From: Trichodesmium erythraeum IMS101
Lineage (GTDB): Bacteria > Cyanobacteriota > Cyanobacteriia > Cyanobacteriales > Microcoleaceae
Reading direction: 5' to 3'
NCBI RefSeq assembly: GCF_000014265.1
Contig: NC_008312.1
Coordinates: 5,970,001 to 6,002,000, forward strand
DNA: 32,000 nt
Shown here: in pieces, positions 1 through 32,000 of the stretch
How positions within the stretch are numbered: the first letter of the stretch is position 1
How the letters are laid out: the number at the start of each line of letters is the position of its first letter
The notes under the pieces: model-generated
What the model was told of the DNA's origin: nothing
The model's database searches: none
The model's input: the letters and a program-made list of their open reading frames with translations, nothing else
Translations under genes and position numbers: made by a program

Positions 1-1
1 A

Positions 2-3000
2 CACCCTCTAGTTATCTTTATTGATGATTTACAATGGGCAGACTTACCCTCTCTAAATTTAATAGAGCAATTAATGTCAAATTCTGACAACCAATATTTT
101 CTGATGCTGGGGGCATATAGAAATAATGAAGTTAGTTCAACCCATCCTTTAGTAAATACCTTAAATAAAATTAAGCAAGGAAAAGTTATAGTTAATGAAA
201 TTAGCCTTTCGCCCTTAAAATTTACCCACATTAATCAATTAATTGCTGATACCCTCAGTTGCAGCTCAGAAATTTCAAAACCTTTAGCTAAGTTAATTGG
301 GAAAAAAACCAATGGTAATCCTTTTTTCCTAACTCAACTTCTCTATTATTTGTATCAAGAAAGTTTGCTAGTATTTCAGGACCCTCAGTCTTTAATTAAT
401 ACAAAAAAACATCAAAAATGTTATTGGCAATGGGATATAGAAAAGATTAAAAGGGTATCTATTACCGATAATGTAGTAGAATTGATGGTAAGTAAAATTG
501 AAAAATTAGAGCTAAAAACTCAAAATATTCTCAAATTAGCAGCTTGTATTGGTAACCAATTTAATTTAGAAATTCTTTCGATTATTAATAGAAAATCTCA
601 AATAATTACTGCCCAAGAATTAGAATATGCAATTCAGGAAGGACTAATAAATCCTCTGGATAATAACTATAAAATCGTTTTACTTTGGAATGCTGAAGAA
701 TTATCAAATGAGCTACTAGAAAACTATTTGGAATCAGCCAAGTACGTCCCCTACAAATTTTTGCATGACCGAGTTCAACAAGCTGCCTATTCTTTAATTC
801 CAGAAGATCAGAAAAATAAATTACATTTACAAATAGGTCGTCTACTACTGAGAAATATTGGAGAAGATGAGTTAGAAAAGAAGATATTTGATATTGTTAA
901 TCAATTGAATGAAGGGAGTGCTTTAATAACTAAAAAATCAGAAAGATATGAATTAGTTAAACTTAATCTTAAAGCAGGTAAAAAAGCTAAAGCTTCAACA
1001 GCTTATGCACCAGCTTTAAGATACTTAGAAACTGGTTTAGAACTATTAGAGGAAAATAGCTGGCAGAATCATTATCAATTGACTTTAGAACTTCATGTAG
1101 AAACCTTAGAAATTTTATATTTAAATGCCAAGTGGGAGCAAACTGAAGAATTATCTAGAACTATTCTGCAAAAAGGTCAAAATATTCTTGATAAGGTTAA
1201 AGTTTATGAGTTAATTATTATGTCTTATTTTGCTCAATTTAAGACACAGAAAGCAATTAATACTGCTTTGAAAGCTTTAACAAAACTGGGTGTATCTTTA
1301 TCCCAAGAAGTTGTTAGTGAAAGTGAAATAAAAAATAGGATTAAACAAGAAAATGAATCACTAAAATTGAAATTAAAAAGAAAAACAATTGCCGAATTAG
1401 CTGATTTGCCAGAATTAACTGATCCTTATAAACTAGCAGCCATATCAATATTGCAGCAAGTTAGGACTTCAACAGTGACAACAAATATGTCATTATTTGT
1501 AGAGATACTTTTAACTCAACTAAGTCTTTGTATAAAATATAATAATCCTCCTCAAGCTGCTGCTATTTATGTTTCTTATGGAGCGCTTCTATATGGAGTA
1601 ATAGGAGATATTGATTCTGGGTATCAGTTTGGAAAACTGTCTCTCAGATTACTAGAGAAATACAATGTTACTAAATTTGAAGCTTTAGTAATTCATAACT
1701 TTTTTGCATATATATGGCATTGGAGAAAGCTGATAAATGACAAGATAGTAGAAGAAAAATTACTTAATACTATACAGAAAGGTATCAATATAGGAAGTAA
1801 TGAATATGTTTGTTATACCTGTTTGTTATATTGCCTTCTCAGGTTTTTTAGAGGAGTTAATTTAGAGCAAGTTAAGGAGGATTTTATAACATATACTGAG
1901 GTAGTTAAAAAAATTGATCAAAAATTTTCTATCAATCAGATAGAAATGCTGAAAAATATTACGGAAAACTTAAGAAATGAAAGCCAATATAAATACTGTT
2001 TGTTGCTGGGAAATTCTCAAGATGAAGAGGATGCATATTTAGAAATACATAAGAATAAGATGAATGTTTATTTGCTGTTTGTTTACTATTTTAGTAAAAC
2101 ACTTGTTTCTTATTTTTTGAAAGATTACTTGATAGCTTTTAAGAGTAGTCAAGATGCTAGAAAATATGTGATGGAACAGATGGGGCATTTAATAAAACCA
2201 CAATATAATTTCTATTCTTCTCTTTCTTTGATAGCTTATTACAATAATGCTAATACAAAACAGCAAAAAGAATTACTAGAACAGGTAGGCAAAAATCAGG
2301 AGAGTATGAAAATATGGAGTCAATATTGCCCAGAAAACTTTCAACATAAATATGATTTAGTAGCAGCAGAAAAAGCCAGAATATTAGGGCAAAATTGGCG
2401 AGCACAAGAATTTTATGAAAAAGCGATTCAAGGAGCAAAAAAATATGAATTTATCCACGAAGAGGCTTTAGCTTACGAACGAGCATCTGAATTTTATTTT
2501 ACCTTTGGGAGAGAAGAAATCGGTCAATTGTACTTAAGAAATGCTTATCATTGTTACATCCGTTGGAGAGCAAAAGCTAAAGTTAAACAATTAGAATCAG
2601 AATATCCTCAGTATTTATTAGGAATAACGAATCAGAATAAATCTCAAGGGTTAAGTACGACGATATCTACAACAGGAAATGATGGAGAAATTCTCGACTT
2701 AACTACAGTTATTAAAGCATCTCAAGCAATTTCTGGTGAAATTAAGTTAGAAAATCTCCTGCACAATTTAATGAAAATTGTGATTGAAAATGCTGGGGCT
2801 CAAAAAGGCTTTTTAATTCTTAACCATAAAGGTAGTTGGGTTATTGAAGCCCAAGGAAATGTAACAGAAGAAGAAGTTACTATTTTGCAATCAATTCCGA
2901 TTAAGTTGAAGGAACATGATAATTCAAATCTAATATTACCTGATAGTATCATTAATTATGTTGCTCGTACTCAAGAATATGTAGTACTAGATGAAGCATT

Positions 3001-4453
3001 TTCTGAAGGTCAATTTATTAATGATCCTTACATTATTGCGAACCAAACTAAGTCTATTCTCTCTACTCCTTTACTTAATCAAGGTGAATTAAAAGGTATT
3101 GTTTATTTAGAGAATAATTTAACTACAGGGGCATTTACTTCACAACGAATAGAACTATTAAATATCCTATCTGCTCAAGCTGCTATTTCTATTGATAATT
3201 CAAGACTATACCAAACTTTAGAACAAAGAGTAGAAAAACGGACTAAAGAACTATCACAAACATTAAGTGTTCTCAAAGCAACTCAAGCAGAATTAATTTT
3301 TGAAAATGACTTACTAAAAGATAATACACAACTTTCTAGTTTCGATTATCAAGTAGGAGGAAGTTTGCCTATGGACGCACCAACTTATGTGGTACGACAG
3401 GGGGATAGAACCCTTTACAAAGGGTTAAAACAAGGTCAGTTTTGTTATATTTTTAATTCTCGACAAATGGGTAAATCTAGTCTAATGATCAGAATGATGA
3501 ACCATTTAAAGCATGAAGGATATAAATGTGTAGCCATAGATTTAACTCGTATTGGGACTTCTAATGTTACTGTTGAACAATGGTATAAAGGATTAATAGT
3601 TGATTTATTACGAAGTTTTGGGTTACGCAGAAAAGTTGATTTTAAAGCTTGGTGGAATGAGCGGTTAGATATTTCTCCTGTGCAAAGGTTTGGTCAATTT
3701 CTGGAAGATTTATTGTTAGTTGAAGTCAATTCAGAGCATCAAGAGTCGCCTCAAAAAATATTCATTTTTATTGATGAAGTTGATAGTATTTTACGGTTAA
3801 ATTTCCCAGTTGATGACTTTTTTGCTTTGATTCGTTCCTGTTATAATGAACGAATGATTAATCCAGAATCTAGGTATCATTATCTTACTTTTATTGTTCT
3901 AGGAGTTACGACTCCTTCAGAATTGATAAAAGATCGTAAAAAAACTCCTTTTAATATTGGTCAAGCTGTTGAATTGGAAAGTTTTAAAATCCATGAAGCA
4001 CAGCCTTTATTATATGGATTAACTGAGAAAGTAAGTAATCCTCAAACCATCCTTAAAGAAATCTTAAATTGGACAGGAGGACAGCCTTTTTTAACCCAAA
4101 AATTATGTCGAATAATTCGTAATATCGAAACTGAGATTCCAACTAATGATGAAAGTAAATGGATTGAAAATTTAGTCCAAGAAAAATTTATTCATAATTG
4201 GGAAAGTCAGGATCAACCAGAGCATTTAAGAACTATTAGAGATAGAATTTTACACAGCAAAAATAGTCAAAAACTTCTCTCCCTTTATCAAGAAATATTA
4301 GAGGAAAGAAAAGTAATTTTTATTCATACTTCAGAAGAAGAGGAATTACGTTTATTAGGACTGGTGATTAAGGAAAATGGTTTTCTGAAAGTTCATAACC
4401 GTATCTATGAATTGATTTTTAATTCTCATTGGGTTGAGTCCCAAAAGTCTTGA
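2..4453 (+). CDS. Large STAND-type signalling protein, 5'-truncated by the window edge: AAA_16-like NTPase (Walker B region), helical/TPR-like region, GAF, coiled coil, then a C-terminal AAA-like (PF14516/AAA_35-like) P-loop module
   Basis: The frame of ORF 74..4453 stays open back to nt 2 ([25 protein letters not shown]). This is the Walker-B block typical of AAA_16 domains in cyanobacterial Ser/Thr-kinase/sensor proteins. GAF-like block at ~2690-3215 (GIVYLENN...[20 protein letters not shown]). Coiled coil, then [22 protein letters not shown]...[10 protein letters not shown] (P-loop ~3461-3481), [23 protein letters not shown]. Confidence 0.85.
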
Positions 4454-4624
4454 ATTTGATTTTCATAGTAAGTATTGAGGATGATGGTAAATAATAGCTA
4501 AATTAGAAGGTAATAATTAATTTTTTTTCAATAGGTCTCTTTGTTTGTGTAGCTGAAAGAGAGCTTGTTGAATTTTAATACTAAAATTTAAAATTTATTG
4601 GAAAAAAAATCAGGTTAATTTCAA

Positions 4625-4709
4625 CGGAGAGGGTGGGATTCGAACCCACGGAAGGTCTCCCTTCAACAAATTTCGAGTTTGCCGCATTCGACCACTCTGC
4701 CACCTCTCC
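4625..4709 (-). tRNA. tRNA-Ser (anticodon CGA), class II with long variable arm
   Basis: Reverse complement folds as GGAGAGG / UG / GCA-GAGUGGUCGAA-UGC / G / GCAAA-CUCGAAA-UUUGU / 16-nt variable arm with GAAGG:CCUUC stem / GUGGG-UUCGAAU-CCCAC / CCUCUCC / G. It has a 7-bp acceptor stem, a canonical T-loop, anticodon loop CU-CGA-AA and discriminator G. CCA is not encoded. Confidence 0.92.
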
Positions 4710-4811
4710 CTAAAACAATAAAAGTTAAAAGTCCAAACTTAGATATTAAAAGTTATTTTGGAGTTTTGACTATTTATTTTGATGATTTAAAGTATCATAT
4801 TTTTGATTATA

Positions 4812-7262
4812 TCACAGGAAAGAACTATCAGACTGATCTAATTCTAAAGTACTTTGAAAGCCAGTAATAGGAGTCCATTGAATGGCGCCATCACGACCTG
4901 TCCAAAATAGAGGAATATTATTTTCTTGAAAAAATTCAATCATATCTGGATGGACAGAGTCTGAAGAAGCGATCGCTACTTTTGGCCGAATAATATTCAA
5001 TAACTCTGCATTCAGCTTATTCCCGGACCACCAAAGCACTTCTGTTGGCTGAAAACTTTTTTCTGCTAATAACTTACTTTGTTGAGATAGCTCAGTATTC
5101 CCCAATAATAACCAACTTTGGCCATGAATCATAAATTTTACGATTGGGGTCTCAGAGTTAATTAATTTCATCTGGGTAGAACCTAAGTCAACATTTTGAT
5201 TCTTTATCACAGTATAGTAATTAGCTTTAATCTTTTGCAGAGCATTAAACACGGGTTGATTATTAGTTTGATAACCTTTTTCCTCATCAGTTTCCACATC
5301 ATAAAAAGTTTTAATTTTCAAGCTTTCAAAAACATATGGCCACCCACGACTTAGACCTTTTTGGGAATGAAGATCAATAGACCAATCAATTTTATTAATA
5401 CCTTGCTGCCGTAAGAATGGTAACACTTTAAACCTGGCTGTATTTTCATCTCCAGCATTGACCAAAATTACTTTACCTTGATCTTGAATAACAAAAACTG
5501 GTTTGGAGGGTGAGTCAAGAATGGTAGCTTGAAATACAGAGGTCCGAGTATACCACAGAGGAATAATAATAATAGCGATCGCCAAGAGCAAACTCCACTG
5601 CCAAAGCTTCAGAGAGAACTTTTTCTTCTTACCCTTGTCTACTTCTGGAGTTTTACTTTCCAAAAACCATGTGGTAAAAATCAACCCATATAGCACAACT
5701 AACTGATAAACGGATATTGCTCCCACTGCAACTTGATTTCCTGGTAACCTGCTAAAAAACTGTACAATTTCAATCAAAATCTTAACTGGAAAATGTAAAA
5801 TCATAGCGCTCAAGCTCCCTGCATCGGGGTAAATTAAGGCTAGCATTGCACTAATAAATCCACCTACAGTAATTACAGTCACCAGAGGTGCAACAATAAT
5901 ATTCACTAAAATAGCATAGGGCGAAACTACATAAAACACAGATAACAATAGAGGTAACACCCAAACAGAAGCAGAAATATAAATAGCAGCTAAATAGGCA
6001 ATACCGGAGGGCAACATATTTAAGCGTTTTGTTAAAGGTGGCAATGTTACCAATAGCCCAAGAGTCGCCAAAAAACTCAACTGAAACCCTAAATTCCAAA
6101 TCCACAAGGGATTAATTAATAACAGCAAAGTAGCAGCTAAAAGTAGAGAAACTAATGGTTTAACCATGCGTTGGAAAACAATTCCTAGCAAAGTGGCTAA
6201 ACCCATCAAAGCTGCTCGCAATACTGAAGGTACAAAACCTGTAAAAGCGACGTATATACTTAGGAGCAGGATACCAAAACTAAATCTTTTTCCTGAAGAC
6301 ATTTTTTTAGTTAAGGTCAGGACTGCACCCAAAATTAGGGAAACATGAAAACCTGATGCTGCCAATATATGAGCTAAACCTACCTGTATAAATTGGTCTC
6401 GTAGTTGATAGGAAAAATCTACGGCCTTACGCCCTAAAACCATAGCACTTACTAGAGGACCTTCTGGCACACCTAAGAACTTTACCTGAGCGCGAATAAT
6501 TCTCTGCCGAATTTTATATAAACCCCAAACATTATTTTCTTGGTTCAGCTCAGTAATTTTATAACCTGTAACTCCGGCAAAAGCACCTTCTCTAGCTAAA
6601 TAAGCGCGAAAATCAAAGCCTCCAGGGTTAGTTGCTGGTGATGGTCTATATAAAGAGCCGGTTATTGCTACTAATTCATTAGGATAAATACCTGTTGCTT
6701 GCAAAAGTGGTATTGTAACGTAAACCTTTCCTGTCACATCTTGGTGTACGTTTGCGGAGCCGCCAGTACCAACTACTTCACTAACTTGAGATGCTTTTAA
6801 CCAAAGTTGGGCTTTTCCTGAGCGAGTTGTGCGGGGAACAGAAAGAACTTTGCCTCGAACAATAACTACTTGTTGTTGAGACTCTCCATCAAGTGAAATA
6901 ATTTTACTAATGTCGCTTGCTGTGGGTTGGGGTACTCGCCATTGAAAATAAATACTTGCCAGCAGAGCGATCGCTCCTGCAGTTATCCACAACCAATTTG
7001 AGTTTAGTAAGTTTTTTCTAGTTCTTCTGGTGAGTAAGTCTTGAAGTTTATTACTTCTGAGTAAGTCTTCAGAACTTATTTCTTGCTCAGAAGCTGTCAT
7101 TTCTCTAGTTAACTTACGTAAATTTTGTCGGTATATTTGTTGTGCAATAGTTGCTAATAATAATCCTATAGTTACTACAGCATATATACCCCAAGGTAAA
7201 ATAGTAGATAATAGCCCCATTATATAAGCTAGGCAGATAACGATCACTACAGCTTGATTCAT
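4812..7262 (-). CDS. comEC: DNA internalization-related competence protein ComEC/Rec2 (polytopic membrane core plus C-terminal metallo-beta-lactamase-like domain)
   Basis: 816-aa ORF with many TM helices. Contains the ComEC-core signature region LAHILAASGFHVSLILG...SVLRAALMG, an N-terminal OB/DUF4131-like part, and a C-terminal segment laid out like the ComEC MBL domain. Confidence 0.9.
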   Translation of the reverse strand: MNQAVVIVICLAYIMGLLSTILPWGIYAVVTIGLLLATIAQQIYRQNLRKLTREMTASEQEISSEDLLRSNKLQDLLTRRTRKNLLNSNWLWITAGAIALLASIYFQWRVPQPTASDISKIISLDGESQQQVVIVRGKVLSVPRTTRSGKAQLWLKASQVSEVVGTGGSANVHQDVTGKVYVTIPLLQATGIYPNELVAITGSLYRPSPATNPGGFDFRAYLAREGAFAGVTGYKITELNQENNVWGLYKIRQRIIRAQVKFLGVPEGPLVSAMVLGRKAVDFSYQLRDQFIQVGLAHILAASGFHVSLILGAVLTLTKKMSSGKRFSFGILLLSIYVAFTGFVPSVLRAALMGLATLLGIVFQRMVKPLVSLLLAATLLLLINPLWIWNLGFQLSFLATLGLLVTLPPLTKRLNMLPSGIAYLAAIYISASVWVLPLLLSVFYVVSPYAILVNIIVAPLVTVITVGGFISAMLALIYPDAGSLSAMILHFPVKILIEIVQFFSRLPGNQVAVGAISVYQLVVLYGLIFTTWFLESKTPEVDKGKKKKFSLKLWQWSLLLAIAIIIIPLWYTRTSVFQATILDSPSKPVFVIQDQGKVILVNAGDENTARFKVLPFLRQQGINKIDWSIDLHSQKGLSRGWPYVFESLKIKTFYDVETDEEKGYQTNNQPVFNALQKIKANYYTVIKNQNVDLGSTQMKLINSETPIVKFMIHGQSWLLLGNTELSQQSKLLAEKSFQPTEVLWWSGNKLNAELLNIIRPKVAIASSDSVHPDMIEFFQENNIPLFWTGRDGAIQWTPITGFQSTLELDQSDSSFL

Positions 7263-7264
7263 TT

Positions 7265-7435
7265 TTGTCGTTAGACTTTAGCTTCTTCAACTTAAATATA
7301 CATTGCTGGATCCTAACTACTACCCTTATTTATTTTTTGTAGTTAGACTTTAGCCCCTTCAACTGAGAATATGTATTGCTTAAGCCCAACTACTAGCTTG
7401 ATTTATTATTTGTAGTTGAGCTCAAGCTCCATTTA
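7265..7435. repeat. ~72-bp tandem direct repeat, about 2.3 copies, in the comEC upstream spacer
   Basis: Units start at 7265 (TTGTCGTTAGACTTTAGCTTCTTCAACT...), 7337 (TTGTAGTTAGACTTTAGCCCCTTCAACT...) and 7410 (TTGTAGTTGAGCTCAAGCTCC, partial). Similarity is visible along the whole unit (..ATTGCT..AACTACTA..TTATT). Confidence 0.7.
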
Positions 7436-7909
7436 GATCGCTAAACCTAGTCTTAAACCTAGAATTGCATGAACAAACATAATACATAGTGCGATGCTAC
7501 CCAGGTAAGCGTGAGTAGTACGCAATGCAATTTGATTTCCACCAAATTTTGTCAGGGAAATGAAGCCGTTGGCTGCTAGCAATGTCAATACTATTGAACC
7601 GGTCCAAAAATGGGGACTTTCAAATATCTGCTGTTCTTGCATTACGAGAGATAATACCCCACCTGTATAACCTAATGCCATAAATAGAAACATTAATGGT
7701 GCCATTTTCTGATGATTAGATCCGTTTTTAATGGCTACTTCTTCATTTGTGGCTATTCGTCTACGCCATCCGGTAAAACCAACAAAACTACCTACGACAA
7801 ATACAACTGTTCCCATCATTGCTGGGTGTCCCCAATGTACGATGGGTTCAGGGACGTTAAAACTACGAAATATGTCAGCTATTGGTTCTAAGTATTGTCT
7901 GATTTCCAT
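7433..7909 (-). CDS. Small 4-TM membrane protein with conserved histidines (DUF4079-like / cytochrome b561-like fold suspected)
   Basis: 158-aa ORF with four hydrophobic helices. His residues sit near helix ends (HWGHPAMMG, NHQKMAP, SPHFWTG, THAYLG, VHAILG). The family assignment is from memory only. Confidence 0.6.
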   Translation of the reverse strand: MEIRQYLEPIADIFRSFNVPEPIVHWGHPAMMGTVVFVVGSFVGFTGWRRRIATNEEVAIKNGSNHQKMAPLMFLFMALGYTGGVLSLVMQEQQIFESPHFWTGSIVLTLLAANGFISLTKFGGNQIALRTTHAYLGSIALCIMFVHAILGLRLGLAI

Positions 7910-8060
7910 TTTTTTTTCTCTCTGGGTTTCTGGTGTTAAGTTTATTAGTCTAGCACAACTTACCTATCTAAATAATAAACCGGGTTTATTGATCTGATTA
8001 TTTGTTGGCTCTCAGGAATTTTCCTGGAGCAACCTGGTTTCTGTTTTTTTTTCAGTAAGT

Positions 8061-8945
8061 TTAGGCTGCTTCCATGGTTTCTTTGAGCAGTGGAAAGTTA
8101 AGCTTTTCCCGTTGTTGCAAGTAAAGTTGACCTACTTGCCGCGCTAAATTACGAATTCGGCCAATATAACGGGTGCGTTCGGTGACGGAAATTACTCCTC
8201 TGGCATCAAGTAAGTTAAAACTGTGGGAACATTTGAGAACATAGTCTAAACTTGGTAAGACTAATTCTCGTTTTATGAGTTGTTTGGCTTCTTGTTCATA
8301 AAGACCAAATAAGTTAAACAAAAAATCAGGGCTAGATGCTTCAAAGTTATAGCTACATTGTTCAATTTCTCCCTGAAGGTAAACGTCTCCATAAGTGATG
8401 TTGTCAGTCCATGCTATTTTAGTGATAGCATCAACTTCCTGGAGATACATGGCAAGGCGTTCTAAACCATAGGTGATTTCGATGGAAACTGGCCGACAGT
8501 CAATGCTACCACATTGTTGAAAGTAAGTAAATTGGGTGATTTCCATGCCATCAAGCCATACTTCCCAACCAACACCCCAAGCTCCTAGGGTGGGGGACTC
8601 CCAGTTGTCTTCTACAAATCGAATATCATGATCTTCTGGACGGATACCTAGAGCACGGAGAGAGTCTAGGTAAAGGTCTTGAATGTTATTGGGGGAGGGT
8701 TTCATTAAGACTTGATATTGATAGTAGTGTTGAAAGCGGTTGGGGTTTTCTCCATAACGCCCATCTGTGGGACGCCGACAGGGTTCAACATAGGCTACTG
8801 ACCAAGGTTCAGGACCGATCGCCCGCAGAAAGGTGTGGGGGTTCATTGTACCTGCTCCTTTTTCGGTATCATAAGATTGAGCGATTAGACAGCCGCGATC
8901 GCTCCAGAATTGATTTAAGGTGGCTATGACTGATTGGAAGTTCAC
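8061..8945 (-). CDS. glyQ: Glycine--tRNA ligase alpha subunit
   Basis: 294 aa. [70 protein letters not shown]...[15 protein letters not shown] is the highly conserved GlyQ sequence along its full length. Confidence 0.97.
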
Positions 8946-9162
8946 TTAATTTTTTTAGCTCTTGAGTTTACCTAATGTTAGGGCATTTTTGGGATTTTTT
9001 AGAGCAAAATACTCTGTTATTTTTTCCCATTTATTATATAACATAAAACTATTTTATTGTCAACTATAAAAAGGGATATTTTTGAGTATAATTTAATTAG
9101 GAATTATCAGGGGTAATTAGGAATGATTATATCTCTAATTTTTGGGCAATAATCAACAGAAT

Positions 9163-9671
9163 ATGGTTGAGAAGTTTGGATTAAAAATGCTTGAGAAAAG
9201 ACAGAATGGGTAGATGGGAAGTTATTAGATAAAAATGGTATGCTTTTTAAGCATGGTCTGATTCAAAGAAATGTTTATTTTTATTGGAGAGGTTATCAAT
9301 ATTCTAGTGGGGAAGGTGGAAAGGTTGATGCTGATGTATTTTGTCTTACAAACAAGCAAGGTGGTTATTCTGATGTGGCTTATCTTACTTGGAAATTGGA
9401 TACAAATTTTGGCAATGAAAAAGTTTTGCCTCAAGGTTTTCCTTTAAGTGCTGAGGTTGTTTATCCAACAGATTTGGCTGAGGATGTTATTGCTAAAGCA
9501 CAATAATATTTGGAGTCTGGAGGGAAAGAAGTTTGGTTAGTATTTCCTGAGAATAAATCGGTAATTGTTGTGACTTTAGAATCAAATATTATTTTTATTT
9601 CTGGGCAGGTTGTTAATACTCAAAAAGTTTTAGGTGGTTTTAGTATTCTGGTAGATGAGTTATTAGTTTAA
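9163..9671 (+). pseudogene. Uma2-family (DUF820) putative endonuclease, disrupted by a frameshift near 9200-9215 and an in-frame TAA at 9504-9506
   Basis: Frame pieces: MVEKFGLKMLEKRQNG* / (shifted) EWVDGKLLDKNGMLFKHGLIQ...SDVAYLTW...PLSAEVVYPTDLAEDVIAKAQ* and then, in the same frame, YLESGGKEVWLVFPENKSVIVVT...GGFSILVDELLV*. Together these reproduce the usual Uma2 layout (E-W-x-DG core, PD-(D/E)xK-like xAEVVxP, C-terminal YLxxGxxEVWlvxP). Confidence 0.7.
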
Positions 9672-9965
9672 TGGCAATTATTTTTGTATTCTGACTGGGA
9701 GAATTTACAGTTTATTCTCTTTTGGTAAGGTAATTTTTTCAAGAATAGATAGGGAGGTTGCATACAAGGTTCCGGCGGAGGAAAAAAGGAATTTACTCAC
9801 CTTAACCCTGACTGTGGAGGAGAAAGGTCCGTAGTCGGATATTTTGTTCTTTGATTTTTCTGCATCGGTTCATGAAATATAGAAACATTTTCCATTTTTT
9901 TGGGGTCATAATGGTGGGTGATGGTGGATTATTAAATACTTTTGATAGTCAGTAATTAATGTTGT

Positions 9966-10283
9966 CTAATCATACATCCAGTCTCTATTATATTCCAACT
10001 CCTTCAATACTTCAGAAGTAAAGGGATTTTCTCCTTTTTTCAAAGTCTCTATCCAACCCTCAACTTTTGCTTTTTCATCCTCATCTTTGGTAGTATCTAC
10101 TAATACTTGAAAATCCTCAATTGCTCCCTGATAATTTCCTGTTAATGTTCTTGCTAAACCTCGATAATTCCGGATTTTTCTATCATTTGGTTTCAATTTA
10201 ACAGCTTTTTCACAGGCAAACATAACATCTTGATCCTGATTATTTAAGCTGCCAAACAAACATAATTCTCCCCAATTTTCCAC
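9966..10283 (-). CDS. TPR-like C-terminal tail fragment. The reading frame is open and in frame all the way back to 10538, directly after the stop of the caspase-WD40 gene
   Basis: The only start candidate is GTG at 10283. Codons 10538..10284 (85 codons, no stop) are in the same frame and are paralogous to the last 55 codons of the upstream gene. The sequence NWGELCLFGSLNNQ...ACEKAVKLKPND...RGLARTLTGNYQGAIEDF...GENPFTSEVLKEL looks like the usual tail of cyanobacterial WD40/TPR STAND proteins. Confidence 0.55.
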   Translation of the reverse strand: MENWGELCLFGSLNNQDQDVMFACEKAVKLKPNDRKIRNYRGLARTLTGNYQGAIEDFQVLVDTTKDEDEKAKVEGWIETLKKGENPFTSEVLKELEYNRDWMYD

Positions 10284-10703
10284 ATCTATTTCGACATCTG
10301 AATCTAATTTTTGTGCTTGATTATAAAGATTAATTGTTTGTTCTATTTTTCCCTCTTTTGCTAATTTTTTACCTTCTTTTACTTTGGCAGAAGCAGCAAT
10401 TTTGTTTGCTACAAGTTGGGGGTCTGTTTCTCTAGTTTCTGTATCAGGATCGAGGTCAATTTCTGGTGATAATTTTTGGGCTTCTTTAAACAGAGAAATT
10501 GCCTCTTCTATTTTTCCCTCTATTGCTAATTTTTTACCTTATTTTAATTTGGCAGAAGCAGCAAGTTTATTTGCTACAAGTTGGGGGTCTGTTTCTCTAG
10601 TTTCTGTATCAGGATCGAGGTCAATTTCTGGTTCCAATTCTAGAGCTTTTTTGAAGATAGAAATTGCCTGTTTGATTTTCGGTTTTTCCCCTGTTTTTGC
10701 AAG
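10284..10703. repeat. 165-bp (55-codon) tandem repeat, ~2.5 copies, spanning the stop codon of the caspase-WD40 gene
   Basis: Copy 1 is 10539-10703, copy 2 is 10374-10538, and copy 3 (partial) is 10284-10373. A 55-nt stretch CAAGTTGGGGGTCTGTTTCTCTAGTTTCTGTATCAGGATCGAGGTCAATTTCTGG is identical at ~10412 and ~10577. Confidence 0.85.
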
Positions 10704-13700
10704 ATTTTTAGCTTCTGCAATTAAACTAGGATGAACGGGAATATTTTTGCAAGTTTTCTGATATGTCTCCAAGTCGCTGTTGATATACTGCTGCCACTCC
10801 TCTGCTGTTAAATTCCGACTCAGACGGCGACAACCTTCTTGAATTAAGCCTTTTGGTGTTGTCCAATGGAGGCGGGCGGTTTTGTCAGAACTTGCAGTTG
10901 CAATGGTTTTGCCGTCGGGGCTAAAGGCTACTGCATTTACCGAGGACTGGTGGTTGAGAGTAGCTAATACTTTGCCATTCTCAGTATCCCAGAGGCGGGC
11001 GGTTTTGTCATAACTTGCAGTTGCAATGGTTTTGCCGTCGGGGCTAAAGGCTACTGCATTTACCGAGGACTGGTGGTTGAGAGTAGCTAATACTTTGCCA
11101 TTCTCAGTATCCCAGAGGCGGGCGGTTTTGTCATAACTTGCAGTTGCAATGGTTTTGCCGTCGGGGCTAAAGGCTACTGCAAATACCCTGGACTGGTGGT
11201 TGAGAGTAGCTAATACTTTGCCATTCTCAGTATCCCAGAGGCGGGCGGTTTTGTCAGAAGTTGCAGTAGCAATGGTTTTGCCGTCGGGGCTAAAGGCTAC
11301 TGCATTTATATCGAGCTGGTGGTTGAGAGTAGCTAATACTTTGCCATTCTCAGTATCCCAGAGGCGGGCGGTTTTGTCTCTACTTGCAGTAGCAATGGTT
11401 TTGCCGTCGGGGCTAAAGGCTACTGCTATTACCCAGTCCTGGTGGTTGAGAGTAGCTAATTCTTTGCGAGTCTTAGTATCCCAGAGGCGGGCGGTATTGT
11501 CATAACTTGCAGTTGCAATGGTTTTGCCGTCGGGGCTAAAGGCTACTGCTCTTACCCAGTCCTGGTGGTTGAGAGTAGCTAATTCAAAGCCATTCTCAGT
11601 ATCCCAGAGGCGGGCGGTTTTGTCTAAACTTGCAGTTGCAATGGTTTTGCCGTCGGGGCTAAAGGCTACTGCCCATACCCTGTCCTGGTGGTTGAGAGTA
11701 GCTAATTCTTTGCCATTCTCAGTATCCCAGAGGCGGGCGGTATTGTCTCTACTTGCAGTAGCAATGGTTTTGCCGTCGGGGCTAAAGGCTACTGCATTTA
11801 CCGAGGACTGGTGGTTGAGAGTAGCTAATTCTTTGCCATTCTCAGTATCCCAGAGGCGGGCGGTTTTGTCATCACTTGCAGTAGCAATGGTTTTGCCGTC
11901 GGGGCTAAAGGCTACTGCCCATACCCTGTCCTGGTGGTTGAGAGTAGCTAATTCAAAGCCATTCTCAGTATCCCAGAGGCGGGCGGTATTGTCAGAACTT
12001 GCAGTAGCAATGGTTTTGCCGTCGGGGCTAAAGGCTACTGCATTTACCCAGAACTGGTGGTTGAGAGTAGCTAATTCTTTGCCATTCTCAGTATCCCAGA
12101 GGCGGGCGGTTTTGTCATAACTTGCAGTTGCAATGGTTTTGCCGTCGGGGCTAAAGGCTACTGCTCTTACCCTGGACTGGTGGTTGAGAGTAGCTAATAC
12201 ATTGCCATTCTCAGTATCCCAGAGGCGGGCGGTTTTGTCAGAAGTTGCAGTAGCAATGGTTTTGCCGTCGGGGCTAAAGGCTACTGCTCTTACCGAGTCC
12301 TGGTGGTTGAGAGTAGCTAATTCTTTGCCATTCTCAGTATCCCAGAGGCGGGCGGTTTTGTCATTACTTGCAGTAGCAATGGTTTTGCCGTCGGGGCTAA
12401 AGGCTACTGCTCTTACCGAGTCCTGGTGGTTGAGAGTAGCTAATTCTTTGCCATTCTCAGTATCCCAGAGGCGGGCGGTTTTGTCAGAACTTGCAGTTGC
12501 AATGGTTTTGCCGTCGGGGCTAAAGGCTACTGCTCTTACCCTGGACTGGTGGTTGAGAGTAGCTAATACATTGCCATTCTCAGTATCCCAGAGGCGGGCG
12601 GTATTGTCATAACTTGCAGTTGCAATGGTTTTGCCGTCGGGGCTAAAGGCTACTGCTATTACCCTGTCCTGGTGGTTGAGAGTATGGAGATGATCAGGCA
12701 GTTGAGTTAACCCTTTGCGAATAGCTCCATCAGCGGCATTTTGAGGTATATCTGAGAACTGACTCCCTAAAAATTTCCTAACCACTTTTCGCCACCCAGA
12801 GTCTTGCCATTCTTTAAATTCTTGAATTCTGTTCATTGACTGGACTCCCAACAAAACAGTTGTGTCATAACTGTTATAAGTTGTCAATAATTCTGCTTTT
12901 GCCGCTAACTGACGGGTAAAGAATATTTCACTATTATGTTTAGCTATGTTTTGCTGCATCCAAGCATAACCAGATACCCCAGTCATTAAAACCAAAGAAA
13001 CACCCAAAATTTGATTCCGTCTTTGAGCTAATTTTCTAGCTTTCTTTTCTTGCTCTAACTCCCTTTCTTTACGTTCCTTTTCTTCCTTTTCCTCACGAAT
13101 TCTCAACTCCTGACTCGCCTCAATAAATTCATAAGCCAACCCATCCAACAAACCCATATCCCCATACTTTGTCACATATTCTTCTGCCTTAGTTAACTGA
13201 GTTTCTCGTAATAACAAACCCTCATTTTTTCCATCCTTTTCCCACCCAGCCGCATCAGCCTCAATTTTCCTTTCCACCGGCAAAGCCTCTTGATATTCCT
13301 CCACCCATTTCCTCAAAGTTTTCCAACTTCTAATTAAGTCCTCATGAATAATATCTAATAATGTTCCTGCCTCTGACTTATCCTTAGTAATTAATCGATT
13401 ATTTGGGTCAGCCAAATTATCACTAACCTCCAATAAAAGCTCTAAAGTATGTTCTTTATTAGGCAACTTTTCCAAAATTACTCGCCGCCGAGTATCCGTT
13501 ACCTTGAGAAAATTAACTGACCGTTCCCCAGGCTGAACTAACTCTAAAAATATCCTCTTGGCAACCGACTTTTTCTCTTTATTCAAACTCTCATAAACTG
13601 CATCAGCTTGCTTCGTCAAAGTACCCTGAATTCCACCCAACTTTTCATAACTTGCCAGAGTTAAATATTGACTTTTATCCTCCCCTTGAGTAGCAGATTT

Positions 13701-15200
13701 CCACAGAGCATCCAAAGTATATTGTAACAGAGGTAAACTACCAGGATTACGCAAAAAATCTGCTGCCATTTGAGCAACTAACTTAGGTTCTACTCCCATT
13801 CCCACTAATTCCGCCGGCTTCTTAATTGCTTCCTCTATCTCATCCTTTTCCAAAGGAGTTACTAATAATTGATGCTCCTTAATTTCTGTTGCCAACCCAG
13901 AATATTTTGAACATTGGTCAAGAAAATCTGCCCGCATTCCTAAGACCAAACAAAACTTATTTTTAGTTTTTTCATTTGCCAAAACAGACAAAAAACAATC
14001 AAAAAATTCCCGTCGTTTTTCATCAGTTTCACAGAGAGTAAAAGACTCCTCAAATTGGTCAATTACCATCAAGACTTTTTCCGCCTTTACTTCATTAATA
14101 AAATCGATCAGTTTTTCCGTTAAATTCTCTATTTTTTCACTCTTTATATTAACTGCCTTTTGCAGACTTTCCAGAGGAGAAGAACTCGGAGTAAAAGGCT
14201 TAATATATAACCATCTGTCACTTCCAGATATTTTCTGCCCCCGCTTCAATTGATATAACAAACCCGCCCGTAACAAAGAAGACTTTCCACTACCCGAAGC
14301 CCCCAAAACCGCCACAAAATTATTAGTTCTAACTCGGTCAATTAACTCATCAGTCAACTGAGTTCTACCATAAAAAAATACCCCATCTTTTTCCTGTTCA
14401 GTAAAATAAGATAAAGCCCGATAAGGAGGAGTTTTTTTCCAACGTCCGTCTAGAGATTTAGTCTGAGTATTAGTAGTCAGAATAATCGCATCTCCTGAAT
14501 TATGAAAAACAGGAGATTGAGAAATATTCAGCATATTATTCTTAATAGAATCTGCCAAAATATAGTTAGTAACCCAACCATCAATAGAACTTTCTGGATT
14601 TAAACCTTTAAGTAAATTAGCCGTAAAAACACCATGTTTTCCATCTATTTCTGACACACTTTTTTCAAAAGAACGAGAAGAAGTAATAAAACAGCGACTT
14701 ACTTCTTTTCCAGTACCAGGGTCAGCCTCTTGAGAATTTAATAATTCCCCACCAAAACAACAGTCTAACCAAACAATTTGTTTTTTCACCGGACTTTGGC
14801 GTAATAAATCTTTCAACCAACTTAAAGATATGCCATAAATATCCCTTTTTAATTGCACATCACTAGTTACTAAAAATCCTTCTCTAACACCCCCTTCTGT
14901 TGTTACAAAACCATGACCAGCAAAAAAGAATAAAGCCACATCAGGAATTTCATTTTTTGAGATAGGATTAAATAAATTACTAACTTTTATTTTGAGGTTT
15001 TTCCTATAAACAAAGCCATCAGATATAAATCTTTCCCTACCAGTTTCATCATAATCTTTTGGCAAACCTTGAACATGAAAATTGCCATACTTTTCCAACA
15101 TTTCAGCAATAGCTTCAGCATCTTTAACTGGAGCTTTAAGGTTTAAACCAGGTTCAAATACATGTTCATTAATTCCAACAACTAAAGCTTCTATACGCAT
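10539..15200 (-). CDS. Caspase-like peptidase C14 / STAND P-loop NTPase / predicted TM helix / 15 x WD40 repeat protein (orthocaspase/metacaspase-like conflict or cell-death type receptor)
   Basis: N-terminus has a caspase His/Cys dyad context (ALFFFAGHGF ~14905-14935; IVWLDCCFGG ~14745-14780). P-loop VLGASGSGKSSLLRAGL (~14282-14312) and Walker B MVIDQFEESFT (~14041-14075), the DQFEE-type STAND NTPase. Basic coiled coil plus hydrophobic ILGVSLVLMTGVSGYAWM (~12962-13015). Fifteen 41-aa WD units follow. Confidence 0.93.
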   Translation of the reverse strand: MRIEALVVGINEHVFEPGLNLKAPVKDAEAIAEMLEKYGNFHVQGLPKDYDETGRERFISDGFVYRKNLKIKVSNLFNPISKNEIPDVALFFFAGHGFVTTEGGVREGFLVTSDVQLKRDIYGISLSWLKDLLRQSPVKKQIVWLDCCFGGELLNSQEADPGTGKEVSRCFITSSRSFEKSVSEIDGKHGVFTANLLKGLNPESSIDGWVTNYILADSIKNNMLNISQSPVFHNSGDAIILTTNTQTKSLDGRWKKTPPYRALSYFTEQEKDGVFFYGRTQLTDELIDRVRTNNFVAVLGASGSGKSSLLRAGLLYQLKRGQKISGSDRWLYIKPFTPSSSPLESLQKAVNIKSEKIENLTEKLIDFINEVKAEKVLMVIDQFEESFTLCETDEKRREFFDCFLSVLANEKTKNKFCLVLGMRADFLDQCSKYSGLATEIKEHQLLVTPLEKDEIEEAIKKPAELVGMGVEPKLVAQMAADFLRNPGSLPLLQYTLDALWKSATQGEDKSQYLTLASYEKLGGIQGTLTKQADAVYESLNKEKKSVAKRIFLELVQPGERSVNFLKVTDTRRRVILEKLPNKEHTLELLLEVSDNLADPNNRLITKDKSEAGTLLDIIHEDLIRSWKTLRKWVEEYQEALPVERKIEADAAGWEKDGKNEGLLLRETQLTKAEEYVTKYGDMGLLDGLAYEFIEASQELRIREEKEEKERKERELEQEKKARKLAQRRNQILGVSLVLMTGVSGYAWMQQNIAKHNSEIFFTRQLAAKAELLTTYNSYDTTVLLGVQSMNRIQEFKEWQDSGWRKVVRKFLGSQFSDIPQNAADGAIRKGLTQLPDHLHTLNHQDRVIAVAFSPDGKTIATASYDNTARLWDTENGNVLATLNHQSRVRAVAFSPDGKTIATASSDKTARLWDTENGKELATLNHQDSVRAVAFSPDGKTIATASNDKTARLWDTENGKELATLNHQDSVRAVAFSPDGKTIATATSDKTARLWDTENGNVLATLNHQSRVRAVAFSPDGKTIATASYDKTARLWDTENGKELATLNHQFWVNAVAFSPDGKTIATASSDNTARLWDTENGFELATLNHQDRVWAVAFSPDGKTIATASDDKTARLWDTENGKELATLNHQSSVNAVAFSPDGKTIATASRDNTARLWDTENGKELATLNHQDRVWAVAFSPDGKTIATASLDKTARLWDTENGFELATLNHQDWVRAVAFSPDGKTIATASYDNTARLWDTKTRKELATLNHQDWVIAVAFSPDGKTIATASRDKTARLWDTENGKVLATLNHQLDINAVAFSPDGKTIATATSDKTARLWDTENGKVLATLNHQSRVFAVAFSPDGKTIATASYDKTARLWDTENGKVLATLNHQSSVNAVAFSPDGKTIATASYDKTARLWDTENGKVLATLNHQSSVNAVAFSPDGKTIATASSDKTARLHWTTPKGLIQEGCRRLSRNLTAEEWQQYINSDLETYQKTCKNIPVHPSLIAEAKNLAKTGEKPKIKQAISIFKKALELEPEIDLDPDTETRETDPQLVANKLAASAKLK
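10865..12695. repeat. 15 tandem 123-bp (41-codon) near-identical WD40-encoding repeats
   Basis: CAATGGTTTTGCCGTCGGGGCTAAAGGCTACTGC recurs every 123 bp (10901, 11024, ... 12625). Protein unit: LATLNHQxxVxAVAFSPDGKTIATA(S/T)xD(K/N)TARLWDTENGxx. Confidence 0.97.
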
Positions 15201-15834
15201 AGTTAAAACTGTTTAGTAGTAATACTTTTCTATTAGTACTTAGACATTTTCTGACAGAAGAAATGCATAAAAGTCCATTTAAACAAGGGAATTACAGCCA
15301 TTCACCTGATTATGAGGTACACCCACGGGAGCTTGATCCTAGCACTACATAATTTTTACAATTTACCCTGTACCTTATACATCCGAAATCTGCTGTATGT
15401 CGACGTCCTCAAGGCTAGGGCTAGAACCTCGGCAGCCAGACTTAGACATTTTTGAAGCCCAAAGCTTTTACTAGTCTATATTTAAGCCGATTTTTTTTCC
15501 CCAGACTTTGTTGAAGTCTCACTATTAATAATAAAACCTACGCAAGTTCACTTAGGTCCGCTATGTTTAGAGCTGAATAGCATTCCTCCTCACCGTCAGG
15601 ACCTGCCCGGGGGTAAGTACTGAATAATCAAAATTTTAGGTTACAATAGTTGACAACTATTCAAGTGTATTTTACATTTTTTATTTTGTAAAGATAATTT
15701 AGGATCAGCCTCTCAACATCTTAGGTTTGAAAAGGCGGAGTTAGAGACAGAATTATTTTGATAATTAAGCAACTCCAAACTTAGAAATATTAGCTTGAAT
15801 AGGGAAAAAAATAATTGATAAAAGGATAACTAAC

Positions 15835-16308
15835 ATGAACAATTCTATGGACAAATTCTTATTATCTTTAATGTATGCAATCAAAGAATTAGAAACCCCT
15901 TTAACTTCAGAGGAAAAAAAACAACTCAAAAGTGCTGGTAAACAATTAGAGACTGACCCCACAGCTTGGGAAACTTATACTAAACCCATGTTAAAAGAAG
16001 TAATTAGCAAGAACTCATCTCTGAATAAAATCTTTCAAAATATTCATTCAAACCTCGAAAAAATCAGCGATAATTCTCAATATTTTATCCAACCCACCGA
16101 AGATTTAGTAACAGTTACCCCAAGGGAAAGTTCATTAGAAGAACGCCCACTTATTAAACCGGATCCTGAAGAGGAAGATAATTATGAACTTCTCAATATG
16201 TCTATTCAGGTTTTACAATTTCCAGAGCCACAAGAAAAAGTAAAAAAAATTAGTAAGCTTGAGAAATTCTGGAATTTGATTTCTCAAAATAATTCCGACA
16301 AGAAATAA
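15835..16308 (+). CDS. Hypothetical protein (157 aa, acidic, no recognisable domain)
   Basis: ATG preceded by AAGGA 8 nt upstream. ORF with no internal repeats. I recognise no motif. Confidence 0.5.
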   Translation: MNNSMDKFLLSLMYAIKELETPLTSEEKKQLKSAGKQLETDPTAWETYTKPMLKEVISKNSSLNKIFQNIHSNLEKISDNSQYFIQPTEDLVTVTPRESSLEERPLIKPDPEEEDNYELLNMSIQVLQFPEPQEKVKKISKLEKFWNLISQNNSDKK

Positions 16309-16396
16309 AATAAAGCTTCAAATATTAGGAGTCATCTCATTTTTTTTAAGCCTTGATTTAGGGTGGGTTTCAGCTATCTAAAAAACCAGAGACAAT

Positions 16397-17989
16397 TCTA
16401 TTAACTAAGACAATTTGATAGATTTTCTAACCCGCCATTATTTGCCTTCAACTTCTGGAAAAATAACATTCTGGAAAAACAATATTCTGGAAAAATAACA
16501 TTCTGGAAAAATAACATTCTGGAAAAACAATATTCTGGAAAAATAACATTCTGGAAAAACAATATTCTGGAAAAATAAGATTCTGGAAAAACAATATTCT
16601 GGAAAAATAAGATTCTGGAAAAATAATATTTAGGTATTATCGATAAGACAATTTGATAGATTTTCTAACCCGCCATTATTTGCCTTCAAATTCTGGAAAA
16701 ATAAGATTCTGGAAAAATAAGATTCTGGAAAAACAACATTCTGGAAAAACAATATTCTGGAAAAACAATATTCTGGAAAAATAACATTCTGGAAAAACAA
16801 TATTCTGGAAAAACAACATTCTGGAAAAATAAGATTCTGGAAAAACAATATTCCGGAAAAATAATATTCTGGAAAAATAATATTTAGGCATTATCGATCA
16901 GACAATTTGATAGATTTTCTAACCCGCCATTATTTGCCTTCAAATTCTGGAAAAATAAGATTCTGGAAAAACAACATTCTGGAAAAATAAGATTCTGGAA
17001 AAACAATATTCTGGAAAAATAATATTCTGGAAAAATAATATTTAGGCATTATCGATCAGACAATTTGATAGATTTTCTAACCCGCCATTATTTGCCTTCA
17101 AATTCTGGAAAAATAAGATTCTGGAAAAACAACATTCTGGAAAAATAAGATTCTGGAAAAACAATATTCTGGAAAAATAATATTCTGGAAAAATAATATT
17201 TAGGCATTATCGATCAGACAATTTGATAGATTTTCTAACCCGCCATTATTTGCCTTCAAATTCTGGAAAAATAAGATTCTGGAAAAACAACATTCTGGAA
17301 AAATAATATTCTGGAAAAATAAGATTTAGGCATTATCGATCAGACAATTTGATAGATTTTCTAACCCGCCATTATTTGCCTTCAAATTCTGGAAAAACAA
17401 TATTCTGGAAAAACAACATTCTGGAAAAATAAGATTCTGGAAAAATAAGATTCTGGAAAAATAAGATTCTGGAAAAATAAGATTCTCGAAAAACAATATT
17501 CTGGAAAAATAACATTCTGGAAAAATAAGATTCTGGACAAACAATATTTAGGTATTATCGATAAGACAATTTGATAGATTTTCTAACCCGCCATTATTTG
17601 CCTTCAAATTCTGGAAAAATAAGATTCTGGAAAAACAATATTCTGGAAAAACAATATTCTGGAAAAATAAGATTCTGGAAAAATAAGATTCTGGAAAAAT
17701 AATATTTAGGCATTATCGATCAGACAATTTGATAGATTTTCTAACCCGCCATTATTTGCCTTCAAATTCTGGAAAAACAATATTCTGGAAAAACAACATT
17801 CTGGAAAAATAAGATTCTGGAAAAACAATATTCTGGAAAAATAAGATTCTGGAAAAATAAGATTCTGGAAAAACAAGATTCTGGAAAAATAACATTCTGG
17901 AAAAATAACATTCTGGAAAAACAATATTCTGGAAAAATAAGATTCTGGAAAAATAAGATTCTGGAAAAATAATATTTAGGTATTATCGA
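16397..17989 (+). repeat. Two-level tandem array: 8 blocks of [~62-bp header + 4-13 copies of the 16-bp unit TTCTGGAAAAA(T/C)AA(C/T/G)A], 68 units in total, plus a truncated 9th header
   Basis: Unit runs start at 16453, 16691, 16945, 17103, 17261, 17387, 17609 and 17767, with 11, 12, 6, 6, 4, 10, 6 and 13 units. Headers TTTAGGYATTATCGATMAGACAATTTGATAGATTTTCTAACCCGCCATTATTTGCCTTCAAM start at 16629, 16883, 17041, 17199, 17325, 17547, 17705 and (truncated) 17975. Confidence 0.97.
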
Positions 17990-18404
17990 AACGAAAACCC
18001 GAAATTTTTCATGGTACTAATTTGATAACAAATATATTTATATTTTCCCTATCGGAAGTAACTATGGTTAGCGATCGCTCTATCAGTTAGTTCTCAGAAA
18101 AAAACCGAAATAACTCATTACCACCAGTAGAGTCAGTAACAAAATTAAACTTAGTAATTATGAATTATTTTTCAACTGCCCTAATGCCTGAAAAATCAAG
18201 AAATTTTCTCATTTGTTCAAACTTTTTATCTAACCCTTAAATCGTGATTTTTTTTTCTCATTTTTCATAAAACCTACGAACACTTAAAAATCATTAACTT
18301 CTCCCTAAAAATCTCTATTTAATAAGAAAATCTTGACTTTTATTGAATAAATTATCAAAACTATAGTGGGCAATATGAAAAAGTTTATACTGATTCACCT
18401 TTTC

Positions 18405-18560
18405 CCCCAAACAAGCAAAGTCATTACCCTGATATTGCTAATCTTACTTCAGAATTAGAGACAGAATTTGGCAATAAAAAAGTCTGACCTCAAAGTTTTC
18501 TAATAAACTCTAAAACTATTTATTCTACATATTTAGCTGAAGATACTATTGCCAAAATTT
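18405..18560 (+). pseudogene. Second, heavily decayed relic of the same Uma2-family gene
   Basis: ~155 bp aligns by eye, at roughly 70% identity, to 9350-9500. Example: CAAACAAGCAAAGTCATTACCCTGATATTGCTAATCTTACTTCAGAATTAGAGACAGAATTTGGCAATAAAAAAGT versus CAAACAAGCAAGGTGGTTATTCTGATGTGGCTTATCTTACTTGGAAATTGGATACAAATTTTGGCAATGAAAAAGT. Multiple stops, no ORF. Confidence 0.6.
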
Positions 18561-18633
18561 CAAGCTTCCCGCTTTAGTAAGAAATACCGTTTCACTACAA
18601 AACACAAAAATGCAGTTTTGCGCCCAAAAAGCC

Positions 18634-18657
18634 AACTGATAACTGATAGCTGAAATA
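18634..18657. repeat. Left arm of a 24-nt inverted repeat built from AACTGAT-type heptamers (STRR-like)
   Basis: AACTGATAACTGATAGCTGAAATA. It is complementary to 19337-19360 at 21 Watson-Crick positions plus 3 G:U positions. Confidence 0.85.
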
Positions 18658-18672
18658 TCTAATAAGACATCA

Positions 18673-19332
18673 GTGTCACAAAAAATTATACAAATACTTT
18701 ATTTTATGAATAATCAAATTTTGAAGAAAAAATTACAAGAAAAAATCAAAAATATTCAAACTAGAAATGATGGTTCTCCTGTTACTAACTTGAAGATAGA
18801 AAAAACTTTAGAGAAAGAAATTGAGCAGTTAACAAAAGAACTAGAAAATCTAAATCCTCATCCTCAACCTCTCTTATCTGCTCCTAATTTATTAGAGGGA
18901 ACTTGGCAACTGCAATACTCTACAGCTAGAGAAATTCGTTCTTTAGATTCCCTACCATTAGGATTAAAAGTAGGTAAAATTTATCAAGTAATTAATATTG
19001 AAGATAAAGCATTTTTCAACCTAGCTCAAGTAAAATATCCTCTAAAATTAATATCAGGATATGTAAAAGTAACTGCTAGTTTTGAACCTGCTATAAATAC
19101 ACTTGGTTTAGTAGATAAACGTATCAATGTATATTTTGACCAACGTTATTTAGCAATAGAGAAAATTTTAGGTATTGACACCCCTAAACTCAATCCCTTT
19201 AAAGTTATAAAAGCTAATAATCCTCAAGGTAGAGTCGCTACACTTGATATTACTTATATAGACGAAAATTTCAGAGTAGGACGTGGGGGAGATGAAAGTT
19301 TATTTATTCTCAATAAAGCTAATATTTTATAG
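18673..19332 (+). CDS. PAP/fibrillin (plastoglobulin-like) family protein
   Basis: LEGTWQLQYSTAREIRS...KVGKIYQVI...ATLDITYIDENFRVGRGGDESLFILNK matches the PAP_fibrillin pattern (GxWxLxYTS ... LDxTYLDxxLRIxRGxxGxLFVL). The track start is GTG at 18673; the first ATG is at 18706. Confidence 0.85.
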   Translation: MSQKIIQILYFMNNQILKKKLQEKIKNIQTRNDGSPVTNLKIEKTLEKEIEQLTKELENLNPHPQPLLSAPNLLEGTWQLQYSTAREIRSLDSLPLGLKVGKIYQVINIEDKAFFNLAQVKYPLKLISGYVKVTASFEPAINTLGLVDKRINVYFDQRYLAIEKILGIDTPKLNPFKVIKANNPQGRVATLDITYIDENFRVGRGGDESLFILNKANIL

Positions 19333-19336
19333 TAAG

Positions 19337-19360
19337 TATTTCAGTTATTAGTTATTAGTT
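19337..19360. repeat. Right arm of the 24-nt inverted repeat bracketing the fibrillin gene
   Basis: TATTTCAGTTATTAGTTATTAGTT, starting 5 nt after the TAG stop (19330-19332). Confidence 0.85.
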
Positions 19361-19589
19361 TTTAGTACCTCATTCTGACTGAATTAGGAGTAAATAAAAT
19401 CATAACCTTTCTTCTTTTTTTATCTCCTTTAAAATCGCTATTTATCTTATTTATTGACTAGTTTTTTTTGATAAAACATCCCTCAGCTAAAGCAGCAAAA
19501 ATGCAGATAAATTAATATTATAAACGTAATTATTCAGCTAAATTTTTACCATATTCACTTTCCTTACCAACAAAATTTTTGAGTAATAC

Positions 19590-20066
19590 CTAATTATAAT
19601 TAATTAATTTATTTCCTTTATATTCCATAATTATCATAGGAATTTTGAATATTTTTCTGCCTAATTGAGAGATGCCAAATTTAAACTTTAAAGATTTAGG
19701 TGATTCGGCTAAAGAAATAGGAACAAAATCTAAACGACTGTAAAAAGATTCTAATTTTTTACCTAAACATTCCAGATATAAAGGTTTAGTTGCTTGTTCA
19801 ATCAGATATTTTGCAAGTGTTGTACCTAGCCCACATTTTTGCCAAGATTTTACAACTACTAAACTACCTAATTCTTGTGCATCCTCAAAATTACGCAACT
19901 GTCCACAAGCTACTAATTTTCCCTCACATTCAATTAGCAAAAATTGTTCCCAACGTAATTGAGTCGGGTCAAGTTTAGCAGTGAAAACTAACTTACGGAT
20001 AGACCAGATATCCTTAGCAGATGCAAGTCTTAAATTACAGGAATTTGGCAATACTATTTCTGTCAT
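19590..20066 (-). CDS. GNAT family N-acetyltransferase
   Basis: Acetyl-CoA binding motif A context: ELGSLVVVKSWQKCGLGTTLAKYLIEQA. Size is typical. The ATG at 20066 is preferred over the track's TTG at 20075. Confidence 0.85.
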   Translation of the reverse strand: MTEIVLPNSCNLRLASAKDIWSIRKLVFTAKLDPTQLRWEQFLLIECEGKLVACGQLRNFEDAQELGSLVVVKSWQKCGLGTTLAKYLIEQATKPLYLECLGKKLESFYSRLDFVPISLAESPKSLKFKFGISQLGRKIFKIPMIIMEYKGNKLINYN

Positions 20067-20185
20067 TTTCAACAAATAAAAATCTTAGATATCTTCATTA
20101 TAATGAATATAGTTATTTGCTCTACTTTATAAGAAAGATTATATAATCTAAAAAGTTCAGAAATAATAATTAAAAAATATTGATT

Positions 20186-20968
20186 ATGCCTTTTACTCCT
20201 ATCTCTGAAAACGTAGCAAAAACTAGCCTAAAAAATATTCAACTTATAGCTACTGATATGGATGGTACATTAACAAAAAATGGTAAATTTACCTCTGATC
20301 TTTTTCTTGCTTTAGAAAAATTAGCGGCAGCAAAAATTCAGGTATTAGTAATTACAGGTCGTTCTGCTGGTTGGGTGCAAGCAATCAAAAATTATTTACC
20401 TATAGTAGGAGCGATCGCTGAAAATGGCGGTCTATTTTATCCTATTCATAGTGAAACACCTCAATTTTTAATTTCCATACCAAATATTACTCTACACCGA
20501 CAAAATTTAGCCAATATTTTCCAATACTTAAAAAGTCAATTTCCCCTAATTGAACCATCTGTTGATAATCAGTTTAGATTAACAGACTGGACTTTTGATA
20601 TACAGAATTTGAGTATCTCGGAACTAACAAAAATGGCAGATATTTGTCAAAGCAAAGGTTATGGTTTTACCTATAGCACTGTGCAATGTCATATCAAACC
20701 TTTACAGCAAAATAAAGCAAGTGGACTATGCAAAATTATTTCAGAATACTTCCCTAATTTAACAACAGAAAAAGTCATTACGGTTGGTGATAGTCCTAAT
20801 GATGAAAGTCTATTTGAAGAGAGTAAATTTCCTTTTTCAGTGGGAGTAGCAAATATTCTCGAATATGCCAATAAAATAAATCATCAGCCAGTCTATGTTA
20901 CTAGTAAAAAAGAAGCAGAAGGTTTTTGTGAATTAGCAGAATTAATATTAAGTATTGATCAACATTAA
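20186..20968 (+). CDS. HAD-IIB (Cof-type) family phosphatase/hydrolase
   Basis: Motif I IATDMDGTLT (DxDxT), motif II VITGRS, motif IV GDSPNDESLF, with a cap domain between. ATG at 20186 (the track starts at TTG 20180). Confidence 0.85.
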   Translation: MPFTPISENVAKTSLKNIQLIATDMDGTLTKNGKFTSDLFLALEKLAAAKIQVLVITGRSAGWVQAIKNYLPIVGAIAENGGLFYPIHSETPQFLISIPNITLHRQNLANIFQYLKSQFPLIEPSVDNQFRLTDWTFDIQNLSISELTKMADICQSKGYGFTYSTVQCHIKPLQQNKASGLCKIISEYFPNLTTEKVITVGDSPNDESLFEESKFPFSVGVANILEYANKINHQPVYVTSKKEAEGFCELAELILSIDQH

Positions 20969-21251
20969 TATCTATATACTATCATATTTTAGGCAAAATA
21001 TCTATCTAAAATATGGTAAATTATTTTCAATACCAGCCATTAATAAATATTAATATACTTAAAATTATCTGGTTAAAATTATGATTAAAAAGAGCTATAA
21101 TTACAGAAAAAGGCATCCAGCTTTTGTTGTCAGATTTAATTCTGCTTCTATTAATAAAACTTGATCTAAAACTAAAAACAATAGCCGCATTGTGCAGTTT
21201 CTCCCTAGGAGGTTAGCTGATGACTAACGGCTGAATTATTATAAATTAATT

Positions 21252-21998
21252 ATGCTAAAATTAGAATCAACACAAATTAGGATAGTATTAGTAGAAGCCA
21301 AAGGGCCACTCAATGTCGGTTCTGTAGCAAGGATTATGAAAAACATGGGCTTAAATCATTTGGTCTTAGTTAATCCTCAATGCGACCCTTATGGAGCAGA
21401 AGCCCGACAAATGGCGGTTCATGGGGTAGAAATTTTAGAAAAGGCGACAATCGTTCCCACATTACCAGAAGCTCTAAAAGGATGTCACAGAGCGATCGCC
21501 ACTACATCCCTAGACCGTTCATTGCCCACCCACCTAGAAAACCCTAAACATTCTCTACCTTGGCTACTGGGATATTCAGGAGCTTTAATATTTGGAAGAG
21601 AAGATCGAGGCTTAACTAATGTAGAATTAAATTATGCCCAAAGATTTGTCCGTATTCAATCTGATGACTCCTATCCCTCTCTAAACCTAGCTCAAGCAGT
21701 AGCCATATGTTGTTATGAGCTATATCAGGCACAACTTAATCAGGAGAATAATCCTCAAAGCCAAGCAAATCGTGATTTAGAAGCCTCCCTAGATGTTCTA
21801 GAAGCATATTATCAGGATTTAGAAACCATATTGTTGAAAATAGGTTATCTTTATCCCCATACAGCATCCAGCAGAATGGAAAAATTTCGCCGTCTATATA
21901 ACCGCGCCTATCCCTCCACTCAAGAAGTGGCAATGTTACGAGGAATGATTAGACAAATCAATTGGGCACTATCTAATTATGATCATGATGGTACTTAA
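21252..21998 (+). CDS. SpoU/TrmH-class RNA 2'-O-methyltransferase, TrmJ-like subgroup
   Basis: IRIVLVEAKGPLNVGSVARIMKNMGLNHLVLVNPQ, FGREDRGLTN and PSLNLAQAVAICCYEL are the three SPOUT motifs in the TrmJ/LasT arrangement. Confidence 0.88.
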   Translation: MLKLESTQIRIVLVEAKGPLNVGSVARIMKNMGLNHLVLVNPQCDPYGAEARQMAVHGVEILEKATIVPTLPEALKGCHRAIATTSLDRSLPTHLENPKHSLPWLLGYSGALIFGREDRGLTNVELNYAQRFVRIQSDDSYPSLNLAQAVAICCYELYQAQLNQENNPQSQANRDLEASLDVLEAYYQDLETILLKIGYLYPHTASSRMEKFRRLYNRAYPSTQEVAMLRGMIRQINWALSNYDHDGT

Positions 21999-22026
21999 TT
22001 TTTATCTTTGGCTATTCATATATTGT

Positions 22027-22132
22027 CAGGACTGACGCACCCAAACAAGAAAACAGGTTTATTGCCCTGATGATTGTTTTTTGCCCAGTGACCCGAAATT
22101 TCCTCCCTCAAAACGGTTTTTGCATAAGTCCT
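22027..22132. mobile_element. MITE-like ~106-bp element with imperfect terminal inverted repeats AGGACTGACGCA / TGCATAAGTCCT
   Basis: Termini match 10/12 as inverted repeats. They share the core GGACTNAYGCA with the element at 29007-29096. The element is GC-richer than the surrounding spacer. Confidence 0.4.
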
Positions 22133-22837
22133 AATTTTCAAAGGTTATTCTTAACTATTTAATTAAGGATATTTTTTGTGCAAATCTGTAACAGAAGTCC
22201 ATATTTATTCTGTTGGTTTAATTAATTTTGCTATTATCTAAAACGTATTAAGTTAAGAAGAAAAGTCCCAAAATAGCAATAGGTTTAAAAGGATTTTAAG
22301 CCTGTTGTTGAAAGTAAGTTACATACTGTACTCAGTATTCTTACGCAAAAGAGGAACTGAGCTGCCAAAACTCTCTGAGATAAATTTGGGTAATATTAAT
22401 AGAACGGTATAGATACCAAGAACTTAAAATTTATCCATGATTTTACTCCAAAGAGTAGTCAACTAAAGCTAGGCATGTGAGGTCAAGTTATTCTGTTTAA
22501 AGCTAGTTTTCTAGTAACTTTAACAAAGAACTTAGTCCTAATAATAAAATAGGTACGCACAATAAATATCCTATTAAAAAAAGCATACTATAGTAAAAAA
22601 GACTTGGCAGAGCTTGTAATTAATTTGTGTACTTGCTGATGAGACTAATTCACTATCAAAAAACTCAAAATCTATCATAAATTAATAGAAATAGTTGTCT
22701 GGGTTTCCTCTAATTTTTTGGATATCCAATCACAGACAAAATCATTTTTTTTTGAGCTAGCTTTTGAGATTTTTACCCATAGTATAAAACCTCGCCCTTA
22801 AGAGTGAGAGCTGATAAAATTATAGTTATATATTAAG

Positions 22838-24253
22838 GTGTTTGGAGTGGTTCAAAGGTTTCCTAATCCATCAATTCTTTCAGTGGTATCTTCTACTTCT
22901 AAGTCCGACTCTCAGTCGCAAAAATCTAGTAGGAGAAAAAATACTAATCAACTGCAACCGCAGCTACCTCTCAGGAAAAAGGGTAATGTAGCTAAGTTTC
23001 CACTGCCAGGTGACGAGAGAACATCTCTCAGGCCAGTGCCTCCAAAAAAGAAAACTGTTGTACCTAGAGTTTCAAAACCAGAGATTCCTAAATTTCAATC
23101 TCATAGGGCTAGACGTAGCCGAAGAGAGGAACTCGCTAGATTGAGGAAGCTCGCAGAACAACAACCCACATCATCTGTTCAACCTCGTAAACGACCAGAA
23201 AAAGCTCAATCTTTTATTTCTGAGTTACTACCATCTAAAAAATCACTAGTTACCAGTCCTAATTATTTCCGTTCCCCTTCTTTGCTGTTATATATAACTC
23301 GGATGTTAATCTTAGGTGTAGGAATAGCAGTTATTATGGGAACAGTGCTATCAATATTAAAGCCAGGAAGTAATTATAGTCTGGTATCTCGCGCAGCAGA
23401 TAATAAGGGACAGATAAATACTGAATGGAAATCTCCCCCAATTGTACCTTTAGTAGTACAACAAACTAGGGAAATTACAGCTTTAAAAACAGAGTTAGAT
23501 ACAATAATCACTAAATTCCCAAGCCTAACACCAGGGGTATTTCTGATTGATACTGATACTGGCGCTTATGTAGATATTAATGGAGATGCTACTATGGCGG
23601 CAGCGAGTACGATCAAGTTACCGATATTAGTCGCTTTTTTCCAGGCAGTGGATCAGGGCAGAATCAAATTGAATGATCTGCTAACAATGAAGGAATCTCA
23701 TGTTGCTGAGGGTTCCGGAAATATGCAGTTTCGTAATCCTGGAAGCAAATATACGGCTTTACAAACTGTAAGAAAGATGATCATTATTAGTGATAATACA
23801 GCAACTAATATGTTAATTGAAGAACTGGGAGGAGCTGAAATTTTAAATCAGTCATTTCAGAGCTGGGGTTTAAAGAATACTGTAATTAATAATTCTTTAC
23901 CAGATTTGTCAGGAACAAATACAACAACTTCCAAGGATTTGATCAATTTAATCTCACAGATAAATCAAGGTGGTTTGGTGTCTTTGAAGTCTCGCGATCG
24001 CTTGTTCCGGATCATGGAGAGAACTCAGAACAATTCTTTGCTGCCTAGGGGGGTAGGTAGAGGTTCTGTAGTTGCTCACAAGACAGGTAATCTAAAATCT
24101 ATGTTGGCAGATGTGGGTATGATTGATTTAGTTAATGGCAGGCGTTATCTATTGGCTGTACTGGTGAAGCGTCCGGATGAGGATCAGGATGCTGTAGATT
24201 TAATTCGCAGGGTATCTAAAGAAACTTATAAATATCTTAAATCCTCACAATAG
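22838..24253 (+). CDS. Class A beta-lactamase-fold serine hydrolase with a long basic disordered N-terminus and one TM helix
   Basis: S-x-x-K (AASTIKLPIL), SDN (IISDNTATN) and KTG (AHKTGNL) motifs in the canonical order. TM segment LLLYITRMLILGVGIAVIMGTVLSIL. GTG start in the track, so the exact start is uncertain. Confidence 0.85.
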   Translation: MFGVVQRFPNPSILSVVSSTSKSDSQSQKSSRRKNTNQLQPQLPLRKKGNVAKFPLPGDERTSLRPVPPKKKTVVPRVSKPEIPKFQSHRARRSRREELARLRKLAEQQPTSSVQPRKRPEKAQSFISELLPSKKSLVTSPNYFRSPSLLLYITRMLILGVGIAVIMGTVLSILKPGSNYSLVSRAADNKGQINTEWKSPPIVPLVVQQTREITALKTELDTIITKFPSLTPGVFLIDTDTGAYVDINGDATMAAASTIKLPILVAFFQAVDQGRIKLNDLLTMKESHVAEGSGNMQFRNPGSKYTALQTVRKMIIISDNTATNMLIEELGGAEILNQSFQSWGLKNTVINNSLPDLSGTNTTTSKDLINLISQINQGGLVSLKSRDRLFRIMERTQNNSLLPRGVGRGSVVAHKTGNLKSMLADVGMIDLVNGRRYLLAVLVKRPDEDQDAVDLIRRVSKETYKYLKSSQ

Positions 24254-24285
24254 TATTGATTTCAGAACTTACCAGTGATACTCAT

Positions 24286-24366
24286 TCTGAATCCGGTTTA
24301 TAGATATGGGGTGTGATGTTTAGAGAGGATTTTGAAAAAGAACATACATTAACAACCGGATTTAGT
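24286..24366. repeat. Small inverted-repeat element with AATCCGGTT-containing arms
   Basis: Left arm TCTGAATCCGGTTTATA (24286-24302), right arm TAACAACCGGATTTAGT (24350-24366), about 12/17 complementary. Confidence 0.55.
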
Positions 24367-24578
24367 ATGATAATAGTGGCAAGTTCTTGAGTGCCCAAAA
24401 ACTTTAGACTATAGAAGCTTGATGGTATTTTTTAGCCCTTAAATCCTGAAAAGTTTATAGATTAAGTTTTTGGGCGTTTTCAATTTTCCCACACCCAGCA
24501 ACTCTAATATAATTAGCAGATGTATTCAAAAAAAAACAGTTAAAAAGTCTCTTGATAGGCGGGGGAAACTTTAAGATC

Positions 24579-24765
24579 AAATCCGGTTGGATAGTTATTC
24601 TATAGTTGGAGGTGGAGAGGTGGGGAATAAGGGAATAATTATAGAGTCATGACTTATTCATTACAGTTATATATAATGTATTTGTGGTAAGAATTTCAGA
24701 TTTTAAAACTACAATTAGTGCCTTAAGTTCTGAAAATTATAAACATATACTATGTAACCGGATTT
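24579..24765. repeat. Second inverted-repeat element with the same AATCCGGTT termini (~187 bp)
   Basis: AAATCCGGTTGGATAG (24579-24594) versus the reverse complement of CTATGTAACCGGATTT (24750-24765), 14/16 match. Confidence 0.6.
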
Positions 24766-25637
24766 TATATAAACCTAATTTTTCTCTATTCTGATATTTT
24801 CCAGAATAATTGTTCTGAATTAACATTGAAAATCCTAGGCACAAGTTTATAGAAACTCAAATCCTATCTTTTATTTGTCAGGCTTAAGTTTTTTTAGGAG
24901 TCAGGAGTAGGCAGTAATAGAAAGCTCAAAGTAAGATTTTAAAAATTCAAAAATTCAAAAATTCAAAAGTTAAAAATCTTAAAGCGCTCAGTAATTTTAC
25001 CAAATTATTTCACATATATTTTTAAACTATTTTTAAACTATTTTTAAGATTCTTTTTTTTTTCATCCTTGGTATCATACAGTTCTCAAACGGGTTTTATA
25101 TGGTTTAGACCTGAGTAATATTGAATCTGGTTAAAAAACTTCACGATTAACCTAGCTAAAATCCTGATAAATAGTATTAAATTTTCATTATTGTTAAGCT
25201 AGTCTCTTAGAACTACTTTACAAATTATACTTTACTAGAAATAAGCTGTATATAGTGTAAATCAATAATTAATCACACTAAATATAGAGAAAAACTGGAT
25301 TAAGTTTACAATTGAAAAATCAATAGTTTATATTGATACATAGAACTATAAGAACAATAGTTATTATTTTGTGTTAATGTAAAATGTGAAAAATCAACTA
25401 AAAAAAAGTAAGAAAATGAATATAGCAGTTGTTTAAAACAACGAAAAAAAGACAGCAAAAACCAAGGAGTCTATTTCACAAAGAATAATTTTTGAGGATT
25501 TCACGATTTTTATATTACCTAAATATGAAAGCTTCAAAAATAGTGGGATAGGTTTAAGAAAAGTCTACATCAACTAAATAATAATCACTCAGTAAGAAAT
25601 TATCGCTAAATTCGACAAATATCACCACTATAGCAAA

Positions 25638-28600
25638 ATGATTCCTCAAAAACTACAACTCAAAAATTTTCTCAGCTATCACCAAGCGACTTTAGATTTC
25701 ACAGGTCTGCACACTGCCTGCATTTGCGGACCTAACGGTGCTGGAAAATCTTCCCTACTAGAAGCGATCGCTTGGGCAATATGGGGAAATAGTCGGGCTG
25801 CCACTGAAGATGATATTATCAGTCTGGGAGAAAAAGAAACACGGGTAGACTTTACATTCTCCACTCACGGTAATATTTACCGTGTTATTCGTGGTCGTCG
25901 TCGCGGTCAGTCACCCACCCTAGAATTTCAAGTTAATACAGGTTCACAGTTTAAAAGTCTAACTCAAAAAGGTGTCCGAGCAACCCAACAAAGCATTATC
26001 GAATATATCAAGCTTGACTATGAGACATTCGTAAATTCAGCATATTTACGTCAAGGTAGGGCAGATGAGTTTATGCTTAAACGCCCAAATGAACGAAAAG
26101 AAATTTTGGCAAGTCTCCTAAAACTTGACCAATATGACACCCTGGGAGAAAAAGCAAAAGATATTGCTCGGCAGTTTAAAGCAAAAGTCGAAATACTTGA
26201 ACAAAGTCTAGAAGCGAACGAAAAACAGCTAGAACAGAAAGAAGCGATCGCTCAACAACAAAATAACCTGAAAGCAATTTTAGCTCAACTGCAACAAAAA
26301 CAAGAAACTGACAGACAACAACTCAAAGAACTTCAAACCAAACAACATGAGCGCCAAACCTGGCAAAAATTACTGCAAGGTCAACAACAACAATATGACA
26401 AACTTGTGCAAGAATGTTCTCGTCTCAAACAGGAACTAAAAGCTACTCAACAACAACAAGATGAACTTATAGCAGTATTGCAACAAGAAAATGAAATCAA
26501 TGCTGGATATGTTCATTTCCAAAACTTGCAAGCTACTGAAGAAAGTTTATCTGCTAAGTTCAAAAAACACCAGAATGCTCTCAAGCAAAGTCAACAACTC
26601 CAGGAAAAACAACGGCAAGAACTCCAGAAATTAGAAAACAACATTCAGCAATTTCGAGGGCAGTTAAATTCCCTCAAAGAGCAGGAACAAGAAAATCTAA
26701 ATGTTCTAAGTAAGCGTACCGATATTGAAACGGCTTTAGCAGAACTACAAGCAGCAAGGGTCAAATTAAATGAGCTGGATAAGTTACAAGTAGAAGTTAC
26801 TCCTCTGGTGCAACAACGCCAGAAATTACAAACCGAACTCGAAAAGAGGCAGGCACGTTTGAGCGTAAGGTTGGAAGAACTTAATTCTCGAGTTTGTCAA
26901 CTACGACAAACTCAACAGCAAAAGCAACCACAACTACAGGCAACTTTGCAGGAGGTTGTAGCAGAAATTGCTGTACTGGATAATAAGCGGGTTTATCAAG
27001 AACGGGTCAGGGAAAAAGGGCAGGAAAGACATCAGTTTCTGGAACGTTTAATTGGCAATAAAAAAGATTATGAAACCAGACTGGCAGAGTTGGGGCAAAA
27101 GTTACAGTTATTAAATATAGGTAGTAATAATGGTAAAGTAGAAGTTAAAGAATATCCACCTTGTCCTTTATGCGATCGCCCCTTGGATGAACATCACTGG
27201 CATTTGGTGGTAGATAAACATCAAACTCAGCAAAAGGAAATTAGAGATCTGTTGTGGGTGACACGGGAGCAACTGACTATTTCTGAACGAGAAATTCAGG
27301 TTTTAAGAACAGAATATCGGCAAATAGACGAGGAGTTAGGTAAATATGATCAGTTGCGGGAGAGCCGGGGTGGTTTACAGGTACAGTTGGATAATATTAA
27401 ACAGGATGAAAGTTTGGTGCAAGAATTAGTAGAGGAAGTGGCAAAAGTTGAGCGATCGCTACATACGGGTGATTTTGCTGTGAATTTATATGCTGAACTT
27501 AGCACTTTAGAGCAGCAAATTCAACAATTTAATTATGATGAGCGCAGTCATAGTTTAGCGAGGGAAGAGGAAAAAAAATTAAGATGGGCAGAAATTAAGT
27601 ATGGGCAAATTAAAGATGCAGAGATAAAGTTAGGAAAAGTTCGCGCTCTGATGCCAGAAATTGAAGAAAAAATAGTTGGCTTAAAACAAGATTTGGAGCT
27701 ACAAAAACAAAGTTCTCAAATACAACAAGAAATTGTGGTTATTGAGAGAGAAATTGCTGAAATTGGGTATGATTTAGAGTTACATAATAATGTGAGATTG
27801 GAGTTGAGAAAAGCACAGTTTTGGCTAACTAAAATTGAAAAATTACGTCAAGCTCATAAACAATATCCTTACTTAATTGAAAGGATAAATGAGTTAAAGG
27901 CAGTTATAGAAAATCGACAGCAAGATTTAACAGATATTAAAAGTCAAGTTTCTATTTTAAATCAACAGTTAGAAAAAACTCCAGAGTTGGATGAAAAAAT
28001 TATCTATTTAGACAAAAAAATTCAAGTTCGTCGCCAGGAATTAGATGAAACATTGGGAAGTTTAGGCTCATTGGAACAGCAGTTAAAACATTTAGAAAAT
28101 TTGCAACTTCAAAACGGTAAACAATTAGAAGAATTACAAACTACGAAACGGCAATATAGAGTTTATCAGGAGTTAAGTTTAGCTTTTGGGAAAAAGGGAA
28201 TTCAGGCATTAATGATTGAAAATATTTTGCCTCAGTTAGAGGCAGAAACTAATCAAATTTTGGCGAGATTAAGTGCGAATCAACTGCATATTCAATTTGT
28301 GACGCAAAAAGCTACAAAAGGAAGTAAGAAAAATGCTAGATGGATAGATACATTAGATATTTTAATTGCAGATGCCAAAGGAACAAGACCTTATGAAACT
28401 TATTCGGGAGGAGAAGCTTTTAGAGTTAATTTTGCAATTCGTTTAGCTTTATCAAAATTGTTGGCACAACGTTCAGGCACTGCTTTACAAATGTTGATTA
28501 TTGATGAAGGTTTTGGAACTCAAGATGCTGAAGGATGTGACAGATTAATTGCGGCTATTAATGCTATTGCTACTGATTTTTCTTGTATTTTAACAGTGAC

Positions 28601-28688
28601 TCATATTCCTCATTTTAAAGAGGCTTTTCAGGCTAGAATTGAGGTGAGTAAAACTGCCCAAGGTTCACAAATTATTTTGTCTGTATGA
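25638..28688 (+). CDS. sbcC: SbcC/Rad50-family ATPase (double-strand break repair nuclease subunit C)
   Basis: N-terminal Walker A ICGPNGAGKSSLLEAIAWAIWG. ~800 aa of Q/E/K-rich coiled coil with a central zinc hook CPLCDRPL. C-terminal ABC signature YSGGEAFRVNFAIRLALS and Walker B LIIDEGFG. No sbcD gene is adjacent in the window. Confidence 0.93.
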   Translation: MIPQKLQLKNFLSYHQATLDFTGLHTACICGPNGAGKSSLLEAIAWAIWGNSRAATEDDIISLGEKETRVDFTFSTHGNIYRVIRGRRRGQSPTLEFQVNTGSQFKSLTQKGVRATQQSIIEYIKLDYETFVNSAYLRQGRADEFMLKRPNERKEILASLLKLDQYDTLGEKAKDIARQFKAKVEILEQSLEANEKQLEQKEAIAQQQNNLKAILAQLQQKQETDRQQLKELQTKQHERQTWQKLLQGQQQQYDKLVQECSRLKQELKATQQQQDELIAVLQQENEINAGYVHFQNLQATEESLSAKFKKHQNALKQSQQLQEKQRQELQKLENNIQQFRGQLNSLKEQEQENLNVLSKRTDIETALAELQAARVKLNELDKLQVEVTPLVQQRQKLQTELEKRQARLSVRLEELNSRVCQLRQTQQQKQPQLQATLQEVVAEIAVLDNKRVYQERVREKGQERHQFLERLIGNKKDYETRLAELGQKLQLLNIGSNNGKVEVKEYPPCPLCDRPLDEHHWHLVVDKHQTQQKEIRDLLWVTREQLTISEREIQVLRTEYRQIDEELGKYDQLRESRGGLQVQLDNIKQDESLVQELVEEVAKVERSLHTGDFAVNLYAELSTLEQQIQQFNYDERSHSLAREEEKKLRWAEIKYGQIKDAEIKLGKVRALMPEIEEKIVGLKQDLELQKQSSQIQQEIVVIEREIAEIGYDLELHNNVRLELRKAQFWLTKIEKLRQAHKQYPYLIERINELKAVIENRQQDLTDIKSQVSILNQQLEKTPELDEKIIYLDKKIQVRRQELDETLGSLGSLEQQLKHLENLQLQNGKQLEELQTTKRQYRVYQELSLAFGKKGIQALMIENILPQLEAETNQILARLSANQLHIQFVTQKATKGSKKNARWIDTLDILIADAKGTRPYETYSGGEAFRVNFAIRLALSKLLAQRSGTALQMLIIDEGFGTQDAEGCDRLIAAINAIATDFSCILTVTHIPHFKEAFQARIEVSKTAQGSQIILSV

Positions 28689-29006
28689 TTCATCCTAAAT
28701 TATGATTAGGGATAAAAAAATCATCATACTTCCCAATGGAAATATAAATGAAAATATCAACATTATGAATTATCTTACCAATTTCATCTATTCAATTTTA
28801 TCTATGATAGCCCTATCAGATAATTTTGCAAGGAGACTCCCGCGATAATCTTTGATTTAGCCGTCAGATAAATTACAAAAAGTAGTTCACAACTACTAAC
28901 ATATTTACCTTTCTTTTCTGTCAGCCAATTTTGTCAAAAATCACCCTTCGGCAACTCATTTTTCACAATAATTTATGTAAGAATTTTGATAGATTCTACT
29001 AATTTA

Positions 29007-29096
29007 AACACGACTTACGCAAAGATATTATATCATCAAAAATTAAGCAAGTCTCCTTCTAAATTTTGGACGATTTCCTATTTCGTAAGTCCTGTT
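29007..29096. mobile_element. MITE-like ~90-bp element with terminal inverted repeats ACACGACTTACGCAAA / TTTCGTAAGTCCTGT
   Basis: Left end ACACGACTTACGCAAA versus the reverse complement of the right end, ACAGGACTTACGAAA (~13/15). It lies between the convergent sbcC and lipase genes. Confidence 0.4.
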
Positions 29097-29122
29097 AATA
29101 ATGGAATTCTAATTCTACTGCT

Positions 29123-31252
29123 TTAAACTCTAAGTATAAAGTTTTCTGAACTTAATTCAGGAGCTACAGTGGCAAAATCACCACCTGTTCCGAACCCTGA
29201 AGCACTACCATTTTGATTGTAGAACAAATTACCAGTTTCTGTGCTGTGAACAATGATAGCTTCTGAACTAGCTGCACTTTCATCTGTTTCTACTACTTCA
29301 AACTCTTCAACACGACTAAACCCTGGATTTTTTCTGCTGCTTGAGTCACTTTCAATGGCATCAAAAGTAGATTTATCCAATAGGATAAAGTCTTGATCAA
29401 CCTTAAAGTCAGTTATGATATCCTTACCCAAGTCTTCTTCATTAAATGGTCGGTTTGTGTTAAAAATGAAGAAATCTATACTGCCACCACCTATAAGCTC
29501 GTCGTTTCCTGGTCCACCATTGAGGCGATCGCGACCGATACCACCTTCGAGAGTATCGTCACCCTTTCCCCCCAATAAAATATCGTTACCAGAGCGACCT
29601 ATTAAATAGTCATCCCCAGATTGTCCGAATATTTTGTCATTGCCTGGACCGCTATTGAGTGTATCGTTACCACCTTTACCTATAATTTTATCATTGCCTG
29701 GACCACTATTTAAGGAATCATCATTTTCACTACCTCTCATTATATCATCGCCGCTTTTATCGACTTCTGGTTGTAAGTTTTCGTCGAAAAATAAAGCTCT
29801 GTTCTGTGGAAACTTTTCATTCAGTAAGTCGTAGAATGAATTTTTTGTTGTGGGATATGAGTTAGGATCAAAGAAGGTCTCTATATCTAGGTTTGTTAGT
29901 TCCGCTAAACCATCTTCATTTCTCCGTTTTGATTCCCCTGCGTAATCAGTGCCTTCGAATAAATTTATAGCAACATCTATCGCATAATCATGCCACTGCT
30001 CCTGGGGAACGGGTTGTTCGTAAATCATTATACCATATTGACCCAAATCCTGATAATTAGTAACATTGAGATATAGGTCAAAGTCACCTGCAGGCCAATC
30101 ATATCCATATAGCGTTTCAGAATGGATAACATAAACATTTTCAGCATCATCCTCAGAAAGCCGAGCATTGGGCTGATCAGGTAAAAAATCACTGAAAGGT
30201 TCAACGCCGCCAGGATCCAGGCCAATAATTCGATCCATTTCTACCCTTTGCCCAACTAGTCCAGCAATTTGAGCACCAAGACTGTGACCTACGAATGTTA
30301 GCTTTTCAGGATTTACGTTATATCTTGTGATATATTCTACTATATCGTCAGTGATCTTGGAAAGGTTTGCCCGTGCCTCAGCATAATTCAAGGCCAGTGC
30401 CTCGAGATTTATATCCAACTTGTAATTTTTTTCAGCCCAATCTACGAAAAGAATATTAGCATTTGGATCGTATTGGCGAATCGCTTTTGATAAGCTTGTT
30501 TCCCTGCTTGTTTCCCTCTCACCATTAGAGATGTTGATGTTATTTTCTGGTATCCAACTATTTCCCGCTCCACGAGAGAATCCGTGTGTCACAAAATATG
30601 TATTTTGTTCTTGATCAATTCTTCCTAATTTATCTCTTAAGTTATTGATATCAAGCTCACCCTTGTCCAAGACATGAAACCAAGTACCATCAATAATATC
30701 ATTGCTACCACCAACCAAATCTATTGGAACAACGGTTCCTGGAAAGTTTTCGGTTTCTTTAACATCAAATTTTTTTGTTTCACTAACATCAAACAAGTAC
30801 GACTCTTCTCCTGATAGTTCTGAAGTATCAAAGTATTTCTGACCATCAGAGATCGTAAAAGATTCTAATCCCCAGCCATCAATATCCAAGCTTTCTAAAT
30901 CCGATGTTTCATCCCCTTCTAATACCCCATCGAACTTCCCATCGAATATCCCTGCTTTTTCTAACTCCAATAATACAGGACCCAACGTCACATCGCTTTC
31001 TGATAGAGGATCAAGCTTCTGACCGTTTTGTAATTTTAGACGAAACTCTACTGCTTCTAAATCGCCAATATTCAATTTTCCCAGATGAAAAGTTCTGTTT
31101 TGGTTTTTTTCCCATGGGATATCATCAAAGCTCGTAAGTTCCATATATTCAGTAGTGTTTTGACTACCGAACAGTTTTACCTCTACATCGTTACGTGTCC
31201 CACTCAAAGGACTAGACCCCGTTTCTATGTAAATACTGTAAAATTCAGTCAT
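29123..31252 (-). CDS. Secreted-type PLAT/LH2 domain, pancreatic-lipase-like alpha/beta hydrolase, RTX (hemolysin-type Ca-binding) repeat protein
   Basis: N-terminus YSIYIETGSSPLSGTRNDVEVKLFGS...FHLGKLNIGDLEAVEFRL matches the PLAT pattern. Lipase blocks: FVTHGF, ILFVDWA and the nucleophile elbow TFVGHSLGAQIAGLVG (~30270-30295). Nonapeptide repeats GGKGDDTLEGGIGRDRLNGGPGNDELIGG (~29440-29740). No N-terminal signal peptide, and a hydrophobic C-terminal end (NFILRV), as in type I secretion substrates. Confidence 0.9.
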   Translation of the reverse strand: MTEFYSIYIETGSSPLSGTRNDVEVKLFGSQNTTEYMELTSFDDIPWEKNQNRTFHLGKLNIGDLEAVEFRLKLQNGQKLDPLSESDVTLGPVLLELEKAGIFDGKFDGVLEGDETSDLESLDIDGWGLESFTISDGQKYFDTSELSGEESYLFDVSETKKFDVKETENFPGTVVPIDLVGGSNDIIDGTWFHVLDKGELDINNLRDKLGRIDQEQNTYFVTHGFSRGAGNSWIPENNINISNGERETSRETSLSKAIRQYDPNANILFVDWAEKNYKLDINLEALALNYAEARANLSKITDDIVEYITRYNVNPEKLTFVGHSLGAQIAGLVGQRVEMDRIIGLDPGGVEPFSDFLPDQPNARLSEDDAENVYVIHSETLYGYDWPAGDFDLYLNVTNYQDLGQYGIMIYEQPVPQEQWHDYAIDVAINLFEGTDYAGESKRRNEDGLAELTNLDIETFFDPNSYPTTKNSFYDLLNEKFPQNRALFFDENLQPEVDKSGDDIMRGSENDDSLNSGPGNDKIIGKGGNDTLNSGPGNDKIFGQSGDDYLIGRSGNDILLGGKGDDTLEGGIGRDRLNGGPGNDELIGGGSIDFFIFNTNRPFNEEDLGKDIITDFKVDQDFILLDKSTFDAIESDSSSRKNPGFSRVEEFEVVETDESAASSEAIIVHSTETGNLFYNQNGSASGFGTGGDFATVAPELSSENFILRV

Positions 31253-31655
31253 GAGTTTATCCTTAAAACTACTTTTTTACTAGCAAATATAGATATCCTT
31301 TTCCTGGCGCCAGATTATAATCAGGAGATTATTGAAGTATACACTTCAAGTAACTAGCGTAGTTACTCAAACTAGCGTAAGAAGAATAACTACAAATTTA
31401 TTGCAATATACTCAACATTATAATATATTACAATTGATAACAAAAGGTAAGGCTTATTAATAATAACCTCTGGCTTATTAATCTTCGGGAAGGTTTATCC
31501 TGGGCTGATGCCTAATATCCAGAATTTACGCAAAATTTTCAGATTAGACAATATCTATAGTAGGGGTAAAAGGTAGTCCACAAACTAAGCACAGGACAAA
31601 AATTTTAAAACCCTATAAAAAATTAGCTATTTTGCTAGGTATATCAAAGAATATA

Positions 31656-32000
31656 TTACGCCAAAAATCTAGACCATATGGAAAAAATTTGAGCTTTACC
31701 CCCATGTTTTTTTACCAGCATAGGACGATGCTCATCTAACCAAACACCTACTTGGTGTGCCCAAAACAGTATCAAAATTAATAAAAATATCATTTTAGTT
31801 AGACGTTCTGATTTAATTATATCAGTTGACTAAAGGTCAAAACCTATACTTTTGAAGCAACCAAACAACATTTCAATGTGCCAGCGATGAACATAACCAT
31901 AATATTGAATCCCACTTGCCCCTGGGCAAGCCCTAACTACAATTAACAGTTCTCCTAATTCCAACTTCAAAGCTGATACATACATACACATTCCCCAAAT
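31656..32000 (-). pseudogene. C-terminal part of an IS4-family DDE transposase (runs off the 3' window edge) with an in-frame TAG at 31830-31832
   Basis: Reverse-strand translation from nt 32000: IWGMCMYVSALKLELGELLIVVRACPGASGIQYYGYVHRWHIEMLFGCFKSIGFDL*STDIIKSERLTKMIFLLILILFWAHQVGVWLDEHRPMLVKKHGGKAQIFSIWSRFLA* (stop at 31656-31658). It contains the Y-x2-R-W-x-I-E-x2-F-x3-K signature of IS4-type transposases. It is absent from the ORF track because each piece is under 60 aa. Confidence 0.75.

What the first reader, a model, noticed from the sequence alone, without database searches (positions are those of the whole stretch)
10865..12695. 15 near-identical WD40 repeats with variation confined to a few codons: a diversifying recognition surface on a caspase-STAND protein
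Seen directly. The 123-bp units are almost identical at the DNA level. Amino-acid differences cluster at unit positions 8, 9 and 11 (DRVI, SRVR, DSVR, FWVN, DRVW, SSVN, DWVR, LDIN, SRVF...), at 26-27 and 29 (AS-Y/S/N/D/R/L-D-K/N), and at 40-41 (NV/KE/FE/KV). The structural core (AVAFSPDGKTIATA..TARLWDTENG) is invariant. Established knowledge. This is the pattern described for the highly internally conserved WD repeats of the fungal HET-E/HET-D/NWD STAND non-self receptors of Podospora. There, concerted evolution by repeat reshuffling combines with positive selection at residues on the propeller top face. Caspase-STAND-WD40/TPR architectures have been flagged by comparative genomics as conflict or cell-death systems of multicellular bacteria, and caspase-like activity is linked to programmed cell death in Trichodesmium. 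Inference. This protein would be a ligand-sensing receptor whose WD array is being actively diversified, with the C14 protease as effector. The two 3'-most repeats (about 10865-11110) share the same SSVN variable-codon combination, suggesting recent unit duplication.
Basis: partly seen in the sequence, partly recalled or inferred. Interest (0 to 1): 0.75.

Follow-up and report, generated by a model that had tools for sequence, protein, structure and literature searches.

The report
Hypervariable WD40 sensor on cyanobacterial caspase-NTPase
A Trichodesmium gene encodes a caspase-like protease and an NTPase switch joined to 15 almost identical WD40 repeats that differ only at the residues forming the ligand-binding face; this is a clear bacterial example of a receptor design already known from fungal self/non-self receptors.

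Summary
The ORF at window 10539-15200 (-) is Tery_3869 of Trichodesmium erythraeum IMS101. It carries Peptidase_C14, an nSTAND1 NTPase, a hydrophobic helix, 15 WD40 units of 41 aa (10845-12689) and a short tail.

Units 2-14 are 86-99% identical in DNA. Only 1 of 19 fourfold-degenerate sites varies. All nine bases of codons 9, 11 and 27 vary; these are the canonical top-face hotspots R1-2, R1 and D-1. Hypervariable dN is 0.6-0.75 against a scaffold dS of 0.02-0.03.

The same positions vary in three other Trichodesmium arrays and in 18 arrays from other cyanobacteria. They match the four positively selected codons of Podospora HET-E/NWD.

Against the syntenic ortholog in a near-identical genome, hypervariable codons differ at pN 0.59 while the scaffold has pN 0. 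Unit blocks are mosaic. This fits cassette reshuffling plus diversifying selection.

A conserved probable transmembrane helix would place the propellers outside the cytoplasm. An in-frame TAA cuts off a C-terminal TPR module.

The kind is already described (HR/HIC WD40 in bacterial NLR-like proteins), so this is a well-documented new member, not a new class. Function remains inferred.

The parts
10539..15200 (-). ORF of 1553 aa = Tery_3869 / ABG52908.1 / WP_011613238.1, Trichodesmium erythraeum IMS101, annotated 'WD-40 repeat'
14598..15188 (-). Caspase-fold protease domain (Peptidase_C14, p20-type, aa 5-201)
   Evidence: Pfam E 3.6e-11, 43.6 bits against cut-off 21.4. The AF2 model matches MALT1 paracaspase and metacaspase 4AF8.
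14913..14915 (-). Codon of His96 (AGHG), the predicted catalytic histidine
   Evidence: G95-H96-G97 are at least 90% conserved in 40 homologs.
14757..14762 (-). Codons of Cys147-Cys148 (LDCCFGG). Cys148 aligns with the catalytic Cys of the DxCHSG metacaspase motif (motif recalled from memory).
   Evidence: D146-C147-C148 are at least 90% conserved.
13221..14426 (-). nSTAND1 STAND-type NTPase module (aa 259-660). Walker A GASGSGKS is at 14280-14303 and Walker B LMVIDQFEE at 14046-14072.
   Evidence: Pfam PF20703 E 2e-113, plus weak NACHT at 30.3 bits. The model matches Cdc6/Orc1 and CED-4. Motifs are invariant in 40 homologs.
12957..13010 (-). Hydrophobic helix ILGVSLVLMTGVSGYAWM (aa 731-748), preceded by KKARKLAQRRNQ; a probable single-pass membrane anchor, N-in/C-out
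   Evidence: Kyte-Doolittle 1.58 over 18 aa here. 80 of 107 homologs reach 1.6 or more at the same place. K+R is 4.3 upstream against 1.7 downstream. It is part of a long helix in the AF2 model.
10845..12689 (-). 15 tandem WD40 units of 123 nt / 41 aa (aa 838-1452), predicted to form a tandem double beta-propeller. Unit i starts at 12689-123(i-1).
10542..10844 (-). C-terminal tail (aa 1453-1553). The first ~43 aa (IQEGCRRLSRNLTAEEWQQY...) are conserved in homologs. The rest is the start of a TPR-like module.
10539..10541 (-). In-frame TAA that ends the annotated ORF. The second copy of the 165-bp duplication has GAA at the equivalent codon.
   Evidence: The same stop is present in MAG protein P0003.
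9966..10538 (-). 190 further sense codons plus the TAG stop, in the same frame, encoding the remainder of the C-terminal TPR-like module now separated from the ORF
   Evidence: Translation. TPR_1/TPR_9 hits. Aligns at 68.5% over 286 aa to the uninterrupted C-terminus of Okeania P0027, and to P0050, P0036, P0038, P0040 and P0061. The module is intact in L002 and decayed in L001 and L005.
10305..10669 (-). 165-bp (55-aa) tandem duplication, 2.2 copies at 87% identity, straddling the stop codon

Best explanation
Tery_3869 is a single-chain NLR-like (STAND) protein of a filamentous cyanobacterium.

Architecture. It has an N-terminal caspase-fold (orthocaspase, p20-only) protease, an nSTAND1 NTPase switch and a probable single membrane-spanning helix. 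These are followed by 15 nearly identical WD40 blades that fold into two beta-propellers.

Shown. The blade scaffold is kept almost identical even at synonymous sites. Codons 8, 9, 11, 27 and 29 are close to saturated with non-synonymous differences. These codons cover the top-face hotspots R1-2, R1 and D-1 and their neighbours. Every one of the 15 blades carries a different combination. Units are mosaics of short blocks. The syntenic ortholog in a near-identical genome carries different hotspot cassettes on an identical scaffold.

Inferred mechanism of variation. Homology between units permits unequal crossing-over and short-tract gene conversion within the array, and possibly between paralogous arrays. 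This homogenises the scaffold and redistributes hotspot cassettes. Diversifying selection keeps the cassettes different.

Inferred function. The propeller top faces bind a variable ligand, probably outside the cytoplasm given the N-in/C-out helix. Ligand binding releases NTP-dependent oligomerisation of the nSTAND1 module, which brings the fused protease domains together and activates them. The expected outcome is cell death or growth arrest that protects the clonal filament or colony. This is the logic proposed for conflict systems of multicellular bacteria.
For: - Architecture.
- Folds: the propeller model (pLDDT about 90) has best PDB matches 2YMU and Apaf-1. The N-terminal model (pLDDT 85) matches MALT1/metacaspase and Cdc6/Orc1/CED-4.
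- Localised non-synonymous variation in units 2-14: 22 segregating sites, and only 1 of 19 fourfold sites varies. dN at hypervariable codons is 0.62-0.75 against scaffold dS of 0.02-0.03.
- A-priori hotspot codons 9/11/27: all 9 of their nt positions segregate, against 13 of 114 elsewhere (Fisher p = 3.8e-8). This repeats in L001 (3.4e-5), L002 (1.2e-5) and L005 (0.014).
- Structural mapping: strand and loop assignment from the AF2 model. The rule (V)R1-R2(V) and D-1 comes from PMC3419727.
- Family-wide: among 18 other highly repetitive arrays of caspase-nSTAND1-WD40 homologs, positions 11 and 27 are variable in 15, position 8 in 14, position 9 in 13 and position 29 in 9.
- Diversity: 45 Trichodesmium units give 44 hotspot combinations.
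- Reshuffling: the synonymous marker at codon 23 occurs in all 8 combinations with block 40-41, where at most 5 are possible without recombination. With block 8-11 it shows 12 combinations against a maximum of 11. It is fully linked to the adjacent block 26-29.
- Ortholog test: L006 is syntenic. N-terminal dS is 0.021. Hypervariable codons have pN 0.59. Scaffold has pN 0.000 and pS 0.036.
- Membrane helix.
- Literature stating the same model for fungal NWD genes and suggesting it for bacterial NLRs: PMC1805685, bioRxiv 10.1101/2020.01.06.895854, PMC5587647.
Against: - No functional datum exists for this protein. Ligand, topology, oligomerisation and protease activity are all inferred.
- dN/dS between paralogous repeats that undergo conversion is not a clean estimator of selection.
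- The other Trichodesmium arrays come from short-read MAGs. These can be chimeric or collapsed inside 123-bp repeats. The ortholog contig ends inside unit 3, so only unit 1 is firmly anchored.
- Scaffold distance within arrays (0.020-0.053) is only slightly lower than between arrays (0.027-0.056). Array-specific homogenisation is therefore weak. Purifying selection on an old scaffold, or exchange between loci, could contribute.
- The N-terminal part evolves with dN/dS of about 0.8 against the ortholog, and the C-terminal module is cut off by a stop. Partial loss of constraint cannot be excluded.
- No PADLOC defence model matches beyond generic hits.
- Some close paralogs lack the hydrophobic helix, so an extracytoplasmic location is not a universal feature of the family.
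Confidence: 0.65

Rival explanations
1. Young repeat array without selection. The blades were amplified very recently, and the few differences are neutral or relaxed changes at exposed positions that tolerate substitution.
For: Hu et al. 2017 interpret highly repetitive WD40 proteins as products of recent repeat duplication. Scaffold dS is very low at 0.02-0.03. Adjacent units 13/14 are 97% identical, and units 11-14 share the KV block.
Against: Under neutrality, dN at tolerant sites cannot exceed dS. Here hypervariable dN is 0.6-1.0 against scaffold dS of 0.03-0.1 in four arrays. Most hypervariable codons differ by 2-3 bases. The same positions are hypervariable in 18 independent arrays. Against the syntenic ortholog, pN is 0.59 at these codons while flanking dS is 0.02.
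Confidence: 0.05
2. Targeted hypermutation. A diversity-generating retroelement or another site-directed mutator writes the variable codons.
For: Trichodesmium and other multicellular cyanobacteria carry DGRs, and DGRs diversify nSTAND1/NACHT sensors elsewhere (PMC10907252). Codon 8 varies only at its first two bases in the window array (NNC-like).
Against: No reverse transcriptase or template repeat lies among the large ORFs (at least 100 aa) of the 32-kb window. Variable bases are not restricted to sites that could be template adenines: all three positions of codons 9, 11 and 27 vary, with all four bases. DGR targets described there use C-type lectin/FGE variable regions, not 15 tandem WD40 units. 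Identical multi-codon blocks recur in different units, which fits copying rather than de novo mutagenesis.
Confidence: 0.03
3. Ordinary adaptor propeller. The distinct top-face residues of each blade simply build one fixed, asymmetric binding site for a conserved endogenous partner or protease substrate. There is no conflict or recognition-repertoire role.
For: Any functional propeller needs non-identical top-face residues. WD40 is the commonest accessory domain of cyanobacterial orthocaspases and is usually read as a protein-interaction module. No defence-system model matches. The neighbours are housekeeping genes.
Against: A fixed site predicts conservation of hotspot residues between orthologs. 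Instead, most hotspot residues in the first two units (7 of 10) and position 11 of the third differ between two genomes whose flanking genes are identical (0-1 differences in 666 codons). 44 of 45 Trichodesmium units carry unique combinations.
Confidence: 0.15
4. Decaying gene. The locus is losing function, and the variation reflects relaxed constraint on the way to a pseudogene.
For: An in-frame TAA removes the C-terminal TPR module. That module is riddled with stops and frameshifts in L001 and L005. N-terminal dN/dS against the ortholog is about 0.8, and 1.8 in the linker.
Against: A 4.66-kb ORF is intact. The catalytic His/Cys and Walker motifs are intact and family-invariant. Scaffold pN is 0.000 over 75 codons against the ortholog. 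Many homologs naturally end about 43 aa after the array without any TPR module.
Confidence: 0.1
5. Assembly artefact. The array is collapsed or mis-joined, so repeat number and order are unreliable.
For: Arrays of 123-bp units at 90% identity break short-read assemblies. All MAG orthologs are 'partial' and end inside the array.
Against: The window comes from the 7.75-Mb finished IMS101 chromosome. No two units are identical, since all 15 have unique hotspot combinations, so reads can be placed. The reading frame is uninterrupted. An independent MAG reproduces the first three units and the last unit plus tail exactly.
Confidence: 0.03

Closest known systems
Podospora anserina HET-E / HET-D / NWD (HNWD) fungal NLRs with highly internally conserved WD repeats
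   Same: Both have a STAND NTPase followed by tandem WD40 units that are nearly identical in DNA. Both have four hypervariable codons arranged as two pairs around a conserved residue: codons 7/9 and 25/27 in Podospora, 9/11 and 27/29 here. Both show almost as many hotspot combinations as units (55 of 69 there; 44 of 45 here). Both show mosaic units that imply exchange.
   Different: The effector here is a caspase-fold protease instead of the HET domain. The NTPase is nSTAND1, with only a weak NACHT match. Units are 41 aa, not 42. A probable membrane helix separates the NTPase from the propellers. No RIP is involved. Allorecognition function and inter-paralog exchange are demonstrated in Podospora but not here.
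Highly repetitive (HR) prokaryotic WD40 proteins (Hu et al. 2017); Nostoc punctiforme propeller PDB 2YMU and WRAP designs
   Same: 2YMU is the best sequence and fold match (E 5e-173; Foldseek E 7e-45). Internal identity exceeds 0.7. Variation is concentrated at predicted top-face hotspots, which is stated generically in PMC5587647.
   Different: In the aligned 2YMU chain essentially one hotspot position varies (R/W/N at the R1 site). Tery_3869 varies at five top-face positions. I found no mention of this Trichodesmium protein (UniProt Q10XW6) in that paper's main text.
Apaf-1 / CED-4 apoptosome
   Same: Both have a STAND-type NTPase followed by about 15 WD40 blades in two propellers that sense a ligand and control a caspase-fold protease. 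Structural matches are 3SFZ/3SHF/3J2T for the propellers and 8JNS (CED-4) for the NTPase.
   Different: Here the protease is fused in the same chain instead of being recruited through CARD. The NTPase belongs to a different STAND clade. The blades are near-identical and hypervariable at hotspots, whereas Apaf-1 blades are divergent and fixed. The sensor is probably extracytoplasmic.
Cyanobacterial orthocaspases with p20 - AAA_16 - TM - WD40 topology (e.g. Ava_0039, Ava_3079; Bhattacharjee & Mishra 2020); the T. erythraeum metacaspases with 14-15 WD40 repeats listed by Jiang et al. 2010
   Same: Same family and architecture. More than 4,000 homologs score E <= 1e-20, mostly from filamentous cyanobacteria. 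The idea of an extracellular WD40 with a cytoplasmic p20 is already published.
   Different: Those surveys list domains only. The passages I read did not analyse repeat hypervariability, cassette turnover between strains or the truncated TPR tail.
DGR-diversified STAND (nSTAND1/NACHT)-CLec putative antigen sensors of multicellular bacteria (Dore et al. 2024)
   Same: Both have an nSTAND1-type NTPase with a C-terminal sensor whose ligand-binding residues are hypervariable. Both are proposed to be conflict or immune sensors in multicellular bacteria, with predicted cytoplasmic or periplasmic sensors.
   Different: There, variation is written by an RT from a template repeat into a C-type lectin fold. 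Here there is no RT or template in the window, and variation sits in repeated WD40 cassettes that appear to be reshuffled by recombination.
Antiviral STAND NTPases (Avs) and bacterial NACHT defence proteins
   Same: Both share the tripartite logic of N-terminal effector, central STAND NTPase and C-terminal repeat sensor, as summarised in PMC10907252.
   Different: No PADLOC model for these systems matches; only HEAT-ARM_XIII (through the repeats) and weak mad8/mad3 P-loop hits appear. No anti-phage evidence exists for this family.

Membership tests
WD40 beta-propeller (Pfam PF00400) | Tandem units of about 40 aa with GH...WD-type consensus and the D-H-S/T-W tetrad, each forming a four-stranded blade | tested here: met
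   PF00400 E 6.8e-176 with 15 stretches. H6, S26, D28 and W34 are present in units 1-14. The AF2 model has four strands per unit at pLDDT about 90. Foldseek matches 2YMU and Apaf-1.
Highly repetitive / highly internally conserved WD40 (Hu 2017; Dyrka 2014/2020) | Internal repeat identity of at least 0.7 across contiguous repeats | tested here: met
   Mean pairwise aa identity is 0.84-0.87, and nt identity is 86-99% for units 2-14. The threshold is taken from PMC5587647.
Highly repetitive / highly internally conserved WD40 (Hu 2017; Dyrka 2014/2020) | Residual variation concentrated at predicted top-face interaction hotspots | tested here: met
   Codons 9/11/27 correspond to R1-2/R1/D-1. All 9 of their nt positions segregate against 13 of 114 elsewhere, p = 3.8e-8.
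STAND NTPase, nSTAND1 clade (PF20703) | P-loop NTPase with Walker A/B, followed by helical and winged-helix modules, and flanked by an effector and a repeat sensor | tested here: met
   PF20703 E 2e-113 over 378 of 379 profile positions. GASGSGKS and DQFEE are invariant in 40 homologs. The fold matches Cdc6/Orc1 and CED-4. NTP binding and hydrolysis were not testable.
Caspase-haemoglobinase fold protease, clan CD family C14 (orthocaspase type) | p20 domain with a His-Cys catalytic dyad | tested here: met
   PF00656 scores 43.6 bits against cut-off 21.4. H96 and C147/C148 are conserved in at least 90% of homologs. The fold matches MALT1 and metacaspase 4AF8.
Caspase-haemoglobinase fold protease, clan CD family C14 (orthocaspase type) | Proteolytic activity and P1 specificity | not testable with these tools
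   There is no sequence-level PDB relative. Literature notes that Asp substrates are inappropriate for orthocaspases (PMC5756287).
Fungal HET-E/HET-D/NWD NLR family | HET (or other fungal) N-terminal death effector plus a NACHT NOD domain | tested here: not met
   The N-terminus is Peptidase_C14. The NOD is nSTAND1, and NACHT scores only 30.3 bits against 380 bits for nSTAND1. The protein therefore works like this family but is not a member.
Fungal HET-E/HET-D/NWD NLR family | Positive or diversifying selection at two codon pairs flanking conserved residues at the D-A and B-C turns | tested here: met
   compared with PMC1805685.
Fungal HET-E/HET-D/NWD NLR family | Exchange of repeat units within and between loci (concerted evolution), and repeat-number polymorphism between strains | tested here: inconclusive
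   Mosaic blocks are seen within the array. The ortholog's unit 1 is a different cassette on the same scaffold. Scaffold consensus is identical or differs by 1 nt between W, L001 and L002, although their flanks differ by dS 0.10-0.26. Arrays have 15, 16, about 16, at least 9 and 2 units at different loci. These are MAG assemblies and not all are orthologous, and no complete orthologous array was available.
DGR target protein | Nearby RT and template repeat, adenine-specific substitutions, C-type lectin/FGE variable region | tested here: not met
   No RT is present among the ORFs of at least 100 aa in the window. The substitution pattern is not adenine-limited. The fold is WD40. The rest of the genome was not searched.
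EACC1 two-gene conflict system (Kaur 2020) | A 5' gene encoding the single-TM EACC1 domain next to the caspase-bearing gene | tested here: not met
   NCBIfam 'caspase, EACC1-associated type' scores 68.7 bits, below its cut-off of 140. The nearest upstream ORF of 100 aa or more is a divergently transcribed 157-aa ORF with no Pfam hit. The short upstream ORFs, including one of 65 aa on the gene's strand, were not scanned.
Known anti-phage STAND systems (Avs, bNACHT) as modelled in PADLOC-DB 2.0 | Significant match to a system-specific model | tested here: not met
   Only HEAT-ARM_XIII (through the repeats) and weak mad8/mad3 P-loop matches are found.

The most novel reading that the evidence does not exclude
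The locus could be a bacterial counterpart of a polymorphic non-self recognition gene. In this reading, an extracytoplasmic, cassette-shuffled WD40 repertoire differs between co-occurring Trichodesmium strains. It turns over far faster than point mutation: hotspot pN is 0.59 and the locus forms a divergence island, while flanking genes are identical. It controls a fused caspase-like protease that decides the death or survival of cells in a colony, in response to phage, to conspecific non-kin, or to a secreted or periplasmic cue. That would link bloom-collapse cell death in Trichodesmium to a hypervariable receptor, and would show fungal-type repeat reshuffling operating in bacteria.
Probability: 0.3. 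Interest if true: 0.75.

Novelty: new member of a known kind. Interest (0 to 1): 0.45.

Why it matters
The existing literature leaves an open point. Highly internally conserved WD40/TPR arrays in bacterial NLR-like proteins have been noted. They were only suggested to evolve like the fungal HET-E/NWD recognition repertoire.

This locus supplies concrete evidence for that suggestion.

- The hypervariable codon pairs correspond to the fungal ones.
- A-priori top-face hotspots are saturated with non-synonymous change.
- Units are built from mosaic blocks.
- Cassettes have turned over between syntenic orthologs of almost identical genomes.

The locus also ties that evolutionary regime to a caspase-fold effector in the one cyanobacterium where programmed cell death during bloom collapse has been studied most. 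It further suggests that the sensor faces the periplasm.

If this is confirmed by long reads and by topology and activity assays, it would make testable the idea that strain-specific or invader-specific recognition triggers Trichodesmium cell death.

As it stands, this is a clear example of a known design, not a new principle.

Tried and rejected
1. The search for homologous proteins with seven WD units returned only short generic WD40 proteins at 35-63% identity and no Trichodesmium hit. It was uninformative about IMS101 paralogs.

2. The metagenome-contig scan with the invariant 35-mer found nothing, so no population catalogue of units could be built.

3. The genome-contig scan with the same 35-mer did not return IMS101 itself. 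Whether the other two WD40-bearing orthocaspases of IMS101 share the unit therefore remains untested.

4. A unit HMM built from the 14 near-identical units was too narrow to slice homologous arrays. I replaced it with period-based slicing.

5. The full-text search for 'Tery_3869' found no paper. From memory only, this gene may be the one named TeMC3 in Trichodesmium metacaspase expression studies. I could not verify this and do not rely on it.

6. The sequence search of the caspase domain against PDB gave no hit. Fold search was needed.

7. The DGR, EACC1-system and PADLOC defence-system memberships were considered and rejected.

8. The ORFs on the + strand inside the array (11149-11505, 11518-12120, 12133-12612) are mirror-frame artefacts of a stop-free repeat, not genes.

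9. Coordinates of the AF2 model are not exposed. The top-face assignment therefore rests on secondary structure plus the published hotspot rule, not on measured solvent exposure. How the 15 blades divide between the two propellers could not be read.

Full report
**What is there**

The finding lies inside one long minus-strand ORF, window 10539-15200, 1553 aa. An exact look-up identifies it as Tery_3869 (ABG52908.1 / WP_011613238.1, UniProt Q10XW6). It comes from the 7.75-Mb chromosome of Trichodesmium erythraeum IMS101 and is annotated only as 'WD-40 repeat'.

Pfam gives the following domains:
- Peptidase_C14 at aa 5-201 (E 3.6e-11).
- nSTAND1 at aa 259-660 (E 2e-113), with a weak NACHT match.
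- Fifteen WD40 matches (E 7e-176).

The motifs are AGH96G, D146-C147-C148, Walker A GASGSGKS (aa 300-307) and Walker B LMVIDQFEE (aa 377-385). They are invariant or at least 90% conserved in 40 homologs.

TRF reports a 123-bp period with 14.8 copies, 92% matches and score 2963. In frame there are 15 units of 41 codons, aa 838-1452, nt 12689-10845.

**Pattern of variation**

Units 2-14 are 86-99% identical in DNA. They contain 22 segregating nucleotide sites.
- Seventeen lie in codons 8, 9, 11, 27, 29, 40 and 41.
- The others are singletons in codons 10 and 37-39 and a two-unit variant in codon 26.
- One is a synonymous polymorphism at intermediate frequency (codon 23, GCA/GCT).
- Of the 19 fourfold-degenerate codons in the unit, only that one varies.

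Nei-Gojobori estimates:

| Codon set | dN | dS |
|---|---|---|
| Seven variable codons | 0.62 | not used |
| Other 34 codons | 0.012 | 0.022 |

All 15 units carry a different combination at positions 9/11/27/29.

**Where the variable residues sit**

An AlphaFold2 model of aa 701-1553, built on 32 aligned homologs, has mean pLDDT 82 and about 90 across the repeats. Per unit it gives:
- Strand D: positions 40/41-5.
- D-A loop: positions 6-8.
- Strand A: positions 9-15.
- A-B loop: positions 16-20 (SPDGK).
- Strand B: positions 21-27.
- B-C turn: positions 28-29.
- Strand C: positions 30-35.
- C-D loop: positions 36-39 (TENG).

From established WD40 topology, the D-A and B-C connections form the top face and the A-B and C-D loops form the bottom face.

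The sequence rule of Wu et al. 2012 is (V/L/I)-R1-R2-(V/L/I), plus the residue before the tetrad Asp (PMC3419727). Applied here it assigns R1 to position 11, R1-2 to position 9 and D-1 to position 27. These are the three generally used top-face hotspots. Positions 8 and 29 are their immediate neighbours.

I used these three codons as an a-priori set. All nine of their nucleotide positions segregate, against 13 of 114 elsewhere (Fisher p = 3.8e-8).

Positions 40-41 start strand D and have only 2-4 alleles. They are not part of the top face and behave as unit-lineage markers.

The closest solved structures are the highly repetitive Nostoc punctiforme propeller 2YMU (phmmer E 5e-173; Foldseek E 7e-45) and Apaf-1.

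**Generality**

A search with the N-terminal 837 aa finds more than 4,100 proteins at E <= 1e-20. Almost all of the best hits with a source name are caspase-nSTAND1-WD40 proteins of filamentous cyanobacteria: Trichodesmium, Okeania, Dapis, Hydrocoleum, Nostoc, Scytonema, Chroococcidiopsis and Microcoleus. Many are 'partial' because assemblies break in the repeats.

About 40 of the listed homologs have at least 80% identity at lag 41/42. In 18 other highly repetitive arrays, the positions most often variable are 11 and 27 (15 arrays each), 8 (14), 9 (13) and 29 (9).

An exact 35-mer from the invariant core retrieved four further Trichodesmium arrays from MAGs:
- L001: 16 units.
- L002: about 16 units.
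- L005: at least 9 units.
- L004: 2 units.

In each larger array, hypervariable dN is 0.7-1.05 against scaffold dS of 0.03-0.11, a ratio of 6-26. Pooled, 45 clean units give 44 different hotspot combinations. The hotspot-codon enrichment repeats in L001, L002 and L005.

**Evidence for reshuffling**

Within the window array, the synonymous marker at codon 23 shows three patterns:
- With block 40-41 it is found in all eight possible combinations, where at most five are possible without recombination or recurrent mutation.
- With block 8-11 it shows 12 combinations against a maximum of 11.
- It is completely linked to the adjacent block 26-29.

Identical 12-nt hotspot blocks recur in non-adjacent units: SRVR in units 2 and 5, DRVW in 7 and 9, SSVN in 8, 14 and 15. 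The KV block is confined to units 11-14.

**Ortholog test**

This is the most informative comparison. Contig JAKVCZ010000056.1 of Trichodesmium sp. ALOHA_ZT_67 (L006) carries the same upstream genes in the same order as the window. These are SpoU methylase, HAD hydrolase, acetyltransferase, fibrillin and a 157-aa ORF.

The flanking genes are nearly identical. SpoU, HAD and acetyltransferase together show 0-1 differences in 666 codons.

Divergence within the caspase-STAND gene:

| Region | Result |
|---|---|
| N-terminal 837 codons | dS 0.021, dN 0.017 |
| 13 hypervariable codons in the 2.3 assembled WD units | pN 0.59 |
| 75 scaffold codons in the same units | pN 0.000, pS 0.036 |

ALOHA unit 1 keeps the unit-1-specific 5' edge (LHT) but carries different blocks:
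- SSVY, one base from the SSVN block of IMS101 units 8, 14 and 15.
- GCT + SDDK, as in IMS101 unit 7.
- NV, as in IMS101 unit 1.

Such a change at this low background divergence is more easily explained by copying of cassettes than by serial point mutation.

The 44 N-terminal differences are clustered, and the 1.2 kb upstream carries 27 mismatches. The locus is thus a divergence island in an otherwise near-clonal background.

Caveats: this is a short-read MAG, the contig ends inside unit 3, and only unit 1 is firmly anchored in unique sequence.

**Concerted evolution, stated carefully**

Scaffold distance within arrays is 0.020-0.053 and between arrays 0.027-0.056. The difference is small but significant (permutation p = 0.001).

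Scaffold consensus sequences of the window, L001 and L002 differ at 0-1 of 99 nt. Their flanking coding sequence differs by dS 0.10 (L002) and 0.26 (L001 linker).

The scaffold is therefore held more constant than neighbouring synonymous sites. This fits homogenisation by conversion, possibly including exchange between loci. I cannot separate this from strong constraint on the scaffold DNA with the assemblies available.

First, there is a probable membrane helix.
- After a highly charged coil comes the stretch ILGVSLVLMTGVSGYAWM (aa 731-748), preceded by KKARKLAQRRNQ.
- The sequence is not conserved but the hydrophobicity is. 80 of 107 homologs have an 18-residue window with Kyte-Doolittle >= 1.6 at this place.
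- The twelve residues upstream carry on average 4.3 K+R, against 1.7 downstream.
- By the positive-inside rule this predicts an N-in/C-out anchor, with protease and NTPase in the cytoplasm and the propellers outside it.
- This topology has been proposed for other cyanobacterial orthocaspases (PMC7475262).
- Some close paralogs lack the helix.

Second, the ORF ends at an in-frame TAA (10541-10539) inside a 165-bp tandem duplication.
- The second copy has GAA at that codon, and the frame stays open for 190 more sense codons to the TAG at 9966-9968.
- This read-through sequence aligns over 286 aa (68.5% identity) to the uninterrupted C-terminus of an Okeania homolog and to five other homologs.
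- A separate T. erythraeum MAG ends at the same stop, so it is not a sequencing error.
- The module is intact in L002 and decayed by stops and frameshifts in L001 and L005.
- Many homologs naturally end about 43 aa after the array.
- The TPR tail therefore looks dispensable and is being lost in Trichodesmium.

**N-terminal half**

An AF2 model of aa 1-700 (pLDDT 85, pTM 0.74) matches MALT1 paracaspase and metacaspase 4AF8 with its first domain. Its second part matches Cdc6/Orc1-type AAA+ plus winged-helix proteins and CED-4. This supports the caspase-fold plus STAND assignment.

There is no sequence-level PDB relative of the protease domain.

PADLOC gives no system-specific hit. The NCBIfam 'caspase, EACC1-associated' model scores below its cut-off. 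The nearest upstream ORF of 100 aa or more is a divergent 157-aa ORF without a Pfam hit, and there is no reverse transcriptase among the large ORFs of the window. The neighbours are housekeeping genes: comEC, DUF4079, glyQ, fibrillin, HAD, SpoU, a beta-lactamase-like protein, SbcC and a lipase-RTX protein.

**Mechanism**

Shown:
- The architecture.
- The top-face location of the variation.
- The excess of non-synonymous change.
- The mosaic structure of units.
- Cassette turnover between orthologs.

Inferred:
- Unit homology supports unequal crossing-over and short-tract conversion, which homogenise the scaffold and redistribute cassettes. Diversifying selection keeps the cassettes different.
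- The propellers bind a variable ligand, probably extracytoplasmic.
- Binding licenses NTP-dependent oligomerisation of nSTAND1.
- Proximity activates the fused protease, with a death or arrest outcome that protects the filament or colony. This is the logic set out for STAND conflict systems of multicellular prokaryotes (PMC7159879; PMC8195603).

I put 0.8 on the evolutionary part and about 0.5 on the functional part, 0.65 overall.

**Rivals**

- Neutral young repeats: excluded by dN far above dS and by recurrence in independent arrays.
- A DGR-type mutator: disfavoured by the substitution pattern, the fold, the absence of an RT and the recurrence of identical blocks.
- A fixed adaptor surface: contradicted by turnover between near-identical genomes.
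- Gene decay: suggested by the truncated tail and by N-terminal dN/dS of about 0.8 (1.8 in the linker). Opposed by the intact 4.66-kb ORF, intact catalytic motifs and scaffold pN of 0.
- Assembly artefact: unlikely, because the sequence comes from a finished chromosome, all units are unique, and both array edges are reproduced by an independent assembly.

**Comparison with what is known**

The evolutionary design matches that described for Podospora HET-E/HET-D/NWD.
- That work found four positively selected codons in two pairs around conserved residues.
- It found 55 combinations in 69 units.
- It proposed concerted evolution together with diversifying selection (PMC1805685).

It is not a member of that family, because both the effector and the NOD domain differ.

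Three published points already cover the kind:
- Hu et al. 2017 described highly repetitive prokaryotic WD40 proteins and noted that hotspot sites stay diverse (PMC5587647).
- Dyrka et al. suggested that bacterial NLR repeats might diversify as in fungi.
- The IMS101 metacaspases with 14-15 WD40 repeats are catalogued (PMC2853523; PMC3501461).

What I did not find in the papers I read is a site-level and ortholog-level analysis of such an array in Trichodesmium.

I therefore rate it a new, well-documented member of a known kind, with interest 0.45.

The most novel reading not excluded is a strain-polymorphic, extracytoplasmic recognition repertoire that gates caspase-like cell death in Trichodesmium colonies. 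I give it probability about 0.3 and interest 0.75 if true.

Noticed in passing
window 10539-10541 and 9966-10538 (-): An in-frame TAA ends Tery_3869 inside a 165-bp tandem duplication (10305-10669). 190 further sense codons plus the TAG stop follow in frame. They are homologous to the uninterrupted C-terminal TPR-like module of Okeania and other homologs. The same stop occurs in an independent T. erythraeum MAG. The module is intact in L002 and decayed in L001 and L005.
   Followed up: yes
window 12957-13010 (-), aa 731-748: A hydrophobic helix lies between the NTPase and the propellers. Its hydrophobicity is conserved in 80 of 107 homologs and it has a positive-inside flank. It is a probable membrane anchor that would place the WD40 sensor outside the cytoplasm. 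A few close paralogs lack it.
   Followed up: partly
window 13.2-16.4 kb versus L006 (Trichodesmium sp. ALOHA_ZT_67): There is a divergence island between two near-identical genomes. SpoU, HAD and acetyltransferase show 0-1 differences in 666 codons. The 157-aa ORF next to the gene has 16 differences, the 1.2 kb upstream has 27 mismatches, and the N-terminal 837 codons have 44 clustered differences with dN/dS of about 0.8 (1.8 in the linker).
   Followed up: partly
window 16400-17976: About 1.5 kb of non-coding composite repeat. A ~62-bp element (ATTTAGGCATTATCGATCAGACAATTTGATAGATTTTCTAACCCGCCATTATTTGCCTTCAA) recurs, each copy followed by runs of a 16-bp unit ATTCTGGAAAAAYAAYA (about 96 copies in all). 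There is no Rfam match. The corresponding intergenic gap between the 157-aa ORF and the fibrillin gene is about 1.4 kb shorter in the ALOHA ortholog contig.
   Followed up: no
window 74-4453 (+): A 1459-aa ORF with GAF and AAA_35 domains. It is another large NTPase-type signalling protein with about 890 N-terminal residues carrying no Pfam hit.
   Followed up: no
window 15835-16308 (+): A 157-aa ORF divergent from Tery_3869, with no Pfam hit. It is conserved in position in the ALOHA contig but is unusually diverged (dS 0.058, dN 0.029).
   Followed up: partly
window 11149-12612 (+): Three ORFs of 118-200 aa lie on the strand opposite the array (MVLPSGLKATA...). They are mirror-frame artefacts of a stop-free repeat, not genes.
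   Followed up: yes
window 4625-4709 (-): tRNA-Ser(CGA), the only Rfam or ARAGORN hit in the window.
   Followed up: no
L002 (Trichodesmium MAG_R03), units 7-16: Several units carry in-frame indels: a 3-aa insertion (DKTAQTARLWD), a shortened LLYLSAVAFSPDG, and IATLSDKTARLWD. Arrays can therefore tolerate or accumulate defective blades, unless these are MAG assembly errors.
   Followed up: no

Follow-up and report, generated by a model that had tools for sequence, protein, structure and literature searches.

The repeat array described here occupies the spacer between Tery_3870 and Tery_3871 of Trichodesmium erythraeum IMS101. It was analysed within a window of 32,000 nucleotides (contig NC_008312.1, positions 5,970,001 to 6,002,000), to which all coordinates below refer. 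The features that flank the array are as follows.

10539-15200, minus strand: Tery_3869, a caspase (Peptidase_C14)-nSTAND1-WD40 protein of 1553 aa (domains from Pfam on an orthologue; identified by name and locus tag)
15835-16308, plus strand: Tery_3870, a hypothetical protein of 157 aa without a Pfam family
16309-16405, plus strand: unique spacer 3' of Tery_3870, with 80% identity in the sister clade
18673-19332, plus strand: Tery_3871, a PAP-fibrillin family protein, the downstream neighbour

The array starts 98 nt after the stop codon of Tery_3870, and the divergent neighbour Tery_3869 is considered as context only. The unique spacer in front of the array (16309-16405) was also conserved in a second gene context. 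The other genes nearby are those of an acetyltransferase, Hydrolase_3, a SpoU methylase, glyQ and a ComEC-like protein. A literature search with the locus tags Tery_3869, Tery_3870 and Tery_3871 returned no paper naming them. The genome of T. erythraeum is approximately 60% protein-coding and 40% non-coding, and other tandem arrays are present in it (PMC4143802).

Parsing with a regular expression reproduced the two-level layout that had been described by the original prediction, i.e., eight blocks containing 68 units of 16 bp. The unit has the form TTCTGGAAAAA[T/C]AA[C/T/G]A (n = 68), and the runs in the IMS101 reference assembly contain, in order, 11, 12, 6, 6, 4, 10, 6 and 13 units. A 43-nt header core was found eight times (at 16409, 16647, 16901, 17059, 17217, 17343, 17565 and 17723). 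TRF reported a 16-bp period with 96 copies, and also longer periods (126, 158 and 254). When one mismatch at most was allowed, the 11-nt core of the unit gave 73 matches in the 32-kb window, compared with 3.15 ± 1.8 expected by chance, and five of these matches lay outside the array. The parts of the array are listed below.

16406-16452, plus strand: native left flank, which is copy 1 of the header core, TAAGACAATTTGATAG...GCCTTCAAC, 47 nt
16453-16628, plus strand: unit run 1, 11 units of 16 bp
16623-16651, minus strand: promoter-like site TTGTCT-N17-TATTAT at a block junction, identified by consensus match only (9/12 positions)
16629-16882, plus strand: block 2, 62-nt header (T..A variant) and 12 units
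16883-17040, plus strand: block 3, header (C..C variant) and 6 units, identical to block 4
17041-17198, plus strand: block 4, header (C..C variant) and 6 units
17199-17324, plus strand: block 5, header (C..C variant) and 4 units
17325-17546, plus strand: block 6, header (C..C variant) and 10 units
17547-17704, plus strand: block 7, header (T..A variant) and 6 units
17705-17974, plus strand: block 8, header (C..C variant) and 13 units
17975-17989, plus strand: native right flank TTTAGGTATTATCGA, 15 nt, identical to the 5' end of every internal header

Comparison with relatives changed the reading of both ends of the array. The native left flank had been counted as the first header. The repeated segment proper extends from 16406 to 17989, and its last 15 nt (17975-17989), previously read as the start of a ninth header, are the native right flank; in relatives, the single unit run is followed by these 15 nt as well. 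The 47-nt left flank recurs in each internal header and is single-copy in three relatives (L018, L020 and L038). Each 62-nt internal header is composed of TTTAGGYATTATCGA from the right flank (15 nt) joined to TMAGACAATT...TTCAAA from the left flank (47 nt), and in the single-block relatives each of these flanks runs directly into unique DNA. The junction between blocks also creates a 10-bp palindrome, TTATCGATAA.

Variation within the units is confined, as originally noted, to two positions, with just three further substitutions, located in units that begin at 16851, 17483 and 17531. Six alleles were counted: TAAGA (24 units), CAATA (18), TAATA (10), TAACA (8), CAACA (7) and CAAGA (1). The seven internal headers vary solely at positions 7 (T/C) and 17 (A/C), and the two substitutions are linked, being found together in five blocks. 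Blocks 3 and 4 are identical. Words of four units were shared between blocks more often than expected (7 observed versus 2.0 expected, p = 0.007), and the ancestral allele, TAATA, was the last unit in six of the eight blocks (p = 5e-5), as it was in the single-block relatives. The restriction of variation to two unit sites was not statistically significant (p = 0.09, or 0.66 when recombinant alleles were allowed). The earlier idea of a two-position code was thus abandoned: the order of the alleles is explained by descent, as shown by the shared four-unit words, and the limit to two sites is not significant. The two variable positions are old polymorphisms that were carried along by duplications, and they encode no message. 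Separately, we considered adenine mutagenesis of the DGR type, both variable sites being A on the minus strand; this candidate was rejected, since three other minus-strand adenines are invariant and there is no template repeat.

We then compared the same spacer among relatives. In two assemblies of the sister clade (L038 and L040), exactly one 16-mer, TTCTGGAAAAATTATA, was present between recognisable left and right flanks, and the homologue of Tery_3870 was 81.6% identical at the nucleotide level and 69.6% identical at the amino acid level. The sister clade therefore has a single unit without block repetition, and the array itself is absent from it. The 11-nt core of the unit was identical at 11/11 positions in L038 and at 10/11 in L048. 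Six independent assemblies (L020-L025) contained one header and 6 units on contigs that run into both flanks. Their flanks, as measured in L020 and L021, match the window at approximately 98% identity, and the Tery_3870 gene was 96.8% identical at the nucleotide level. One header with 11 units was found in L018; the relatives are short-read assemblies, and a longer array may have collapsed in L018 but is unlikely to have done so in the six assemblies that share the 96-bp run. For two further assemblies only lower bounds on the unit number were obtained (at least 14 in L019 and at least 9 in L046). The relatives with 6, or with 11 to at least 14, units show approximately 97% identity. A TARA metagenome scaffold (L047) carried a block of 5 units, a second header (the recombinant T..C) and then at least 3 units. 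Thus, copy number at the Tery_3870-fibrillin spacer is polymorphic, with 1, 6, 11, at least 9, at least 14, and 5 plus at least 3 units in relatives versus 68 units in IMS101.

The long array in the reference might have been generated by the assembly itself, the eight-block order of IMS101 being a mis-assembled version of a simpler repeat with one block. The array interrupts every short-read assembly, the internal order of the blocks is read from the reference, and the third-from-last unit of one assembly (L017) is CAATA, compared with TAAGA in the window. Nine independent short-read assemblies were, however, identical to the window up to a break within the first header or the first unit run. 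Logan contigs are built with k = 31. Three of them ended at 16435, exactly 30 nt past the last unique base (16405), which suggests that, in those independent read sets, the header occurs with a second left context, i.e., at least two in all. Two blocks and the header junction between them were present on the TARA scaffold, and the single-block relatives were assembled straight through the locus, which indicates that breakage is specific to multi-block genomes. Furthermore, unit order and header variant differ between blocks, and a process of collapse and expansion would not invent such differences. The array is therefore not an artefact of a single assembly, and a mis-assembled block order is highly improbable.

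Searches for copies in other genomes and elsewhere in the window were negative. No match to a header 38-mer was obtained in the genome collection. The unit dimer gave seven isolated chance matches in unrelated taxa among 185,579 species-representative genomes and 12 unrelated chance matches in the metagenome collection, with no related arrays in either. Scans of viral contigs gave no match, nor did a BLAST search of the first 392 nt (spacer and array start) against plasmids and phages, and no other copy of the array was found within the 32-kb window. Two exclusions made in the original prediction held. The array is not a CRISPR; its repeats have no unique sequence between them, and no cas-like ORFs were seen among the scanned neighbours. 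It is also not an IS or MITE; neither the array nor its blocks are bounded by terminal inverted repeats, no transposase lies nearby, and no dispersed copies occurred in the window or in the collections searched.

The most probable interpretation, to which we assign a probability of approximately 75%, is that the array is a young, hypervariable, higher-order tandem repeat, that is, a nested VNTR (minisatellite), in the Tery_3870-Tery_3871 spacer of IMS101. It had been called unclassifiable, but the orthologous loci show a stepwise expansion from 1 to 6, then 11 to at least 14, and then 68 units, and this expansion, together with internal headers that consist of the right flank joined to the left flank, identifies the element as a higher-order VNTR. 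The units are arranged head-to-tail in an exact 16-bp register, copy number is polymorphic, and there is no reading-frame constraint. The features of segmental duplication are present as well: each junction joins the distal flank to the proximal flank, and the blocks are related by descent.

These observations suggest an origin in three steps. A 16-nt sequence that is single-copy in the sister clade was, as the comparison of relatives shows, duplicated and expanded head-to-tail in the T. erythraeum lineage, probably by replication slippage. The junction sequence shows that the unit run, together with the adjoining 47 nt on its left and 15 nt on its right, was then duplicated in tandem, most likely through unequal recombination or template switching; such a duplication yields blocks whose header is the right flank followed by the left flank. 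Subsequently, further slippage and unequal exchange may have altered the unit number and allele order of each block and may have spread the derived C..C header variant through five blocks.

Bacterial VNTR and minisatellite loci are used for MLVA typing. The IMS101 array resembles them in that short non-coding units lie head-to-tail between two genes, near-identical strains have different copy numbers (1, 6, 11, at least 14, and 68), the flank-adjacent units keep the ancestral allele, and slippage explains the origin. Unlike a typical locus of this kind, it has a second level, in which eight blocks re-copy 62 nt of flanking unique sequence, and it is unusually large (1.6 kb, 68 units). The second level is comparable to the higher-order repeats of eukaryotic satellites that arise by unequal crossing-over: periodicity is nested (16 bp within 126-270 bp), the blocks are related by descent, and variants have been homogenised and spread across blocks. 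In contrast to satellite repeats, the array lies on a prokaryotic chromosome arm, its scale is tiny, its block length is not constant, and it shows no sign of a centromeric or structural role.

Functional readings of the array were weighed against this background. In one of them, which we consider unlikely, each block junction would act as a minus-strand promoter and the array, amplified in T. erythraeum for dosage, would produce U-rich RNAs built from 16-nt modules (UNUURUUUUUCCAGAA); the RNAs might sponge an RNA-binding protein. By analogy, the NsiR1 array and a highly expressed 6-kb array of IMS101 could serve as models. HetF is caspase-like, and NsiR1 is among the Rfam families. In heterocystous cyanobacteria, the NsiR1 tandem sRNA array lies upstream of hetF (Ionescu et al. 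2010, cited in PMC6596454), which provides a precedent for a tandem sRNA array beside hetF. The present array is similar in being a cyanobacterial intergenic tandem array near a caspase-family gene, possibly with one predicted promoter per repeat; it differs in having neither sequence similarity nor an Rfam match nor a terminator per repeat, in not being conserved across species (the sister clade has a single copy), and in containing an internal microsatellite in each repeat. The other model, at 103-110 kb of IMS101, exceeds 6 kb and comprises 7 repeats of 736-973 bp, for which a transcription start has been mapped and the transcript measures 260 nt (PMC4143802). It shares with our array the genome, the intergenic tandem arrangement and the lack of relatives in other genomes, whereas the blocks described here are shorter (126-270 bp) and are built from a 16-bp unit. 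Other tandem arrays of IMS101 are its most highly transcribed loci, such transcription is extreme, and 27% of the transcription start sites in T. erythraeum are intergenic (PMC4143802). At the present locus, the promoter-like sequence TTGTCT-N17-TATTAT occurred at five of the seven internal junctions (equivalent minus-strand sites at 16877-16905, 17035-17063, 17193-17221 and 17699-17727), six of the eight blocks end in the allele that yields TATTAT, and a -10-like hexamer was present at the boundary between unit and right flank in three clades (TATAAT in L038, TATTAT, and AATTAT in L048). However, the match to the consensus is only 9/12, the -35 element is restricted to derived junctions, and descent from the duplicated segment accounts equally well for the terminal TAATA. 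The number of promoter-like sites in the region (28 versus 17.2 ± 4.4 expected) is inflated by repeat copies. In the plus-strand promoter proposed earlier (TTGATA-N15-CATTAT), the spacer is out of range, and the sister clade lacks the final T of the second hexamer (CATTAA). The array contained no terminator-like site. Folding of one block gave no signal (z = -1.55 for the plus strand and +1.51, worse than shuffles, for the minus strand), and RNAalifold applied to the ancestral single-copy region of three clades on both strands gave consensus energies of -2.0 and -6.7 kcal/mol, to which covariation contributed nothing. The only Rfam match in the whole window at the gathering threshold was a tRNA-Ser elsewhere, and no match to the array was obtained at E ≤ 1 over 16250-18700. 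The list of the top 20 ncRNAs (PMC4143802) has no entry near Tery_3870 (5.87-6.06 Mb, interpolated by locus tag), and close relatives have either no array or a single block. The RNA-decoy hypothesis of the original prediction is accordingly without support, there being no RNA structure signal, no Rfam match and no array in the sister clade. An adaptive version, in which the junctions would be live promoters of a lineage-specific, copy-number-tunable ncRNA factory whose 16-nt modular transcripts titrate an RNA- or DNA-binding factor, seems quite unlikely; such a factory might be linked to the conserved pair formed by Tery_3870 and the caspase-nSTAND-WD40 gene, and, if this is true, Trichodesmium would have a third class of repeat-derived RNA expressed at high levels.

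A multivalent DNA-binding array (iteron, centromere or operator sink) is very unlikely. Here the TTC-NN-GAA dyad and the A5 tract of the unit would bind a protein that the array titrates or nucleates, and such a role would suit the near-invariance of the 11-nt core in the 68 units, its conservation in the sister clade, and the palindrome that arises at the block junction. The unit homogeneity is explained by recent origin, though, and a range from 1 to 68 sites among close relatives is hard to square with dosage-sensitive binding. Outside the array, the core shows no enrichment within the 32 kb (5 matches with one mismatch versus 3.15 expected), there is no plasmid or phage match, and none of the adjacent genes has a role in replication, partition or DNA binding. 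Like the iterons of plasmids and phages, the array consists of short direct repeats in tandem; unlike them, it has no adjacent rep gene or origin, lies in a chromosomal housekeeping context, and has a copy number that is far higher and variable among strains. The iteron or centromere hypothesis thus gained no support, replication and partition genes being absent nearby and the array being absent from the sister clade. The probability that the minus strand encodes a protein with 16-aa periodic peptides such as FFQNLIFPESYFSRIL is practically negligible. The unit is open in all three minus-strand frames, but the header has stops in all three, and the minus-strand ORFs therefore do not exceed 72 aa. 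The unit counts per block are not all multiples of 3, and they vary from 1 to 13 among relatives. A Pfam scan of the array ORFs gave no match, and the 72-aa ORF had no homologue in 5.8 billion protein clusters. An exact look-up of a 39-aa ORF spanning block 4, made in search of contigs from inside the array, was negative. The original judgement that the array is non-coding was upheld: the header has stops in five of the six frames, the plus-strand units contain TAA, and the 16-bp period is not a multiple of 3. A conserved small ORF over the header and unit, called in L050-L052, was also examined and rejected because its frame is closed by TAA in L038.

The nested VNTR is most likely selectively neutral non-coding DNA, which we adopt as the default reading and which fits a genome with only about 60% coding sequence. 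Plausible effects would be incidental only, namely a longer spacer and the multiplication of a weak promoter-like junction. The array is an ordinary kind of feature, though unusually large and neat for a bacterium, and it indicates no new biological mechanism at present. The locus nevertheless displays, in clear successive stages, how a nested array arises from unique bacterial sequence, from single copy through microsatellite to higher-order repeat. It also exemplifies one of the ways in which Trichodesmium enlarges its non-coding fraction, which is unusually large. In practical terms, the array is a systematic contig-break point in short-read assemblies and could serve as a marker that discriminates strongly between strains in T. 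erythraeum populations. As a counterpoint to the youth of the array, we also observed that the 11-nt core is near-invariant over all 68 units and conserved in L038 and L048, which could reflect constraint.

A regular-expression parse of the array (16397-17989) matched the original prediction exactly, with eight headers, 68 units, six unit alleles and three further substitutions. The 43-nt header core occurred eight times, and the units, TTCTGGAAAAA[T/C]AA[C/T/G]A, formed runs of 11, 12, 6, 6, 4, 10, 6 and 13. The alleles were TAAGA (24 units), CAATA (18), TAATA (10), TAACA (8), CAACA (7) and CAAGA (1), and the other substitutions lay in the units beginning at 16851, 17483 and 17531. The 62-nt internal headers (n=7) varied solely at positions 7 (T/C) and 17 (A/C), and the two changes were linked: blocks 2 and 7 carried the T..A variant (named by these two bases) and blocks 3, 4, 5, 6 and 8 carried C..C. 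At the block junction, the T..A variant creates TTATCGATAA, a perfect 10-bp palindrome (window 16634-16649 and 17552-17567), and the C..C variant reads ATCGATC, which includes GATC. TRF detected periods of 16, 126, 158 and 254 bp. The 11-nt unit core gave 73 matches with at most one mismatch (3.15 expected), only five of which, each with one mismatch, lay outside the array; no header pieces were found elsewhere in the 32 kb with up to 4 substitutions permitted. Exact protein matches place the window in Trichodesmium erythraeum IMS101. The array lies between Tery_3870 and Tery_3871, where G+C is approximately 28-30%. The wider neighborhood (glyQ and genes for a ComEC-like protein, an acetyltransferase, a SpoU methylase, an S11 peptidase and an SMC/SbcC-like ATPase) is ordinary chromosomal housekeeping.

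Genes around the array (window positions)
10539-15200, minus strand, Tery_3869, caspase-nSTAND1-WD40
15835-16308, plus strand, Tery_3870, 157-aa hypothetical protein
18673-19332, plus strand, Tery_3871, PAP-fibrillin

The synteny from Tery_3870 to the fibrillin gene was kept in relatives, and therefore their spacers were directly comparable; they provide the decisive evidence on the nature of the array. In the sister clade (L038 and L040), whose Tery_3870 homologue was 81.6% identical in nucleotides and 69.6% in amino acids, the 568-bp spacer read ...ACAATTTGATAGATATTGTCTCCCACCATTAATTGCTTTTAAT-TTCTGGAAAAATTATA-TTTAGGTGTTATTTAAACC..., with a single-copy 16-mer (14/16 identical) between recognizable left and right flanks. 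Six independent close-clade assemblies (L020-L025; Tery_3870 gene 96.8% identical in nucleotides, flanks approximately 98% identical to the window as measured on L020 and L021) each had one header and six units (TT or TG, then TT CT TT TT TT, by the bases at the two variable positions), followed by TTTAGGTATTATCGAAACG.... These contigs continued through the units into both flanks, and collapse is unlikely because the 96-bp run is shorter than the read length. ALOHA_ZT_67 had one header and 11 units, and two other contigs (L019 and L046) had at least 14 and at least 9 units, respectively, before the contig end. In a TARA metagenome scaffold (L047; neighboring ORF 94.7% identical in nucleotides), a first block of 5 units was followed by a second header of a recombinant T..C variant and by units including the rare CAAGA allele. 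Ending with the 8 blocks and 68 units of IMS101, unit number ran from 1 to 6, to 11 to at least 14, and to multi-block among genomes with an 82-100% identical flanking gene, which is the signature of a tandem repeat recently born and still unstable.

In single-block relatives, the run was preceded by ...CTATTAAC/TAAGACAATTTGATAG...GCCTTCAAC and followed by TTTAGGTATTATCGA/AACGAAAACCC. The IMS101 internal header fuses 15 nt from the right flank, TTTAGGYATTATCGA, with 47 nt from the left flank, TMAGACAATTTGATAG...GCCTTCAAA, so each block is a copy of a tandemly duplicated segment (47-nt left flank, units, 15-nt right flank). The supposed ninth header, broken off after 15 nt, is in fact native right flank, the same 15 nt that follow the run in single-block relatives; the first header, which matches the sequence before the run in these relatives, is native left flank. 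The T..A variant agrees with both native flanks and is the ancestral one; C..C is a derived variant that has spread through five blocks.

The allele order, first described as a two-position 'code', reflects descent. Blocks 3 and 4 were identical, CC-TG-CT was repeated in blocks 2, 3, 4 and 8, and different blocks shared seven four-unit words compared with 2.0 in shuffles (p=0.007). TAATA was the last unit in six of the eight blocks (p=5e-5), and single-block relatives ended likewise. These patterns are marks of descent via block duplication and local slippage. That variation was confined to two sites was not statistically remarkable: when 8 mutational events were distributed over 16 sites in simulations, 9% of runs placed 5 or more events on the two sites hit most often, and with CC and CG (CAAGA) arising via heteroduplex repair between existing alleles, 6 events suffice and the figure is 66%. 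Because relatives carry the same alleles, the unit polymorphisms predate block amplification.

In the best-supported account, the 16-mer would have been expanded by slippage, the segment including both flanks would have been tandemly duplicated, and unequal exchange would be continuing. The array is a VNTR/minisatellite that shares all the defining features tested and adds higher-order structure; we give the reading as a neutral higher-order VNTR a probability of 0.75. Neutrality is in keeping with the T. erythraeum genome, only about 60% of which is protein-coding and in which tandem arrays are common (PMC4143802). No finding demands a function, and a dosage-sensitive role is hard to square with copy numbers that vary so extremely between near-identical genomes. 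The kind of array is already known and this instance is new; it stands out chiefly by being large and tidy and by having all its intermediate stages still represented in wild populations.

The earlier concern that the array is an assembly artefact is highly improbable. All nine independent short-read assemblies with an identical Tery_3870 (IMS101 cultures and a Great Barrier Reef MAG) broke within the first header or first unit run, and up to the break they were base-for-base the same as the window. Three Logan contigs stopped at 16435, 30 nt beyond base 16405, the last base that tells the first header from internal headers; at k=31, which we take to be the Logan setting, this would be the expected break point given a second left-hand header context in the reads. 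An independent contig (L017) spanned the right edge, with the last three units and TTTAGGTATTATCGA; its positions 1-16 (window 17927-17942), the third unit from the end, read CAATA compared with TAAGA in the window, either a culture-level polymorphism or a repeat-collapse error. Because of these break points and the two blocks physically on one scaffold in L047, the multi-block architecture is real; the exact order of the eight blocks is taken from the reference assembly. Translation of the array is comparably improbable, and the non-coding claim held: the header has stops in 5/6 frames, plus-strand units contain TAA, and the minus-strand ORFs (at most 72 aa) had no Pfam match and, in a search of 5.8 billion protein clusters, no homologue. 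CRISPR and IS/MITE identities were rejected and an iteron identity is improbable, as the defining features tested were absent, with no terminal inverted repeats at the array; the first two exclusions agree with the original prediction, and its iteron-type hypothesis found no support. A DNA-binding array is put at very unlikely. Plasmid and phage BLAST searches with 392 nt (spacer and start of the array) and scans of viral contigs gave no match; the header 38-mer had zero matches in 185,579 species-representative genomes, and the unit dimer had isolated chance matches only in these genomes and a metagenome collection (IMS101 apparently left out in both cases).

An array of non-coding RNAs transcribed from junction promoters is unlikely, though less far-fetched. 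A promoter-like minus-strand site, TTGTCT-N17-TATTAT (9/12 match), occurred at 5/7 internal junctions and is the only feature keeping a transcriptional reading alive; moreover, the most abundant T. erythraeum transcripts arise from another tandem array (PMC4143802). In three clades, a -10-like hexamer sits where the unit meets the right flank (TATAAT in L038, AATTAT in L048), and the -35 part occurs only at the derived junction. The plus-strand pair proposed earlier (TTGATA-N15-CATTAT) was not called as a promoter, its spacer being outside 16-18 nt, and the sister clade reads CATTAA at the second hexamer. No terminator-like sites were found in the array, and Rfam gave no match to it, either at the gathering threshold or with E<=1. 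A block showed no folding advantage over shuffled sequence (z = -1.55 for the plus and +1.51 for the minus strand), and covariation support was absent on both strands of the ancestral region aligned over three clades. The NsiR1 array (PMC6596454) is similar only in that both are tandem arrays of cyanobacteria lying close to a gene of the caspase family; the IMS101 array differs in having no family match, no terminators and no cross-species conservation.

Between IMS101 and L038, identity was 80% in the spacer left of the unit, 76.6% in the header core and 87.5% in the unit, with coding identities of 81.6% (Tery_3870) and 91.2% (fibrillin); the distal spacer was 62% identical and gap-rich. In a third clade (L048, L050 and L052), the Tery_3870 homologue adjoins dynamin-like genes, and similarity runs from the stop codon as far as one diverged unit, TTCTAGAAAAACGATA, where it ends exactly. 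Because this clade keeps them in a different downstream context, approximately 165 nt 3' of Tery_3870 travel with that gene, perhaps as its 3' UTR or as a linked cis element; the array expanded at the distal end of this stretch. These nucleotides (window 16309-16470) were approximately 80% conserved with the sister clade, level with coding sequence, as was a 55-nt stretch right of the array (within 17975-18075; ATATTTATATTTTCCCTATCGGAAGTAACTATGGTTAGCGATCGCT, including a HIP1 site). No structure signal was found from the stop codon through the unit. In L048, a header-like segment is duplicated 186 nt apart (1330-1390 and 1516-1575; approximately 72% identity; alignment score 35, shuffle maximum 25), an older, independent event on the same stretch.

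Tery_3870 homologues are 149-161 aa long and without a Pfam family (window 15835-16308, plus strand; L042, L045 and L048-L052). In Dapis and Trichodesmium sp. MO_231.B1, they are divergent to an adjoining Peptidase_C14 caspase-family gene. In Dapis (L045), this neighbor is a complete caspase-nSTAND-WD40 gene, and in L042 just the C14 part is visible at the contig end. The P0069 clade also has a divergent upstream gene, cut by contig ends and unannotated. The caspase system may have a conserved partner in Tery_3870. Its protein is fast-evolving (96.6% nucleotide but only 93% amino acid identity to ALOHA_ZT_67, L018). In Tery_3869, a 123-bp period (10869-12684, minus strand; 14.8 copies, 92% identity) encodes near-identical 41-aa WD40 blades, whose homogeneity suggests concerted evolution or fast turnover of the sensor domain. 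Other tandem repeats lay at 10305-10669, at the Tery_3869 3' end (165 bp x 2.2 copies), and at 7246-7417, between the ComEC-like and DUF4079 genes (73 bp x 2.4 copies). Positions 74-4453 (plus strand) encode another large STAND-type ATPase, 1459 aa long and containing GAF and AAA_35 (AAA-like) domains.
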